Shown: one piece after another, positions 1-64,000 of the stretch | Numbering within the stretch: the stretch's first letter is position 1 | Layout of the letters: each line of letters begins with the position of its first letter | Source: Candidatus Helarchaeota archaeon | GTDB taxonomy: Archaea > Asgardarchaeota > Lokiarchaeia > Helarchaeales > RDOG01 | Length of the DNA: 64,000 bases | Direction of reading: 5' to 3' | NCBI GenBank assembly: GCA_019058315.1 | Contig: JAHPZH010000002.1 | Coordinates: 320,001-384,000, forward strand | The notes under the pieces: generated by a model | The model's database searches: none | What the model saw: the letters and a program-made list of their open reading frames with translations, nothing else | What the model was told of the DNA's origin: nothing | Translations under genes and position numbers: made by a program

Positions 1-129
1 AAGGGATTTGGAAATGGCGAAATATATTCATATACCGGACCAGATCTTGATTATTCCAACCCAATTGGCTATTTTGGGGGTTCTTTAGCGTATTTTATGA
101 CACATCCCGAAAAGATAAACGAAAAATAG
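1..129 (+). CDS. 3' end of a CDS running in from the left edge (…KGFGNGEIYSYTGPDLDYSNPIGYFGGSLAYFMTHPEKINEK*)
   Basis: Frame 1 is open from base 1 to TAG at 127-129; product not identifiable. Confidence 0.55.
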   Translation, partial: KGFGNGEIYSYTGPDLDYSNPIGYFGGSLAYFMTHPEKINEK

Positions 130-201
130 AAGGACTATTAAAATACACAAAATAGTATTTTTATTTTTAAGGGAATAGTAAAATATAGTGGATGATAAAT
201 T

Positions 202-1341
202 TTGAACATATTGATTGTAGGTTTGGTTTTTCTTGTATTGATATTTTATAGTTCAACCTTTCTCATCTCAATAGTAGAAAATATAAAGCATTCAACCCAG
301 CTTAATCAATTTATAATGATTTTTATTTCATTGTTAGGATATGGAATTATTTTTGACTGTTATAGGGTTATAACGATCAGTATTATTGGGTTTGTTCCCG
401 AATTCATTGATAAATTTAATTATATTGTAAAAACCATCACTATTTTTTTAAGTATAATTATGGCAGTTCAGATTGCGGTTATTATGGGTGAACAAAGTGG
501 TCATAAAATAAAAAATAAATTACTTTTAAGGATTATGATAAGTTTTTATATTGTGTTATCTTGTTTCATTTCCATTTTAAATTTATTTACTCTCTCTAAA
601 ACCGAGACTAATGAAATGGGGTTTTATACTTATCAAATTAACTTCAATTTATATCTTATTATCTTTATATTTGCATTTATTTTTGCTATTTTTACATCAA
701 ATCAGACTATTATTTTTTTAAAAGGGGTCAGAAATGAAAAGTTATTAATTCGAATGATACTTTTTGCATTAATCTATGTCTCTCTCTTAATTGAGAGATT
801 TGCAAATATTGGTATTTACTTTGTTTTCGGGAACACTCCTGAAATATTCATAATAGGGATATTTTTGTTAACTTTAATTGTTGCATTTGCCTTCTTTTTT
901 ACAATTAGATACCCAGATTATTTAGAATCCCTCAGTGCCTATTTTAGTGTAAAATCAATCTATTTAATTAATAATAATGGGCTATTATTATATGAATTCG
1001 ATTTACAAAAGGAGTTTTATTTAAGTCCACTGGCATCCAAAAAAATTTTAGTAGGAGGATTTATCTATGGTTTAGCAAGAGGATTACCAGAAGTTTTGAA
1101 ATTAGGAAGAGATGTTAATTCTATAAACTTTGGGGATCTTAACTTATTATTTAAACATGGGAAATATGTAATTGGATTATTATTTATTACGGATTATACA
1201 CCCATTATTTCTGTAAAATTGAATAAATTTATTGAGATTTTTGAAGATAAATTTAATGTTCAACTTGAGAATTGGGATGGACGTATTGATATTTTTGATT
1301 CTAAAATAGTTGAAGATTTGATATTTAAGATATTTAGATAG
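202..1341 (+). CDS. Multi-pass (~7 TM) membrane protein with C-terminal longin/roadblock-like domain
   Basis: Hydrophobic N-terminal 235 aa, then SIYLINNNGLLLY…LVGGFIYGL…SINFGDLNLLF…FEDKF…WDG, a pattern typical of Asgard longin-like domains. Confidence 0.7.
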   Translation: MNILIVGLVFLVLIFYSSTFLISIVENIKHSTQLNQFIMIFISLLGYGIIFDCYRVITISIIGFVPEFIDKFNYIVKTITIFLSIIMAVQIAVIMGEQSGHKIKNKLLLRIMISFYIVLSCFISILNLFTLSKTETNEMGFYTYQINFNLYLIIFIFAFIFAIFTSNQTIIFLKGVRNEKLLIRMILFALIYVSLLIERFANIGIYFVFGNTPEIFIIGIFLLTLIVAFAFFFTIRYPDYLESLSAYFSVKSIYLINNNGLLLYEFDLQKEFYLSPLASKKILVGGFIYGLARGLPEVLKLGRDVNSINFGDLNLLFKHGKYVIGLLFITDYTPIISVKLNKFIEIFEDKFNVQLENWDGRIDIFDSKIVEDLIFKIFR

Positions 1342-1491
1342 ATAGAGCTGTTCATCATCTTTGTTTAAAGGAAATAATTAATTAAAAATCTATATTCTTT
1401 AAAATGCTAGATCATAACTTGTTATAATCTATAAAAAAAGCTAGTATATTTTAAAAAAGCTTATAATAAAAAAGATAAAGAAAAATTTAGA

Positions 1492-2646
1492 TTAATATTC
1501 ATGTTGAGCATGGAGAAGTCTATCTGGTATTTTCTTTTCGCCGCGGATTTCAAGCTCAAAACCCGCACCGAATCTAGCATTTTCAACAGCAAAACCAGAC
1601 TTAGCTATACTACGTGCAATTCGTTCAGCACTCTTTCGATCTATAAAAGTTGATGTTTCATCCCAGGTCAGTAGCCATTTGCTTTCTTGCGCGTCAATTG
1701 TTAACACTATTCCTGCTTGTGGGACCTTATCTTGTCTAACAAAATCTTTTCCCTCGTATATTAGATATATTTTAGGAATTTTGCCTGCATCTTTTTTCAC
1801 AAAGCTCGCTACTTCTGTTGCTTTATCGGTTACAGCGACATGTTCTTTAGGAGTCATATCCTCGATTGTTTGATCTAATTCTGCAATTTTTTCCTCATGT
1901 GTAGATTTTAAATCTTTAACTTTTGAGTCATATTCTTCTTTTATTTTAGAGATTTCATTTTGATGAGAATCTTTAAGTTGGGTAATTTCATTAGCATGAT
2001 TTCCCTTGATTTGGTTAATTTCGTTTTTTAATTGTTCTATCTCGTTAATTTTGGCCTCTACAGCGTTTGCAGCAGCTTCTTCTTTCTCAGTTTTTAAAAT
2101 CTCAATTTGATTTTCCAATTCATTTACTTTCTGACCAATTTCGTTTTTATCTCTTGCAATATTTTCCATTTCAAGGTCTTTTTCGTTTAATTTTTTTTCC
2201 AATTCTCCGATTTTTTCTTTAGTATCGTTCAATTGAGTTTCGATATCGCTTATTTCAGAATTTTTTACCTCAACTTGTAAGCTTAACTCAGCTTTTTCAT
2301 TATTTACAGCCTCTATTTGAGAATCGAAATTTGCGACTTTTGATTCATTTTCGGCTATTTTATTTTCTAGCTGAACTATTTGTTGAGATAATTCTTGTAA
2401 TTTATTCTCTTTATTTCCAATTTGAGCTTTTAAATCTTCTTTTTCATCATTATATGACGTAATCGTATCTTCTAATGTAGATTTTGCTTTAGCTAGTTGT
2501 TCAATCATTTTCTTTAATTCGCCTTCAAGTGATTCTATTGTTTTTGTTTGTTCTTCAATTTTTTTGCGTTGATCTAAGAGAAATTTTCCTGGCACTTTAT
2601 GATCTTTATCGGGTTTGGATTGTATTTCATACCATTTAATTGACAA
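1492..2646 (-). CDS. Long coiled-coil protein with C-terminal globular, possibly gelsolin-like, domain
   Basis: About 240 aa of E/K/Q heptads, then IYLIY…VLTIDAQESKWLLTW…STFIDRKSAERIARSI. Confidence 0.6.
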   Translation of the reverse strand: MSIKWYEIQSKPDKDHKVPGKFLLDQRKKIEEQTKTIESLEGELKKMIEQLAKAKSTLEDTITSYNDEKEDLKAQIGNKENKLQELSQQIVQLENKIAENESKVANFDSQIEAVNNEKAELSLQVEVKNSEISDIETQLNDTKEKIGELEKKLNEKDLEMENIARDKNEIGQKVNELENQIEILKTEKEEAAANAVEAKINEIEQLKNEINQIKGNHANEITQLKDSHQNEISKIKEEYDSKVKDLKSTHEEKIAELDQTIEDMTPKEHVAVTDKATEVASFVKKDAGKIPKIYLIYEGKDFVRQDKVPQAGIVLTIDAQESKWLLTWDETSTFIDRKSAERIARSIAKSGFAVENARFGAGFELEIRGEKKIPDRLLHAQHEY

Positions 2647-2874
2647 AGGCTCGCCTCATATATTTCATAGTTTTTTTTATGAAAATTACTTAATTTTTTA
2701 TTTTTTAGGAATTTCTGATTTTAAAACGTACTGAATTTTAAATTAATACCTTTATTTCAGTCTTTTGATTCAATAAATATTTTTGTTATCAATAAAATTT
2801 CATCATCAATAAATATTTCGAAAATTATATTTCCATTTGTTTTTCTAAATTCAATATAGCAATTAAAAATTAGA

Positions 2875-3324
2875 TTATGTATAATAATTTGAATTTCTTT
2901 GTTGTTGTAGCCGTTTTTTCAAACATTTTTCCAAATTTTCTTTGACTTTTCCAATTGTTTCAACTTCTTTTTCGGCTTGGGCTGTGTAGTAATTTTCTAT
3001 TAAATCATTTTTTTGTTCAATAATTTTTTTAGTTCTTTCAAATTGTTCTTCCGAGACATCGTCTGTAGTTACCATTACCATTAATTCTTGAAAGAATTGA
3101 CGATAAAATATAACATAGGGTTTTAATTTCTTTTGTAATTCTTTATTTTTATGATAACTAGATAATAGTGAATTTAATTCTCGATTATAGCTTGCAACTA
3201 ATTTTGAAAAATGTTCTATATCAAAAGTATTTAATGCATCAGAGATTTCTTCAAAAAGTCTATCCATTTGCTCAAGGTACTTTTTAATTTCAAGATCTTT
3301 TTCTTCCATTTTGAACCAAATCAT
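2875..3324 (-). CDS. Hypothetical helical protein
   Basis: 149-aa ORF, charged and helical, no motif recognised. Confidence 0.6.
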   Translation of the reverse strand: MIWFKMEEKDLEIKKYLEQMDRLFEEISDALNTFDIEHFSKLVASYNRELNSLLSSYHKNKELQKKLKPYVIFYRQFFQELMVMVTTDDVSEEQFERTKKIIEQKNDLIENYYTAQAEKEVETIGKVKENLEKCLKKRLQQQRNSNYYT

Positions 3325-3493
3325 CTATTTTATTTTTAAAATATTCTTGATTTCTTCACTTAAACTTTTTAAAGTATGTATGATTTAATAAGGTGATGAT
3401 CGCTTTGAATTCAAATTCAGATAATTGACGAAATTCCGAGAGGTCGTCCTGCTAATTTTTATTTTATTAATAACTAATTATAAGGTTTTATTA

Positions 3494-4759
3494 TTGAGTG
3501 ATCTTACACCAAAAGGTTCTTTTGAAAGGTATAAATTAAGAAGAATGTTAAAAATATTGAAGTCTAAAAAAGGCTATCATACGGAACTTACATCTTTATA
3601 TATACCAGCTGATAAGCCAATTAGTGATACTACCAATTATTTGAAACAAGAACAAGGACAAGCTGCAAATATTAAATCTAAAACGACTCGTAAGGTTGTC
3701 CTTGATTCGATAACGAAGCTTATTCAAGTTCTAATAAAATACGGAAGAGAAGTACCACCAACTGGATTAGCTTTATTTAGTGGAGCTATTCCTCAAAATG
3801 GACCTGGCTCTGAAAAAATGGAAATGTACACTGTTATTCCACCTGAAAAAATAGAAACAAGGCAATATTATTGCGCTTCAGAATTTTATATCGAACCTCT
3901 TGAAGATATGCTAATTGAGAAAGATGTCTATGGTTTAATTGTAATTGATAGATCTGGACTTACTTTAGCTACACTTTCAGGAAACAAAAAAAATATTATA
4001 GAAAATATGGGTGCAAATATCCCCAGCAAACATCATGCTGGAGGTCAATCCCAACGACGTTACGAACGACTTATTGAGCAAGCTGCTCATGAGTTCTATG
4101 TTCGTGCAGGAGAACATATTAATAACCAATTTTTAGATCTTCCCATACAAGGAATAATTATTGGTGGAGGAGGTCCAACTAAAGAGTATTTTGCCAATGG
4201 TGATTATTTAGATTATCGGCTGAAAGAAAAAATTATAGGTATTATCGATATAGGCTATTCGGATGAGCAGGGAATAAATGATTTAATAAGAAAATCGCAA
4301 GATCTACTCCATAATGTTCAATTAATAAAAGAAAAACAAATTATCCAAAAATTTCTAAGCCATTTGGCAAGAGATACAGGACTTGTTACTTATGGAGAAA
4401 AAGAAGTAAGAAGAGCTTTACAAATGGGTGCTGTTGATATTCTTTTACTTTCGGATAAAGTGGACATTGTTCGTGTTTCAGTTAAATGTAGCAATTGTGG
4501 AAATATAGAAGAAAAAACGATTAAAAATGAGGACCTAGAGGCTTACGAGAAAATGGTTTCAAACATGACTTGTGAAAAATGTAACAGCTCTAATATGTAT
4601 TTTGAAGATACTATAGACCTAGTTGAAGAATTAGGAGAACTAGCAAGAGTATCCGGAGCAGATGTTGAAGTTTTTTCAACAGATTCAGAAGAAGGTGCAC
4701 AATTTTGGAGTGCATTTAAGGGCATAGGAGCAATTTTAAGGTATAAATTTGATAACTAA
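3494..4759 (+). CDS. prf1: Peptide chain release factor aRF1
   Basis: NIKS, YYC and GGQS motifs and a CxxC…CxxC insert. Likely start is TTG 3494 after AAGGT; the ORF track opens at 3425. Confidence 0.97.
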   Translation: MSDLTPKGSFERYKLRRMLKILKSKKGYHTELTSLYIPADKPISDTTNYLKQEQGQAANIKSKTTRKVVLDSITKLIQVLIKYGREVPPTGLALFSGAIPQNGPGSEKMEMYTVIPPEKIETRQYYCASEFYIEPLEDMLIEKDVYGLIVIDRSGLTLATLSGNKKNIIENMGANIPSKHHAGGQSQRRYERLIEQAAHEFYVRAGEHINNQFLDLPIQGIIIGGGGPTKEYFANGDYLDYRLKEKIIGIIDIGYSDEQGINDLIRKSQDLLHNVQLIKEKQIIQKFLSHLARDTGLVTYGEKEVRRALQMGAVDILLLSDKVDIVRVSVKCSNCGNIEEKTIKNEDLEAYEKMVSNMTCEKCNSSNMYFEDTIDLVEELGELARVSGADVEVFSTDSEEGAQFWSAFKGIGAILRYKFDN

Positions 4760-4880
4760 TAATTAATTAAACGTATTCATTTAATTAAAAGAAAATAAGG
4801 AAAATTTTACTTTTTTTGTCGGGTAGAATGGTTAAATAAAAATCTAATTTTGAATATTTAATTAATAGTTTATTTTTTGT

Positions 4881-6914
4881 ATGATTGAGAATATATCGAA
4901 GGTATTTTTAATGGCATTTACAAAGGGTCAACTAGAACTGCTTAAATCTATTTTTCCTTATGACCCTTATCCTCCACAAACTGAATATATGAAAGATGTA
5001 TTTTCAATTATTAAGAACAACAAAATTGGTTTATTAGAAGCACCATCCGGATTTGGAAAAACAAGTGCTTTGCTAACAGCTGCATTAAGCGGTTTTCCTT
5101 ATCAAACTTATTATTATTCTAGAACTCATGCTCAAATGAAACAAGTAGCTCAGGAATTGGACAGAATTAATAAAAAATCAGGAAATTCTTTTTCCTGCGT
5201 TGTAAGAGGGTCTCGAAATCAATTATGCCTTGATAATGATCTGAAGAAAATAAGAGATTATAGGATAATAGCTGAAATTTGTTATTCTAGGATTAAATAT
5301 ACTAGAAATAACAAAGATTTTTTTGAAGAATTTTACTCAAAGGCAGAAAACACGCTTAATGAAAATGAAGAGCTGTTTTTGGGAAGAAACTTATATTGTG
5401 ATTCAAAATTCGGTAAAATAAATATTCCTTCCTCAATTCCTGATGATGTACCTTTAGTATCAGATATAGAAAGTCTTAAAAAATTTGGCCTAAAACACAA
5501 AATCTGCCCATATTTTTTATCCCGTCTTTTAGCTCAATCGTTTGATGTAGTTGTGGGGTCTTATAAGTACTTATTTTTTGATAATTTTTATCAAGATCAA
5601 ATTATGGTTTTGGACGAGGCACACAATATCGAACAAATTTGCAAAGATGGAGTTTCTTTTACCTTATCCCAATCCACAGTAAATCAAGCATTAGACGAAA
5701 TAAATGAAATAGAAAGTTCATGGGCTTCAGAATTACAAGATTTATTAGTTAATCTTCTTATGTTTTTTAAACATACAGAATTTAAAGATGGAGAGCTTTT
5801 ATCAAGTTCCCAATTTCTTACAGAGCTAGATAAATTTGGGGTTTATCTTGAACATTTAAGGGATTTTTTAAACGATTGGCAGATAATACAGAATTGCTGG
5901 AGCGAATTAAAAAAAATACGTAAAAAATTTATTCTATTAGAAAATTTAAAGATTGTTTGGGTATACAGGTTTCTTTATAATTTTGTATATTCTGCCGAGG
6001 AATCCTATAGAGGTATTTGGAGTATTAGAGGTAAAAATAATCCAACCATTGCTTGGTTTTGTCTTGACTCTCAAGTTGCTTTTGATCAAATAAGAGCCAG
6101 GACACCCAAAGCAATTATTTTAACAAGTGGCACTCTATCTCCTCAAGAGAGAATTGCTCAAAGGTTAGGTGTTGAAGCATCTTTTATTAAAAGCTATCCT
6201 GCAATATTTCCCGAAGAAAATATACAAATTTTGGTGCTAACTAAAGGTCTAAAAGGAAACACCCTCACAACATCATATAGAGAGAGAAGTAACCAAGATA
6301 TAATAATAGATTATGGAAAAACTGTTGTCAAAATTATCAATAATGTCCCTAATGGATCTGTAGTCTTTTTTCCATCATATTTTCTTATGGATAATATGCT
6401 AGGGTTATGGAATAAGAAAGAAATCTTAAATGATTTAGAAGCTGAGATTTTTATTGAATCAAAAGGTAGTGGTTCTAATATACTAGAATTATATAATGAG
6501 GCAGCTACAAAAAAAAGAGCTGCTCTCTTTGCTGTAATCCGAGGGAAACTTAGCGAAGGTCAAAATTTTCCTGATGAAATAGGGCGAGCAGTTATAATAG
6601 TTGGAATTCCTTATCCCAATATACAAGATCCTAAATTACAAGCTCAAAGAGAATATTATGAAAGAAAAAAGAAGGGAATGGGAAGTAATTGGTATTACGA
6701 CGAGACTTTTAATGCTGTTAATCAAGCAATAGGAAGGGCATGGAGACATAAAGATGATTATGCAATGGGTTTTTTATTAGATTATAGATATAGATCAAAT
6801 CTTAATAAACTGCCCTTTTGGAGCACTAAAAAAACATCAGTAATTGAGCCATATACCCCATTTTCAACAATAGAAAAAATAATTCAAAATTTCTTTGAAA
6901 AAAGAGAAAACTAA
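4881..6914 (+). CDS. xpd: XPD/Rad3/DinG-family Fe-S DNA helicase
   Basis: APSGFGKT, SRTHAQ, Fe-S Cys (QLC, CPY), DEAHN, TSGTL, LSEG, QAIGRAWRH. Confidence 0.9.
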   Translation: MIENISKVFLMAFTKGQLELLKSIFPYDPYPPQTEYMKDVFSIIKNNKIGLLEAPSGFGKTSALLTAALSGFPYQTYYYSRTHAQMKQVAQELDRINKKSGNSFSCVVRGSRNQLCLDNDLKKIRDYRIIAEICYSRIKYTRNNKDFFEEFYSKAENTLNENEELFLGRNLYCDSKFGKINIPSSIPDDVPLVSDIESLKKFGLKHKICPYFLSRLLAQSFDVVVGSYKYLFFDNFYQDQIMVLDEAHNIEQICKDGVSFTLSQSTVNQALDEINEIESSWASELQDLLVNLLMFFKHTEFKDGELLSSSQFLTELDKFGVYLEHLRDFLNDWQIIQNCWSELKKIRKKFILLENLKIVWVYRFLYNFVYSAEESYRGIWSIRGKNNPTIAWFCLDSQVAFDQIRARTPKAIILTSGTLSPQERIAQRLGVEASFIKSYPAIFPEENIQILVLTKGLKGNTLTTSYRERSNQDIIIDYGKTVVKIINNVPNGSVVFFPSYFLMDNMLGLWNKKEILNDLEAEIFIESKGSGSNILELYNEAATKKRAALFAVIRGKLSEGQNFPDEIGRAVIIVGIPYPNIQDPKLQAQREYYERKKKGMGSNWYYDETFNAVNQAIGRAWRHKDDYAMGFLLDYRYRSNLNKLPFWSTKKTSVIEPYTPFSTIEKIIQNFFEKREN

Positions 6915-6972
6915 TTCTAATTTAAAGTGAAGTTTATTAAAGAAATATTATATAAGAAAAAAGAATCTAAAG

Positions 6973-7536
6973 TTATGTTCGGAATACAAATTTCCGAGGT
7001 TCGTTTGTTATCTCAAGATTCTCTGATTTACATTGATCACATGCCTTTGCATCATACTGATTTATACGTCCACAATCCTTGCAAGTTTTTCTTAGGACAA
7101 CTGGGCACGTACCAGTTTCTAAAAGCACACATTCTTCACAACCTATACAAACTTCCTCTGTAGTGCCCATTCCGTATACAATTCCCATAAATTTTGTGTT
7201 ATTTCCCGGGATGACTTTCTTTCCGGTTAATCTGGCTATACTTTGAGCTCCAAGTCCACAAGTCATTACTAATAATGCGTCTGCAGCATCAATATCTTCC
7301 TTAACTCTCTGTAAATCTCTTTTTGATACTCTCTGGTCGCAAGGGGCTTGGATTACTATTGATTTATCTATATTAATCCCATCTTCCTTAAATTTTTCAA
7401 TAAGAGCTTTAACTTCTTCAGTTCCTCCAGTTTTACAAACGGCACAACAGTCACCGCAACCTATAACAAACACATTCTTATATTTTTTTACGTTCTCTTC
7501 AATCTCTTGAACGGGTTTTTGCTCTGTTATTATCAA
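6973..7536 (-). CDS. MetV-like (methylene-THF reductase small subunit family) Cys-rich protein
   Basis: IITEQKP…GCGDCCAVCKTGG…PCD…MTCGLGAQ…CIGCEECVL…CPV…C. Confidence 0.8.
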   Translation of the reverse strand: MIITEQKPVQEIEENVKKYKNVFVIGCGDCCAVCKTGGTEEVKALIEKFKEDGINIDKSIVIQAPCDQRVSKRDLQRVKEDIDAADALLVMTCGLGAQSIARLTGKKVIPGNNTKFMGIVYGMGTTEEVCIGCEECVLLETGTCPVVLRKTCKDCGRINQYDAKACDQCKSENLEITNEPRKFVFRT

Positions 7537-7665
7537 AAAACCACTCTCATAAATAAATTTGTTAATCTTGACAACATTATTTAAAAAATTAATATAAATT
7601 TTCTCATGAATTAAGATAAAAAATTAGTCCACTTCGAATACGATTAAAAATAAAAATAAAAAAGA

Positions 7666-8841
7666 TTAAAAATCTATGTCTTTACCATCCCACATGTATT
7701 GAATTATTTTAGCCAAGTCTTCTGTTTCAGGTATTGGTTTATTGGTAGTACTACATGGATCATCATCTGCAAATTTTACAAATTTATCAAAATTAGCTTT
7801 AAAATCTTGTTCACTAATTCCCAAATCTTTAAATGTCATAGGAGCTCCAATTCGTTGATATAAATCTTTAATAGCATTAAGCAATCCTCTATATGCTTTG
7901 TCATCATCTGGTTCCCAAATATCCAGAGCTCGTTGTGCAATTTCTGCCAACCATTTTTTAGCATCAGGTTCCCTATTTGCATTAAATTGAATTATGTAGC
8001 GAAGTGCTAAGCCAACACATTGTCCATGAGGTTTATGAAAGACCGCTCCACACGCATGCCCTATTGAATGCCCAATCCCTGCTTGAGAATTTCCAAATCC
8101 TAATCCCGCAACTGTGGCTGCAATATGAACTTTATTTCGAGCTTTCATATCGTCCCCATTTTTCACAGCTTGTTCTAAATTCTCAAAAATTAATCGAATC
8201 GCATTCAGACAGTGTCCATCTGAAATTTCATTTTTAAAACTCGAAATATAAGCCTCAACTGCATGGGTTAATACATCTAGACCAGTTCCCATAGTGAGTC
8301 TTTGAGGCATATTTTTTGGAAAGACTGGATCTAAAAGTGCTACTATAGGTACTAGGTCTCTAGAACCATATGCAGTTTTTACACCATCCGCATTGGTATC
8401 TGTATAAACAACAGCCCATGTAACATCAGAACCAGTTCCACTTGTAGTAGGAATACAAATATATTCTGCTTTTTTCATATTTAATTTTGCTGTAAAACTA
8501 ATATTTCTTATATCTTTGTCGGGAAATTCGTACAAAAACCAAATACCCTTCCCAGCATCCATAACACTGCCGCCACCTAGCCCAATTATCAAATCAGGTT
8601 CAAATTCTTGGCATATTTTCCCACCTTCCTCTACAACTTTCATAGTGGGATCAGGCATAATTTTATTGAATATTTGAATCTCAGGCTTTGATCTTAAATT
8701 CTTTACGACTAAATCTATAAATCCGAGTTCCTGACAGACTTGATCTGTAACTATTAAGACTTTTTTCGGTTTAATTTGTCCTAAATATTTTAAGGAATTT
8801 GGTCCAAAAACAATTTTCCTAGGTGAAGAATAAAACCACAT
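7666..8841 (-). CDS. Iron-containing alcohol dehydrogenase
   Basis: GGGSVMD, PTTSGTGS, DVLTHAVEAY, GHSIGH, PHG. Confidence 0.93.
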   Translation of the reverse strand: MWFYSSPRKIVFGPNSLKYLGQIKPKKVLIVTDQVCQELGFIDLVVKNLRSKPEIQIFNKIMPDPTMKVVEEGGKICQEFEPDLIIGLGGGSVMDAGKGIWFLYEFPDKDIRNISFTAKLNMKKAEYICIPTTSGTGSDVTWAVVYTDTNADGVKTAYGSRDLVPIVALLDPVFPKNMPQRLTMGTGLDVLTHAVEAYISSFKNEISDGHCLNAIRLIFENLEQAVKNGDDMKARNKVHIAATVAGLGFGNSQAGIGHSIGHACGAVFHKPHGQCVGLALRYIIQFNANREPDAKKWLAEIAQRALDIWEPDDDKAYRGLLNAIKDLYQRIGAPMTFKDLGISEQDFKANFDKFVKFADDDPCSTTNKPIPETEDLAKIIQYMWDGKDIDF

Positions 8842-8876
8842 ATTATCATCTCAAAAAGAAAAAAATAAATATATAT

Positions 8877-9275
8877 TTAAAATTCTACGCCTTCGACTAA
8901 AGTTATCGTATTTACTAATTCTAAAGCAGCTTTAGTTGCTCTCATAATCTTTGACATGTCACCATCAAGCATTAATTCGCCTTCCATCAATGCTCTAATG
9001 GGATCTAGTTCTTTTTTGGCTATTTTTACATAAGTCTCATATGTACCTTCAATTTTAAATTCAGCTTCTTTATTTTCATCTGCTTCTTCTACTCCACGGC
9101 AATTTCCGTGCCAAAGATCAATATACATAAAAAATTTATCGTCACCCATGTCGCATATAAATAGAAAATCGCCTTCCCATGTTGAAGACACCTTTGCATA
9201 TTCTGGATTATTATTTAAAGCAGCACAAAAGGCGTTAGCCCACTCGGGCGTCATATATTTCATTACTATCACCAT
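8877..9275 (-). CDS. SCP2 sterol/lipid-binding domain protein
   Basis: EWANAFCAALN…WEGDF…DLWHG…ELDPIRALMEGELMLDGD. Confidence 0.88.
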   Translation of the reverse strand: MVIVMKYMTPEWANAFCAALNNNPEYAKVSSTWEGDFLFICDMGDDKFFMYIDLWHGNCRGVEEADENKEAEFKIEGTYETYVKIAKKELDPIRALMEGELMLDGDMSKIMRATKAALELVNTITLVEGVEF

Positions 9276-9387
9276 CTATTAGTTTAATTTCTTTTTATTT
9301 TTTAACAATAAAAAGTTTCTTTAAAAAGACAAATCATTCGATTTAAAAAAATTAGAATTAGAAAAATGAAAAGAGATTGAAAAAGTT

Positions 9388-9891
9388 TTATTTTTCATAA
9401 GCTAGTACAGCAAACTCGCCTACAAATTTCTTCTTTTTCTGGTATGCTTCTTCATCTGGTGAGACCACCTTTAATGCTTCATGAGGACACACTTTTACAC
9501 ACTGAGGTTCTTTATAACCTATATCAGTACACATCTCACATTTATGGATATAACCTTGGTCACCTACTCCAATAGCACCAAAAGGACAAACTTTCACGCA
9601 TGTACGGCAGTGAAAACATTTATTGTAATCTATTTTTATAATATGAGTTTTTGGATCTCGAGATATTGCTTCAACAGGACAAGCAGAAATCGGTAAGCAG
9701 TCTTCACACTGCATACAAAAAACTGGATAATTATATTTCCAGCTAAAGTCAATAACTTCAATCCTAGAATTTATCATATTTACGTCCCCTGAATTTACTA
9801 TACTACATGCTAACATACAAAGTTTGCAATCTGTACACTTTTCGGGATCCGCCCAAATTATATTCTTTTCTGCCATTTTTATCCTCCCCAA
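9388..9891 (-). CDS. 4x[4Fe-4S] electron-transfer subunit (AOR partner)
   Basis: CTDCKLCMLAC, CMQC…ACP, CFHCRTCVKVCP, CEMC…CVKVCP; overlaps the aor stop. Confidence 0.9.
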   Translation of the reverse strand: MGRIKMAEKNIIWADPEKCTDCKLCMLACSIVNSGDVNMINSRIEVIDFSWKYNYPVFCMQCEDCLPISACPVEAISRDPKTHIIKIDYNKCFHCRTCVKVCPFGAIGVGDQGYIHKCEMCTDIGYKEPQCVKVCPHEALKVVSPDEEAYQKKKKFVGEFAVLAYEK

Positions 9892-11723
9892 ATATCCTTT
9901 ATTACAAATTCTAAATTTAATTCTTTCAATAATTCCTTTGTTGGTCTCCCTGTTGCTTCATCCCATTTGCGATATTGGTAATATTCTTTTAGATGTCTCG
10001 GAAAATCTGGAACATTTCCTTCAGTTCCTCCTTCTAGAGGTGTTAGGAACATTTTAGGTAGATAATCATCTTCATTTGTGATTCCCATTTTATTATTAAA
10101 AGCACGTTTTAAATTGAAGCTGCGTTTACCAATTAATCTCAAAGTCTCAATTGGAAAATCAATACCTGTTCCATATTTGAGCAGTTTAGAAATATGTTCT
10201 CCTGTTGGATGGGCAAAGTTGCAGAATATTAATGAGCTATATATTGTACGGAAATCTTGTTCATTTGCTATAATTTCACCAATTTTATTATCATCAAATC
10301 TTTCATGGAATGGCACTCCAAATTCAGGTGCTGCATTTCCATAACAAACTTCATAATCATCTTGTGCCATATGGCAAGCACCGCGGGTCGCAGTGGCATA
10401 GCCTATACCCATTCCAAAAAATGCTCTTGGATCATGCATAGGAATTTCCAATCCTTTTATTACAGCCATTTCATCACGAGGAACTTTGAACTTTTCTCCA
10501 GCTCTCAATGTTCCCTCTGCCAATATATTTCCAAATCCTTTTCTTTTAGCAATTAAGTCTACTAATTGAACTATCATATCTGCATCTCCCCATTTAATCT
10601 CCAGACCTTCTGTTTCGACTTTTGTTATATATTCTTTTTCATACATATACATGGCAAATGCAATAGTTGAACCCCCTGTGATTGTATCTATTCCATGGAG
10701 ATTACATAATTCATTACTTTTTAATATTGATTCGAGATTATCATTTAAAGTAAGTGCTCCAAAGGTGCCTAGAGTCTCATATTCTGCACATTCATGAACA
10801 GGTGTTTTAAATTTGCCCTCTTTAACTTCAATAAGTTTCCTACAACGAATTGCACAGCTAAAACATGCATCATGTTTTATTACATATCTGTCATGTTGTT
10901 CGCTACCACTAATTTTTTGGGCTCCGTCCCATTCCCCTTGTGAATAATATTTTGACACTAAATCACCGAATGCATAACCTGTATCTAGATATCCAGCAGT
11001 TCCCAATTCTTTGAACATCTTAGAAGTAAATTTCTTCATTTGATGTTCATTAGCTTCATTACAAACTTTTAAAAATTCTAGAGAATCAGCCAATTCAACT
11101 TTTCCTCTTGCTTTAATAGCAATAGCCTTTAGATTTTTACTACCCATAACTGCCCCCATACCAGTTCTTCCAGCAGCTCGAATGTTATCATTCATTATAG
11201 CAGCAAATCTAACTTGATTGACTCCGCCAAGCCCAATAGAGGCGACTCTAAATCGATTATCCTCTAATTCTTTTCGGACTTGCTGAAGTGTCTGTTCTGT
11301 ATTTTTTTTCCAAATTTTTTTTGCAGGACGTAATTCTGTGTCAGGACCGGATATTACTAAATAAACAGGTTTTTCAGCTTTTCCAGTAAATAATATCCCG
11401 TCATATCCTGCGTGTTTAAGTTCTGCACCCCAAACTCCAGAAGATGTAGACTCACCCCAAATTCCCGTTAACGGTGATTTTGCACAAACGACATATCTTC
11501 CACTTGTAGGTGCTGGGGTACCCGTTAAGGGACCTACCATGAATAAGAGCGGATTTTCAGGACCTAAAGGATCAGTATCTTTGTTAATCATGTCATAAAG
11601 TAATCGAGAGGCATAACCAGACCCACCTAAATATTCTTTAGCCCATTCTAGATTTAATGAATCAGTTGAAATCTTTTGAGATGCTAAATCAACTTTAAGA
11701 ATCTGACCTTGATAACCAAACAA
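9879..11723 (-). CDS. aor: Tungsten-containing aldehyde:ferredoxin oxidoreductase
   Basis: KSPLTG, AAGRTGMGAVMGSKNLKA, CFSCAIRC, EYET, GIDTI, HDPR, RGACH. Confidence 0.95.
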   Translation of the reverse strand: MFGYQGQILKVDLASQKISTDSLNLEWAKEYLGGSGYASRLLYDMINKDTDPLGPENPLLFMVGPLTGTPAPTSGRYVVCAKSPLTGIWGESTSSGVWGAELKHAGYDGILFTGKAEKPVYLVISGPDTELRPAKKIWKKNTEQTLQQVRKELEDNRFRVASIGLGGVNQVRFAAIMNDNIRAAGRTGMGAVMGSKNLKAIAIKARGKVELADSLEFLKVCNEANEHQMKKFTSKMFKELGTAGYLDTGYAFGDLVSKYYSQGEWDGAQKISGSEQHDRYVIKHDACFSCAIRCRKLIEVKEGKFKTPVHECAEYETLGTFGALTLNDNLESILKSNELCNLHGIDTITGGSTIAFAMYMYEKEYITKVETEGLEIKWGDADMIVQLVDLIAKRKGFGNILAEGTLRAGEKFKVPRDEMAVIKGLEIPMHDPRAFFGMGIGYATATRGACHMAQDDYEVCYGNAAPEFGVPFHERFDDNKIGEIIANEQDFRTIYSSLIFCNFAHPTGEHISKLLKYGTGIDFPIETLRLIGKRSFNLKRAFNNKMGITNEDDYLPKMFLTPLEGGTEGNVPDFPRHLKEYYQYRKWDEATGRPTKELLKELNLEFVIKDIWGG

Positions 11724-12051
11724 ATTAATTCTTCCTTATTTCTTAATTTTCAATAATTTTTTCAATAATAACAAAAAAGATACCAAATTAATTAAGTTTT
11801 TTTTAATAAAGGTCTGTATTTTTAAGTTTATAAACCATCATTTAGGAATAATTTCCCTTGATGGAAATGTTAAATTCAATAATTGATAAAGATACAGGCA
11901 AAATTACATTTGATAGAATAGTCTACATTGGAATAGGAAATTATACTGAATTTCTTAAATAAAAAAAAGAAATTAATTTATTTTAATTATCAATAAATTA
12001 ACATAATAATTCGAGAAATGTTTTATTCCCTTTTATATTATTTTTTAGGAA

Positions 12052-12153
12052 TTATTTCTTATCTACTTTTATCTCTTTAGACTTTTTTATCACTGCTTGA
12101 TATATTTGTCTAGAGATTGTCGATTTATATCTTTTCGATCTTTCTACTTTCAT
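12052..12153 (-). CDS. Possible 33-aa basic microprotein (MKVERSKRYKSTISRQIYQAVIKKSKEIKVDKK)
   Basis: ATG preceded by GAAGGT; below the ORF-track size cut-off. Confidence 0.3.
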   Translation of the reverse strand: MKVERSKRYKSTISRQIYQAVIKKSKEIKVDKK

Positions 12154-12363
12154 TGTCTCTACCTTCAAAGATTATGATGATTTCTAAGCACAATCACTTC
12201 TGTAATTAGTCCTTTGGGAATCACTTTTTCTCTTTTGATATCATTTTATTTTTTAATAATAAAACGAGCATTGGACTTTTTAAAATCCAAAGAATGAATT
12301 CAATAAGAGAATGATAATTACTGTTTTTAAATGTTTCAAAGATATTTAAAAACTTTGAAAATA

Positions 12364-13044
12364 TTAAATTATTTTTCTCGCCAAATTATGAATTATTTTT
12401 TCCTTATCTTTTACACATAATATTAAATCTTTATCTTTTTTTTTGAATATTACACCTTCCATAAATTCAGGCCATTTAAAGTCTTCAGAGAATACATCAA
12501 ATAACACTGCTTTGAAAAGAATAATATTCAAATCGTGAGAAACATGTAAATCGATCTCTTTTGAATTATTTTGGTTACATTGAATTAACGAATTTATCAT
12601 ATCATTCCTTGCCCTTTTTGGAGGATGTAATATAGTCTTATCAAATCCTCCTCTAAACCACTTTTCAACAAATCCCGAAACTCCATGATCAGTAAAAAGA
12701 TCAAAAATTAAGTGACCTTTTAGGATATATGTGCCCCCTAAGAAATCCCTTTCACCAATCATTAATCCAGAACCATGACTATCTCGAATCCCTTGATATA
12801 TTAATTCTGCTGTATCCTTACATCTAGATATTGGACTATGAAATATACGGATTAATCTATCCTTTGGAAGTAGTTTTCCAAATTCATAAGCTAATTTTTC
12901 TCCTTCGGGTGTTAGCTGGGCATTTCGTAGTGAGTCTCTATTAATTATATTTTCACGAATAGAATGACGAAGGAGGACTGAAATTATATTACTCCTACTG
13001 TACTCATAAATTCTATCTGCGAATTCGTTTATATCCAATTTCAT
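12364..13044 (-). CDS. Histidine phosphatase (phosphoglycerate mutase-like) family protein
   Basis: LLRHS, LTPEG, SPISRCKDTA, VSHD. Confidence 0.85.
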   Translation of the reverse strand: MKLDINEFADRIYEYSRSNIISVLLRHSIRENIINRDSLRNAQLTPEGEKLAYEFGKLLPKDRLIRIFHSPISRCKDTAELIYQGIRDSHGSGLMIGERDFLGGTYILKGHLIFDLFTDHGVSGFVEKWFRGGFDKTILHPPKRARNDMINSLIQCNQNNSKEIDLHVSHDLNIILFKAVLFDVFSEDFKWPEFMEGVIFKKKDKDLILCVKDKEKIIHNLARKII

Positions 13045-13164
13045 TATTTTCAGATCTAAAATAAATTTATTAGACGATTATAAAAATCCAATATTAAATT
13101 TACCTAAAGTCTTGCAGAATACTCCCAATTAAGAACTGCTTACATTATAACAACTTTGTAAAAG

Positions 13165-13830
13165 CTAAGTATTTTCTAAAACTTCATATAATTTATTTAA
13201 TTTTTCTTTAAGATATTGATAATCTGCCAATTTTAATCCATTTTGATTAAGTAATTTCTCTATTCTCTTTATCTTATTAACAAGTTCATCGATCTTGGCT
13301 TTTCCAGGAAATAGGACTTCCCAAATCATAGAATTAAAAGTTTCCGTAACGTTATGTTTTGTTTTTGCTGAAGTTTCAATGTATGCATATTTAATTTTAT
13401 CTGCATATTCTTGCCCTTCTTTGGTTGATACCACTCTCTGGTCCACGAGATCTATTTTAGTCCCAACTAAAATCCCAGGAACAACCTTTTTGACCTGCTT
13501 TTTGATTTCATCGTGTAAATAAGCGAGGTCATCAAATGTTTTCCTTCTTGTAGTATCAAAAATTAGCATGACTCCACTCGTGCCCTTGAAATGGATCTTG
13601 TTATACCACCCGTTTATCCCTAAAAATGCTCTATAAACTATTTCCCAGAAAAAAAATCGAGCCTCATCATTTGTTCCTGGAATTTTAACCCTCTTATCAT
13701 ACATTTTTATCGCTAGTCGTGTAGGGGGAGGGTCAAAATTTCCGTAAATATATCTATTAAGGAGGTTACTCATTCCTACTTGAGGCTCTCCGACCAAAGT
13801 TATTTTATATATTAAGGTCTTTTCACTCAT
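13165..13830 (-). CDS. Rab/Ras-like small GTPase homologue with degenerate G1/G3 motifs
   Basis: YKITLVGEPQVGMS (G1), WEIVY at the G3 position, GTKID (G4), ETSAK (G5). Confidence 0.88.
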   Translation of the reverse strand: MSEKTLIYKITLVGEPQVGMSNLLNRYIYGNFDPPPTRLAIKMYDKRVKIPGTNDEARFFFWEIVYRAFLGINGWYNKIHFKGTSGVMLIFDTTRRKTFDDLAYLHDEIKKQVKKVVPGILVGTKIDLVDQRVVSTKEGQEYADKIKYAYIETSAKTKHNVTETFNSMIWEVLFPGKAKIDELVNKIKRIEKLLNQNGLKLADYQYLKEKLNKLYEVLENT

Positions 13831-13851
13831 CTTATTTTCCTTTACCTTTTT

Positions 13852-13938
13852 CTAAACAAATTTGAATTTCTCGTTTAAATTATCCAGTTCTTCATTTAAG
13901 TATTTATAATCCTTGAATAATCCCTTTAAATAATATTT
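13852..13938 (-). pseudogene. Possible relic 3' tail of a paralogous GTPase gene
   Basis: Reads DYKYLNEELDNL versus DYQYLKEKLNKL at the C-terminus of the adjacent Rab; no start codon. Confidence 0.3.
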
Positions 13939-14040
13939 TCATTTCATATTTCCTAATTTTTAATATAGAAAAGATGGAGTATAAATAGGACTGGTAGAAA
14001 ATAATAGACCTAGACTATAAATAGCGCATATTAAAAGATA

Positions 14041-16749
14041 TTAGAAGCTTTCGAACTGATATCTATCTATAATATCGTCTTGTACTGGTTTTCCTAGGTC
14101 AATGAAGTAAGCATTATAACCAGACACTCTTACAACTAAGTCTCGATGGTTTTCGGGATGCTTTTGTGCATCAATTAAATCTTCTTGATTTACAACATTA
14201 AATTGAACTTGTTGTCCACCAATCTTTAGATAAGTCAATAAAAGATCTGCAAATTTTTCTCTATCTTCTGGATTTTGTATTAATGAGGGTAATAATCTCA
14301 TATTCAAAGCTAAACCATTACTTATTTTAGTGGTATCAATCTTTGCTAAACTCTTGAATACTGCTGTCGGACCGTTTCTTTCTGTATTATTTGATGGAGA
14401 GAGTGAATTAGAAACTGGCACACCTGCGTTTCGACCATCTGGAGTAGCTCCCAAGAAGTAACCATCAACAATATACATACCATAGGAAAAGAATCCTGGC
14501 CGAAATATTCCAGAATTCCTTATACAAGGATGGCTCATTACTTCATCACAAAATATATTTACAATATCCTTAGCTATAGAATCTACATAATCATTGTCAT
14601 TTCCAAATTTAGGCAATTTATTTTTTAGTTTAATTTGGAATAGTTCTTCCCCTTTGAAATTACTGTTTATGATTTTAATGAATTCTTCCAAAGTGAGTTC
14701 TTTATCTTCAAATACTAATTTTTTTAATGCACAAAGAGAATTTGCCGCAGTTGCCAACCCTCGACCAGAAATTGAATCGAAATCATATTTTGCTCCTCCT
14801 TGGGTCATATCAAGTGCATTTTCTATACATCCGTCTAGGGTCATCGAAATGAATGGATTAGGATAATATTCAGCATATAATACGTTTTTAACATTTACAC
14901 ATTTGGCAATATGATTGATCATATGTTTTAATTGTCTTACATATGCATCCCATACTTCATCGTAGGATTTGAACTTATTTGGGTCACCAGTGTTTACACC
15001 ATATGGTTTTCCCATGAGTTTTATCATTCCATTAGTCAAAACCATCTCAAGTAAACCAACCAGTGAAATATCGTTTCCACTTGTACAACTAAATGTATTT
15101 CCTTGAGATGATGGTTCAACACATCCAATAATTCCATAATCTCTCGCATCTTCTAATAAAACTCCAGTTTTTTGGATAGCTGGTATTACAATGTCATCAT
15201 TATATACAGCAGGTCCACTAGTTTTGGAAAAAATTTCGATAGTCCTTTCAACCCATTTTTTAGGATTTTTTTCAGGTGCAATACGAATAGAAAAGGAATT
15301 TGTCATTGATTTAATATTTTGTATGGCATCCATAAATAAAAAAGACAATTCATTAACTGCATCATTTCCATCTTTATCTACACCACCAACAGTAATTGCC
15401 GCATTATCTGCACCCAGTTCAGAGGCTGTGTCCTTACCGTAGGTGGGTATCATTAAAAGATTGTAACTTAATTTAATTAGTAAATCTTCTAAAAGCTCAG
15501 TCACTTCATTAGGAGTAATTACGCCTTTTTCTATATCAGACTTAAAAAAGGGATAAAGATATTGATCCGCTCTACCAACTGCTAACACTCCAGCCAAACC
15601 ATGAGAAATTGTTGCGATAACGTGATTAAACCAAACTAATTGTATAGCTTCTCTAAAATTCCGAGGTTTATTGGCTGAAATCCAACTACAATTTTCTGAT
15701 ATTTGTTCAAGTTCAGCAGCTCTTTTTGGATTATCTTCTTTAATTGCTTTTTCTTTTGCTAATTTGGCAAATCGTTTTATAAATCTAATACTTGAATCGC
15801 AACTTATTATAGCAGCTTCTAAAAAAGCCTTGTTATCAATGGTAAAACCATTTTTGGAAAATCTATCTTGAAAATAATTGGTCGGATCTGAATATTTTTG
15901 AATGATATGATTGATATCTCTTGAACCTGATAAGTTTCCGTCATGAATTTCAATTGAATTAGATAATTCTTTATTAACTTCATTCAATTTCTCAGTTGCA
16001 AGTTTTTTTATACCCTCATAACCCCATTTTAAAATATTTTTATGCCCTAAAATTAAATGGCCTTGAACATCAAATACGTTATTAACAAAGTTTGGGTTAT
16101 TCGCCATCAACGCGTCAAACCCTCTAGAAATTACATTTTCTAGTGCTGAAAGAGTAGGCAATAAGGTTTCTTCGAGTTGTGAATAATCTTTATTTTGTTT
16201 CTCTAGGATTTCCTTAAGAGTTGGAGCTCCAGCTCCTCTAACTAATCTATCATAAAATTGTTCTATCCATTCATTTCCAAATTGCTTAAAACGCTTTTTC
16301 CAACTTTCTAAATCCCAATTACCCCTCCAAAATAAGCCATTTTCTTTCCAATATTTTACTTTCATTTCTCTAATTGTCTTACCTTTCCAATAAGGCAGAA
16401 TCTCTTTTTTTAATAACTTTTCATCGGATTTTTCTATCTTATAAGGCTGAAATTTTCGTTTTTTAAGTCTTTTTAGATCTGCCTTAATAACCATATTCAA
16501 ATCCCCTCTTTCAACGGGAATAAATGCCCCTACTAGTTTACTAGACCTATTTCCAACAATTTGTTCATGCTCTAATATATAAATTGTCATATTTTCTAGA
16601 GTTTTTTTAAGTGCTCTAGCAGCACGAATTGCAGGATGTTGGCCTTCTGTTTCCTTATAAGATTCTGTATAATATTTTGCCCTCTCAATACAAATCTCGT
16701 AAGGAGCCTCATAGATCATTTTTCGATAGGAATCCGTATGATCAGACAT
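14041..16749 (-). CDS. Glycyl radical enzyme, eliminase/PFL2-like class, substrate unknown
   Basis: ICIERA, GRADQY, GCVEP Cys loop, ATPDGR, C-terminal VRVSGY. Confidence 0.93.
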   Translation of the reverse strand: MSDHTDSYRKMIYEAPYEICIERAKYYTESYKETEGQHPAIRAARALKKTLENMTIYILEHEQIVGNRSSKLVGAFIPVERGDLNMVIKADLKRLKKRKFQPYKIEKSDEKLLKKEILPYWKGKTIREMKVKYWKENGLFWRGNWDLESWKKRFKQFGNEWIEQFYDRLVRGAGAPTLKEILEKQNKDYSQLEETLLPTLSALENVISRGFDALMANNPNFVNNVFDVQGHLILGHKNILKWGYEGIKKLATEKLNEVNKELSNSIEIHDGNLSGSRDINHIIQKYSDPTNYFQDRFSKNGFTIDNKAFLEAAIISCDSSIRFIKRFAKLAKEKAIKEDNPKRAAELEQISENCSWISANKPRNFREAIQLVWFNHVIATISHGLAGVLAVGRADQYLYPFFKSDIEKGVITPNEVTELLEDLLIKLSYNLLMIPTYGKDTASELGADNAAITVGGVDKDGNDAVNELSFLFMDAIQNIKSMTNSFSIRIAPEKNPKKWVERTIEIFSKTSGPAVYNDDIVIPAIQKTGVLLEDARDYGIIGCVEPSSQGNTFSCTSGNDISLVGLLEMVLTNGMIKLMGKPYGVNTGDPNKFKSYDEVWDAYVRQLKHMINHIAKCVNVKNVLYAEYYPNPFISMTLDGCIENALDMTQGGAKYDFDSISGRGLATAANSLCALKKLVFEDKELTLEEFIKIINSNFKGEELFQIKLKNKLPKFGNDNDYVDSIAKDIVNIFCDEVMSHPCIRNSGIFRPGFFSYGMYIVDGYFLGATPDGRNAGVPVSNSLSPSNNTERNGPTAVFKSLAKIDTTKISNGLALNMRLLPSLIQNPEDREKFADLLLTYLKIGGQQVQFNVVNQEDLIDAQKHPENHRDLVVRVSGYNAYFIDLGKPVQDDIIDRYQFESF

Positions 16750-16860
16750 TTAAGTTCCTCAAAAATATGTTTTATTTGTATAAAATAAAATAAAAGAAAT
16801 TAATTAATCTGACTTTTTAGTCATTTTTCTAATCAACATTAGATTTTCTTTTGAACAAAT

Positions 16861-17913
16861 TTAATCAATTGGATATTTACCGTATTTTTTTGGGGCGTTG
16901 ATTAATGCTTGAATATTCTCAACTGGGGTTCCTACCCCTATATCACAACCCGAACTTAAAATATACTTTCCATCTCTTGCAGCTTGCTCTATACAATGTT
17001 TTGCTTCAAGTTCTACTTCTTTAGGAGTTCCCCTCATCAATAATTGGGTGGGTACATTTCCTAATGTGATAATAAATTTCTTTCCAATCGCTTCCTTTAT
17101 TTTTTTAAGATCTACACGGTCACAGCTGAAGATAAATAATCTCGGTAATTTTACGATTTGGTCTACAATTTCTTCAGACTCACCACAGACGTGGAGTAAC
17201 CAGGCAGGAATATTGACTTTCCTTACGATTTTTTTTATATAAGGAACCACAAATTCTTTAAAATGTTCAGGTGAAATACAAGATACCGAAGCAGTTGGTT
17301 CAGTAATTCCGAATATATTAGGTAATCCTTGTTCTATCAATGCTTTATAATATTCAATAATTGTATCTGTACAAATATCAATGACCTTATGGACTAATTC
17401 TGGATTCCTTATTATATTTCTCATTAAATTCTCAGCTCCCATGACGGCTCCAGCAGCTGTAAAGGGTCCTTCTGAACCACCAAATGCAAAAATTTTTTCC
17501 TCATCAAATTTTTTAGAACAGATGTTTGCTGCTTCTAAATTAATAGGCATTCTTCCTTCTTTATAGGGATCTAAAACTTCCAGATTTTCCAATTTTTCAA
17601 TATCAGTAATACCTTTCTCAAGCATTGGAACGGAATCTATTGGATAACTTAATTCAGTTCCATATGCTTCACCAATTACATTCAAATCTAGACAGCTTAT
17701 CAAAAATTTTATCCCTAACTTTTTAGCTATGAATAATTGTGCTTGGGCTATCTTTTTACCATCTCGCATAATTTCAGGAGCTTTTATTCCACTCTTTTTG
17801 TAAAATTCATTCACAGAATAACCCAAAACTATTGGAACACTAGGCACATAAGCTCCTTCTTTTGCTAGCAATCCATCTGCAAGATCTTGTGAAAGCTGGA
17901 GGATTTCCATCAT
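16861..17913 (-). CDS. MtaA/CmuA-like methylcobamide:CoM methyltransferase (URO-D family)
   Basis: GPFTAA, EPTAS, Zn ligands HVCG and SSGC, GNVP. Confidence 0.88.
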   Translation of the reverse strand: MMEILQLSQDLADGLLAKEGAYVPSVPIVLGYSVNEFYKKSGIKAPEIMRDGKKIAQAQLFIAKKLGIKFLISCLDLNVIGEAYGTELSYPIDSVPMLEKGITDIEKLENLEVLDPYKEGRMPINLEAANICSKKFDEEKIFAFGGSEGPFTAAGAVMGAENLMRNIIRNPELVHKVIDICTDTIIEYYKALIEQGLPNIFGITEPTASVSCISPEHFKEFVVPYIKKIVRKVNIPAWLLHVCGESEEIVDQIVKLPRLFIFSCDRVDLKKIKEAIGKKFIITLGNVPTQLLMRGTPKEVELEAKHCIEQAARDGKYILSSGCDIGVGTPVENIQALINAPKKYGKYPID

Positions 17914-18551
17914 TTCGTTTTTACCTCCAAAATATGACGATTGAGAGTTTCAACTGCTGCATTTGCATCAGCTGCATACCAATCTGCTCCTATTTGAGCA
18001 GCAAATTTGTCATCAGGAGCAGCACCCCCTAATATAATTTTTACTTGGTCACGTAGCCCCTCTTTTTTGATCAATTTTACAAGATCACTCATACTATTTA
18101 ACGTTGAAGTCATCATAGTTGAAAGGGCAACTATATCTGCATTGTTATTTTTAATGCTTTCTATAAATTTTTCAGCTGGAACATTTCTTCCCAAATCAAT
18201 TACTTTAAAACCTGCTGCTTCTATAAAGCATTTCACGATATTTTTTCCTATATCATGAACATCGCCTCTAATAACACCTATAACGACCGTTGCTTTAGTT
18301 TCCATGCCTTTTAAATGTGGTTGGAGTACTTGGAATGCCGAATAGAACGCATCACTGCTTACTACAATTTCAGGTAGGAAATATTCTTTTTTTTCGTATT
18401 TTTCACTGACTTTTTTCATCCCTAGATTCAGACCATTTATAATAGCATCTTTAATGTCTATTTTTTGTTCTATAACCTTTTGTGCTAATTGAACGGCTTT
18501 CTCATCATCGCCTTCAATTACTGCTTCAGCTAATTCATCAATTATTGTCAT
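17910..18551 (-). CDS. Methyltransferase cognate corrinoid protein
   Basis: Cap domain (YFLPE), GDVHDIGKNIV, ALSTMM, GGA. Confidence 0.95.
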   Translation of the reverse strand: MTIIDELAEAVIEGDDEKAVQLAQKVIEQKIDIKDAIINGLNLGMKKVSEKYEKKEYFLPEIVVSSDAFYSAFQVLQPHLKGMETKATVVIGVIRGDVHDIGKNIVKCFIEAAGFKVIDLGRNVPAEKFIESIKNNNADIVALSTMMTSTLNSMSDLVKLIKKEGLRDQVKIILGGAAPDDKFAAQIGADWYAADANAAVETLNRHILEVKTK

Positions 18552-18678
18552 TTGAACTACTCAAAATTATTCATTTCAATAATAAACCTTGACTAAAAAA
18601 TTACATAATTTTGTTAAATTAAGTTTATTTACGTCATGAACCTAATATAAAAAAACTAATTATATTGGACGTGATTTA

Positions 18679-20289
18679 TTGGCACAAACACTACAAATTA
18701 AAACTGACCTTAAAAATGTAAATGAAGCAATCGATAAAGCAGTTTCACAATATCCTAATAATATTGCAATTCGTTTTGGAGGAGAAGAAATTACATACAA
18801 GGCTTTCTCAGAAACTGTAATGCAGGTCGCTAGTGCTTTGAAAAAACTAGGTGTTAAAAAAGGAGATAAAGTTGCGGTAGTCTTGGCTAATGTTCCAGAA
18901 TATATTTATTCCTTCTATGGAGCATTAAGAATTGGGGCTGTCCTTGCTCCAATGATTAGAATGCTGAAACCTGATGAAATAGCATCTAATTGTACAGAAG
19001 CAGAATGTAAAGTGTTAATTATTTCTGATGACGGTAAAAGAACGGTGAAGAAAACAAGAAAACAAGATAAGCAATTAGAACATGTAATAATCGTTGGAGA
19101 TAAAGAAATAGAAGAAACAATAAATTGGAAAGATTTCATTGCAACGGGGACAAAGGATTATATTTCTCCTGGTGACATTGGTCTTGATGATTGGGCAACA
19201 ATTAATTTCACTAGTGGAACTACTGGAAAGCCTAAGGGAACAATTCATAGCCATAAGAATTATGTATATGCTGCCATAGGGCAACGCTTGGCTACAAAAG
19301 GAAGTCCTGAAGATTCTGCTGTTCTTGTCTTACCAATGTATCATATCTTTGGATTATCTGTTATGAATGCCAGTCTTAATATTGGTTCCATGTTAAATAT
19401 GCTTCCTGGATTTCTTGTTCAAGATGCGCTTAAAGAGCTTTGTCATCCTCGAACATCAACTTTTTACGCAGTTCCAGCAATGTATGCCATAATATTGGCG
19501 CAGGAGAATATTAATGAATTTGTTGGGAAGTTTAGTCCCAATTTAAAATTTGTTTTAAGTGGTGCTGCACCTTTACCAATGGGACTTATTAAGAGAATGG
19601 AAAAAATATTTATTGATACAAATGGTAGACAAATACCAATAGTAGAAGGTTGGGGCACAACGGAAGACGCAGTTTATGGTACTGTAAACCCGTGGGATGA
19701 GCCAGACAAAATTAAATATGGTTCAATTGGAAAACCATTCCCTGATTGCAAAATTTTAATAGTTGATGATGATGGAAAACCAGTTCCGAAAGGAGAACGT
19801 GGTGAAATGGCAGTACAAAATCCTGGAGTGATGCTTGGCTACTTAAATATGCCTAAAAAAACAAAAGAAGTATTAAAACCAGTGAAAGGAGAAGAAGGAA
19901 TCTGGTATTATACTGGAGATATTGGTATTATAGATGATGATGGTTATTATTACATTGTTGACCGTAAGAAAGATCTCATAATCGTCGGTGGAAGAAATGT
20001 AATTCCGAGGGATGTTGAGGAAGTTCTCTTTAAGCATCCAAAAATTCATGAAGCTACCGTTGTTGGAGCACCACACGAAAAGATGGGTGAAACAGTTCGG
20101 GCTATTATTGTTCTTAAAAAGGATGAGGAAATGACAGAACAAGAAGTTATGGATTATTGTAAGGAGAACTTAGCAGATTATAAATGTCCCAGGATAGTGG
20201 AATTCGAAAAAATGTTAAAGAAAACTTCAACTGGAAAAATCTTGAAGAAGGATTATCGAGCAAGCTTCAAGGAAATTAGAGGAGATTAA
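18679..20289 (+). CDS. Long-chain fatty acid--CoA ligase (AMP-forming)
   Basis: FTSGTTGKPKG, LPMYHIFG, SGAAP, GWGTTE, TGD, DRKKD, TGKILK. Confidence 0.93.
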   Translation: MAQTLQIKTDLKNVNEAIDKAVSQYPNNIAIRFGGEEITYKAFSETVMQVASALKKLGVKKGDKVAVVLANVPEYIYSFYGALRIGAVLAPMIRMLKPDEIASNCTEAECKVLIISDDGKRTVKKTRKQDKQLEHVIIVGDKEIEETINWKDFIATGTKDYISPGDIGLDDWATINFTSGTTGKPKGTIHSHKNYVYAAIGQRLATKGSPEDSAVLVLPMYHIFGLSVMNASLNIGSMLNMLPGFLVQDALKELCHPRTSTFYAVPAMYAIILAQENINEFVGKFSPNLKFVLSGAAPLPMGLIKRMEKIFIDTNGRQIPIVEGWGTTEDAVYGTVNPWDEPDKIKYGSIGKPFPDCKILIVDDDGKPVPKGERGEMAVQNPGVMLGYLNMPKKTKEVLKPVKGEEGIWYYTGDIGIIDDDGYYYIVDRKKDLIIVGGRNVIPRDVEEVLFKHPKIHEATVVGAPHEKMGETVRAIIVLKKDEEMTEQEVMDYCKENLADYKCPRIVEFEKMLKKTSTGKILKKDYRASFKEIRGD

Positions 20290-20340
20290 CAACTTCTTTT
20301 TCTTTTTATTATTTTTCTTTTAAAAAGTTTCTTTTTTTTA

Positions 20341-20979
20341 TTATGGATTTTCAAATTTATTAATAATTAAATAGCTTATTCCAAGACTTAATGTTATTGT
20401 TCCCATAATTATCAATCCGGTCTCTATGTTAGGACCAGACTCCATTAGTAATGAAGCAATAACCACAAAATAAAATATTTCTCTTGAAGCTCCAGTCATC
20501 ATCCAATAAATAACTGCGCCAAATTTTAAAGATTCGTCAGAACGATGAGGTATTACGAATATTGCTACAAAAAATCCAATCCCAAGAATTATCAACATGA
20601 CCCCATTTACCTTTGTTTGTCTCTTCATATCCATTCTCATTAATCTTAAATGTGGTTTAGATGTTGGTTTTCTGAATATCCTAAAAATTAGACCTATGAC
20701 GATTATTAAAACTCCTAAAATTAATAAAAGAACTCCCATCTCAGCTAAATCACGAACAGCTGCTACAAAAGTTACAGTAAACCCCATCATACATATAGCA
20801 AAACCTATAAGAGGACACGCTGGTAAAAGAAAATCTCTTAAAACTTCAATCTTCATGTTATCTATTTCTTTAATATAATCCCTCTCAGGAAGATCTTCTT
20901 GACAATTCTCGCAAAATCCATTAAAATGCTCATTTTGACGTTCTGAAATTTCCTTTCCACATTTTCTGCAATATGGCAA
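20341..20979 (-). CDS. Membrane protein with N-terminal zinc ribbon
   Basis: CRKCG…FCENC followed by 4-5 hydrophobic segments. Confidence 0.7.
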   Translation of the reverse strand: MPYCRKCGKEISERQNEHFNGFCENCQEDLPERDYIKEIDNMKIEVLRDFLLPACPLIGFAICMMGFTVTFVAAVRDLAEMGVLLLILGVLIIVIGLIFRIFRKPTSKPHLRLMRMDMKRQTKVNGVMLIILGIGFFVAIFVIPHRSDESLKFGAVIYWMMTGASREIFYFVVIASLLMESGPNIETGLIIMGTITLSLGISYLIINKFENP

Positions 20980-21104
20980 ATATCTCCACCTAATTTACCT
21001 TTATTTTATATTTTTTTATTTTTTTCTTTTGAGGCAATAAATACCTAATTCCTAGCTCTTACTATAATGCTTAAATAAAAATAAAAGATTTAGTAAATTT
21101 AATT

Positions 21105-21222
21105 GAGTATAGATGTCCACGAATTGTGGAATTCGAAAAAAATGCTAAAAAAGACATCCACTAGAAAAATCTTGAAGAAAGATTATAGGGCTAGCTTTAA
21201 AGCGATTAGAGGTGAAGAATAA
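21105..21222 (+). pseudogene. Diverged, frameshifted duplicate of the acyl-CoA ligase 3' end
   Basis: EYRCPRIVEFEK(+1 A)MLKKTSTRKILKKDYRASFKAIRGEE* versus DYKCPRIVEFEKMLKKTSTGKILKKDYRASFKEIRGD* at 20176-20289. Confidence 0.85.
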
Positions 21223-21288
21223 CGCATTTTTTAATTTAAAATAAATTTTTTATTTCCTTTTTTTCTTTATTATAATGGAAGTATTTTA

Positions 21289-21438
21289 ATGCTTAGACCA
21301 TTACCTGGTGGACCTAAAGAATGTATTTGCCCAATGTGCGGGGAAAGAGTTTTAGAAGCAAGAGGAATTCCTTGTAGATCCAAAAAATGTCCTAAATGTG
21401 GTTCTTACTTGATAAAATCTCCTCTAAAACGATTTTAA
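21289..21438 (+). CDS. 49-aa Cys-rich zinc-finger microprotein
   Basis: MLRPLPGGPKECICPMCGERVLEARGIPCRSKKCPKCGSYLIKSPLKRF; not in the ORF track. Confidence 0.75.
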   Translation: MLRPLPGGPKECICPMCGERVLEARGIPCRSKKCPKCGSYLIKSPLKRF

Positions 21439-21484
21439 TAAATTCATTGGGTCAATTTTTCCAATTTTATTGAGAAAAAATAGT

Positions 21485-22294
21485 TTATAAATTAATTATA
21501 TCAGGGGAGAGTCCAGTTCTAAAAAAAATTATTTTTTCATAAATTCTCTGAAACCAATTTATAGGTCTCCCTTCTAATAAATGAGCAAGAAAAGATTGAG
21601 GAGGATCTTTAGGTTTTGCTCCACCAACAAAATCTGCACCAGCTTTAAAAAATGGATCTGGAAACATAGTACAAGAAGGACCAATAATACCTCGCAATTT
21701 TGCATTTTTACAAGTATCTAACAACTCTTCTGTTGAATGATATAATAGACTAGCCCCAGTTGCAATAAGAATATCCGCTTCTGCCAGATCCTTAATTGAC
21801 TCCGCTATTGTTATCCTTTTATCATAGTCATCTTTTAAATTCTTTTCTAATACAATAACTTTTCCTGCATTTTCAACCCAATATTTTATATATGGTGTAA
21901 TATATCCGACTTGCGCTACAATATCCTTATCTTTTGGCTTAATTATCGCCATTGGGTCGTATTCTTCTCCAAAATAAATTTGTTTATTTTTCCAGAAATC
22001 AGTTTTATCAAACCACCACAATGAATACGCGTTGATTAGAGCTATCCCTAAAGAACGTTCTGCGTTTAGTGCCATGTTTGCTGCTTTTATTGCATTTAAT
22101 ATTTCGTTTTTATTATGTGGGACTTTAATATCACCTTCCATTTCTGGATCTATAAAACAAGCTCCACTATTTCCAGTTTCTAGTAAAACTGTAACAAAAT
22201 GACCGGTTTTTCCTACCGCAACAACATTTGGTGGTTCATTTTCCTTAAAAATCTTCGATATTAAATTAATTTCATTTTTTAAAATTTCAGACAT
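21485..22294 (-). CDS. DUF364-type Rossmann-like (putative metal/pterin-binding) protein
   Basis: ERSLGIALINA, VAQVGY, ADILIATGASL, IIGPS, GADFVGG. Confidence 0.8.
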   Translation of the reverse strand: MSEILKNEINLISKIFKENEPPNVVAVGKTGHFVTVLLETGNSGACFIDPEMEGDIKVPHNKNEILNAIKAANMALNAERSLGIALINAYSLWWFDKTDFWKNKQIYFGEEYDPMAIIKPKDKDIVAQVGYITPYIKYWVENAGKVIVLEKNLKDDYDKRITIAESIKDLAEADILIATGASLLYHSTEELLDTCKNAKLRGIIGPSCTMFPDPFFKAGADFVGGAKPKDPPQSFLAHLLEGRPINWFQRIYEKIIFFRTGLSPDIINL

Positions 22295-22309
22295 AAATAA
22301 AACTCCATT

Positions 22310-23191
22310 TCAAATTATTTTTATAAAAAATATTTCTAATTGACAACTTCCATTAAGTTTAAAAAGCCAATAATCAAAGATTGAAATACCATAGCCCCAA
22401 AAATTATAATCTCGTATATATGGGCAACACATCACGAAAAACACGGAAATACTAAATAATATAGTTAAAATTAGAACCAGCACATCTAAAATAGAGATTG
22501 AGATTTCATGAAAATAGGTTCTTTCGCCTTTAATACGAAATCCTCTTGCTTGAAGGGCCATCGCCATATTATTAGTATTTAAGATGAAATTAAATAATAT
22601 AGTAGTTAATAAAACTTTCAAATTTGATAATCTGGTTCTGATACCACCATGTGTAATACTAATTCCCTTTGCCTCCATAGCCATTTGAATTTCATCACTT
22701 TCCATTAGAATCAGTGGTAAAAAATAAAGCGCAAGACTAACCATAAAAGAAATTACATACGGAATTTTCATTTTTGTTAATGCTAAAAGAAAATCCTTAC
22801 GATTAGTAGTCATAGCAAATATAGAACCTGCAAAAATGAGAATCATAAATCTAAAACTAATCAAAAGACCATAAAAAATACCATCCCAACTTAGAAGTAT
22901 CCAACCTCCAAAAATCGGGATATTTTGGGGTATTATGTAAATCGGGAAAAGAGGATTATAATATAATATAGTTTGAAAAAAAATAATTGGAATAATCATT
23001 GAAATAAGCTTTCTTAAATACATAAATGGGCTGAATTTTTTGGATTTTAAAAAGATGAAAAAAAGAAATTCAGAAATAAAAATTACAAATAAGATAATAA
23101 GATTCTGTACTAAAACAGAAATTGTCGAAACACAAAGTAAAATAATGAACTTAACTCGTGGATCCGTACTTTTTTCTGAATTAGTTTGCAT
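22310..23191 (-). CDS. ecfT: ECF transporter T component
   Basis: DPRVK, TM segments, AMEAKG and ALQARGF. Confidence 0.92.
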   Translation of the reverse strand: MQTNSEKSTDPRVKFIILLCVSTISVLVQNLIILFVIFISEFLFFIFLKSKKFSPFMYLRKLISMIIPIIFFQTILYYNPLFPIYIIPQNIPIFGGWILLSWDGIFYGLLISFRFMILIFAGSIFAMTTNRKDFLLALTKMKIPYVISFMVSLALYFLPLILMESDEIQMAMEAKGISITHGGIRTRLSNLKVLLTTILFNFILNTNNMAMALQARGFRIKGERTYFHEISISILDVLVLILTILFSISVFFVMCCPYIRDYNFWGYGISIFDYWLFKLNGSCQLEIFFIKII

Positions 23192-24005
23192 TTTTGAGTT
23201 TTTCCTCTAAATAATCAATTAAATTTTCATAATTAGTTAAAGATGGAAAATTTTTGAATTTTTTAAGTTGGTCAAATAATTTTAGCATGAATGGTAATCT
23301 CAAACCCACTTCAAGAAGTCTCTTAGGATCTTCTCTCAATTTAGTTATAGAATCATCAAAAATTTTTCTTCCTTTATCTAATATTATTATTCTATTACAA
23401 AAATTAAGAATTGAGTCAATATCATGTGAGATCAAAATTAAAATGTGGTCTTTTTTTAATTTGATTAGAAATGATAATAAATTTTCTTTTCTATTGTAAT
23501 CTAAACCAGCAAATGGTTCATCTAATATTATGACCTTTGGTCTGCTAGCTAAAATAAAACCTAAATTTACTCTTTTTTTTTCTCCTTGGCTTAATCTTCT
23601 TGGATGAAACTTTTGAATTGTATATAACCCTAAAAATCTTAAAATATTCTTTGTAATTCGTTCAAGGTTTTCTAAAGACACTTTTTTTCGTTTTAAACCA
23701 ATAGAAACCTCATCATAAATACTACTAGTGCAAAGCATTACATCTGGGTTCTGAAATAAATAACCAACTTGTTCAGAAATATTAAAAATGGATAATTTTT
23801 TATAATCTATTTCATTTAATAGCATTTTACCGGAATTAGGTTTGATAAATCCTGCAATTATTTTTGCTAAAGTTGACTTTCCTGCTCCATTTGGACCAAT
23901 TAACCCAATAACTTCATTTTTTTCAATATCTAAATTTAAATCCTGAATTGCGGGAATTTTACCACGATATTTAAAATTAATATTTTCAATTTTTATTATC
24001 GACAT
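23181..24005 (-). CDS. ecfA: ECF transporter ATPase
   Basis: GPNGAGKST, FQNPD, LSQGE, LDEP, SHD. Confidence 0.92.
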   Translation of the reverse strand: MSIIKIENINFKYRGKIPAIQDLNLDIEKNEVIGLIGPNGAGKSTLAKIIAGFIKPNSGKMLLNEIDYKKLSIFNISEQVGYLFQNPDVMLCTSSIYDEVSIGLKRKKVSLENLERITKNILRFLGLYTIQKFHPRRLSQGEKKRVNLGFILASRPKVIILDEPFAGLDYNRKENLLSFLIKLKKDHILILISHDIDSILNFCNRIIILDKGRKIFDDSITKLREDPKRLLEVGLRLPFMLKLFDQLKKFKNFPSLTNYENLIDYLEEKLKNAN

Positions 24006-24847
24006 ATAATATCACTTAAAATACTGATTCCATCAGAAAATTTTACTGGAATCTCAAAATCAAAATCAATTCTTTTCTTCAAATCTAAAAATAATTTCGT
24101 TATAGGTGGAGGGATTAATTTATATTTATTTAAAAATTCAATATTTGAAAAAATCATATTTGGTTTATCGTTACCGATGATTTGTCCTTTATCTAAAACG
24201 ATGATACGTTCTGCTAATTCGCCTAAAATTTCTGCATTATGTGAGACTAAAATTATTGTAGTTCCTGATTGATGAATTTTTTTTAAGATATTGAAAATCC
24301 GGTTTGAATAAATAGGATCAAGATATGAAGTAGGTTCATCTAAAACTAATATTTGTGGTTTCATTATTAATATGGAAGCTAAAGATACTAATTGTTTTTG
24401 CCCACCTGATAGTGCTGTAGTATCTCTATTAATTAATTCAGTAATGCCAATTTCTTCTAGAATTATATTTAACCTTGTAGACATTTCTTTTTTAGGAATA
24501 GCTAAATTTTCCAACCCAAAAACAATCTCACTTTCTACATCAGGAGAAAAGATTTGGAAGTCTGGATTTTGAAAGAGAAATCCTACTTTGTCTGCAAAAT
24601 CTTGAATTTCATAATCAAGTGTATTATTACTAAGAACTTCTACTGATCCCTCGAAATCTCCTTTAAAAAAATGAGGAACTAATCCATTTAATAAATATAT
24701 TAATGTAGATTTTCCAGAACCAGATTCTCCCATAACTCCAATAAATTCCCCTTCATTAATTTCAAGATTAATATTTACTAAATTCAAAATTGGTGATGTT
24801 GCATATCTAAAATTGACATTTTTTAATTTTATTATTTTATATACCAT
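23996..24847 (-). CDS. ecfA: ECF transporter ATPase
   Basis: GESGSGKST, FQNPD, LSGGQ, LDEPT. Confidence 0.92.
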   Translation of the reverse strand: MVYKIIKLKNVNFRYATSPILNLVNINLEINEGEFIGVMGESGSGKSTLIYLLNGLVPHFFKGDFEGSVEVLSNNTLDYEIQDFADKVGFLFQNPDFQIFSPDVESEIVFGLENLAIPKKEMSTRLNIILEEIGITELINRDTTALSGGQKQLVSLASILIMKPQILVLDEPTSYLDPIYSNRIFNILKKIHQSGTTIILVSHNAEILGELAERIIVLDKGQIIGNDKPNMIFSNIEFLNKYKLIPPPITKLFLDLKKRIDFDFEIPVKFSDGISILSDIICR

Positions 24848-24867
24848 GGTAATCGAAAAAAACTGTT

Positions 24868-25452
24868 TTATATATTAATTTCAACACTAATTACATACTT
24901 TGCACAAAGTCTGCCGTTATAATCATCTCCAAATTTAAATATACAATATGCTTGACTTGTAATAGTCCGAACTGGTCCTTCTCCACCTAACTCTTTTTTT
25001 AATATTGGCAGACCATCTTCTAAATAGACTAATAGAATTTCTTCGTTCCAAGTATCAATATCAGCTTTTGGATAACTTATTGCCCAACCATCTTGTGCTT
25101 TTATTGAAACTTCAGAATATGTTGACACGTTCATTATATCATAGACTAAATGTTTCAAAGAAAAGCCCTTATAAGCATGTGTCGATTCACCTGTACTTGT
25201 CTTATAAACAAAGGCTTTTGTTACATTCGAATGACGATCGAATTCTTGAATTGTAAAAGTTCTAGAACTATTAACTGCAGATCCTCCAATTTTAACCGTC
25301 CATAAAAAAGGTAATAATAATAAATTACGTTGTGTGCTCTGGGTTTGATTTTTTTGATATTGATAATAATAAAAATAATAGATTAATGAAGGAACCAAAA
25401 TTAAAATTAGAACAATATTAATTATTAAAAAAATTTTTACATCTCTCTTCAA
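24868..25452 (-). CDS. Membrane-anchored molybdopterin-oxidoreductase-like domain protein (paralogue 3)
   Basis: N-terminal TM; WTVKIGG…YKGFSL…AQDGW…LLVY…DG…GP.R…KYVISVE. Confidence 0.72.
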   Translation of the reverse strand: MKRDVKIFLIINIVLILILVPSLIYYFYYYQYQKNQTQSTQRNLLLLPFLWTVKIGGSAVNSSRTFTIQEFDRHSNVTKAFVYKTSTGESTHAYKGFSLKHLVYDIMNVSTYSEVSIKAQDGWAISYPKADIDTWNEEILLVYLEDGLPILKKELGGEGPVRTITSQAYCIFKFGDDYNGRLCAKYVISVEINI

Positions 25453-25477
25453 TTCTATCTTGCCTTTATCGTTTAAT

Positions 25478-26095
25478 TTAAGAATTTATTTGAAAAGCTA
25501 TAACATGCCTTACACACCATATGCCATTAAATTGACCCAAATTCCCATATTTTGTAATAGTATAATTCTGGGTAACAACATTATATACGGGTTTATAATA
25601 ATCAGTTAAATTTTGCCCCTCTCTTTTATATGCTAAGAAAAGATCATCCCAAAATACTGGATTATCAATGTCAGTTTGTTGAAAAGTCATAGAATATCCA
25701 TCAGAGGCTATGATATTTACGCTAGAATATGAACTTACATTCATTATATCATAAATTAAACGTCTAAATGGAATTCCCGTATAATTGACAATATCACTAA
25801 CTAAAACACTTCCCTCTTTTCGTGTTATATTAACATATCTAGTTAAATTTGACCATGTAACAAAATCTGAGTAATTCAATTTTAGAATATCTACTGCAGA
25901 TCCATTTACTGTTAAAGGGAAATCTGGTATATTCTCATAAGTACCTGAATTTTGCTTCAAAGTTATAAGTAATAATTCATATGGTTGATTATTTGGATTT
26001 ACTAATATGTACCCAATTGGTATAACTATTCCAATTCCTATTATTATTGAAATTATTGATATTTTAATTGAATTTTTCAATTTTCTTCTTCTCAT
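25478..26095 (-). CDS. Membrane-anchored molybdopterin-oxidoreductase-like domain protein (paralogue 2)
   Basis: N-terminal TM; LTVNGSAV…YTGIPF…ASDGY…LAYKREG…VRHV. Confidence 0.72.
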   Translation of the reverse strand: MRRRKLKNSIKISIISIIIGIGIVIPIGYILVNPNNQPYELLLITLKQNSGTYENIPDFPLTVNGSAVDILKLNYSDFVTWSNLTRYVNITRKEGSVLVSDIVNYTGIPFRRLIYDIMNVSSYSSVNIIASDGYSMTFQQTDIDNPVFWDDLFLAYKREGQNLTDYYKPVYNVVTQNYTITKYGNLGQFNGIWCVRHVIAFQINS

Positions 26096-26125
26096 TAATT
26101 AAAAAAATTTAAAAAAAATAAAAAA

Positions 26126-26734
26126 TTAAGTTATTTCAATAGTTTCTACCAGTCTTACAGTGTTAAAACCATTAAAGTTAGTACCAAAAACTGCAAGGCT
26201 GAATTCCTTAGTAAACACTGATCTTACAATTTCTTGACTTGTTAGATAATGACCATCCCTTTTATATGCTAACATAATATCATCTGCAAAGGTGGCATTA
26301 TCGATATCTGTTTGATTATATGTCTTAGCCCAAATGGGATTGTCTGATGGAATTAATGTAATGTTTGTATAAGAAGTTACATTAGCAATATCGTAGATCA
26401 AGTGAGTAAAAGGAATTCCAACCCAAAATTCTGTATAATTCAGCAGATCTGCAGCTCCACCCCACCTTTTTTCCATGACAACAATATATCTAGCAAGATA
26501 TGAGTGTTGTTCGAAATCTTCTAAAGTCAAATTAAACTCAACCGGAACTGCTGAACCATTAACTTTAATATTAATTAACGGTGGTGAAGGTGTTTCTTGC
26601 ATCATTGCAAGAGCAATGACAATTGGTCCAGTATCAACTCGACTTTGTATATTCAGAAAATAAAAAGTTGGAACTATTATTCCTGTTGCAACAACAAAAC
26701 CCAAGATAAAACTTATTCCAATATTCTTATCCAT
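26126..26734 (-). CDS. Membrane-anchored molybdopterin-oxidoreductase-like domain protein (paralogue 1)
   Basis: N-terminal TM; IKVNGSAV…WVGIPF…PSD…LAYKRDG…VRLVETIE. Confidence 0.72.
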   Translation of the reverse strand: MDKNIGISFILGFVVATGIIVPTFYFLNIQSRVDTGPIVIALAMMQETPSPPLINIKVNGSAVPVEFNLTLEDFEQHSYLARYIVVMEKRWGGAADLLNYTEFWVGIPFTHLIYDIANVTSYTNITLIPSDNPIWAKTYNQTDIDNATFADDIMLAYKRDGHYLTSQEIVRSVFTKEFSLAVFGTNFNGFNTVRLVETIEIT

Positions 26735-26747
26735 TCATTTTCACCTC

Positions 26748-27365
26748 CTATTCCAATATTTCGTAATATTTATCTGTTTTAGCACAAACAGGGCATAACT
26801 TCTTCCCATCTATCTCCTCAACTGCGTAATCTAATATACTTTCGCCACAATTTTCACATAAAAATTCATTATGCTTAATTGATGCATTTTCAATTAATGA
26901 ATTATCCGTAATTTTTACCTTTTTAACAATACAAATCTCCTGCATCTTCATATCTAAAATTTCTTTTCCAAAATTTTTAGTTATTTCCAAAATCTTTTTT
27001 CTATCATTTATTTCAAATAATTCTCTGATTTTATTGGATATTTCAGTCATTCTTTCTTGAAAATTCGATTTTACTGTAACCCTAACTGCATTTCCTGTTT
27101 TTTTATCTAGCATTGTTAGAGCTAATTTACCATAATTCTTTATTATTAAATCTCCACAGCCATATGTAGCTTTTGAGACTACTTGAATACCGTCCATAAA
27201 ACAATGTCTTGTTTCTGATATAACAAATAAATCCTTAATTTTTGGATTTTTAATACCAAGTTTATCTAATGCTGCTAAAGTTAATTTAATTCCAAGAGCA
27301 TAAGGAGCACTTATTACTCCATCATGAAAATATCTTGCAAATTCTAACATTTTGTTCTCGTTCAT
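26748..27365 (-). CDS. FmdE-family protein with C-terminal zinc finger
   Basis: YFHD…ALG…ETRHCFMDGIQVVSKATYG…YGKLALT…CENCGE…CPVC. Confidence 0.88.
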   Translation of the reverse strand: MNENKMLEFARYFHDGVISAPYALGIKLTLAALDKLGIKNPKIKDLFVISETRHCFMDGIQVVSKATYGCGDLIIKNYGKLALTMLDKKTGNAVRVTVKSNFQERMTEISNKIRELFEINDRKKILEITKNFGKEILDMKMQEICIVKKVKITDNSLIENASIKHNEFLCENCGESILDYAVEEIDGKKLCPVCAKTDKYYEILE

Positions 27366-27383
27366 AGCGATAACTCGCGAACT

Positions 27384-28103
27384 TTATAATAGATTTTCTT
27401 TAATTTCTTCCTCACTATCTAGATGTAAGTCATACCATTTATCATCTTTATCTAATGTTAATATTTGAACTTGGGATAGTTTATCATATTCAATAACTAT
27501 TCCTCGAGCGATTAACCCTCCTAAACCTCCTGATATAAATGCAATAATAATAACAATTATTAAAAGAATCATTGGAAGATCTAAAATAACAATATTTACT
27601 AAATAAGTGCCAACAACATTTGCCGCTGCCCCCTCAAAATAGTAGCCAATGTAATTTCCTTCGCCTAATTTATGCATAATAAATGCAACTATATCAACTG
27701 CTATTCCTGGGGCTGAATATGTTAGGAATGAAAAAATTCCATGAGATCCGAATGGCATCAATAAAATCATAAATGTTTGAATAACTGCTGCGATAGTTGC
27801 TGCTCCATTTTTTTTAGTTAATTCCCTTGCTAATATTAACCACATCATATATAATCCACCTGCAACCGAACCTCCTGGTATATTTACAGGTCGTAATATA
27901 AAGGATAAAGCAGGTAGAATTAATTGTTTTGAGCCTATTCCCAAAGCTGCCATTAGAGGGATAATGATAAAATCTTTAATTTCAAATTTTGATTTCTTTT
28001 TCTTTATTTTTTTATCAATTTTTTCTTCATTATTTCCATTTTGTTCATTAATTCTGTCTTTTTCATTAATTTGGCTCTTTTCATTAATTCGACTTTCTTC
28101 CAA
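27384..28103 (-). CDS. ECF transporter substrate-specific S component
   Basis: About 6 TM, AALG, PGGSVAGGLYMMW, ISGGLGG; first gene of the ECF operon. Confidence 0.82.
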   Translation of the reverse strand: MEESRINEKSQINEKDRINEQNGNNEEKIDKKIKKKKSKFEIKDFIIIPLMAALGIGSKQLILPALSFILRPVNIPGGSVAGGLYMMWLILARELTKKNGAATIAAVIQTFMILLMPFGSHGIFSFLTYSAPGIAVDIVAFIMHKLGEGNYIGYYFEGAAANVVGTYLVNIVILDLPMILLIIVIIIAFISGGLGGLIARGIVIEYDKLSQVQILTLDKDDKWYDLHLDSEEEIKENLL

Positions 28104-28140
28104 TTTTTATCAAATCCAAAAATGAATGCGAATAAGATTT

Positions 28141-28178
28141 TTTAAACCGATATGAATAATTATACATATCAGTTTAAA
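28141..28178. promoter_or_regulatory. 38-bp near-perfect palindrome containing a ModE-box-like core
   Basis: TTTAAACCGATATGAATAATTATACATATCAGTTTAAA, with two mismatched pairs, between the divergent ECF operon and mobB. Confidence 0.7.
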
Positions 28179-28231
28179 TTCTTTACTCTAAATGTAAAAA
28201 TTAAAAATATGATAAGGTGAAATGATCTATC

Positions 28232-28972
28232 ATGTTAACGAAATATTTTTCAATTGTAGGTTATTCAGATTCTGGAAAAACTTTTGTAATTGAGAAAATA
28301 ATTAAACATCTAGTTAAAAAAGGATATAAAGTAGGAGTATGTAAATATATCCATCATTCAGGATTTGGCATTGATATTCCAGACAAGGATACAACAAAAT
28401 TTTATGAAAATGGAGCTAAAATCATTTCATATGTTTCTCCAGATGCAAATGGTATAATAAATATTGAAAAAGAAGGCACAAGTTCAACTTTAAGAAATAT
28501 TGAGAATAAAGTTGATTATTTAATCCTAGAAGGATTTAGAAATTTAACTGGAGTGCCTAGAATGGCAATTATTAAGGAGGAATCAGACCTAAAAAGCCTT
28601 TTAGACGAATTTACTATAGGAATAACCAGTCATCTAATAGATCTATCCAAACATAATTTATTTATCAAGGATGAGAATATCCCATCTTTTGTTGAGAAAA
28701 GAGCTCTTCCACCTATGACTTCATTAAATTGTCAAAAATGTGGCTATGATTCATGCAAGGCATTCTACAAAGCTTTACTAATGGAAAAAGAAGATAGATC
28801 TAAATGTGTTCTTCAAATTAGAAATATAAAATTATTTGTTAATAAAAAATTACTCCTAATTAACCCATTTGTAGAAGATGTGTTTAGAAATGTAATATCG
28901 GGTATTGTTGAGACCTTACAAAGACCAGATGAAAAAATTAATTCAATTGATATCAATATTAAAATTGAATAA
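28232..28972 (+). CDS. mobB: Molybdopterin-guanine dinucleotide biosynthesis protein B with Fe-S domain
   Basis: GYSDSGKT, KYIHH, DT, ILEGF, LNCQKCGYDSC…C, NPFV. Confidence 0.88.
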   Translation: MLTKYFSIVGYSDSGKTFVIEKIIKHLVKKGYKVGVCKYIHHSGFGIDIPDKDTTKFYENGAKIISYVSPDANGIINIEKEGTSSTLRNIENKVDYLILEGFRNLTGVPRMAIIKEESDLKSLLDEFTIGITSHLIDLSKHNLFIKDENIPSFVEKRALPPMTSLNCQKCGYDSCKAFYKALLMEKEDRSKCVLQIRNIKLFVNKKLLLINPFVEDVFRNVISGIVETLQRPDEKINSIDINIKIE

Positions 28973-29051
28973 AAATTAAAATTTTGTAATAATATTGAAT
29001 TAATATTATATTTTTTACTAAATTTTTAAAAATAAATGGAAGATCCATAAA

Positions 29052-30182
29052 ATGCCCAAAGGAATTTTTATATTTAGTAATGGTGCTCAAGATATTACAA
29101 AAGTTGAAGCTAAATATCCCGAAGATTTAATAATATCAGATAAAATTCTTAATATAATAAAATTATCTCATGAAATTAAAGAAGGTTATAGTTTTTCAAC
29201 CATAATTATTGGTAAATCTAAATTTGCATCTCTTTATACAGGTCCGGAATTTAATCATTTTATTAATTTATATTTGACCGATGAGGATGATTCTGTAATT
29301 TTTGAAAATGCACTCTCATATTATAGTAATAAAATAATGAAGAACATCTCAACTGATAAATTTGAAGAAGTTCTTCCAGGAATTTACGAAGAAATTTCAT
29401 TATATCCAACTTTTGATGAAGAACAAAAATTAGCAATTGCTTATAATAATGAAATTAAACGTTTAATTATGCAAAAATTAATTGTAAATGCATTTATTTC
29501 AAAAAAAGATTTATTAGATTGGTTAAAAGAAGAATTACAAATAAAAGGGCTCAATATAGATCCTATTCTTGATTCCTTAATGAAACTTGATTTAGTAAAA
29601 AAATCGGGTATTAAAGACATATCAGATGAATATGTATTTTGTACAGGGGATTTTTTTATAACCCGTTTACCACCGTCAGAAATAGTTGAATTAGTTGATA
29701 AAAAAAAGATACCTGAATCAATAGCTTCGGAATTTTTTTCTAAAGTAAAGGATTTTTTTCAAAATTATTCACCTACATCAGAAGATGCAGAAATAATAGC
29801 AGAAATAATTAGTGATTTAGATTGTTACAATACTTTAAAATTATTAAGATTATCTCCAGCAACTAAGAAAGGGTTTTCAAGTGTAGGAAATAAAATAAAA
29901 GATTTGGATTTAACTCTACAGAAATTTCAATCAAACAAAATTTCAGATATAATAAAGGATGAAAAGGGTCGTGAATATCATTTCTTAATAACTGATATTC
30001 GTATAAAAAAATTCTTTCCAGAATATTTACTGAAAATAATATTAAAAAGTTATAATGAGAAATCTGTTCCTAATTCCGTTGTATTGGATAATTTGGAACT
30101 TTTAATAAATACATATGATGATGAAATGGAACGTATTAAAGAAGAAGAGAAAAGGAAAGAAATGGAAGGAGAAAATGAATAA
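29052..30182 (+). CDS. Asgard-type conserved protein with N-terminal longin/uDENN-like domain
   Basis: MPKGIFIF…AKYPE…SH…ASLYTGPE…FPEYL resembles a recurrent Lokiarchaeia family (recognised from memory). Confidence 0.55.
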   Translation: MPKGIFIFSNGAQDITKVEAKYPEDLIISDKILNIIKLSHEIKEGYSFSTIIIGKSKFASLYTGPEFNHFINLYLTDEDDSVIFENALSYYSNKIMKNISTDKFEEVLPGIYEEISLYPTFDEEQKLAIAYNNEIKRLIMQKLIVNAFISKKDLLDWLKEELQIKGLNIDPILDSLMKLDLVKKSGIKDISDEYVFCTGDFFITRLPPSEIVELVDKKKIPESIASEFFSKVKDFFQNYSPTSEDAEIIAEIISDLDCYNTLKLLRLSPATKKGFSSVGNKIKDLDLTLQKFQSNKISDIIKDEKGREYHFLITDIRIKKFFPEYLLKIILKSYNEKSVPNSVVLDNLELLINTYDDEMERIKEEEKRKEMEGENE

Positions 30183-31266
30183 TGAGAGGACGTTTAAATT
30201 GAGAAGAAAAACCAAAATATTATTCATCGCAAATCTTTTAATCATTTTTATGATTTTTTCAATTCAAAACTCATCTAATACTTGCACTTTGGAGAATTTT
30301 CAGAAGCAATATGCTTATAATGGTATAGATAAGTCAAAAGAAGTAAAATTAATCTATAATGCTGATAATGCGACTCTTATAAACGGAAGTTTAGTCAGTC
30401 TTTATGAGATCGATTTATATAGATTTGAAAGCTGCAATATCACTTTCAATTATACTGATGCAATAAATAATAAGACCATTGATGGTGCAGATGCAAATTT
30501 TACGTGGTATAAAAAAAATGATCCATCTGTTATATACAATGGGACTTTAATAAATAGTAGCAGTGGGATTTACATTCTAGATTTTAATACTTCATCAAGA
30601 GAAATTGGAGATTATATTATTGATGTTTATATTAAAATTACTAATTATACAAAACCGACTTTAATTGTTAAATTGTCGATCAACCGTAGATCCACTAAGT
30701 TATTAACTCTAACAGGTACAACCCTTAAAATCGAAAGAGGGACCATATTCCCTATTCTATTTTTCTTAGAGGATTCTATAAATGGAACAAATTTGGAGGA
30801 TTTTCCTCTTAAATGGATTATGGGCTATTTTTCAGGTGAATTGATTTCTTTAAAAGATGGGTTATATATGTTTCCTATTCCTACTTCATTATTTGAAATA
30901 GGCTCTAATATTTTTATTTTAGACTCATCATCCGTCAATGACTATAATATAGAAAGTTCAACTGTAATACTTGATATAACATGGGAAAAAATATTGGGAA
31001 TAGATGCTCCAATATTTTACGCAATTTTAATTATATCTATAATAGTTTGTGTTTGTATTTTGTTATATATTTTTATAAAAAGATTATCTAAGCCAAAAGC
31101 TATTAGAAAAATTCATGATAGCATTAAAAAGATTGAAAAAGATATAAGACCAATATCCATTACTGAAATAAGGAGTCGTGAGGAGATCTATAACAGTTTA
31201 TTCAAAAAAGACTGGGAAAAAATTAATAAACACCCCAAAATTACTCCTAAAAAACCAGTTGATTAA
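30175..31266 (+). CDS. Cell-surface glycoprotein with Ig-like beta domains and C-terminal TM
   Basis: Signal-like N-terminus, many N-x-S/T sequons, TM near the C-terminus; likely start ATG 30175. Confidence 0.7.
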   Translation: MNNERTFKLRRKTKILFIANLLIIFMIFSIQNSSNTCTLENFQKQYAYNGIDKSKEVKLIYNADNATLINGSLVSLYEIDLYRFESCNITFNYTDAINNKTIDGADANFTWYKKNDPSVIYNGTLINSSSGIYILDFNTSSREIGDYIIDVYIKITNYTKPTLIVKLSINRRSTKLLTLTGTTLKIERGTIFPILFFLEDSINGTNLEDFPLKWIMGYFSGELISLKDGLYMFPIPTSLFEIGSNIFILDSSSVNDYNIESSTVILDITWEKILGIDAPIFYAILIISIIVCVCILLYIFIKRLSKPKAIRKIHDSIKKIEKDIRPISITEIRSREEIYNSLFKKDWEKINKHPKITPKKPVD

Positions 31267-31313
31267 AGATATTAAATATTAAAAAAAAATTACTTAATTT
31301 ATTGTGATTATAA

Positions 31314-31721
31314 TTGTCAAAATGGTACGAGGAAGAAGCAATAAAAGAATGGATTGAAATTGCAATAAAACTTCACAGAAATTTTATCAATATCGGACTT
31401 GCACTTGGTATTAGGGCTTCCGTTGTTGGGATGAAAGCGTTAGGGGTCGATAGGAGTAAAATTGAGAAGGCAGAAGTGTGGGGAGTAAAGTGTTTTGGTG
31501 AAGCTGTTGAAGTAATGACTGGTTGTAAACTAATTAGGGAAAAATTAGTTTTTCATGAAATATATGAACCACCACTTAAACCAAAATTAATTTTATGGAC
31601 AATTAATAATAAAGCTATATTAGAATTACTAGCAAGAGAATTTAAGAACGAAGATGAAGTTTTTAACGCTCCTGAAGAAGAAGTTTTTGAAAATGTGACA
31701 ATATCAAATATAAATTTGTAA
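31314..31721 (+). CDS. Short FmdE-like protein
   Basis: LH…GLALGIRA…KCFGEAVEVMTGC. Confidence 0.72.
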   Translation: MSKWYEEEAIKEWIEIAIKLHRNFINIGLALGIRASVVGMKALGVDRSKIEKAEVWGVKCFGEAVEVMTGCKLIREKLVFHEIYEPPLKPKLILWTINNKAILELLAREFKNEDEVFNAPEEEVFENVTISNINL

Positions 31722-31847
31722 GTCCAGTCATAAGAAAATTCCAAATAAACATCTTAGTCTCTAATGATTTCAATTACTTTATCAATACCAAAAGCTTTAA
31801 TTGAAATTTAAATTTGTTTTTTAGTAAAAAAAATATGAAAATTTTTT

Positions 31848-31915
31848 GATTTGGTGAACTTTGGCTAAGTTTAAAGAATAAAATTTTCCTTTTTTATTTT
31901 ATTCCATACCAAATC
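31848..31915 (-). promoter_or_regulatory. Branched stem-loop immediately 3' of the selenoprotein gene (candidate SECIS-equivalent or terminator)
   Basis: Complementary arms 31848-55/31908-15, 31876-84/31896-904 and 31857-61/31867-71. Confidence 0.4.
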
Positions 31916-31916
31916 T

Positions 31917-32393
31917 TTAATTTTGAAGTTTTTCAAGCTCTTCGAATAATTTTATATTTTTAGGAATGTCTTTCATTGAATTACCATAATAGGCATACTG
32001 AATTATTCCTTCTTTATCTAATATTAATAATGCTGGCATTCTTCCTAACTTTGTCCAATTGACTTCTTGCTTTAACATTTTTAGAACTGTTTTTTTTGGA
32101 TCATAATATATTGCAAATTTATTTTGGGCATATTTAGTTTCAAGTTTTTTAGCATTTTTCTCTCTATCCGGAGTGATTGGATATAAAACAGTATTCAACT
32201 CTTCAAATTTCTCAATATCTCTTGCTAATCTCCTAATATGTGCTCTACAATATGGTCACATAATACCTCGAAGCATTATTACAATTACATTTTTCTTTCC
32301 ATAGAATTGATTGATATTGATTGTTTCTTCTCTTGAACTTGGTAGATTAATTTCTGGAATTTTCTTCCCAATCATGTCGAACTTATCTTTCAT
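31917..32393 (-). CDS. Peroxiredoxin-like (AhpC/TSA) selenoprotein, 158 aa, UPYC motif
   Basis: In-frame TGA at 32256-32258 (codon 46) in LRGIM-U-PYC. The upstream part, GKKIPEINLPSS…GKKNVIVI, is a normal thioredoxin-fold N-terminus. Confidence 0.88.
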
Positions 32394-32590
32394 CCTTTTC
32401 TTACTCACTTTTTATGATGATCTTATATGTTCTTAAAACCCCAAAGAGAAAATTTCAATAAAAATATGTTTGATTATTTTTTACCTAAAATGAATGTGTA
32501 GGATAAATGGAATAATTTAAGCAATATTAAATAAGATTTTAAAGAAAAATAGAAGGTAAGAATATTAAAATAATAAAAAAATTATATAAA

Positions 32591-33241
32591 TTAAGAAAGT
32601 GCTTTCTTACCAGCTTCATAACCTGTCATTAAAGCTTTTATATTAGTTTCAACTGCTCTTGGCCATTGTTTTTCTAAAGTTTTTTTCATGATTTCAATAG
32701 AAATTGGAAAGTTAGGAACACAACCGATGCTAAAACCTAATAATACGATGTTCATCTGTAAAAAGGTTCCAAATAATTCCTTTGATTTCATATTTGCATT
32801 ATACGTGAAAACTTTTGGAGAAAATTGTTTCATACTCTCAATATATTCTTCTTTTGTAGGATAGTGTAAATCTCCAGAAAAATGTTCTTTTAAAGGCATG
32901 GGATATTCGTTCACAACAATTGTGGTTTCAGGCCCTGCATAATTTAAATATCGAATCCCTTCTAAAGGTTCAGATGCAATTAAGACATCTGCTGAACCGC
33001 TCAAAAGTCTTACAGCATATAATGCATCTCTTTCGCTCGATGCACTTATATCTTTATCACTTTGTTCGGGTACTCCATATCTGACAGTAGCTGTTACTGA
33101 TCCTTCTCTCTGGGTCGCTCCCCGCATCTCTGTACCAATCACCCGAATATCTGCATCAATTGCTGCCATTTTTAGAATTTGCCCAAGAGTTACTATACCT
33201 TGACCTCCCACACCACAACAAAATATATTAAATTTCTTCAA
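32591..33241 (-). CDS. iorB: Indolepyruvate:ferredoxin oxidoreductase beta subunit
   Basis: GVGGQG, GATQREGSV, SEPLEG.RY, NIVLLG. Confidence 0.88.
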   Translation of the reverse strand: MKKFNIFCCGVGGQGIVTLGQILKMAAIDADIRVIGTEMRGATQREGSVTATVRYGVPEQSDKDISASSERDALYAVRLLSGSADVLIASEPLEGIRYLNYAGPETTIVVNEYPMPLKEHFSGDLHYPTKEEYIESMKQFSPKVFTYNANMKSKELFGTFLQMNIVLLGFSIGCVPNFPISIEIMKKTLEKQWPRAVETNIKALMTGYEAGKKALS

Positions 33242-33256
33242 TTCAAATCTACCTCT

Positions 33257-35167
33257 TTAATGAATTAATATATCCGCCTCAACAATTGCTGAATTTGGAC
33301 ATACATCTTTACAGACTCCACAATTTGTACACTTGGCATCCTCAATGTAATAGTATTTCTCACCATTTTCGTCAAATCCAACCCTAATCGCAACACAACC
33401 AAAGATTAATAGACATTCGTCGCATTGTTGGCATCGTTCAGGAATGATTCGATAATAACTTTGTAATGGTTTTATAATGCCCCTAGCGGCTTCTCTCTTT
33501 TCTCTTCTATCGACTTGAATATTACATTCTCTAGAAGAAATTATGACTTTTGGTCCTTTTACATTAAAGGTTTGACGATAAACCCTTTCAAGAGTCTTAA
33601 TGTTATAGGCATCTACTACTCGAATAAATTTAACTCCAAATGCTCGACAAATATCTGCAATTTTTATTGGATCAAAAGGTTCTCCTAAAGAATTAACCCC
33701 CGAATGTGGGAGTGGCTGATGTCCAGTCATTGAAGTCCATCTATTATCCATAATTATTAAAGTTATATTTGCTTGTGTGTATACTGCATTTAGTAATGCT
33801 TGCATTCCGGTATGGAAAAATGTAGAATCTCCCATAAATGTAAAAACGGGTCTATCATCTCTATGAGCAATTCCTTGTCCAATTCCTAGTCCTGAACTCA
33901 TGCAAACCATCCACTCTCCCATACCATATGTTGTGACAAGTGCATTACACCCAATATCTGCTCCAATTATTACATCTTTACCTTCGGTTGCTTTTCTTAA
34001 AGCATAAGCAGTGGCACGATGAGGACAGCCTGCACAAAAAGTTGGTAATCTTGTGACGAGAGATCCTCTTACTTTTCCGTGCATTTTTGAAATAGAATCA
34101 ATATCATATCTCGATTTCACACCTTCTACCGCTTTCATTATGCCTTTAATAACAATGTCTGGTGAAAATTCATCAACACGAGGAAAAACGTCTTTTCCAA
34201 AGACTTTAAATTTCAAACCTCCATCAAAGGCTATTTGTTTAATGTAATTTTCTAAAAATGGTTCCATCTCTTCAAGTACTATTACTGTTTCTAAATCGTT
34301 ACAAAAATTTAATACTTGTTCTTCATCTAGAGGAAATTGGATTCCTGGACGAAATATAGGAACGTCATTTAAATCACAAGCATTTAAAGCTTCCAAAGCA
34401 TATCCAAAAGACATTCCGCCAGCAATTACGCCAATTTTAGAGTCTCCAGGTATTATTTTATTAAAAGGCGATTTAGCAGCATATTTTTTGATTTTTTTGT
34501 GTCTTTTAAAAAGCCGCTTGTGATTTTGGAGGCCGATCATCGCCCCTAATAGAAATCTAGTCTTATCAGGTTTGAATTTACCTTTTCCTTCAATAACTCC
34601 AAGAGGACCTAGTTCTATGTCACCCATGGAATGAGCAATTCGGGTATTAAAATTAATTGTAATGGGGATATCATTTTTCTTTGAAACTGGAAAAGCTTCT
34701 TTAGTAAAATCTTTCAATTCTTGAATAGATGATGGTTCAAAAATGGGAATTCCCATATGTCTAAAAACATCTCTGTTATCTGCCTCGTTAGTAGAGCTTA
34801 TAAGCCCTGGATCACCAGCATGAGCGATGACAAGTGCACCAGGTTTTGTTCCTCCATAAGTGGCGCATTGCATATAATCTGCTGCGACATTTAACCCTAA
34901 CATTTTAAAGCAAACAAGTGCATTTGCTCCACTCCAAGCACCACCAAATGCACTTCCAGCAGCCATAGCTTCATTTGTTGAATATTCGAAATAAATTTCT
35001 GGTATCTCTTTAACTACTTCAGCATAGGCATCTGCAACTTCAGAGGCAGGAGCACCAGGATAAGTTGTAACATAATTACATCCCGCCTCAAGTGCACCTC
35101 GAACGATAGCTTCATCTCCCAGTACTAAAATACGCTTCCCAGGAGAGTCCAACATTATTCTCTTCAT
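33257..35167 (-). CDS. iorA: Indolepyruvate:ferredoxin oxidoreductase alpha subunit
   Basis: GDEAIVRGA, YPGAP, STNE, FCAGCPHR, DIGC, GDSTFFH, MTGHQ, C-terminal ferredoxin. Confidence 0.93.
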   Translation of the reverse strand: MKRIMLDSPGKRILVLGDEAIVRGALEAGCNYVTTYPGAPASEVADAYAEVVKEIPEIYFEYSTNEAMAAGSAFGGAWSGANALVCFKMLGLNVAADYMQCATYGGTKPGALVIAHAGDPGLISSTNEADNRDVFRHMGIPIFEPSSIQELKDFTKEAFPVSKKNDIPITINFNTRIAHSMGDIELGPLGVIEGKGKFKPDKTRFLLGAMIGLQNHKRLFKRHKKIKKYAAKSPFNKIIPGDSKIGVIAGGMSFGYALEALNACDLNDVPIFRPGIQFPLDEEQVLNFCNDLETVIVLEEMEPFLENYIKQIAFDGGLKFKVFGKDVFPRVDEFSPDIVIKGIMKAVEGVKSRYDIDSISKMHGKVRGSLVTRLPTFCAGCPHRATAYALRKATEGKDVIIGADIGCNALVTTYGMGEWMVCMSSGLGIGQGIAHRDDRPVFTFMGDSTFFHTGMQALLNAVYTQANITLIIMDNRWTSMTGHQPLPHSGVNSLGEPFDPIKIADICRAFGVKFIRVVDAYNIKTLERVYRQTFNVKGPKVIISSRECNIQVDRREKREAARGIIKPLQSYYRIIPERCQQCDECLLIFGCVAIRVGFDENGEKYYYIEDAKCTNCGVCKDVCPNSAIVEADILIH

Positions 35168-35349
35168 GTTTAGCTTACCTTAACATTGTTTTATTATATT
35201 AAATAATCAAAATTCTTTTCAATATAGAATATTTCAATTTGAATTATTTTTATCTTTTCCAATTAAAAATTATTCTCAATTAACAAAAATACAAATTTTA
35301 TTTAATAATAATGCATGTAAATATGATATGAGTTTTCATTAAGTAGGTA

Positions 35350-38300
35350 ATGAATATGATAGGGAATAAATTAACAAAAGCATTCACGTTATTAACTTTA
35401 CTTTTTTTATTAAGTTCGAGTATGCAATTTATATTTTCGCATGAATCTAGCAATTTATCATATATCTACTCTTCAAGTTCTTATACTGAACCAACTGTGG
35501 CAATAGCTAATGAAAATCCTCCTACATTGACTAATGGACAGGTTTATCCGACGATAGGGTACAAAAAGGCCACAAGGTTTACTTTTTCGGTTAATTATAC
35601 TGATGCTGATAATAATACACCTGATTATGTAAATGTGACAATAAATGGGACATCTCATATCATGAATAAGCAAGATGGATTTGATAGTAATTATACGGAC
35701 GGTTGTATATATGAATCTATTATATTATTAAATGAAACCGGGTCTTATACTTATCATTTTACTTGTTCAGATGGTATTTTTCCAGCAAGTCTTGGAACGC
35801 AAGTTGGTCCAACCGTAGAAAATTGCTCCTTATTTGAGAGTATGTACATAAATCATACCTTTACAAATTCTACTGGTGGAAGTGGTCCTTCGAGTTTTGT
35901 TTATTCATTTAACTCAGGACATAGTTTTAACGCGACTTGGACTTATTGGGGAGAAACATGGGATGTAGATGTTCGAAATAGAATCATAGAAAACACCACA
36001 AGTTGGTTTGGTAATAATAATCACACTCCAGCATGGATTTTTACAAATATTTCACTTGGAGATTCGGTCTTAATTGCTGTTAATAGTGAAGGTGACCATA
36101 CATTTAATGTTTCAGACGAATTTGAATATCAACTTTCGGGATTTGGTCCCATAGAGGTCTTGGTGTTGGAAGATCTGACTACTCCAGGCGGAATAGCTTG
36201 GTATGAGAAGAGCACAGGAATTCTTCTAAATGGGACTTTTTATTACAATGGAACGTCACAAAATTATACTTATGATTTTGTAAATACAAATGTTGAGTTC
36301 TCTTATATACCAAACTATCCACCAGAATTGACTCCAGGATTTATCGCACCATTAATTTACAATCAAACCAGTCTTTTAAATTTCACTGTTAATTATACAG
36401 ATAAAAATAATGATGTTCCCGAATATGTGAACGTGCTAATTAATGGAACTTCTTATCCAATGGAAAAACAAAACTCATCGGATGAATACTACATAGATGG
36501 TTGTTTATATCGATATCTTATTTATTTACAACCAGGAACTTATAATTATTCATATGAATGCTCTGATGGAGCTCTTTATAATTCAACAAGCACTTATTTT
36601 GGGATAAATATTGTGGGAATTAATTCCAATTCTCCTACATTAATTAATGGGCAGGTAGATCCAGTTACAGGTTGGAATGGGGTGACATATTTCGCATTTA
36701 CGGTGAACTACACCGATACAGATAATAATGCTCCTAATTATATGAATGTGACAATCAATGGAACATCCTATTCTATGACCCAACAAGATATATATGATAG
36801 CAATTATTCCGATGGTTGTTTGTACTTATATAATACAACATTAAACGTAGTTGGTAATTATTCTTATTACTTCAATTGTTCGGATGGATCTTTTCCGGCA
36901 AGCATTGGTCCATACAGCAATTTAATGGTCGAGGAAGTAGAACAACTTGTAATTTTAATGCCAACACCTTCAAAATATGTAGACCCTTATGTAGATAAGT
37001 TTAAAATTTGGTATTATAACGAGACAAATAAACCAATTGATGTCACACATGTTCGTAAGGGAGGAGTTGAATGTATTGAATATGTTGAAGAACAAGGAGG
37101 GAATCCTAATGAGGATGTTATTGCAAGTATGGGATATAACGATATGGATCGTCTTAGGTTGGGGGGTTATCTAGATCCTTATCAGAGCCCAAACGCAATA
37201 TTTATTAATGATACTTATCTTGAAACAATTCCTGGAAAAAATCCTGATGGGTATTTCACCGGATTTAGTTATAATGCCTTAGGAATTATGGTGAATAATG
37301 ATACTCTTCAAAATAATAATCTATCATATCCTACGGGATATAGGGACTTAGCGTTTAACCATAGTTATAAGGATTTCATTATTATGGGCTCTCCTGTTTT
37401 AGGCACAATTGCCCATACTAATATACAATTAATACTTTTTCACTATGGTTGGATTCAAGGATGGAATATAACCCTTCATTTGGCTTCATTAATAGACGAT
37501 TTCACTGACACAACTGGAACTGCAAATAGTTTAACTGCTGCTGGAGATTATGCTGCAGTTTTGACTAAAGACTCCTACTGGTGGGAATATACTGTTCAAA
37601 ATTACTCTGTTGGTTGGGTATGGCCAGATGAGGGTTCATATTTCCGAATTTTGCATACTGGCATATTGAGTGGAGCGAAAAATGAACAAAACGCTCAATT
37701 TTGGGTGGATTGGATGCTTAGTAAAGAAGGACAAGAAGCATGGATTGACTGTCGTTATGAAGGTGTGTTAAGATCTGACATTACATTGCCACCTGGAATG
37801 CATAGTATGAATGATTTGGCTAATATTACAGAAGCTGAACCAAATTATAGGCAAGATATTGAAGAAGCCCGATATGATACAGTAACTGATATATGTACGA
37901 ATATTATAGGATACCATGGTGAGTTAAAGAACAATTATGATGATGAGGAAGTTCTTGAATATTACCTTAATCTATGGGTAATAAAACCTCAGCAGGAAGC
38001 ACAAAAAGCAATAGAATTAGCAAAAGACACTATAAACTTAGCTTTTATGATGCCATTATCTGATCAAGGGCTAGATTTTCTTATTGTTTCAATAAATTTA
38101 TTTAATCATGCTAAAGAAAAGTACAGCTCAGAATATAACTATGAACAGGCAGCCTCAATAGCAAAAGATGCTGATTACTACGGAAAAATAGCAATGTTAT
38201 TCCCTGTTCAACCTCCAGTTTGGTTATATTACGTAATTATAACAATTATAGTCATAGCGTCATTTGTAATTATACTAAGTGTTTATTTAAAAAGAAGACA

Positions 38301-39414
38301 ACTAGAAAAACATAGTAAAGAGCTAGAGGTAAAGGTTAAAGAACGAACAAGTGAGTTATCTAAAGAAAAACAAAGAATTGAAACTATTATTGAGACTGTT
38401 CCAAATGGAATACTGGTATTGGAGTCAGATGGATCTTTATATTTATCTAATAGGATCTTTAGAAGATATTACCAAAAAATTTTACAAGAAAAGATACATC
38501 AAGACTTTAATATTAATGAAACTCCAAGTATTCAATTGTTTGATACTATAAGAAAGCTAATCACTTCAAAAGATCCGGAACCGATAACTATTGAACCATA
38601 TAAGGGGTTATATTTAAAATTATATTCGGCCCCGCTAGAATCTCGAACGAAAAAACCATTCGGTTTTATAATTGAACTTAATGATGTTACTCCATTTGTT
38701 GAATTTGATAATCAAAGAAAACAATTTGTTTCAACTGTTTCCCATGAATTACGTACACCTATCTCAGCAATTATTCAATCATTGAATAATATAAAGAAAT
38801 ATGGAGATCGAATGCAAGTTGATACGCGAAATAAATTAATGAACATATTAGATCTTAATGCAGATCTACTGGCACAGATGATTGAAGACCTATTATTGGT
38901 TTCCAGAATTGATGAAAAGAGAATTAAGCTTGAATGGAAGAAATATAATCTTAAAGATCTTCTAAATGAGGTTTTGTACGTATTAGAACCTAAAAGAAGG
39001 GAAAAAGAAATCGAAATAACTCTTGAGGCTGATAATGATATTTTATTATTTGGAGACCAAAAAAGAATTGGTCAAATATTCAGAAATCTAGTCGATAATG
39101 CAATAAAATATTCACCCAAAGGAAGTAAAATAGTGGTTAAAACAATTGATAATTATTTAGGTAAATATAACCAATTAAAAAAAGAGGGTGTCTTAATACA
39201 AGTTATTGATAATGGAAGAGGTATTCATAAAGATGAAATTTCCCACCTTTTTCAAAGGTTTTTTAGATCTGACGAAATAAGAGAGATAAGCGGTACAGGA
39301 TTGGGGCTATCAATAGCCAGAGATTTAGCCCGTAATCACCAAGGAGAAATATTCGTTGATAGTGAGTATGGGAAAGGATCAACATTTTCTGTTTTCCTTC
39401 CCAGAATACCTTAA
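35350..39414 (+). CDS. Membrane sensor histidine kinase: three extracellular repeats, ABC-type substrate-binding domain, TM, PAS, HisKA, HATPase
   Basis: SHELRTP, NLVDNAIKY, DNGRG, GTGLGL, GSTF; SBP-like region (GIMVN…P…Y.DL…WPDEG…AQFWVDWMLSKEGQ). Confidence 0.92.
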   Translation: MNMIGNKLTKAFTLLTLLFLLSSSMQFIFSHESSNLSYIYSSSSYTEPTVAIANENPPTLTNGQVYPTIGYKKATRFTFSVNYTDADNNTPDYVNVTINGTSHIMNKQDGFDSNYTDGCIYESIILLNETGSYTYHFTCSDGIFPASLGTQVGPTVENCSLFESMYINHTFTNSTGGSGPSSFVYSFNSGHSFNATWTYWGETWDVDVRNRIIENTTSWFGNNNHTPAWIFTNISLGDSVLIAVNSEGDHTFNVSDEFEYQLSGFGPIEVLVLEDLTTPGGIAWYEKSTGILLNGTFYYNGTSQNYTYDFVNTNVEFSYIPNYPPELTPGFIAPLIYNQTSLLNFTVNYTDKNNDVPEYVNVLINGTSYPMEKQNSSDEYYIDGCLYRYLIYLQPGTYNYSYECSDGALYNSTSTYFGINIVGINSNSPTLINGQVDPVTGWNGVTYFAFTVNYTDTDNNAPNYMNVTINGTSYSMTQQDIYDSNYSDGCLYLYNTTLNVVGNYSYYFNCSDGSFPASIGPYSNLMVEEVEQLVILMPTPSKYVDPYVDKFKIWYYNETNKPIDVTHVRKGGVECIEYVEEQGGNPNEDVIASMGYNDMDRLRLGGYLDPYQSPNAIFINDTYLETIPGKNPDGYFTGFSYNALGIMVNNDTLQNNNLSYPTGYRDLAFNHSYKDFIIMGSPVLGTIAHTNIQLILFHYGWIQGWNITLHLASLIDDFTDTTGTANSLTAAGDYAAVLTKDSYWWEYTVQNYSVGWVWPDEGSYFRILHTGILSGAKNEQNAQFWVDWMLSKEGQEAWIDCRYEGVLRSDITLPPGMHSMNDLANITEAEPNYRQDIEEARYDTVTDICTNIIGYHGELKNNYDDEEVLEYYLNLWVIKPQQEAQKAIELAKDTINLAFMMPLSDQGLDFLIVSINLFNHAKEKYSSEYNYEQAASIAKDADYYGKIAMLFPVQPPVWLYYVIITIIVIASFVIILSVYLKRRQLEKHSKELEVKVKERTSELSKEKQRIETIIETVPNGILVLESDGSLYLSNRIFRRYYQKILQEKIHQDFNINETPSIQLFDTIRKLITSKDPEPITIEPYKGLYLKLYSAPLESRTKKPFGFIIELNDVTPFVEFDNQRKQFVSTVSHELRTPISAIIQSLNNIKKYGDRMQVDTRNKLMNILDLNADLLAQMIEDLLLVSRIDEKRIKLEWKKYNLKDLLNEVLYVLEPKRREKEIEITLEADNDILLFGDQKRIGQIFRNLVDNAIKYSPKGSKIVVKTIDNYLGKYNQLKKEGVLIQVIDNGRGIHKDEISHLFQRFFRSDEIREISGTGLGLSIARDLARNHQGEIFVDSEYGKGSTFSVFLPRIP
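35509..36935 (+). repeat. Three ~100-aa intragenic repeats in the kinase ectodomain (start ~35509, ~36313, ~36622)
   Basis: Each has P.L..G…F.VNYTD..N..P.Y.NV.INGTS..M..Q…D..Y.DGC.Y…G.Y.Y…CSDG. Confidence 0.85.
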
Positions 39415-39492
39415 ATATTATCCGAAAAAGTCTAAATTATAATATAATATAAATGATAATTATAAAAAATTGAGAAAAATAGAGGAATATAG

Positions 39493-40371
39493 ATGAAACC
39501 TATGATATTGGTCGTTGAAGACAAGGAAGATATTTTGTTAAATTTGAAAATTACTTTAGAATTTAACGAATTTAATGTAACTACAGCAAGAGATGGAGTG
39601 GAAGCGTTAGAAAATCTTTCAAAACTTGAAAAACCACCTAATCTCATCTTAAGTGATATAATGATGCCTAGAATGAATGGCTATGATTTTTTCGAAGAGG
39701 TTTCTAAAAACCCCCTATGGAATTCAATTCCTTTTATTTTCTTAACGGCTAAAACCTCTCCTGATGAGGTTCGTTTTGGTAAAATGTTAGGTGTGGATGA
39801 CTATATCAAGAAACCCTTTAAAGAAGAGGATTTACTTGCCAGTATTTCTGGAAAATTAGCTAAGAGTGAAAAAGTTAAATCAATTAATAAAAAAATTGAA
39901 GAATATTATTCTGCTTTGAAATTAGACTTTATTCCTTCAATAGATGAAAAGGAAAAAAAATCAATTATTTTATTATTAGTAATCTGGGATGATAAAGTGG
40001 GACCTGAATTGAAAATTTCCTATCCACATCAAATACAACTACCTGTACCCCTCGCAAAGGTAGGATTTCAATTATTTAATAGTGTGTCGTCTATTTACGG
40101 ACAAAGTGAAATCCAAGAAGCAGAAGGTATTCTGATAGATATTAAAAATATACAAAAGCAAGGGTATATTTATTTTAATGCAATTCCTAATTTAGAAATA
40201 AGAGGATTTGAACAACCATTCATGTTAGGAGTAATAACTTCACAGATCTCTTACTTTGAATCATTAAAGATAAAAGAAGTTCTTCAAGAAATATCAATAG
40301 AAATTAAAGAGTGTCGACAATGGAATATAGAAAAATATTGGGAGCAGATTTCAAATCTCCTTTCTACATAA
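39493..40371 (+). CDS. Response regulator (REC) with C-terminal longin/uDENN-like domain
   Basis: VVED, LSDIMMP, FLTAK, KPF; C-terminal LLVIWDDKVGPEL…YP. Confidence 0.85.
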   Translation: MKPMILVVEDKEDILLNLKITLEFNEFNVTTARDGVEALENLSKLEKPPNLILSDIMMPRMNGYDFFEEVSKNPLWNSIPFIFLTAKTSPDEVRFGKMLGVDDYIKKPFKEEDLLASISGKLAKSEKVKSINKKIEEYYSALKLDFIPSIDEKEKKSIILLLVIWDDKVGPELKISYPHQIQLPVPLAKVGFQLFNSVSSIYGQSEIQEAEGILIDIKNIQKQGYIYFNAIPNLEIRGFEQPFMLGVITSQISYFESLKIKEVLQEISIEIKECRQWNIEKYWEQISNLLST

Positions 40372-40919
40372 ATTCTGCCCTAAAAATCCTTTAATTTCTT
40401 TTATTATATATTCTTAAATACCCATTTGGAATAATTTTTTCCGCTCTGGAAAATTAGTAGATAAATCTTGCTGGTTTTTATTAAGTTCTGTCATGAAAAT
40501 TTCCCTATTTATATTTTTATTTCATCTCTTCTTATTAAAAAATTTATAAAAATAAAATTTATTGATTAAGAATTCAGTTAATTTAATAATAGTCTTTTTC
40601 CACTTTCGTAAAAATCTAAAAATTTATTGAAATTAATTTATTCAAAAAATTTATTTTAATAATCGAGATTTTTTTTATTGATAAAATTAAAATTTATAAG
40701 GTATTCAGCTTATTGGCATTTTATAATAATTCTATTATAAAATAAAATATGATTTCTATTATTTTCCTTTTATAAATATCAAGAAATTGCTTTCTTCATC
40801 CCATACATTTATAAATTTAACAGTCATCAGTAAAAGTGAAATTTCATTTATACGAAAAATAGCTATAAATATCAATTTCAACTGGAAAATATGTTTTTAC
40901 GAGAGGCGGATAAAAAAAT

Positions 40920-41846
40920 ATGACCTCAAGAGCATTTGAATCACTAGACGAAGTTTTTAGCAAATTTTTACAAAATAAAGATAGCATTTTTAAAGATAGA
41001 GAAGCATTAAGTCATGGTTATGTTCCTTATAAACTCTATCATAGAGAAAAGCAATATAAATCTATTTTTGAAGCGTTATTAACAGGATATAAAAATAAAA
41101 ATTCATTCATTTTATGTTACGGAGATGCAGGAACTGGAAAGACTTCTTTAATAATGTCCTTATTAAACAAAATCTCTAAAAAATGTGAGGAGATTGGCTG
41201 TAATGACATATTTACTTCTTTAATTAATTGTCGTCTGACGACCACTAAATATCGAATACTCGTCAACTTAATTAGCCAAATTGGATTACCGATCCCTTCT
41301 AGACTTAATTTTAATAAATTATTTCAAAGATTTAAAAAAGAAATTGATACGAAAAATCGATTTATAATATTAGTCTTAGATGAAATTGATAGAATCTTTG
41401 GTAATAGTTCCAAAAATGCAAAAAATATTGCTAATCTATTAATAAGTCTGAGCAATCAGTTAAAAAATACAAAATTATGTATTATTGGAATATCTAAAGA
41501 TTTGAATTTTAAAAATCATTTATCTGCAGAGTTTTTATCAAATATAAGTATTTATTTGTGTGAATTTCAGCCATATAATGCAAACGAAATGCGATACATT
41601 TTGAGTGAAAGAGTCATTTTAGGATTTTGTCCTGGTGTTGTATCTGAAAGAGTATTAAATTTAATCGCTGTTTTTTCAGCAGAAGCGGGGGGAGATGCTA
41701 GATATGCATTATGTTTATTACAAAAAGCAGGAGAACTTGCTGAAAGAAATGGTGAGAAAACTATAACTGAAGAACATGTAAAAAATGTCCGTAAAATATT
41801 AAAAAACAGTAATAGTAAATATAATGGATATTGTAAAATAAATTAG
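40920..41846 (+). CDS. cdc6: Orc1/Cdc6-family AAA+ protein lacking the winged-helix domain
   Basis: YVP.KL.HRE, GDAGTGKT, INC, VLDEID, F.PY, GDARYA; ends at 308 aa. Confidence 0.85.
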   Translation: MTSRAFESLDEVFSKFLQNKDSIFKDREALSHGYVPYKLYHREKQYKSIFEALLTGYKNKNSFILCYGDAGTGKTSLIMSLLNKISKKCEEIGCNDIFTSLINCRLTTTKYRILVNLISQIGLPIPSRLNFNKLFQRFKKEIDTKNRFIILVLDEIDRIFGNSSKNAKNIANLLISLSNQLKNTKLCIIGISKDLNFKNHLSAEFLSNISIYLCEFQPYNANEMRYILSERVILGFCPGVVSERVLNLIAVFSAEAGGDARYALCLLQKAGELAERNGEKTITEEHVKNVRKILKNSNSKYNGYCKIN

Positions 41847-41867
41847 AGAATAATAAAAAAAATTTCA

Positions 41868-42968
41868 TTAATTTTTTTCAAGATTTTCAAGAAATCTAGC
41901 TGCTCTTTCTGCTTTCCAATTTGAATATTTTGAAATTTTGGAAATTATATCTTGTTTCTCATCTTTTTTAAGGGATTTTTCCTTTATATACCCTTGACGA
42001 ACGGCTCCATTAAAAATTTCTTCCCCGTTTGGTCTTCTTATTACTACTGTTGTAAATCCATCAGGTGCACCAAGTCCTCCAAAAGATAAATCAGAAAAAT
42101 GATTTGAGTAGTCTTTGCAGGCATGACATGCAGGGCGCATATAATCTTCTAATTGTTCAAATTTAATATTTATTCTTTTACCATTTATTAAGTCGATTAT
42201 CAAATTTTCTTTGATATTAATTTTCTTAATATCTTTAAGCTTGATTTTTAATTGATTTTCTAGTTTTTCCTTAAGAAATTTATCAAAAGAAAAATTTTCA
42301 GTACAAAATAGACCAAATACATAACTTATATTATTTGAGGGAACAACTCCAAGTTCTTGCATTTTTCTAATTGTAGTAATTTGGCAAGGAGTCCCAACTA
42401 CCGCCAATTTCTTAAATTCCTTTTCTTCACTTTTCTTTAAAGATGTTATTGTAGGGGTATAAGTAGAATATTTACTTGTCTCATAGATACTGTGAGAAAC
42501 ATCATACGTTGAACCTGCAGATTCAAGAATATCTTCTTTAGTGGTTGCAATTATAGCTTCTCTTGAAAATGGACCAATCTTTTTAGATAGAATTGCACCA
42601 TCTATTAATCCTTTATCTAATAAATAAATCAACAGAGATGTTACAACTCCACCATCAGTTGCAATTCTTAGTATATTTTCATCTGTAGTTTGAGCTTGGG
42701 TAATTCTTTTATAATATCCTAGAGGATAATCAAACTTATATTTAGCTTTTAATTCGTCCTTAAAAGCTATAATTTGAGGACAAATAAGATAGCAAATTCC
42801 ACATTCTAAACATTTATCTTTATTTATGTAAACTGGAGGTCCGTCAGGAGACATTTCAATAACGCCAAAATCTCCTGCAGAACAAAAACTTACGCAGCCT
42901 CCACATCGTCCACACAGTCCTTTTTCATGAACTTCTTTTATTAAATCAGCAAATGTCTTTTTTGCCAT
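41868..42968 (-). CDS. F420-binding FrhB/FdhB/FpoF-like subunit with N-terminal 2x[4Fe-4S]
   Basis: CGRCGGCVSFC, CLECGICYLICP, DGGVVT, GTPCQ, GLFCTE, CHAC.D, DLSFG. Confidence 0.9.
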   Translation of the reverse strand: MAKKTFADLIKEVHEKGLCGRCGGCVSFCSAGDFGVIEMSPDGPPVYINKDKCLECGICYLICPQIIAFKDELKAKYKFDYPLGYYKRITQAQTTDENILRIATDGGVVTSLLIYLLDKGLIDGAILSKKIGPFSREAIIATTKEDILESAGSTYDVSHSIYETSKYSTYTPTITSLKKSEEKEFKKLAVVGTPCQITTIRKMQELGVVPSNNISYVFGLFCTENFSFDKFLKEKLENQLKIKLKDIKKINIKENLIIDLINGKRINIKFEQLEDYMRPACHACKDYSNHFSDLSFGGLGAPDGFTTVVIRRPNGEEIFNGAVRQGYIKEKSLKKDEKQDIISKISKYSNWKAERAARFLENLEKN

Positions 42969-43059
42969 TTAAAATACTTCCTTTTTAGCTTTGGTTTAAA
43001 TTAATGCTAAAATACAATCAAGAAAAAATAATACAAAAATTATGGATGAAATCCTAATT

Positions 43060-43872
43060 TTAAGAATCCACCTTTTTTTCACGTTCCATTTTCTTTTTAA
43101 CTTTTTTTGCGTGACTTTTACCACCATAAGCATCAAATAGACCAGGGGTAGGGTCTATTTCTGCTCCATAAAAGGGTATAGGGTATCTTATTCCCTTTTT
43201 ATAAAGTTCCTCTAGACCATTTACAGCTTTTTCATACATATCAGCAGGAATCGCTATAGCCAATTCATCATCTTGAAGGCCACCATACCGTCTTTCTCCA
43301 TAACATGGAATTGATATTTGTGGTTTCTTATTTATAAAACATCTAGCTATAACATCAGCACAACTCGATTCTCCAACACAAAACATTTCCATAACTTTGT
43401 AATCCTCATATTGTAAAGCGTTAATTAATACAATCATTTGAGCTGGATTTGCATATATTAGAATAATATCCGGATCAAATGGATTATATACTAAAGGAGC
43501 CATAATAAGAGCATTATATTTACCGAAAGGTAAAGTTGGGAAGGTTTCTTCAAATTTCTTTGATTCTTCAATTGTCTTAAACCACTTGATTGCCCGATAT
43601 GTTCCAGTCTTAACCATTTGCGGCTTTTCAATAAAACCAAGCATATAAGCACATATTGGAGTAGCTAAATTTTCCTCTGTAATCCCCACAGTCCAATCAT
43701 GTGTGCGAACTTTAGTAATAAATTGACAAAGAGTCTGTTTAGTCTTTGAAATACGTACCCAAGGATTTTTAGTTAAACCCTCTTTATTTTCTAGAAGTTT
43801 AAAAGCTACAGGAAAATCTTTTAAGCGTAATAATCGTTCAATTCTTTTCGTTAATTTTGTCCAATTTGGCAT
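43060..43872 (-). CDS. DUF169 family protein
   Basis: L…PVA.K, CQ, C, PDIILIYANPAQM, SSCAD, PCYGER…DEL. Confidence 0.82.
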   Translation of the reverse strand: MPNWTKLTKRIERLLRLKDFPVAFKLLENKEGLTKNPWVRISKTKQTLCQFITKVRTHDWTVGITEENLATPICAYMLGFIEKPQMVKTGTYRAIKWFKTIEESKKFEETFPTLPFGKYNALIMAPLVYNPFDPDIILIYANPAQMIVLINALQYEDYKVMEMFCVGESSCADVIARCFINKKPQISIPCYGERRYGGLQDDELAIAIPADMYEKAVNGLEELYKKGIRYPIPFYGAEIDPTPGLFDAYGGKSHAKKVKKKMEREKKVDS

Positions 43873-43881
43873 AATATTTCC

Positions 43882-44511
43882 TCATTTTCTAAATTTCTTT
43901 ACTTCAAAATTACTTGCATGTAATTCTTTAACAAGATCATTTTCATTTTTTATTTCATTTTGGAATTCGGTCACAACTTTTCCAATTTCATATAATTCGT
44001 GGGCATCAGATCCTCCAATTCCTATCAGTTGCAGTTTTTTATTAACTTTAAATGCAAATTTATTGGCTTGATCTGAAACACGTCCATTATTTATTTCAAT
44101 TCCATCCATAAATTTGAATATAGGTCTATTTGCACCATCTTCAATAGATAGTTTTAAAGCTCCAATTCCAACAACTAAAAATTCTCTAAATGGATGTGCT
44201 GCTGCAACAAAAACCCCATCATTTCCCACAAATTCCCTTAATTCTTGAACAGAAATTATGTCATCCGTATTATTATTAGAGCCATATACCAAAACATCGC
44301 CTTGTAAAGTTGTAAACTCATTTCCCTGTAAAATTAATAAATCATGTTTTTTTTGCAGTTCACTTATTTCCTCTTTGGATCTTATTTTATTATGTTCGGT
44401 GAAGACTATACCATCTAATCCAATTTTTTTAGCTTCATTGATGGCTTGTTCTGGGCTTATATTTGAACAAGGGGAAATGGGTTTTGTATGAATATGCAGA
44501 TCAATAATCAA
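43882..44511 (-). CDS. PHP-domain metal-dependent phosphoesterase
   Basis: DLHIHT…SPCS, TEH, AHPFR, GGSDAH. Probable start is TTG 44511; the ORF track opens at 44559. Confidence 0.9.
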   Translation of the reverse strand: MIIDLHIHTKPISPCSNISPEQAINEAKKIGLDGIVFTEHNKIRSKEEISELQKKHDLLILQGNEFTTLQGDVLVYGSNNNTDDIISVQELREFVGNDGVFVAAAHPFREFLVVGIGALKLSIEDGANRPIFKFMDGIEINNGRVSDQANKFAFKVNKKLQLIGIGGSDAHELYEIGKVVTEFQNEIKNENDLVKELHASNFEVKKFRK

Positions 44512-44965
44512 ATTCGTTAAATTCCTTACAAAAGTTCTTAATTTGTGGATATTTTTCAACCAAACCCTTTAAAAATTCTTCCTGGGAGAGGTTTGGATTT
44601 TTCTCAATGGCTTCTCGCCAATTTAATGTAATTAGAGCTGGTATTAATGAGTCACAACATTCATTAATTATGTTAGCATAATGGCGACAGCCGGGTCTAC
44701 CTATCATTCTTCTTATTTTGCTTGAAAATCCTGGTTCAATTTTTAATCCCAATGCTAAATCTAATTTTTCAGTGGCTTTGGGACATAAAGGGGTTGTATA
44801 TCTTTTCATTTTACCCTCTATGGAAGTAATCTCAAATTCTGGTAATTTAACATGCATTTCAACTTCATGTGCATAAAGATTATCCTCTAGAACACCACTG
44901 ATGAGATATTCCTCATCGTTGATTTTTTCATAGCCCACAAATTTATTACGACAAAAATTTAACAT
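44501..44965 (-). CDS. DUF2889-like protein
   Basis: LED…H…I..I.G.M.RY…CP…L.GL.I.PGF…GC.H. Confidence 0.72.
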   Translation of the reverse strand: MLNFCRNKFVGYEKINDEEYLISGVLEDNLYAHEVEMHVKLPEFEITSIEGKMKRYTTPLCPKATEKLDLALGLKIEPGFSSKIRRMIGRPGCRHYANIINECCDSLIPALITLNWREAIEKNPNLSQEEFLKGLVEKYPQIKNFCKEFNEFDY

Positions 44966-44978
44966 ATGACTATCTCCG

Positions 44979-45476
44979 TTATTTTTTTTCTTCCATGAAT
45001 GCTATACAAGTATTTTTTAAATTTGGCATCATTCTTATCAGCTTTTTTGTAGTTACGTCTTTCATTTTCTTTATTTGTGGAACAGCGTTGTATAATGGAC
45101 CAACAGTAAGCCCTAAAATAGCCGCTTCACAACATTCGACTGCTAAACTTGCTAAATAATCACAACCTTTAGTCTTTCCAAGGACACTATAGGCAATTTT
45201 AATGATTCCAGGTCCAATTCGTAATCCCACTAATTTTTCAAGTTTAGAAAGAGCCCCTTGACATCCCTCGAAATAAGTTCTCTTTATATTGCCTTTTATA
45301 GATAAAATTTCCATTTGCGGAACTTTAACCTCTAATTCCAATTCTCCATCAAAAAAATAATCTTCAAGAGTAGCACGAATTTTAAGATTCTTTCCATCTT
45401 GTTCAATGACATCGACATATTTATGCTTGCTATAGAATAAAACCAACTTTAAATCTCCAGCTCTTACTATAAACAT
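44979..45476 (-). CDS. DUF2889-like protein (paralogue)
   Basis: LED…I..I.G.I.R…C…L.GLRIGPG…GC.YL…NTCIAF. Confidence 0.7.
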   Translation of the reverse strand: MFIVRAGDLKLVLFYSKHKYVDVIEQDGKNLKIRATLEDYFFDGELELEVKVPQMEILSIKGNIKRTYFEGCQGALSKLEKLVGLRIGPGIIKIAYSVLGKTKGCDYLASLAVECCEAAILGLTVGPLYNAVPQIKKMKDVTTKKLIRMMPNLKNTCIAFMEEKK

Positions 45477-45616
45477 AAAATTATTTCAAAATATAAATTA
45501 GACTTGTGAAATAATTTCAATTTGCAACTATTTAGTTATTCAAAAAATATCTGAAAAATAGGAATTGTAAGTGTGTTCTTAAGCTTAAAATTCAAAAATA
45601 AGAAAAAAAAAGAAAA

Positions 45617-46828
45617 TTATATTATAAGTTCATTAACTAATTCTACAATGTCCTTAAATACTAATTTTGATCCGCTTTCTTTAATTGCATCCATTAGATT
45701 ACGTTGACAGAATGGACATGATGAAACTAAAATTTCCGCACCAGTGTCTTCAGCTTCTTTTATTCGGTCGATTGCAGTTTCTAAAGCCATATCTTTAAAT
45801 GCAGCCTTCACACCACCACCAGCACCGCAGCACCAAGCATTTTCCTGATTTCTTACCATTTCAACAAGCTTCAGTCCAGGAATGGCTTTTAAAATCCTTC
45901 TAGGCTGTTTATAAAGACCTCTACGCCTCGGCCTTGAATCGGACATTATACCTCTACCGATATGACAAGGGTCGTGGTAAGTAACCGTCTTATTTAATTC
46001 CTTAAGTTTTATCTTTCCATCTTTAATCAGTCTGTCTAGAAACTGTGTTATATGTATCAATTCAATATCTAATTTCTCTCCCAATAACTCAGGATAGTCA
46101 ACTAAAATAGTTCGATAACAACCTGCACAAGAAAAAATAAGCTTTTTTATACCTGCTTTTTTTATAGCTTCCATATTCTTTTTTGCTAATTCCATTGCTT
46201 GCTTTTGCATACCAGTTCGTAATAACGGACTTCCACAACAAATTTCTTCAGAACCAAGGATACGAAAGGGAGTATTTGTTTTATTTAAAATTTCTACAGT
46301 ATCTTTTGCAAGCTCTTTTTCTCTATAAGCCGATGTACATCCCACAAAATATGCAAGTTCTGCATTTGGGTCAATTTTTACATCTTTTGATAGCCAATCA
46401 AATCGTTGTCCATGTGGGTCTCCATAAGGGTTATTATTTTCAGCAGTACTCTTTGCAAAACCTAGATGTTGGGGCATAGGTCCCCATTCCATTTCTGCTA
46501 GCTTAGTCCTTAATGCTTCAATTATAGCAACATTATCCATACCTTTGAATTCTTTACAAGTAAGTGCACATGCACCGCAAGTGGTGCAAGCCCAAACAAG
46601 CTCTTTTAATGCTTCTGATGGTTCTTTTATTTCACCCTCGATGATAGCTCTCGCAATTTCCATACGTCCAACTGCATAATATGAGATAAAACCAAATTTT
46701 TTACCGCTTGGGCAACATTCTAGCCATTCATCTAGTGTCCAGTAATTAAATTGGTTACAGCCCATACAATGACCGCATGTTATAACATCATCTCTATATT
46801 CATCTAATTTTTTAACTTTTATTGTCAT
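45617..46828 (-). CDS. HdrD/GlcF-like Fe-S oxidoreductase with two CCG domains
   Basis: CTTCGACALTC, FVGC, ICCG, SCAGC, YHDPC, CCGAGGG, SCPFC. Confidence 0.9.
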   Translation of the reverse strand: MTIKVKKLDEYRDDVITCGHCMGCNQFNYWTLDEWLECCPSGKKFGFISYYAVGRMEIARAIIEGEIKEPSEALKELVWACTTCGACALTCKEFKGMDNVAIIEALRTKLAEMEWGPMPQHLGFAKSTAENNNPYGDPHGQRFDWLSKDVKIDPNAELAYFVGCTSAYREKELAKDTVEILNKTNTPFRILGSEEICCGSPLLRTGMQKQAMELAKKNMEAIKKAGIKKLIFSCAGCYRTILVDYPELLGEKLDIELIHITQFLDRLIKDGKIKLKELNKTVTYHDPCHIGRGIMSDSRPRRRGLYKQPRRILKAIPGLKLVEMVRNQENAWCCGAGGGVKAAFKDMALETAIDRIKEAEDTGAEILVSSCPFCQRNLMDAIKESGSKLVFKDIVELVNELII

Positions 46829-46829
46829 T

Positions 46830-48290
46830 TTACCAAGTCAACTCCTTTTCCTCTGGAAATACTTTTCCTGGGTTCATTATTTCATTTGGATCAATTAACT
46901 TCATGATCTTGTGCCAAATTTCACCGTAAGTTCCTAATTCGTTGATTATCAATTTCATAGGATTTAAGAACGGTCTGAACCAGCCATAGATATGATATTC
47001 CTTAGTAATTAATTTTTTCAAAACGGCGTAATGGAAATTCTTGACCATTTCAACAGATTTCGGGTCTGCGCTAGTATAAGGGACTTCTGCCTCATAGTAG
47101 CAAGCTTGACCCCAAAAACCCGCAATAGGGGCATTTAATAAATCGACATTTTTTGCTTCGTATCCTGCTTTCACTCCAAGTTCTTTCATCATAGGTACAT
47201 ATTTGGGATATTGATATAAAGGACCTAAGAAAGCTAAAGCATGATAAGAACCCTCTCTTAAGAACCCAAAGATGTTACGAGGATATTTAAATTCCCTTGC
47301 TTGTTCTTCTGGAAGGGGAATGGCATTTGCCTTGTTTAAAGGCGATGATGTTTTATTTATAATCTCAAGTGCTAATTCTTTTTTGGCATCAACGATTTTT
47401 TGATGCCCTTCAATTACAATTGGAATTGTCCATTCTGGAAATGATCCACGCATCGACTCTAGGTCTTTTCTTGATCTTGCAAACAATTTAATTATGGTAT
47501 ATTGTGGTAAAATCCACAAAAGTGCTGGTATTTTATTCCACATGAGTTGTGGGACGGGTTTGATAGCTTCTTCGATTGAATTAAAACCAATACCTATAAA
47601 GGCTTCTGCTTCAGGGAGTGGGTAGAGTTTAACAGTCATTTCAGTGCATATTGCCATACTACCAGGCATACTTTGAAAGAGTCCTACAAAATCTGGGCTA
47701 CATGTGAATCTAAAGTGAGGTGGTGCATTAGGAAAAGCTACGGCACCTGTCTTCAAAATTCTGCCATCTGGAAGGACGAACTCAGCAGAACAGACGTGAT
47801 CAATACCATCTCCAGCATTTGTATGATAGACACCTCTTAATAAGTAGTTTGCAAGCAATGAGCCTGTTGCAGGAGCACCGGGAATACATGGACGCATACC
47901 ATATTTCCGAACTGCGATAGCCACTTGTCCATGAGTCACTCCTGGCTGAATGGTGGCTGTCATCATATCATGATTTATTTCAAGAATCTTGTTCATTCTT
48001 CTCATATCAAGCAAAATACTTCCATCTTTAGCTGGTGTACATAATCCTCTTACGTTTACACCGCGACTTAAAGGAACTACAGGAATCTTATTTTGATTAG
48101 CGAATTTTACTATTTCTTGAATTTCTTCTGTTGAAATTGGACGTACTATGACCGCAGGACGCTTTGGTACTACAAAAGGCCAATGCTGATCTCTGCTATA
48201 AGGTATTAACACTGCTTCTTCGTCTGAAACATGTTGATCTCCGACAATTTTTACTAAATTATCAACTAAACTTGCCAAATTTATACACAA
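46830..48290 (-). CDS. FAD-binding oxidoreductase (GlcD/D-lactate dehydrogenase family)
   Basis: YSRD…P..IVRP.STEEIQ…LDMRRMNKI…QPGVT…DPNEIMNPGK. Confidence 0.88.
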   Translation of the reverse strand: MCINLASLVDNLVKIVGDQHVSDEEAVLIPYSRDQHWPFVVPKRPAVIVRPISTEEIQEIVKFANQNKIPVVPLSRGVNVRGLCTPAKDGSILLDMRRMNKILEINHDMMTATIQPGVTHGQVAIAVRKYGMRPCIPGAPATGSLLANYLLRGVYHTNAGDGIDHVCSAEFVLPDGRILKTGAVAFPNAPPHFRFTCSPDFVGLFQSMPGSMAICTEMTVKLYPLPEAEAFIGIGFNSIEEAIKPVPQLMWNKIPALLWILPQYTIIKLFARSRKDLESMRGSFPEWTIPIVIEGHQKIVDAKKELALEIINKTSSPLNKANAIPLPEEQAREFKYPRNIFGFLREGSYHALAFLGPLYQYPKYVPMMKELGVKAGYEAKNVDLLNAPIAGFWGQACYYEAEVPYTSADPKSVEMVKNFHYAVLKKLITKEYHIYGWFRPFLNPMKLIINELGTYGEIWHKIMKLIDPNEIMNPGKVFPEEKELTW

Positions 48291-48382
48291 TCCATTTTTT
48301 TATTGTATTTTTCTTTTATTTCTGAAAAAAACAGATTTTGATTATTGTTAAGTTATCCTTAGAAAATATAGATAAAAATTAA

Positions 48383-48401
48383 AATGTCGAAATTCGATAT
48401 T
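48383..48401. promoter_or_regulatory. Palindromic operator copy 1 (AATGTC-N7-GATATT)
   Basis: Lies between the divergent glcD-hdrD operon and padR; same arms and spacing as the sites at 53289 and 56261. Confidence 0.55.
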
Positions 48402-48422
48402 AATAATATAAGATACTAATGA

Positions 48423-49256
48423 GTGTTAATTATGTTTAAAAAAAAGCACAAAAGAGCACCAGTCAATAATTTTCAACTACAAATCCTAAGATTATTAAGA
48501 TATAGACCCATGTATGGGTATGAAATTTTAAATATATTCGAACAAAAAGGGTGGAGACCAAGTACAGGGACGTTATACCCTGCCTTAAAACAATTGGAAA
48601 AAAAAGAATTTATAGAATCATATAAAACTGAAGATCAAATACGTGGAGCCAACCCACGCACTAATTATAAATTAACAAAAAAAGGATTCGATTATGTCCA
48701 GACTACTTTTAATATTGATATAAGGCATCCTGAGCTCTATATTGAACCATTTATAGAATTACAGAATATGTATCTCAATGAAATATTTCGAGCCAAAGCT
48801 CTAGTGCTTGATTTTTTAAATTTCATTAATCCAGAAAATGTATTTAAAACCATGGCGGCTGGAAAAGTTCCTTCAAATATTGAATTTAAGAAAGTATACG
48901 ATTTTAACCTTGAGAATCCAAAATCTAAACTTTATGATTATATCGTATTATTTCTACCATTTTCATTTACTTTTCAAGATTTTTATAGTAATCCTGCTCG
49001 AAACCACCTAAAAGTTTTAAAAGATGTTAAATTAGCATTGAAACCAGATGGAGGCATTTTAATTATAGATATTGAATGGACTAAACATGCTCTTGTAGAT
49101 GTTTTAAGTTTTATGGCTACGGGTGAAGTAATGGAAATGGCTTACACAGAAGAACAAATAAAAACACTTTTAACAAATTCTGGATATGTTAACATTAATA
49201 TATTGAAGAAACAACGAGGAATAATAATAATATTGGCTGATAATAAATCTAATTAA
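48423..49256 (+). CDS. PadR-family transcriptional regulator with C-terminal methyltransferase-like domain
   Basis: IL.LL…PMYGYEI…PSTGTLYPALKQLE…Y.LT.KG; C-terminal YDYIV…LKPDGGILIID. Confidence 0.88.
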   Translation: MLIMFKKKHKRAPVNNFQLQILRLLRYRPMYGYEILNIFEQKGWRPSTGTLYPALKQLEKKEFIESYKTEDQIRGANPRTNYKLTKKGFDYVQTTFNIDIRHPELYIEPFIELQNMYLNEIFRAKALVLDFLNFINPENVFKTMAAGKVPSNIEFKKVYDFNLENPKSKLYDYIVLFLPFSFTFQDFYSNPARNHLKVLKDVKLALKPDGGILIIDIEWTKHALVDVLSFMATGEVMEMAYTEEQIKTLLTNSGYVNINILKKQRGIIIILADNKSN

Positions 49257-49294
49257 AAGATATTTTGAATTTCATTTACCGAGAAGATTGAAAT

Positions 49295-50677
49295 ATGTTT
49301 CAAAAAAAACAAACCATATTAAAAAAGATTCTAAAAAAAATTGGAAAGTTTTTTAAGTGGTTTGGTGTTTTTCTCATTCTTCTTTTTTCCATGTTATTGG
49401 GTATGATAATTTATTGGGTCATAAGACCAAATACTTCTGAAGTAAATTATACTCTCAGCACGGAATATTGGGTAGCAATGGGGTTGAAAATAGAAGGCCA
49501 TTCACATAACTCCAATACTGATATGATATATTGGAATGGTTCATTTTACCTAGTTCACCAAAATTCTCCTTATCATCTTACAAGTAAGCAAAGTAAATTG
49601 ATAATTTGGCGTTCTTCTGATGCGATAAGCTGGGATTTAGTTAAAATCATTTATTATCAAGAAGATATTAGAGATCCAAAGTTCGCTGTTATCGGTTCAA
49701 GACTCTATATGTATGCTCTCGTTAATTTCGGAGAGTTTATCGCGTCACCTGAAACCACTGTTTATACATATACTGAAGATGGGCAATCGTGGAAAGATTT
49801 CAAATTTATTGAGCCATACGGATGGTTATTCTGGAGGCCTAAAACCAGAGATAATAACACCTGGTACGTCCCAGCTTATTGGCGGGGACATGGAGCTTCA
49901 ATTTTATTGAATTCTACCGATGGTATGCATTGGGACTTTGTCTCACCAATATATTATGGTGAAAGAAATGATGAGACTGATATAGAATTTTTTCCAGATG
50001 GTAGAATGCTCTCAACTGGACGTTTAGAAGGTGAATCAGAATTTTTGTTTGGAGACAATAGAGGATCAACTGTCATTGCCGTTTCAAAACATCCTTATAA
50101 AAGTTGGACTTACATAAAATCCCAACTTACACGTTTAGATGGTCCTTGCCTCTTCGAATATGCAGGTAAAATTTTTGCGGTTGGGAGATATGAGACTCAA
50201 AATGATCCAGTATTTCATCAACAAGGAAGCTTTTTTAATCGAAAAAGAACGTCGTTATTCCTTGTTTCAGAAATTGGACTCGTTCACTTAGCAGATTTAC
50301 CTAGTGCAGGTGATACTTCATATGCAGGAGTTGTTATAAGGGGTGATCAAGCCTATATTTCCTATTATAGTAGCCCTATAAACCAAGATTGGCCATGGAT
50401 TCTAGGAGTAATCAGTGAAAGCGCAATTCGAATGGCAAAGATTGATCTCGATCGTTTAACATCTCTTGCGGAAATGAAACTATTGCAAGGAGTCAATAAT
50501 GATAAGAATATCGAACTTCCTTGGCAAGAATACATTGTCTTTTCCTTTATTATAATCATACAAAATTCAATTATCTATCTTCTAAAGAGATACAATCCTC
50601 TCTCTAAAAGAAAAAAGAAAATTAAACAAAAAATTACTCATATTCAAGTAATATTACTAATGGAATATATTAAATAA
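49295..50677 (+). CDS. Membrane-anchored Asp-box beta-propeller (sialidase/glycosidase-like)
   Basis: SSDAISW, TEDGQSW, STDGMHW, DIRDPK, GDTSYAG; TM at both ends. Confidence 0.75.
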   Translation: MFQKKQTILKKILKKIGKFFKWFGVFLILLFSMLLGMIIYWVIRPNTSEVNYTLSTEYWVAMGLKIEGHSHNSNTDMIYWNGSFYLVHQNSPYHLTSKQSKLIIWRSSDAISWDLVKIIYYQEDIRDPKFAVIGSRLYMYALVNFGEFIASPETTVYTYTEDGQSWKDFKFIEPYGWLFWRPKTRDNNTWYVPAYWRGHGASILLNSTDGMHWDFVSPIYYGERNDETDIEFFPDGRMLSTGRLEGESEFLFGDNRGSTVIAVSKHPYKSWTYIKSQLTRLDGPCLFEYAGKIFAVGRYETQNDPVFHQQGSFFNRKRTSLFLVSEIGLVHLADLPSAGDTSYAGVVIRGDQAYISYYSSPINQDWPWILGVISESAIRMAKIDLDRLTSLAEMKLLQGVNNDKNIELPWQEYIVFSFIIIIQNSIIYLLKRYNPLSKRKKKIKQKITHIQVILLMEYIK

Positions 50678-50693
50678 AAGAAGTCGAGACTGA

Positions 50694-50804
50694 TTATTCA
50701 AGCGAAAAAGTCACCAACTTATTTTGAGTTAAATCTAAAGAACCTCTTTTCTCAACATACCCAATTCCAGTTTTAAATAGGACTATTTTGCGTATAATTA
50801 ACAT
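50694..50804 (-). pseudogene. 36-codon fragment resembling the N-terminus of DUF4139/DUF4140-type proteins
   Basis: MLIIRKIVLFKTGIGYVEKRG then an early stop. Confidence 0.45.
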
Positions 50805-50916
50805 TCGAATCAATCTTCTTCTTAAAAAATTTATAAAATAAATCATTTTTCTATTGTTTTTCAGATGAATAAAATATATAATATACCAATAATAATAATA
50901 ATCTAGGGCGAAAATT

Positions 50917-51714
50917 ATGCAAATCAATTTCGAATATGGGGTTTTTTTCACGCTGAATAAAATAACTGGCTTTTCAATTTTTACAGATCCGTTGAATCTT
51001 TTCCAATTGCTAATATTATTGTCTGCAATGATATTTGGGATTTATGTTCTACATATTATATGGAAAGAATATAAAAGAACGAATAGTACCAATTCATTAA
51101 TCTTCTACGTTGCCGGAGTAATTATGTTAATTTCCGGTATTAGCATAACAACTGCAAAATTATGTTATGCAACGTTCGGGTGGCCTGAAATTGGAAGAAT
51201 ATTTGTTGGAATAAGCTGGGGCATAGCTATTTCAGGAATGATCTTTTATAATATATTTGCTTTACGTTCCACATTTCCAAAAAGGGTTAATGTATTAACT
51301 TCAATTATTATAGCAATATCATTTCTTTGTATATTAGTTCTGAATTATGCTATTTATATAGAACCGCCATTAGTATACACTGATCCAATTGATTTTGAAG
51401 ATCGATTCAGCTTAATAGTTTTATTGGTAATTTATTGCACTTTTATACCTGTTTCATTACTTCCTCCTTTGGTTTTTTCCTATTATTCAATAAAAATAAG
51501 AAATGAAGATAGAGCAAAAAGTAATTTGGCAATTTTCTTTGTAATAGGACTTCTTTGTATAGCTCTGGGTGTAATAAATGAGATAGGGCTTATTTATATC
51601 TTTATATTAGAAGTTATTTTCCGGTTCTTTATCTTGGCATATCCTATAGTGTTTTATTTTATCTTTGCTATGCCTGATTGGTTCAGAGAAAAACTTGGAT
51701 TAAAAAAAGAGTAA
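50917..51714 (+). CDS. Multi-pass (~7 TM) membrane protein
   Basis: About seven hydrophobic segments, C-terminal MPDWF. Confidence 0.75.
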   Translation: MQINFEYGVFFTLNKITGFSIFTDPLNLFQLLILLSAMIFGIYVLHIIWKEYKRTNSTNSLIFYVAGVIMLISGISITTAKLCYATFGWPEIGRIFVGISWGIAISGMIFYNIFALRSTFPKRVNVLTSIIIAISFLCILVLNYAIYIEPPLVYTDPIDFEDRFSLIVLLVIYCTFIPVSLLPPLVFSYYSIKIRNEDRAKSNLAIFFVIGLLCIALGVINEIGLIYIFILEVIFRFFILAYPIVFYFIFAMPDWFREKLGLKKE

Positions 51715-51892
51715 CCCTACTAAGCAGCAGAATATATCAAATTTTCTAAATTATTTTCTTATACATGACTTAGATATTCTTGATTCATTATTAGTTTTGC
51801 TAATGTCTATCATCGAATTTTCTGATATCTTTTTATTCGCTTTTTTTTTTGTTTATTAAAAAAAGGTTTAAAAATTAAAAGATGTGAACTAA

Positions 51893-53185
51893 ATGACAGA
51901 AAAGGTAGATCATTATCCTATGTGGAAAAATTTAGGTCTTGATCTTGAAAAACATGATCAATTATTAGCAATATTGCCTGATATTTACAAAAAAATTTAT
52001 ATCGAGACTCAAAAAAATCGTCCCGACATGAGTTTCTGGGACTTTGTTGTCGGAGATATACATGGAATTAGAATCAAAGAATTAAAAGAAGCAAAAGAAA
52101 AAGGTCAAAAAATTCTAGGTACATTTTGCCTTTATGTTCCAGATGAATTAATATTTGCAGTTAATGCAATTTCGGTAGGGCTTTGTGGGGGAACGAATTT
52201 CTCTAATTATGCTGCAGAAGGAATAGTTCCACCAAACCTTTGTCCATTAATAAAATCTGCCTTAGGTTTTGCTCTAGGAAATATTTGTCCCTATTTCAAT
52301 TCTCTAAACTTATTGGTTGGAGAAACAACATGTGATGGAAAGAAAAAAGCTTGGGAAGTTATGGAAAAATATTTCCCTTGTGAGTTATATGTTGTGGAAA
52401 TTCCCCAATGCAAAGACCGACCACAAGCAAGAGAGCATTGGATTGCAGAACTAAAAGCATTAGTTAAAAAGTTGGAAAATCTGACTAGTAATAAACTTAC
52501 GTTTGAGAATCTAAAAGCGGCAATGGAAAAAATAGAAAATAAAAGAAATCAAATTAGAAGAGTTTATCAAGCAAGAAAAGCCGATCCTCCTCCTATATCT
52601 GGAAAAGACGCCCTTTTAGTATCACAAGTTGCGTTCTATGATGATCCCGATAGAGAAATTCAAATGGTTGGGAAGCTTGCAGATGAATTGGAAAAGAGAA
52701 TAAGAGATGGGGTTGGTGTAGTTAAAAAAAGTACTAAAAGAATTTTGATTTCTGGAACTCCTATGGCGATACCAAACTGGAAATTACATCAAATAATAGA
52801 AACTAGTGGGGCTATTGTGGTTTGCGAAGAAACTTGCACTGGAACAAGATATTTTGACGCTAAACTGGAAATTACTGGAAAAACGTTAGAAGGATTGATC
52901 GGAAATTTGGCTGAGAGGTATTTAAATATTAATTGTGCTTGTTTCACTCCTAATGAAGCAAGAACTGAGGATATAAAAAGACTTGTAAAAGAATACAAAG
53001 CCGATGGTGTAGTTCTATATTCATTATCATTCTGTCAGCCTTATATAATCGAATCAATCGCCATTGAAAAAAAATTAAAAGAAATAGGAATCCCAACAAT
53101 CTCAATTGAAACCGATTACTCAAGCGAAGATGAGGGACAATTAAAGACCCGAATAGAAGCATTCCTAGAAATGATTAAAAAATAA
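51893..53185 (+). CDS. Double-cubane cluster protein (DCCP; 2-hydroxyacyl-CoA dehydratase family)
   Basis: MW..LGLDLEKHD, IHG.RI.EL, GTFC, LCGG, LCPLIKS, CPYF, ETTCDGKKK, EETCTG, INCACF, FCQPY. Confidence 0.88.
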   Translation: MTEKVDHYPMWKNLGLDLEKHDQLLAILPDIYKKIYIETQKNRPDMSFWDFVVGDIHGIRIKELKEAKEKGQKILGTFCLYVPDELIFAVNAISVGLCGGTNFSNYAAEGIVPPNLCPLIKSALGFALGNICPYFNSLNLLVGETTCDGKKKAWEVMEKYFPCELYVVEIPQCKDRPQAREHWIAELKALVKKLENLTSNKLTFENLKAAMEKIENKRNQIRRVYQARKADPPPISGKDALLVSQVAFYDDPDREIQMVGKLADELEKRIRDGVGVVKKSTKRILISGTPMAIPNWKLHQIIETSGAIVVCEETCTGTRYFDAKLEITGKTLEGLIGNLAERYLNINCACFTPNEARTEDIKRLVKEYKADGVVLYSLSFCQPYIIESIAIEKKLKEIGIPTISIETDYSSEDEGQLKTRIEAFLEMIKK

Positions 53186-53288
53186 AATTATTATTTTTTT
53201 TCTAATTTTTCTAATATTTCTTGTTCAGTAAAAACAAATTTATCTGGAATCTTATTTTTCTGTTTCCTATTTTTTAGATTATTGTGTT

Positions 53289-53309
53289 TTATATCTTAAT
53301 TTGACATAA
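53289..53309. promoter_or_regulatory. Palindromic operator copy 2 (TTATATC-N7-GACATAA)
   Basis: About 110 bp upstream of the first unknown paralogue. Confidence 0.6.
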
Positions 53310-53414
53310 ATTTTTAAAAATTTAGAAATAATTCAAGAATTGTTAATAATTTGAGTTATATCTAAAATTTACTAATATTTTAAAATTCTAAATTATTCAA
53401 AATCAATATTTAAG

Positions 53415-54665
53415 GTGTTTTTATTGGCTTGGCATGAAAAGGTAAAAGAAATAAAAGAAAGAAGACTTAAGGAATTGGAAGGTGTTGATATAAAAAGTAT
53501 ACTAGCCGCTGGTGATAAAGAAATTTATAATACAATCCCAGATAGTGTATTTTCCAAACCTTATCTACCTTTATGTACACAAGTTTGGAAATTTTTTAAG
53601 TATATGGATTGGCATTACTTTGATAGTATCTATGCCGATTTTGCAGAAGCATGCCTTGATGAACTAGTTTTGCGGATGGAGGAAGCAATTGAGGTCTCTA
53701 AAGCTTACTCAGAAGGTAAATTGAAAGATCCTAAGAAAACAATATGTTATTGGATTTTACCACCAGTTCTAGTTGTCAGGGCAGATTTAATACAGGGTGC
53801 GATCAGGCTTGTGTATGGAAACTCGGCTGATATAACCTTCATGGGTGTCTCAGACTTCGATAAAGAAGTTCTTTTTGGAATAAACTTTCATTTCGAAAAT
53901 GGGCTTGCAACAAACTATTGGTATATGAAACCTGGTGATGAATTTCTCGATAAACGGCATATGAAACTGGGAACTAAACTTAAAGATTTGCCAAAAGAAA
54001 TACCCGACTTTCATGAAGCAGCAGGTAAAATCCGTGATATTTTATTAGATGTAAGAAATATTCAAGATCCTAATCATGCTCAATCTGCATACAATGTATG
54101 TTTATTTTTAATGTCAGCAGGTCCAAATAATGGTGTTTTTGTAAGTAATTTCGATGAATACAGCTTCATGTGGGAGGGAATTAACAGTTATAAATTGAAT
54201 GAGGAATGTAAAACTGACATTTTAAAAGACACTATCCAATTTTATGAGCCATGGCCACCAATTTTCCTTCAGCTTACCCGTTTAAAAAGAGATCTCTGGA
54301 TAAAACGGATTTCAGGTCTTCTAATTGACAAACAACTCTATTGTCAATACGTATTGAACAAGAAACTCTTTGATATTTTACCAGTAAAAGAAGTACTTGA
54401 AAAAGATTGGGAAGAAGGTGTTCCTACTCCCGCTCAAACTATTGCCCATGAATTCTCAGATTATAAAAATTGGCGATTTGGTTATAAATTACCAGAAGGA
54501 CCTCGTATTCACTATGAAGATTTCGGTTTATCTCTTAAAGAAGCTATGGGAGGTTTTTTAACAGATATAACTTGGCAAACTGAACCACCCTTTACAAGAG
54601 ATAATTTAATTTCCATTGGTCATGGATTAAATACAAAAATTATAAAAAAGGATGAAGAGACTTAA
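53415..54665 (+). CDS. Uncharacterised soluble protein, paralogue A (probable start TTG 53424)
   Basis: Aligns end to end with 54918..56084; no family recognised. Confidence 0.85.
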   Translation: MFLLAWHEKVKEIKERRLKELEGVDIKSILAAGDKEIYNTIPDSVFSKPYLPLCTQVWKFFKYMDWHYFDSIYADFAEACLDELVLRMEEAIEVSKAYSEGKLKDPKKTICYWILPPVLVVRADLIQGAIRLVYGNSADITFMGVSDFDKEVLFGINFHFENGLATNYWYMKPGDEFLDKRHMKLGTKLKDLPKEIPDFHEAAGKIRDILLDVRNIQDPNHAQSAYNVCLFLMSAGPNNGVFVSNFDEYSFMWEGINSYKLNEECKTDILKDTIQFYEPWPPIFLQLTRLKRDLWIKRISGLLIDKQLYCQYVLNKKLFDILPVKEVLEKDWEEGVPTPAQTIAHEFSDYKNWRFGYKLPEGPRIHYEDFGLSLKEAMGGFLTDITWQTEPPFTRDNLISIGHGLNTKIIKKDEET

Positions 54666-54917
54666 TTTTTTTCAGGTATTATTCTGTAATAATCCTTCTA
54701 GCATATATCACAGAATGTAAAATTTATTAATAGAAATTATAATGATAATAAAATTCTTAGGATGAAAAAATATATTTTTTATATAGAGTTTAAATAATAA
54801 GTTTTATTAAATTCAAAAAAACACTATTTAATCAAAATAAAAAATCGAAAGCCACTCACATAAAAAATATAAATTTTAATTAGAATACATAAAAAAAATA
54901 AAAAGGAGATAGTATAA

Positions 54918-56084
54918 TTGACTCATACTTATGGAGAGATACCAGATGACGTTGTGACGAAACGTTTCGTTCCCTTGGCAGAAAATTTATATTCATTATT
55001 TCAGGAACTAGGTTGGGATTATTTCTATGAAGAATTTACAGATAAAGGCACTCAATTTTTCGAGAAAGTCCCAGATTTTTTAAGTGATAAATTTCAAAGG
55101 GCAGTAACGACAGCTAAAAAGGTTATAGACGGATCAATACCAACACCTGAGAATGTATTTACAACATTCTTCTTTCCCCCTGTGTTATATGTACGAACTG
55201 ATCTACAAATGGGCAGTACTAAACTTATCTATGGAAATTCGACTGACATTACATTTATTGTCATGAATGATATGAATTATAATTTGGAACTCTTAATAAA
55301 TGCACACATGGAGGATGGAATTCCAGTAGATTATTGGTTCATTAAAAGTGGTGACGAAGTCTTTGATAGAAGACATATGAAGCTTGGTTTTAGACTTGCA
55401 GAGATTCCTTCAAAAACAAAGGACTTTTTCAAAAGTGGGCTTCGTATATTGGATATTTTAAGAGATGTTAGAAATGAACGAAGTCCACAATGGTCCGATT
55501 CTGCATATTCCATGGCAATGAATTGGGCTGGTGGATCAACCAACATGTTCATGGAGTCATCAAGTTACAATGTACTCGGACAACTTTGGGATGGTGTAAA
55601 CGCTAAAAAGGAATATGGTATGCCCGATATGTACTTTGGATACATCCCTTACCCTCCGATATTGAAGATGCTACTATCAATGGGACGTCCAGAGTTCATG
55701 ATAAGAATTGAAGGTTTGCTAAGTCATAATCGCTTATTTATTCATGCATATGAACCTGAACACTATGAATTTATGAAATTCATCTCACCAGAAGCATTAG
55801 AATGGAGCTTTAGGAAAATGAAGGAAGAAGGTGTGCCAACTCCTAGACAGTCTTTAGGTTGCCATGTACCTAAATTAAAAGATAAAAAAACATATAAAAA
55901 TGAAGAGTTCGGATTTGTATACCCCGAAGGAACAAGAATAATGCCTTACGAATGGGGCCTAACAGATGATGAAGCATTCAGCGGAATTTATACCGATATT
56001 TCACATGAAACTCCGTCGGAACCATTTTATGGGAAGGAACATGTAGTCAATATAGGCGTCGGTAAAGACGTGAGACCAATTTAA
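54918..56084 (+). CDS. Uncharacterised soluble protein, paralogue B
   Basis: Shares PPVL.VR.DL..G…L.YGNS.DITF, YW…GDE..D.RHMKLG and EEGVPTP.Q with paralogue A. Confidence 0.85.
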   Translation: MTHTYGEIPDDVVTKRFVPLAENLYSLFQELGWDYFYEEFTDKGTQFFEKVPDFLSDKFQRAVTTAKKVIDGSIPTPENVFTTFFFPPVLYVRTDLQMGSTKLIYGNSTDITFIVMNDMNYNLELLINAHMEDGIPVDYWFIKSGDEVFDRRHMKLGFRLAEIPSKTKDFFKSGLRILDILRDVRNERSPQWSDSAYSMAMNWAGGSTNMFMESSSYNVLGQLWDGVNAKKEYGMPDMYFGYIPYPPILKMLLSMGRPEFMIRIEGLLSHNRLFIHAYEPEHYEFMKFISPEALEWSFRKMKEEGVPTPRQSLGCHVPKLKDKKTYKNEEFGFVYPEGTRIMPYEWGLTDDEAFSGIYTDISHETPSEPFYGKEHVVNIGVGKDVRPI

Positions 56085-56260
56085 TTAATTCTATATTTTA
56101 ACAACCAATATTTTTTCTTTTAATTATTTAATTCCTTGGAAGAGGACTTAGTATTTCTTTATTAGGAAAAAGATCTTTTTATTTACTTATCTATTTATTA
56201 AAAAATTTAATAAAATAATAGCTATTTTCTCTTGTCCTAGTTTTTTATCATTTATTTTTA

Positions 56261-56281
56261 TTATGTCTATATTTGACATAA
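56261..56281. promoter_or_regulatory. Palindromic operator copy 3 (perfect TTATGTC-N7-GACATAA)
   Basis: About 130 bp upstream of mcrA. Confidence 0.65.
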
Positions 56282-56413
56282 ACATTTTTGAAAAAAAAAT
56301 CGTCTAAAGATTAACCAAGATTTAGTTTAATAGTCGGAATTTTCATTTATTATTGTTAAAAAATAATGAAGTTAGAGCAATTTATCTAATTTAAATAATT
56401 TTAAGGCGATTGT

Positions 56414-58213
56414 ATGTCAAAAGAAGGAAAAAAATCTGAGAAAACAATTCGAGAGATAGATTATGGCTATGATCTTTTCTCAATAGCAAAAAAATTTCTT
56501 CCAGTTGAACAGGAACGTGTTGTTTATAAGACAATGCAAAAGGTCTTTGGCGTAAATCCATTAGCTCCTAGAGACAACTCTATGTATCGCAGAGGTGGAT
56601 TTAAACAAAATAAAAGAAAAGTAGAATTCATGAAAGCTGCTAAAAAAATTGCCAAAGAGAGAGGAATTCCCATGTATAATCGTGCAGTCGGAATTCCACT
56701 TGGACAAAGAGCGTTAGAGCCATATCTAATATCTGGTACAGATACTTTTGTTGATTTTGATGATGTTCATCATGTTAATAACGCTGCCATCCAACAGATG
56801 GTAGATGATATTAAAAGAACCGTAATTATCAATCTTGATATTCCACATCGTGTTCTCCAAGTTAGAGCAGGAAAGGAGATTACACCTGAAACTGTAAATC
56901 TTTACTTAGAAACTATTCAGCACACCATGGCAGGAGGTGCTGTAGCCCAAGAGCATATGGCTGAAATAAATCCTGGATTAACATTTGATGGATATGCGAA
57001 GGTAATCACAGGAGATGATGAAATACGGGACATGCTCGACAAGAGATTTTTATTAGATATTGATAATTTATTCCATCCAAGTCGGGTTGAACAATTAAAA
57101 AGAGCAATTGGTAGCACAATGTTTTTACTTGCCCGAGTTCCAACCATAGCGGTTCGGATGGCAGATGGTGGAGTTGTATATCGATGGGCTGCAATGCAAT
57201 CTACTATGGCATTTGTTGCAAGTTACCGATTAACAGGAGAAAGCATTATCTCAGATTTAGCTTATGCTGCAAAAAGTGCACAGCTTGTCCAGATGGGTGA
57301 AAGAACGTGGTTTGCGAGAGCAAGGAGTCAAAATGAAATAGGTGGAATACCATTTGGCTATATGAATGACTTTATGCAATCAGATTCTCGACTTCCAGCA
57401 AAACCGTTCCTAAGGGTCATACATGAAGATGGCGTTGATGTGGCAAGAGAATATATAGGTGCATTAACAAAAGGCCTTGGTGCTATTGGGGCAGTTTTGA
57501 CTGAACAATATTGGTTAAGTTTTTATATGTCTGGAGGTATTGGATTTGCCACCACAGTTGCAAGCGCAGGATATTGTGGTAATGTATTAGAAGAATTCAC
57601 TGACCAAACTACGGAAATTCTTGCAAAATATGGCAAGGTGCTTAAAGTCAAACCAAATTGGGATACAGTCCGTTGGGTTATTGATCTTATTATACAATAT
57701 TGCATGGAGACCTATGAAAAATATCCATCATTGACCGAATATCATTGGGGTGGTGCACATAGAATATCAGTAATTGGGAACCTTTCAGCGACTGTAGCTT
57801 CTTTATTAACAGGCTCTTCAACTTTAGGCTGTATGGCTATGCATTATTCAATAGGTTTGTTAATGAAGGAAGGTTGGTTAAGAACGGGTTGGGCAGGTCA
57901 AGAAGTCCAAGATCACGTGGGTATCGCTTATCTTTGTAGTCCCAGAATAGAGGAAGGAGTCTTTCCAGAACTTAGAGGCATGAATTATCCTGTTGCAAGC
58001 TTTACTGCTGGTCATGCTAGCGGATATATTGGCGCTGCGGCAGGAACTGCTCTTCATAGGGGTCAACCTTGGTCAACTTCTCCTATAGTCAAAGCCGCAT
58101 TTGCAGATCCTCATTTAATATTTGATTTCGCAGAACCAAGGCTAGCAATTGCTAAAGCGTGTTTGAGAGAATTCAAACCCGCAGGTGAACGAGATCTAAT
58201 TATTCCAACATAA
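56414..58213 (+). CDS. mcrA: Alkyl/methyl-coenzyme M reductase alpha subunit, divergent ACR type
   Basis: GIPLGQR, HHVNNAAIQQM.DDI.RT, GGAVAQEHM, YMSGGIGF, ELRG.NYP, AFAD, PAGER. Confidence 0.97.
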   Translation: MSKEGKKSEKTIREIDYGYDLFSIAKKFLPVEQERVVYKTMQKVFGVNPLAPRDNSMYRRGGFKQNKRKVEFMKAAKKIAKERGIPMYNRAVGIPLGQRALEPYLISGTDTFVDFDDVHHVNNAAIQQMVDDIKRTVIINLDIPHRVLQVRAGKEITPETVNLYLETIQHTMAGGAVAQEHMAEINPGLTFDGYAKVITGDDEIRDMLDKRFLLDIDNLFHPSRVEQLKRAIGSTMFLLARVPTIAVRMADGGVVYRWAAMQSTMAFVASYRLTGESIISDLAYAAKSAQLVQMGERTWFARARSQNEIGGIPFGYMNDFMQSDSRLPAKPFLRVIHEDGVDVAREYIGALTKGLGAIGAVLTEQYWLSFYMSGGIGFATTVASAGYCGNVLEEFTDQTTEILAKYGKVLKVKPNWDTVRWVIDLIIQYCMETYEKYPSLTEYHWGGAHRISVIGNLSATVASLLTGSSTLGCMAMHYSIGLLMKEGWLRTGWAGQEVQDHVGIAYLCSPRIEEGVFPELRGMNYPVASFTAGHASGYIGAAAGTALHRGQPWSTSPIVKAAFADPHLIFDFAEPRLAIAKACLREFKPAGERDLIIPT

Positions 58214-58294
58214 TTTCAAAGTTTATTTAATCATTTTAATTTATTTAGCATAGAAATAACCTAGAAATGTGATTTAAAAAAAAGATGATAAAAA

Positions 58295-59896
58295 ATGGAA
58301 GATTTTATTGTTGTTAAAAACCTATTTAAAGAGTTTGAAAGAGGCTCCCCTGCTTATATTGATATAAGCTTTACAATTAAAGAAGGAGCCTCATTTGGTA
58401 TTTTGGGTAAGTCAGGATCTGGAAAAAGTGCTTTAATGCATGCACTTCGTGGCACTCCAGAATATAAACCGACGAAAGGAACAGTCATATATAGGATTTC
58501 TGCATGTCCTAATGATGATTGTCTTTATATCGATTACCCCTCATTAGCAAATTCAAGTTGCCCAAATTGCAACTCAACTTTGGAATTGAAAGAATTCGAT
58601 TTTTGGAAAGAGGCAGAAACTAACTCTCCCCTTTTTCGCGCACTTTATAATCGAATATCAATTATGTTGCAACGTACGTTCGCACTTTACGGAGAACTAC
58701 CCGTATTAGCAAATCTAACTGAGGCTCTAGAAAAAGCAGGCGTTCCTGAAAGACGAAGAGAGGGTAAAGCAGCATTATTACTATCAAAAGTTAATTTAAC
58801 ACACCGTTCAATGCATATTGCCCGTGACTTATCAGGAGGAGAAAAACAACGTGTAGTTTTCGCTATGAGTCTGGCGAAAAATCCACTTCTTTTCCTTGCA
58901 GATGAACCCACTGGAACACTTGATGTAATAACAAGTAAAAAAATCCATAAAACAATGAAGACGGCTGTTAATAAGGATAAACTTACGCTTATTGTGACTT
59001 CACATTGGCCACTTGCCGTTGAAGAATTAACATCAGAAGCAATATTATTAGAGGATGGAAAAATTACGATGCATGCTGATTCTTCTGAAGTGGCTAAGAA
59101 GTTTTTAAGTCAAGTAGAAAAAGTAGAGAGGACAAAAAGAGAGTTTAAAAATAAAATTATGAAAGTTGAGAATTGTATTAAACATTATTACACATTTGAT
59201 AGGGGAATTATTAGAGCTGTAGATGGTGTCTCTCTTGATATTTATGAAAATGAGATTTTTGGGCTTGTTGGTCTTTCAGGTTCTGGAAAAACAACTCTGT
59301 CCCTAATGATGTGTGGTTTGAAAGATATTACAATGGGAAAAATCTGGGTCAATATAGGGGATGAATGGGTCGATATGAGCATCCCAGGTCCATATGAACG
59401 TGGTAGAGCTACAAATTATATGGACATTCTTCACCAAGAATATGCTCTCTATCCTCATTTGATAGTTCTACAAAATCTAACTGGGGCAATAGAATATCCG
59501 ATTCCAGAGGAAATGAAAACCAAAAAAGCTTATGACTCATTAAAGGCAGTAAATTTCACAAATGATGAAATTGAAAATATTCTCTATAAATTTCCAGAAC
59601 AAATTAGTGAAGGAGAACGACACCGAGTTGCCATTTCTCGAATTTTAATAAAAGAACCGAAAATTTTGTTTTTTGATGAGGCAACTGGAACTGCAGACCC
59701 ATTAACTCGGATGGAAATAGTACGTTCAATAAAAAAATCCCGTGATGACCTTAATCAAACATATGTCATAATAAGTCATGATATTGATTTTGTCTTAGCT
59801 GCTTGTGATAGAGCAGCATTAATGAAAGATGGTCACGTTTTAAAAGTTGGAGAACCCGCGGAGATCATAGAATATTTTAAAGAGGTAGAGAAATAA
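58295..59896 (+). CDS. atwA: MCR system component A2 (double ABC ATPase with Zn site)
   Basis: GKSGSGKS, C.{4}C…CPNC, RISIMLQRTFALY, HIARDLSGGEKQR, WVDM..PG…RGRAT. Confidence 0.95.
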   Translation: MEDFIVVKNLFKEFERGSPAYIDISFTIKEGASFGILGKSGSGKSALMHALRGTPEYKPTKGTVIYRISACPNDDCLYIDYPSLANSSCPNCNSTLELKEFDFWKEAETNSPLFRALYNRISIMLQRTFALYGELPVLANLTEALEKAGVPERRREGKAALLLSKVNLTHRSMHIARDLSGGEKQRVVFAMSLAKNPLLFLADEPTGTLDVITSKKIHKTMKTAVNKDKLTLIVTSHWPLAVEELTSEAILLEDGKITMHADSSEVAKKFLSQVEKVERTKREFKNKIMKVENCIKHYYTFDRGIIRAVDGVSLDIYENEIFGLVGLSGSGKTTLSLMMCGLKDITMGKIWVNIGDEWVDMSIPGPYERGRATNYMDILHQEYALYPHLIVLQNLTGAIEYPIPEEMKTKKAYDSLKAVNFTNDEIENILYKFPEQISEGERHRVAISRILIKEPKILFFDEATGTADPLTRMEIVRSIKKSRDDLNQTYVIISHDIDFVLAACDRAALMKDGHVLKVGEPAEIIEYFKEVEK

Positions 59897-59897
59897 A

Positions 59898-60395
59898 ATG
59901 AAAGATTTAGATTCAGAACTGGAATATGAGTATAAAGAACCTTCAGGAAAATGGTGGGAAGAACTCGAATGGATTTTTCCTCCAGAAGAAGACCGAGAAC
60001 CCACATGTTATGAAATGGTTCAGAGTTTTATTATAAATAAAGTTGTTCCTTGTGCTAAGTGTGTGGAATTATCGGGACGGTTTTTACCTCGTGTAATTAC
60101 CATTGAAGCTGAACACCCGATTCGAGGAAATGAGTACTCACGAATAATTATAAGTCCAGTCGATGTAGCAGACGGAGCTCCAACAGTAGAACCCGACCTC
60201 TTAATCCATATTAAATATTACGACTTGTTAAGAGTATTAGATGGAGAATTAGATATAATGAAACCATTATTTTTTGGAGAAGGCTGGTTAATCGGTAATA
60301 CAACAACTGGTTTTGATTTGAAAGATTTAGTCGATGTAGCAAATGGAAAAGAATTAGTTGAGAGACCTAAAGCTTGGCCAATAGGTCACCCATAG
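59898..60395 (+). CDS. SCP2-like (sterol/lipid carrier) domain protein inside the ACR operon
   Basis: V.DG…EPDLLIHIKYYDLLRVLDGELDIMKPLFFGEGWLIGN matches the SCP2 C-terminal pattern also seen at 8877..9275. Confidence 0.62.
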   Translation: MKDLDSELEYEYKEPSGKWWEELEWIFPPEEDREPTCYEMVQSFIINKVVPCAKCVELSGRFLPRVITIEAEHPIRGNEYSRIIISPVDVADGAPTVEPDLLIHIKYYDLLRVLDGELDIMKPLFFGEGWLIGNTTTGFDLKDLVDVANGKELVERPKAWPIGHP

Positions 60396-60406
60396 GAGAG
60401 TTTAAT

Positions 60407-61801
60407 ATGATTAAAGATAAAGTTGACGTTTATAATGATGAGGGTGAATGCATAGGAGAAGATTTACCCATAAAAGCATTCTCTCCCTTATATAATCCGT
60501 ATATGGTAAAAGTTTATAATATGATCAAGAGAACCGCATTTATTTCACTAGAAAAATTAGAACAAAATATACGTAAAGGTCGTTTTGGTGAAATGACAAC
60601 CTTACGTCAGGACGAAATACAGATGCCTCAATTTGAACGGAAATGGAAGCTTGTTGATATGGGGCCTGAAATTGCGGAAAAAATGAATAAAATCATTTCT
60701 ATGGACGAAGGATTTAATGGTAAGGATGATGGTTCGAATGTAGATCTGATAGCGGGTGGTAAAATGCTAAGAGTATCCTTACCACAAAGAAGAATAGATA
60801 TTGCAGCTTCCATTGCCCCACTTTATACAATAACTGGGACTGCACTCGCTCAATCTCTTATTGATCTTCTTGATTTAAACCCAATGAATGATATTGATGG
60901 TTGTAATATAGTAAAAACGGCAATTTTTGGTCGTTTTCCACAAACCAGAGAATTTGGATCTTCATGTCCTATTTTTGCTTTTTGTAAACCTCCTCAATTG
61001 GAAGAAGGCATAGGAACTCTGTTCCGTGGTCTCATGATAAACCATATAGTTGCTTTGTCCAATTTTCGGACTTTCGATGCAGTAGCATTAGCAACTTTAT
61101 TAGAACAAGCAGGACAAACAGAGATGGGAAATGCTATAGGGTGGTATGAGCGCTATAATTTATTGACAACCGCATATCAAGGATTTAATGGAAATAACTT
61201 AGTGTTAGATTTAATTAAAGAATACGGTACTGATGGGACAGTTAGTGATGTTGTACATGGTCTAATTGAAAGATCTTTAAATGATGGGGTTATATATCCT
61301 AAAGGAGATAAATTCCCACACACTCAACCTTCTGGATATAAAATTTATTCAACTAAAGATTATCCGCTTTGGAATGCATATTCATGTGCTGGGTTGTTAG
61401 CTGCTGTTTGTGTAAATGTAGGTGCATCTCGTGCTGCACAAGGTTGTGGCGCAGTAATGTCTAGTTTTAGTGATATTCTTTCATTTGAAACTGGGGGTCT
61501 TCCAGATCCAGATGCTGGAAGGATTTTTGGGACTGCACTCGGTTTTACATTTTATACACATTCAATTTATGGTGGGGCTGGACCTGGGGCTTTTACGATG
61601 GACCATGTTATAACTCGCCATACTAGTGGCTTTTTTACACCATGTGTTGCTGCAGCGATGTGTCTAGATGCAGGAACCCAAATCTTTACTCCAAAATTGA
61701 CTTCTGGAAATTATTTTACGCTTCGAAAAGAAATACCACTGCTCACTGATGTTGTTGTTAAGACCACTGAGGCTGCAAAGGAGATAAAAAATAAATTTTA
61801 A
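60407..61801 (+). CDS. mcrB: Alkyl/methyl-coenzyme M reductase beta subunit
   Basis: DKVDVY, SPLYNP, KRT, EMGNAIG.YER, AYQG.N.NNLV, WNAY, HSIYGGAGPG, HVITRH, LDAGTQ; start ATG 60407 after AGGAG. Confidence 0.97.
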   Translation: MIKDKVDVYNDEGECIGEDLPIKAFSPLYNPYMVKVYNMIKRTAFISLEKLEQNIRKGRFGEMTTLRQDEIQMPQFERKWKLVDMGPEIAEKMNKIISMDEGFNGKDDGSNVDLIAGGKMLRVSLPQRRIDIAASIAPLYTITGTALAQSLIDLLDLNPMNDIDGCNIVKTAIFGRFPQTREFGSSCPIFAFCKPPQLEEGIGTLFRGLMINHIVALSNFRTFDAVALATLLEQAGQTEMGNAIGWYERYNLLTTAYQGFNGNNLVLDLIKEYGTDGTVSDVVHGLIERSLNDGVIYPKGDKFPHTQPSGYKIYSTKDYPLWNAYSCAGLLAAVCVNVGASRAAQGCGAVMSSFSDILSFETGGLPDPDAGRIFGTALGFTFYTHSIYGGAGPGAFTMDHVITRHTSGFFTPCVAAAMCLDAGTQIFTPKLTSGNYFTLRKEIPLLTDVVVKTTEAAKEIKNKF

Positions 61802-61811
61802 GGTGAAAATT

Positions 61812-62687
61812 ATGGAAGAAGATGTTTTTGCAGTTGCAGATATTGAAAAATTCAAGAGAAAGAAAAAGAAAGTAGAAAGAAAAGAAGTAGAGAAAAAAGT
61901 TGAAGTTATAGAGGGTAAATATGAACCTCAATTTTACCCAGGACAAGGTCCGGTATCGGAAAGAAGGCGAAAATTATTAAATAAAAATAAAAAGTTATTG
62001 AAATTACGAAGTATTCCAGATGATGATGTGGTTAAATTACTCGGACATCGTCTACCGGGCAGTTTATATCGTAGTATTCATCCCCCTCTAGACGAATTAA
62101 TCCAAGAATATGATCCTATTAAAATGCTTGTAAAACCTACCCCAGGAGCACGTGCAGGTGATCGTGTCCGCTTTGTCCAATTCACTGATAGTTTTTGGAG
62201 ACCTCCTTTTGCCCCTTGGTTAAGAGCAAGGTATTATTTCAATCGTCTACGAGGTGTGGATACCGTTATTTACTCGGGACGTGAAATTTTAGAAATGAGG
62301 GAACGTGATCTAGAGGCAGCCACAAAAATACTAATTGAAACAGAACTTTTCGATCCAGCTAGAACAGCTCTTAGAGGAATTACTGTTCATGGTAGTTCAT
62401 TGAGATTAGATACTGATGGATTAATGTTTGACGCTCGACGTCGATATGTATTGGATAAAGACGTTAATGAAGTTGTTTATATTAAAGATATGCATGCAAA
62501 GATGTTAGATAAACCTATCCCGGTAGGAAGACCTTTCAACGAAGATGAATTAGTTGAGTTTGACGTGACTTATAGATGGGATGCTTCGATGTATAAATCA
62601 CGTACTGAAATTTTAACAGTAATTAATAGAATTGCAAAAGGTAGATTATTAGCAGGTTTTAGACCAGAATTAGTAAATGATTTTTAA
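61812..62687 (+). CDS. mcrG: Alkyl/methyl-coenzyme M reductase gamma subunit with charged N-terminal extension
   Basis: YEPQFYPG, LGHR.PG, HPPL, GDRVR.VQF.DS, RGVD, SGR, RG.TVHG.SLRLD; ATG 61812 after AGGTGA (the ORF track uses GTG 61803). Confidence 0.96.
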   Translation: MEEDVFAVADIEKFKRKKKKVERKEVEKKVEVIEGKYEPQFYPGQGPVSERRRKLLNKNKKLLKLRSIPDDDVVKLLGHRLPGSLYRSIHPPLDELIQEYDPIKMLVKPTPGARAGDRVRFVQFTDSFWRPPFAPWLRARYYFNRLRGVDTVIYSGREILEMRERDLEAATKILIETELFDPARTALRGITVHGSSLRLDTDGLMFDARRRYVLDKDVNEVVYIKDMHAKMLDKPIPVGRPFNEDELVEFDVTYRWDASMYKSRTEILTVINRIAKGRLLAGFRPELVNDF

Positions 62688-62706
62688 TAAAAAGGATTGA
62701 AAATTT

Positions 62707-63570
62707 ATGACAGAAGAAATTGATGTTGAATTAACAGAAAAAATAAAAGAATTATGCCTGAAAGCAGGTGCAGACAAAGTAGGAATTGCAGATGCTGATA
62801 AAGCGGTAGGATCATCACAAGGTCATGCAAATCCAAGGGATATTCTCCCTAATGCGCGGTCAATAATTGTTTTAGCTTCAAAAATCCCCGATAGTGCCAT
62901 CGAATGTAAACATTCTGATGAATTAATCCACGCAAACTTTGTTGCCGTGCAACAAGCAATGAATATGGAACTTGTAAGAATAGGTTATAAACTCTCTCGA
63001 TTTTTAGAAAAATTAGGATATGATTCTATTCCAATTGCACCAGATATTCCTCGAGAAGAAAGTAGGAATATTTGGGTAGGAACTATATCTCATAAATATG
63101 TGGCACAACTCGCTGGTTTAGGTGAAATTGGTCTTGCGAACCTATTTCTTACACCTGAATGGGGTCCAAGAGTCAATTTATGTTGTATACTTACTGATGC
63201 ACCCCTACAACCAGATGGACCTAAATTAGTTGATAAAGTTTGTACAAAATGTAATAAATGTATAGAAGCATGTCCAACTAGAGCCTTAACTTCGAATAAT
63301 TATCCACCATTTAACTTCAATTTAAATCGGTGTCTATGGGCTACTCTTGGATTTTATCGGTTAACAAAAGTTGAGGAACCACCCGAAGACTGGATAGATG
63401 CAAAACCAAGCGCAAATATTGTTCTTCCCAAATATGAGGAAAAATACCCACAAATTCGCACTTTTGAAAATTGGGCTTCTAGATTGGGCGACTTTCCCCA
63501 ATGTATTGCATGTATGGCTGCATGTCCAATAGGAAAGGAGACTCATCAAAAAAGAATTGAGGGCGAATAA
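62707..63570 (+). CDS. Epoxyqueuosine reductase/reductive dehalogenase-like cobalamin- and 2x[4Fe-4S]-binding protein
   Basis: GADKVGIA, SHKYVAQLAGLGEIG, TPEWGPRV…LTDA, CTKCNKCIEACP, C…CIACMAACP. Confidence 0.88.
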   Translation: MTEEIDVELTEKIKELCLKAGADKVGIADADKAVGSSQGHANPRDILPNARSIIVLASKIPDSAIECKHSDELIHANFVAVQQAMNMELVRIGYKLSRFLEKLGYDSIPIAPDIPREESRNIWVGTISHKYVAQLAGLGEIGLANLFLTPEWGPRVNLCCILTDAPLQPDGPKLVDKVCTKCNKCIEACPTRALTSNNYPPFNFNLNRCLWATLGFYRLTKVEEPPEDWIDAKPSANIVLPKYEEKYPQIRTFENWASRLGDFPQCIACMAACPIGKETHQKRIEGE

Positions 63571-63604
63571 TCTCTTTTATTTTTGTTAAAAAAATAAAAA
63601 AAAA

Positions 63605-63826
63605 TTAAGATTCATGATCTCTTGGCATATAGTATATTACCGCCATTAAAATAAGGATTATCGTGAAAAAAACCAAAACAAACATCACATTAAGTGCATT
63701 TGGTGGAACTAAGTATGATGGGGTCATGCTTAATTGACAGAAATTATAAAAAACTAGTCCTATCATTCCTCCTATCAAAGTCATAAAGACAAAAACCGAT
63801 TTTTGATGATTTTTCAAGGACATCAT
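63605..63826 (-). CDS. Small 2-TM membrane protein
   Basis: 73 aa, two hydrophobic segments. Confidence 0.55.
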   Translation of the reverse strand: MMSLKNHQKSVFVFMTLIGGMIGLVFYNFCQLSMTPSYLVPPNALNVMFVLVFFTIILILMAVIYYMPRDHES

Positions 63827-63952
63827 TTTTTTACACTAGATTATAATCGACTCTAATGTATAAAATCTAATGATTGCGGCAAAGGGGTTAAAAAATCTTA
63901 CTAATATGGCAAAAACCTTAGTAGCAAGCATAAAAAAATTTTAAAAATAAAT

Positions 63953-64000
63953 CTATAAGGCTAGTTCAATTTTGGTTGCTTTCTTTTCATCTGGAAATTT
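63953..64000 (-). CDS. Possible 3' end of a CDS entering from the right edge (…KFPDEKKATKIELAL*)
   Basis: Open frame from 64000 to TAG at 63953-63955. Confidence 0.3.
   Translation of the reverse strand, partial: KFPDEKKATKIELAL

Follow-up and report, generated by a model that had tools for sequence, protein, structure and literature searches.

A small protein with a predicted SCP2 fold is co-inherited with one clade of alkyl-CoM reductases and is a likely accessory for handling their substrates or products

The SCP2 fold is well known, as are SCP2 modules that serve enzymes with hydrophobic substrates (UbiJ, SCPx, MFE-2, and the alkyl sulfatases). The protein analyzed here, a 165-amino acid chain that we call S, is encoded among the genes of an alkyl-CoM reductase (ACR). 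The SCP2/non-specific lipid-transfer proteins (PF02036; 1c44, 4uei, 1ikt, 4jgx, and 1pz4) have a fold in common with the model of S over residues of about 30–150, with Z of 9–10.6 and TM by target of 0.62–0.75, and are related to it by family-level sequence homology; S is likewise small, soluble, and stand-alone. The Trp-rich N-terminal arm and the W-P-x-G-x-P tail, both conserved in S, are not found in SCP2 and S, unlike SCP2, has its gene alongside those of a nickel-F430 enzyme, to which it is predicted to bind.

UbiJ is the SCP2 accessory of the soluble bacterial ubiquinone-synthesis complex, in which it holds a very hydrophobic substrate. Its SCP2 domain (6h6n/6h6o/6h6p) matches the model of S structurally, with TM by target of 0.70–0.74 and an rmsd of 2.7–3.0 Å, and it provides the closest functional analogy to S. 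Binding has been demonstrated for UbiJ and is inferred for S. The two proteins have no sequence relationship beyond the fold, and their partner enzymes and ligands differ. The alkyl sulfatases (PF14864; SdsA1 2cfu/2cfz, Pisa1, and YjcS) carry an SCP2-like module on an enzyme for long alkyl chains with a sulfur-oxyanion head, and the alkyl sulfates and sulfonates resemble alkyl-CoM. These enzymes also match the S model structurally; when sequences were compared, PF14864 gave weak matches in 5 of 16 members of the S family (best E 0.0079, below the curated cut-off) and none for S itself. The alkyl sulfatase domain is fused to a metallo-β-lactamase-type hydrolase, whereas S is a separate chain.

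McrD and McrC are, like S, small proteins of mcr operons that are expected to bind the reductase, but they have a different fold and no sequence match to S. The original prediction that S does not resemble McrC or McrD agrees with its lack of a match to PF02505 or PF04609. The same genome has true genes for both at other loci, with scores of 76 bits for mcrD and 316 bits for mcrC, and we therefore ruled out S as a replacement for either one.

The access of alkanes to ACRs has been called an open riddle in a structural review of these enzymes, which names "hydrocarbon-carrier proteins" as a possibility and does not mention S (Lemaire and Wagner 2022, PMC9118554). The route by which the alkane reaches the buried nickel cofactor and the exit of alkyl-CoM are both acknowledged questions (PMC9118554), for which S offers a concrete candidate with accessions.

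The window (the whole stretch of DNA that was analyzed, 64,000 nucleotides) contains the gene order acrA-atwA-S-acrB-acrG, as assigned from the open reading frames and Pfam matches (Table 1), with a gene for a reductive-dehalogenase/QueG-like Fe-S protein (Pfam) 3' of acrG. The reported spacing of the 165-aa ORF, 1 nt from atwA and 11 nt from acrB, was confirmed by the atwA stop at 59896 and the acrB ATG at 60407, which is the most plausible acrB start and has a GGAGAG ribosome-binding site upstream. S is acidic (pI 4.5), has no hydrophobic leader, and is a stand-alone chain. With atwA placed between acrA and S, the window departs from the usual arrangement. Homologs of atwA adjoin S or acrA at many other loci, and they lie directly beside S in the window and at loci L001, L058, L103, L028, L031, L053, and L057.

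Table 1. Positions in the window of the S gene, its predicted parts, and the neighboring genes
Feature	Position	Strand	Basis
S gene (165-aa ACR-associated protein, predicted SCP2 fold)	59898-60395	+	ORF, ATG to TAG, translation
S, N-terminal extension, residues 1-35, acidic, Trp-rich, ending at E34-P35	59898-60002	+	Alignment, AF2 model
S, predicted SCP2-fold core, residues about 36-150 (about 30-150 in other delimitations)	60003-60347	+	Model, VIA-align, Foldseek, profile
S, C-terminal tail, residues 151-165, R156-P-x-x-W160-P-x-G163-H-P165	60348-60392	+	Alignment, tail listing
acrA, McrA homolog, 599 aa	56414-58213	+	Pfam MCR_alpha_N 3.9e-101; tree places it in the S clade
atwA, component A2-type double ABC ATPase	58295-59896	+	Pfam ABC_tran, two stretches, 2.3e-46
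acrB	60407-61801	+	Pfam MCR_beta 3.4e-86 and MCR_beta_N
acrG	61803-62687	+	Pfam MCR_gamma 4e-91
X paralogs, two genes, ~400-aa family	53415-54665, 54918-56084	+	No Pfam or NCBIfam match

When the S sequence was analyzed alone, it had no Pfam or NCBIfam match (0 Pfam families at E ≤ 1). The original prediction had drawn the SCP2 assignment from a likeness between S and a protein encoded at 8877–9275 on the minus strand of the window, which is a genuine SCP2 protein (Pfam SCP2, 2.2e-10). This likeness did not appear when the two proteins were compared pairwise, as BLASTP gave no alignment at E ≤ 100, but it did emerge through the family profile, for which hhalign reported an E of 0.011 in the same register as had been proposed. 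A profile built from 16 diverse members of the S family matched solved SCP2 proteins 4uei (E 6.9e-6) and 1c44 (E 5e-5) and nothing unrelated, with the match falling on the segment that the original prediction had aligned, and Pfam SCP2 (PF02036) was matched individually by 8 of the 16 members (best E 2.3e-8). By these family and profile comparisons, rather than by a Pfam match of its own, S is homologous to the SCP2 sterol-binding domain superfamily.

An AF2 model of S built from 38 sequences of all lineages had a pLDDT of 92.3 and a pTM of 0.88; it replaced an earlier model from 14 close relatives (pLDDT 64.6), which had given marginal fold matches. The elements of the model run helix-helix, four strands, two helices, strand, helix, which is the SCP2 order. 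When the model was searched with Foldseek, there were 44 PDB matches at E ≤ 1e-3 (best 4.2e-7), and the top 47 were all of SCP2 type. The top 11 matches found by VIA-align were also all of SCP2 type, with a Z of 10.6 and an rmsd of 2.7 Å over 110 residues for human SCP2 (8af2_A). The SCP2 fold, on which the original prediction had staked itself, thus holds by profile, AF2 model, Foldseek, and VIA-align, and S is predicted to adopt it.

The structural matches to SCP2 start near residue 30–35, and the residues before this point lie outside the canonical SCP2 domain. The acidic, Trp-rich N terminus that had been described for S is real and conserved (W19, W20, W25, E34, and P35): W19, E34, and P35 are invariant in the 38 aligned sequences, and the extension is modeled at a pLDDT of about 95 from residue 11 onward. 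A second element, which had been overlooked in the original prediction, is a strictly C-terminal R-P-x-x-W-P-x-G-x-P motif that is present in 29 of the 38 aligned members and is missing from one subfamily, that of the tar-biofilm Halobacteriota MAGs. The S protein of the window has all of the residues W19, W20, W25, E34, P35, R156, W160, P161, G163, and P165. Judging from the alignments, the N-terminal arm and the C-terminal tail are family-specific additions to SCP2. Among the residues conserved most strongly in the family are E34, P35, H73, P74, E79, P87, P95, E98, D100, N134, R156, W160, G163, and P165. One subfamily of S is rich in Met and Gly, with up to 12% Met and flexible hydrophobic insertions. 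The CAKC motif that had been singled out as a feature of S did not survive the comparison, as its first Cys is variable even in close Helarchaeales relatives and its second is lost in the broader family; because the cysteines are not conserved, we dropped the idea that they form a metal or redox site.

When 1.84 billion representative proteins were searched exhaustively with a profile, the S family came to only 19 clusters, and an mcr-type locus is the setting of every cluster member with a readable context. The homologs of S comprise 13 close and about 40 distant proteins, all of them intact, and across more than seven lineages the family identity is only 25–45% with the SCP2 core complete. 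In searches with a family HMM, S scored 237 bits; no member fell below 149 bits, and no other SCP2 protein from those genomes exceeded 32 bits.

With their names taken from exact sequences or contigs, the carriers of S are Ca. Syntrophoarchaeum butanivorans (OFV67020.1, SBU_000313), Ca. Alkanophaga liquidiphilum and Ca. A. volatiphilum (MDF2955780.1 and MDF2956534.1), Ca. Methanoliparum (RZN65549.1 and BDC35353.1), Ca. Methanolliviera (VUT24755.1), Bathyarchaeota BA2 (KPV61790.1), three Hadarchaeales MAGs (one of which has two tandem A-S sets), Archaeoglobi JdFR-42 and an Archaeoglobaceae MAG, and the Helarchaeota. Every cultured archaeon of this kind that was checked (Syntrophoarchaeum, Alkanophaga, and Methanoliparum) has S; in Methanoliparum thermophilum, the S gene lies away from the acr operon. 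A 176-aa ORF that follows a 733-aa McrA gene in another genome (G479) was considered as a further S protein and rejected, since the S profile matched it by hhalign at an E of only 0.28.

The genome from which the window comes (5.8 Mb in 12 contigs) carries mcrA three times and S, in full length, also three times, with one S at each acr locus; the three loci differ in gene order: A-atwA-S-B-G in the window, X-X-B-G-A-S at the second, and B-G, a divergent A, and then S at the third. The same genome encodes other stand-alone SCP2 proteins with ordinary Pfam matches, which are the protein at 8877–9275 in the window and those at loci L011 and L012. When 400 Asgard genomes were searched, S and mcrA were found together in 7, which all belong to one order, and the remaining 393 had neither. 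In the class Syntropharchaeia, mcrA is present in 67 of 79 genomes and S in only 7.

To relate S to the reductase, 48 McrA sequences from these genomes were placed in a maximum-likelihood tree, and adjacency was defined as an S gene within 2.5 kb. A split with 100/100 support placed all 21 S-adjacent McrA proteins in one clade of 29, which contains the window AcrA and whose lineages are the Helarchaeales, Bathyarchaeota BA2, Hadarchaeales, Archaeoglobi, Methanoliparia, Syntrophoarchaeum, and Alkanophaga. This clade, which we call the S clade, includes the most expressed Acr of the butane oxidizer Syntrophoarchaeum, the dominant Acr of Alkanophaga, which oxidizes C5–C14 alkanes, and the long-chain Acr of Methanoliparia. 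The eight S-clade McrA proteins that have no S nearby consist of two Alkanophaga acrA products encoded apart from acrBG-S, one with the same arrangement in genome G477, two at contig ends, two with X and atwA between A and S, and one from a fragmented assembly with unpaired S copies. Across the split, S was near 0 of the 19 McrA proteins, which are ANME-1 MCR and the 554–581-residue Acr paralogs of Syntrophoarchaeum and Alkanophaga.

Searches of other reductase loci gave the same picture. None of the 53 canonical methanogen MCR loci searched, each with 6-kb flanks, carried S, and there was no S match at E ≤ 1e-3 in five Methanosarcinales genomes with an McrA of the ethyl-CoM-reductase type, including Ethanoperedens. 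For one of these McrA proteins, the match to PDB 7B1S chain A (Ca. Ethanoperedens thermophilum) is full-length (1406.7 bits, E 0). S stays beside acrA or acrBG through at least five gene orders in seven lineages, and its copy number tracks the number of S-clade acr loci. The presence of S in other acr operons, which had been put forward as a check on its role, was seen within a single clade. These data demonstrate an exclusive linkage of S to one ACR clade. The claim that S is dedicated to ACR stands, in that S is found with one AcrA clade in seven lineages and is absent elsewhere, and a complex model supports its binding to AcrA.

Other features of these loci also tie S to AcrA. In 27 acrA-S pairs, S starts a median of about 9 nt after the acrA stop, and most values fell between −4 and +14 nt. 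The pairwise distances among AcrA proteins correlate with those among the S proteins (Mantel r 0.75, a value reached by 0 of 2000 permutations), and because kin are not independent, we take this correlation to reflect co-inheritance and not contact. The correlation is as would be expected if S has been part of the module since the clade arose. The S family is co-inherited with one alkyl-CoM reductase clade. The second family found at these loci, X, showed a similar distribution: phmmer found X homologs next to acrA genes of the S clade in Helarchaeales, BA2, Hadarchaeales, Archaeoglobi, Syntrophoarchaeum, and Alkanophaga and at 0 of 53 canonical loci. A language-model atlas search with X gave no usable lead (recognition 1030).

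The AcrA proteins of the S clade have an N-terminal extension (residues 4–31 in the window protein), carry an insertion at 329–346, and lack one residue at canonical position 244. In published models of the Syntrophoarchaeum, Methanoliparia, and Helarchaeota enzymes, a one-residue deletion opens a cleft of 15–17 Å from the CoM site to solvent (Lemaire and Wagner 2022, PMC9118554). The deletion at canonical position 244 is this open-cleft deletion, and S adjoins the α subunits that were modeled in that study (OFV67021.1 and VUT24756.1). The first of these, OFV67021.1, is the α subunit of the most expressed MCR of S. butanivorans according to the review. In S. butanivorans, S directly follows a 623-residue McrA on a 353,645-bp contig, and the consecutive accessions suggest that OFV67020.1 and OFV67021.1 are neighbors.

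In Alkanophaga, the S gene follows an acrBG pair that has no acrA of its own, and this is the only pair that is free to partner the separate "cluster 3" acrA. The cluster 3 acrA is among the most expressed genes on all of the alkanes tested, from C5 to C14 (Zehnle 2023, PMC10322722). The operon table of that study ends one gene before S, S is unannotated in the source data of its Extended Data Fig. 3, and the S gene is not listed in its text supplements (PMC10322722).

A direct interaction between S and AcrA was predicted by modeling. With 28 aligned AcrA sequences and 38 aligned S sequences, the complex prediction scored 0.64 (0.65, 0.51, and 0.64 in individual runs), compared with 0.00 for the best of three controls. 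In calibration, 58 of 80 solved complexes scored this high, as did 2 of 110 mismatched pairs; these counts serve as a rough guide only, because our own alignments were used for the AcrA-S pair. A solved complex resembling AcrA-S is absent from the PDB, in which the best matches to AcrA are canonical MCRs and those to S are only distant SCP2 proteins, and the PDB copy searched has no structure of an S-clade ACR. Since neither the S-clade ACR nor S has a close PDB relative, the predicted binding cannot derive from a known complex structure.

In the best run, a loop and strand of S (residues 119–135) and its C-terminal tail touch AcrA at residues 24–35 and 398–433. The partner was predicted with a pLDDT of at least 82, and the contact agreement between runs was at least 0%. 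On S, the interface of the best run is not better conserved than the rest of the protein (mean entropy 1.90 compared with 1.87), and on the AcrA side conservation is below average (2.04 compared with 1.47). The complex was modeled with AcrA alone, without the β and γ subunits of the α2β2γ2 enzyme, and the contact surface may be buried once the enzyme is assembled. From the modeling, S is predicted to bind AcrA in a pose that is unreliable, because the runs have no common contacts and the interface is not enriched in conservation.

In the mechanism that we propose, S would be co-produced with AcrA, with its start codon usually only a few bases past the acrA stop, and would bind the reductase as an accessory (fourth) component. 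Using the hydrophobic tunnel that is typical of SCP2, it would hold an alkyl chain at the mouth of the enzyme cleft, where it could either feed the alkane in or take over the detergent-like alkyl-CoM, shielding both alkyl-CoM and the active site from water. Acceptance of the product is judged to be at least as likely as feeding of the alkane, because S is structurally akin to the SCP2-like domain of the alkyl sulfatases and because long-chain alkyl-CoM is a surfactant. We infer the hydrophobic cavity of S, its ligand, and the direction of transfer. An ACR-dedicated SCP2 accessory protein with a role in substrate or product handling is the likely identity of S, which is the best candidate so far for a protein that handles the oily substrates or products of ACR.

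Taken as a whole, an ACR-dedicated accessory whose SCP2 tunnel holds the alkyl chain at the open cleft is the best explanation of these results, and we give it slightly more than an even chance of being correct. Several findings bear on how it should be read. S is also found with the butane enzyme of Syntrophoarchaeum, for which substrate and product are fairly soluble. A purely solubilizing shuttle therefore cannot account for every occurrence of S, and a role that is independent of chain length, such as cleft capping and water exclusion, may be part of its function. SCP2-like domains can also be purely structural, as in the C-terminal domain of the Eis acetyltransferases, which counts against this explanation, as do the subfamily without the C-terminal tail and the separation of the gene from the acr operon in Methanoliparum thermophilum.

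A related reading, which we offer tentatively and with low confidence, is that S is a stoichiometric fourth subunit that forms a hydrophobic entry/exit chamber over the open cleft and that, with X, allows alkanes from C4 to above C20 to be used and alkyl-CoM to be released. If this were true, an active ACR could not be reconstituted without S, and S would serve as a genomic marker for telling alkane-oxidizing Acr from other divergent Mcr.

The close association with atwA raises the possibility that S is instead a maturation, assembly, or activation factor, which could, for example, hold apo-AcrA or assist in cofactor insertion or in ATP-dependent activation with the A2 ATPase and would not handle substrate or product. 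The gene for this ATPase is directly beside S at many loci, the model has S bound to isolated AcrA on a surface that includes the clade-specific extension (24–35) and helices 398–433, as would suit a chaperone, and a role that is independent of chain length would fit the occurrence of S with the butane enzyme. We consider such a factor unlikely, since the ordinary mcrD and mcrC genes elsewhere in the genome (C11:299259 and C11:401255) leave nothing for S to replace, all of the solved relatives of S bind lipids or belong to lipid-handling enzymes, and the tight coupling of the gene to acrA points to S and AcrA being made in equal amounts, and not to a catalytic helper. In addition, we know of no assembly or redox-activation role for the SCP2 fold.

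The conservation of S can also be read as that of a purely structural fourth subunit, which would stabilize or cap the N-terminal extension of AcrA, its 329–346 insertion, and the open cleft without binding a lipid. Many of the most conserved residues of S are polar residues and prolines, the SCP2 core does not include its conserved arms, AcrA features that are unique to the clade accompany S, and the Eis domain is a precedent for SCP2-like domains with a structural role. A subunit of this kind is in our judgment distinctly improbable, as the full SCP2 core has been kept over more than seven lineages at 25–45% identity and the flexible hydrophobic insertions of the Met- and Gly-rich subfamily suggest contact with a ligand; moreover, capping of the cleft and holding of an alkyl chain are compatible with each other.

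That S is a general cytoplasmic lipid or acyl-CoA carrier whose operon position is incidental would suit the other stand-alone SCP2 proteins of the genome and the use that β-oxidation of alkane-derived acyl-CoA could make of a carrier, but it is scarcely credible in view of the gap in HMM scores between members and other SCP2 proteins, a copy number that follows the S-clade acr loci, an adjacency to acrA or acrBG that is kept through at least five gene orders in seven lineages, and the absence of S from the 393 Asgard genomes without mcrA.

For the accessory that we favor, with its SCP2 tunnel at the open cleft of the reductase, the literature searched contained no paper linking SCP2 to ACR, mcrA, or the carrier organisms and no mention of SBU_000313 or OFV67020. 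The S family is apparently a small, distinct SCP2 family that is tied to an MCR-type enzyme, and the connection is apparently new. Together, the S and X families provide a simple marker by which this ACR clade can be told from methane- and ethane-specific enzymes in metagenomes, those of Asgard archaea included. In existing annotations, a few S proteins are automatically labeled "SCP2 domain-containing," and most are labeled "hypothetical."

In the window, the ACR operon is accompanied by two paralogues of a second family, X, neither of which had a match in Pfam or NCBIfam. Homologues of X (371-524 aa) adjoin acrA genes of the S-clade, the single AcrA clade that contains all 21 acrA genes with a copy of the SCP2-fold gene S within 2.5 kb, in Helarchaeales, BA2, Hadarchaeales, Archaeoglobi, Syntrophoarchaeum, and Alkanophaga, and none of 53 canonical MCR loci contained X. 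Alongside S, X is a signature accessory gene for S-clade ACR. At the other end of the operon, a gene for a QueG-like Fe-S protein lies directly 3' of acrG, and a 286-aa homologue of this protein adjoins acrG on the opposite strand at two other Helarchaeales loci (L001 and L058).

Features at and beyond the window ACR operon, with coordinates
Feature	Location	Strand	Remarks
X paralogue 1	window 53415-54665	+	~400-aa family
X paralogue 2	window 54918-56084	+	~400-aa family
Reductive-dehalogenase/QueG-like Fe-S protein	window 62707-63570	+	TIGR02486 4e-19, under that model's cut-off
Third S copy of the window's genome (G000)	L016 (G000:C11:311000-327000), ORF 8839-9456 within L016		
176-aa ORF	L086:6866-7393 (G479)		directly after 733-aa McrA gene
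Ordinary SCP2 protein, BA2's second	L005:3992-4558 (Bathyarchaeota BA2)		Pfam SCP2 2.1e-6

The linkage of S to acr genes is not absolute within Methanoliparia, because the acr operon of Ca. Methanoliparum thermophilum (L109 and L101; acrB-acrG-acrA-atwA) lacks S, which is found on a different contig, and in Methanolliviera S follows acrA (acrB-acrG-acrA-S). About 1.4 kb separates the third S copy of the window's genome from an acrA that is transcribed divergently, and a gene for a 320-aa Rho_N-domain protein precedes this copy. Translation from the first start codon would give it a long, acidic extension at the N terminus that includes an EYEYEYEY repeat. At the same locus, acrG and acrA are separated by a gene for an 800-aa CoA-disulfide-reductase/rhodanese/TusA fusion.

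The C-terminal tail W-P-x-G-x-P is missing from an S subfamily (L048-L052, L069, L070, and L075-L077) of two Halobacteriota/Methanobacteriota MAGs, G470 and G471, one of which came from a tar biofilm. These proteins have Met- and Gly-rich insertions and tails instead, with Met content reaching 12% and Gly content 15%, and each genome contains 3-5 S copies and as many S-clade acrA genes.

Other SCP2-like genes also occur at mcrA loci. Genome G479 (class Syntropharchaeia) has four mcrA genes and no S; one encodes a very divergent McrA with a long N-terminal extension. For the product of the ORF that follows it, BLASTP gave a 115-residue alignment to the window's canonical SCP2 protein (E 6e-4), and this product matched neither the S profile (E 0.28) nor any Pfam model. 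The ORF may encode an independent, second SCP2-like partner for an Mcr homologue. In BA2, one mcrA sits between two SCP2-fold genes, since the ordinary SCP2 gene occupies the side opposite S.

One public contig (L120, DATKTP010000015.1), deposited as the bacterial 'Candidatus Deferrimicrobium sp.', carries a Helarchaeales-type acrG-acrA-S-atwA cluster; the name in this record probably results from an error in binning or labelling.
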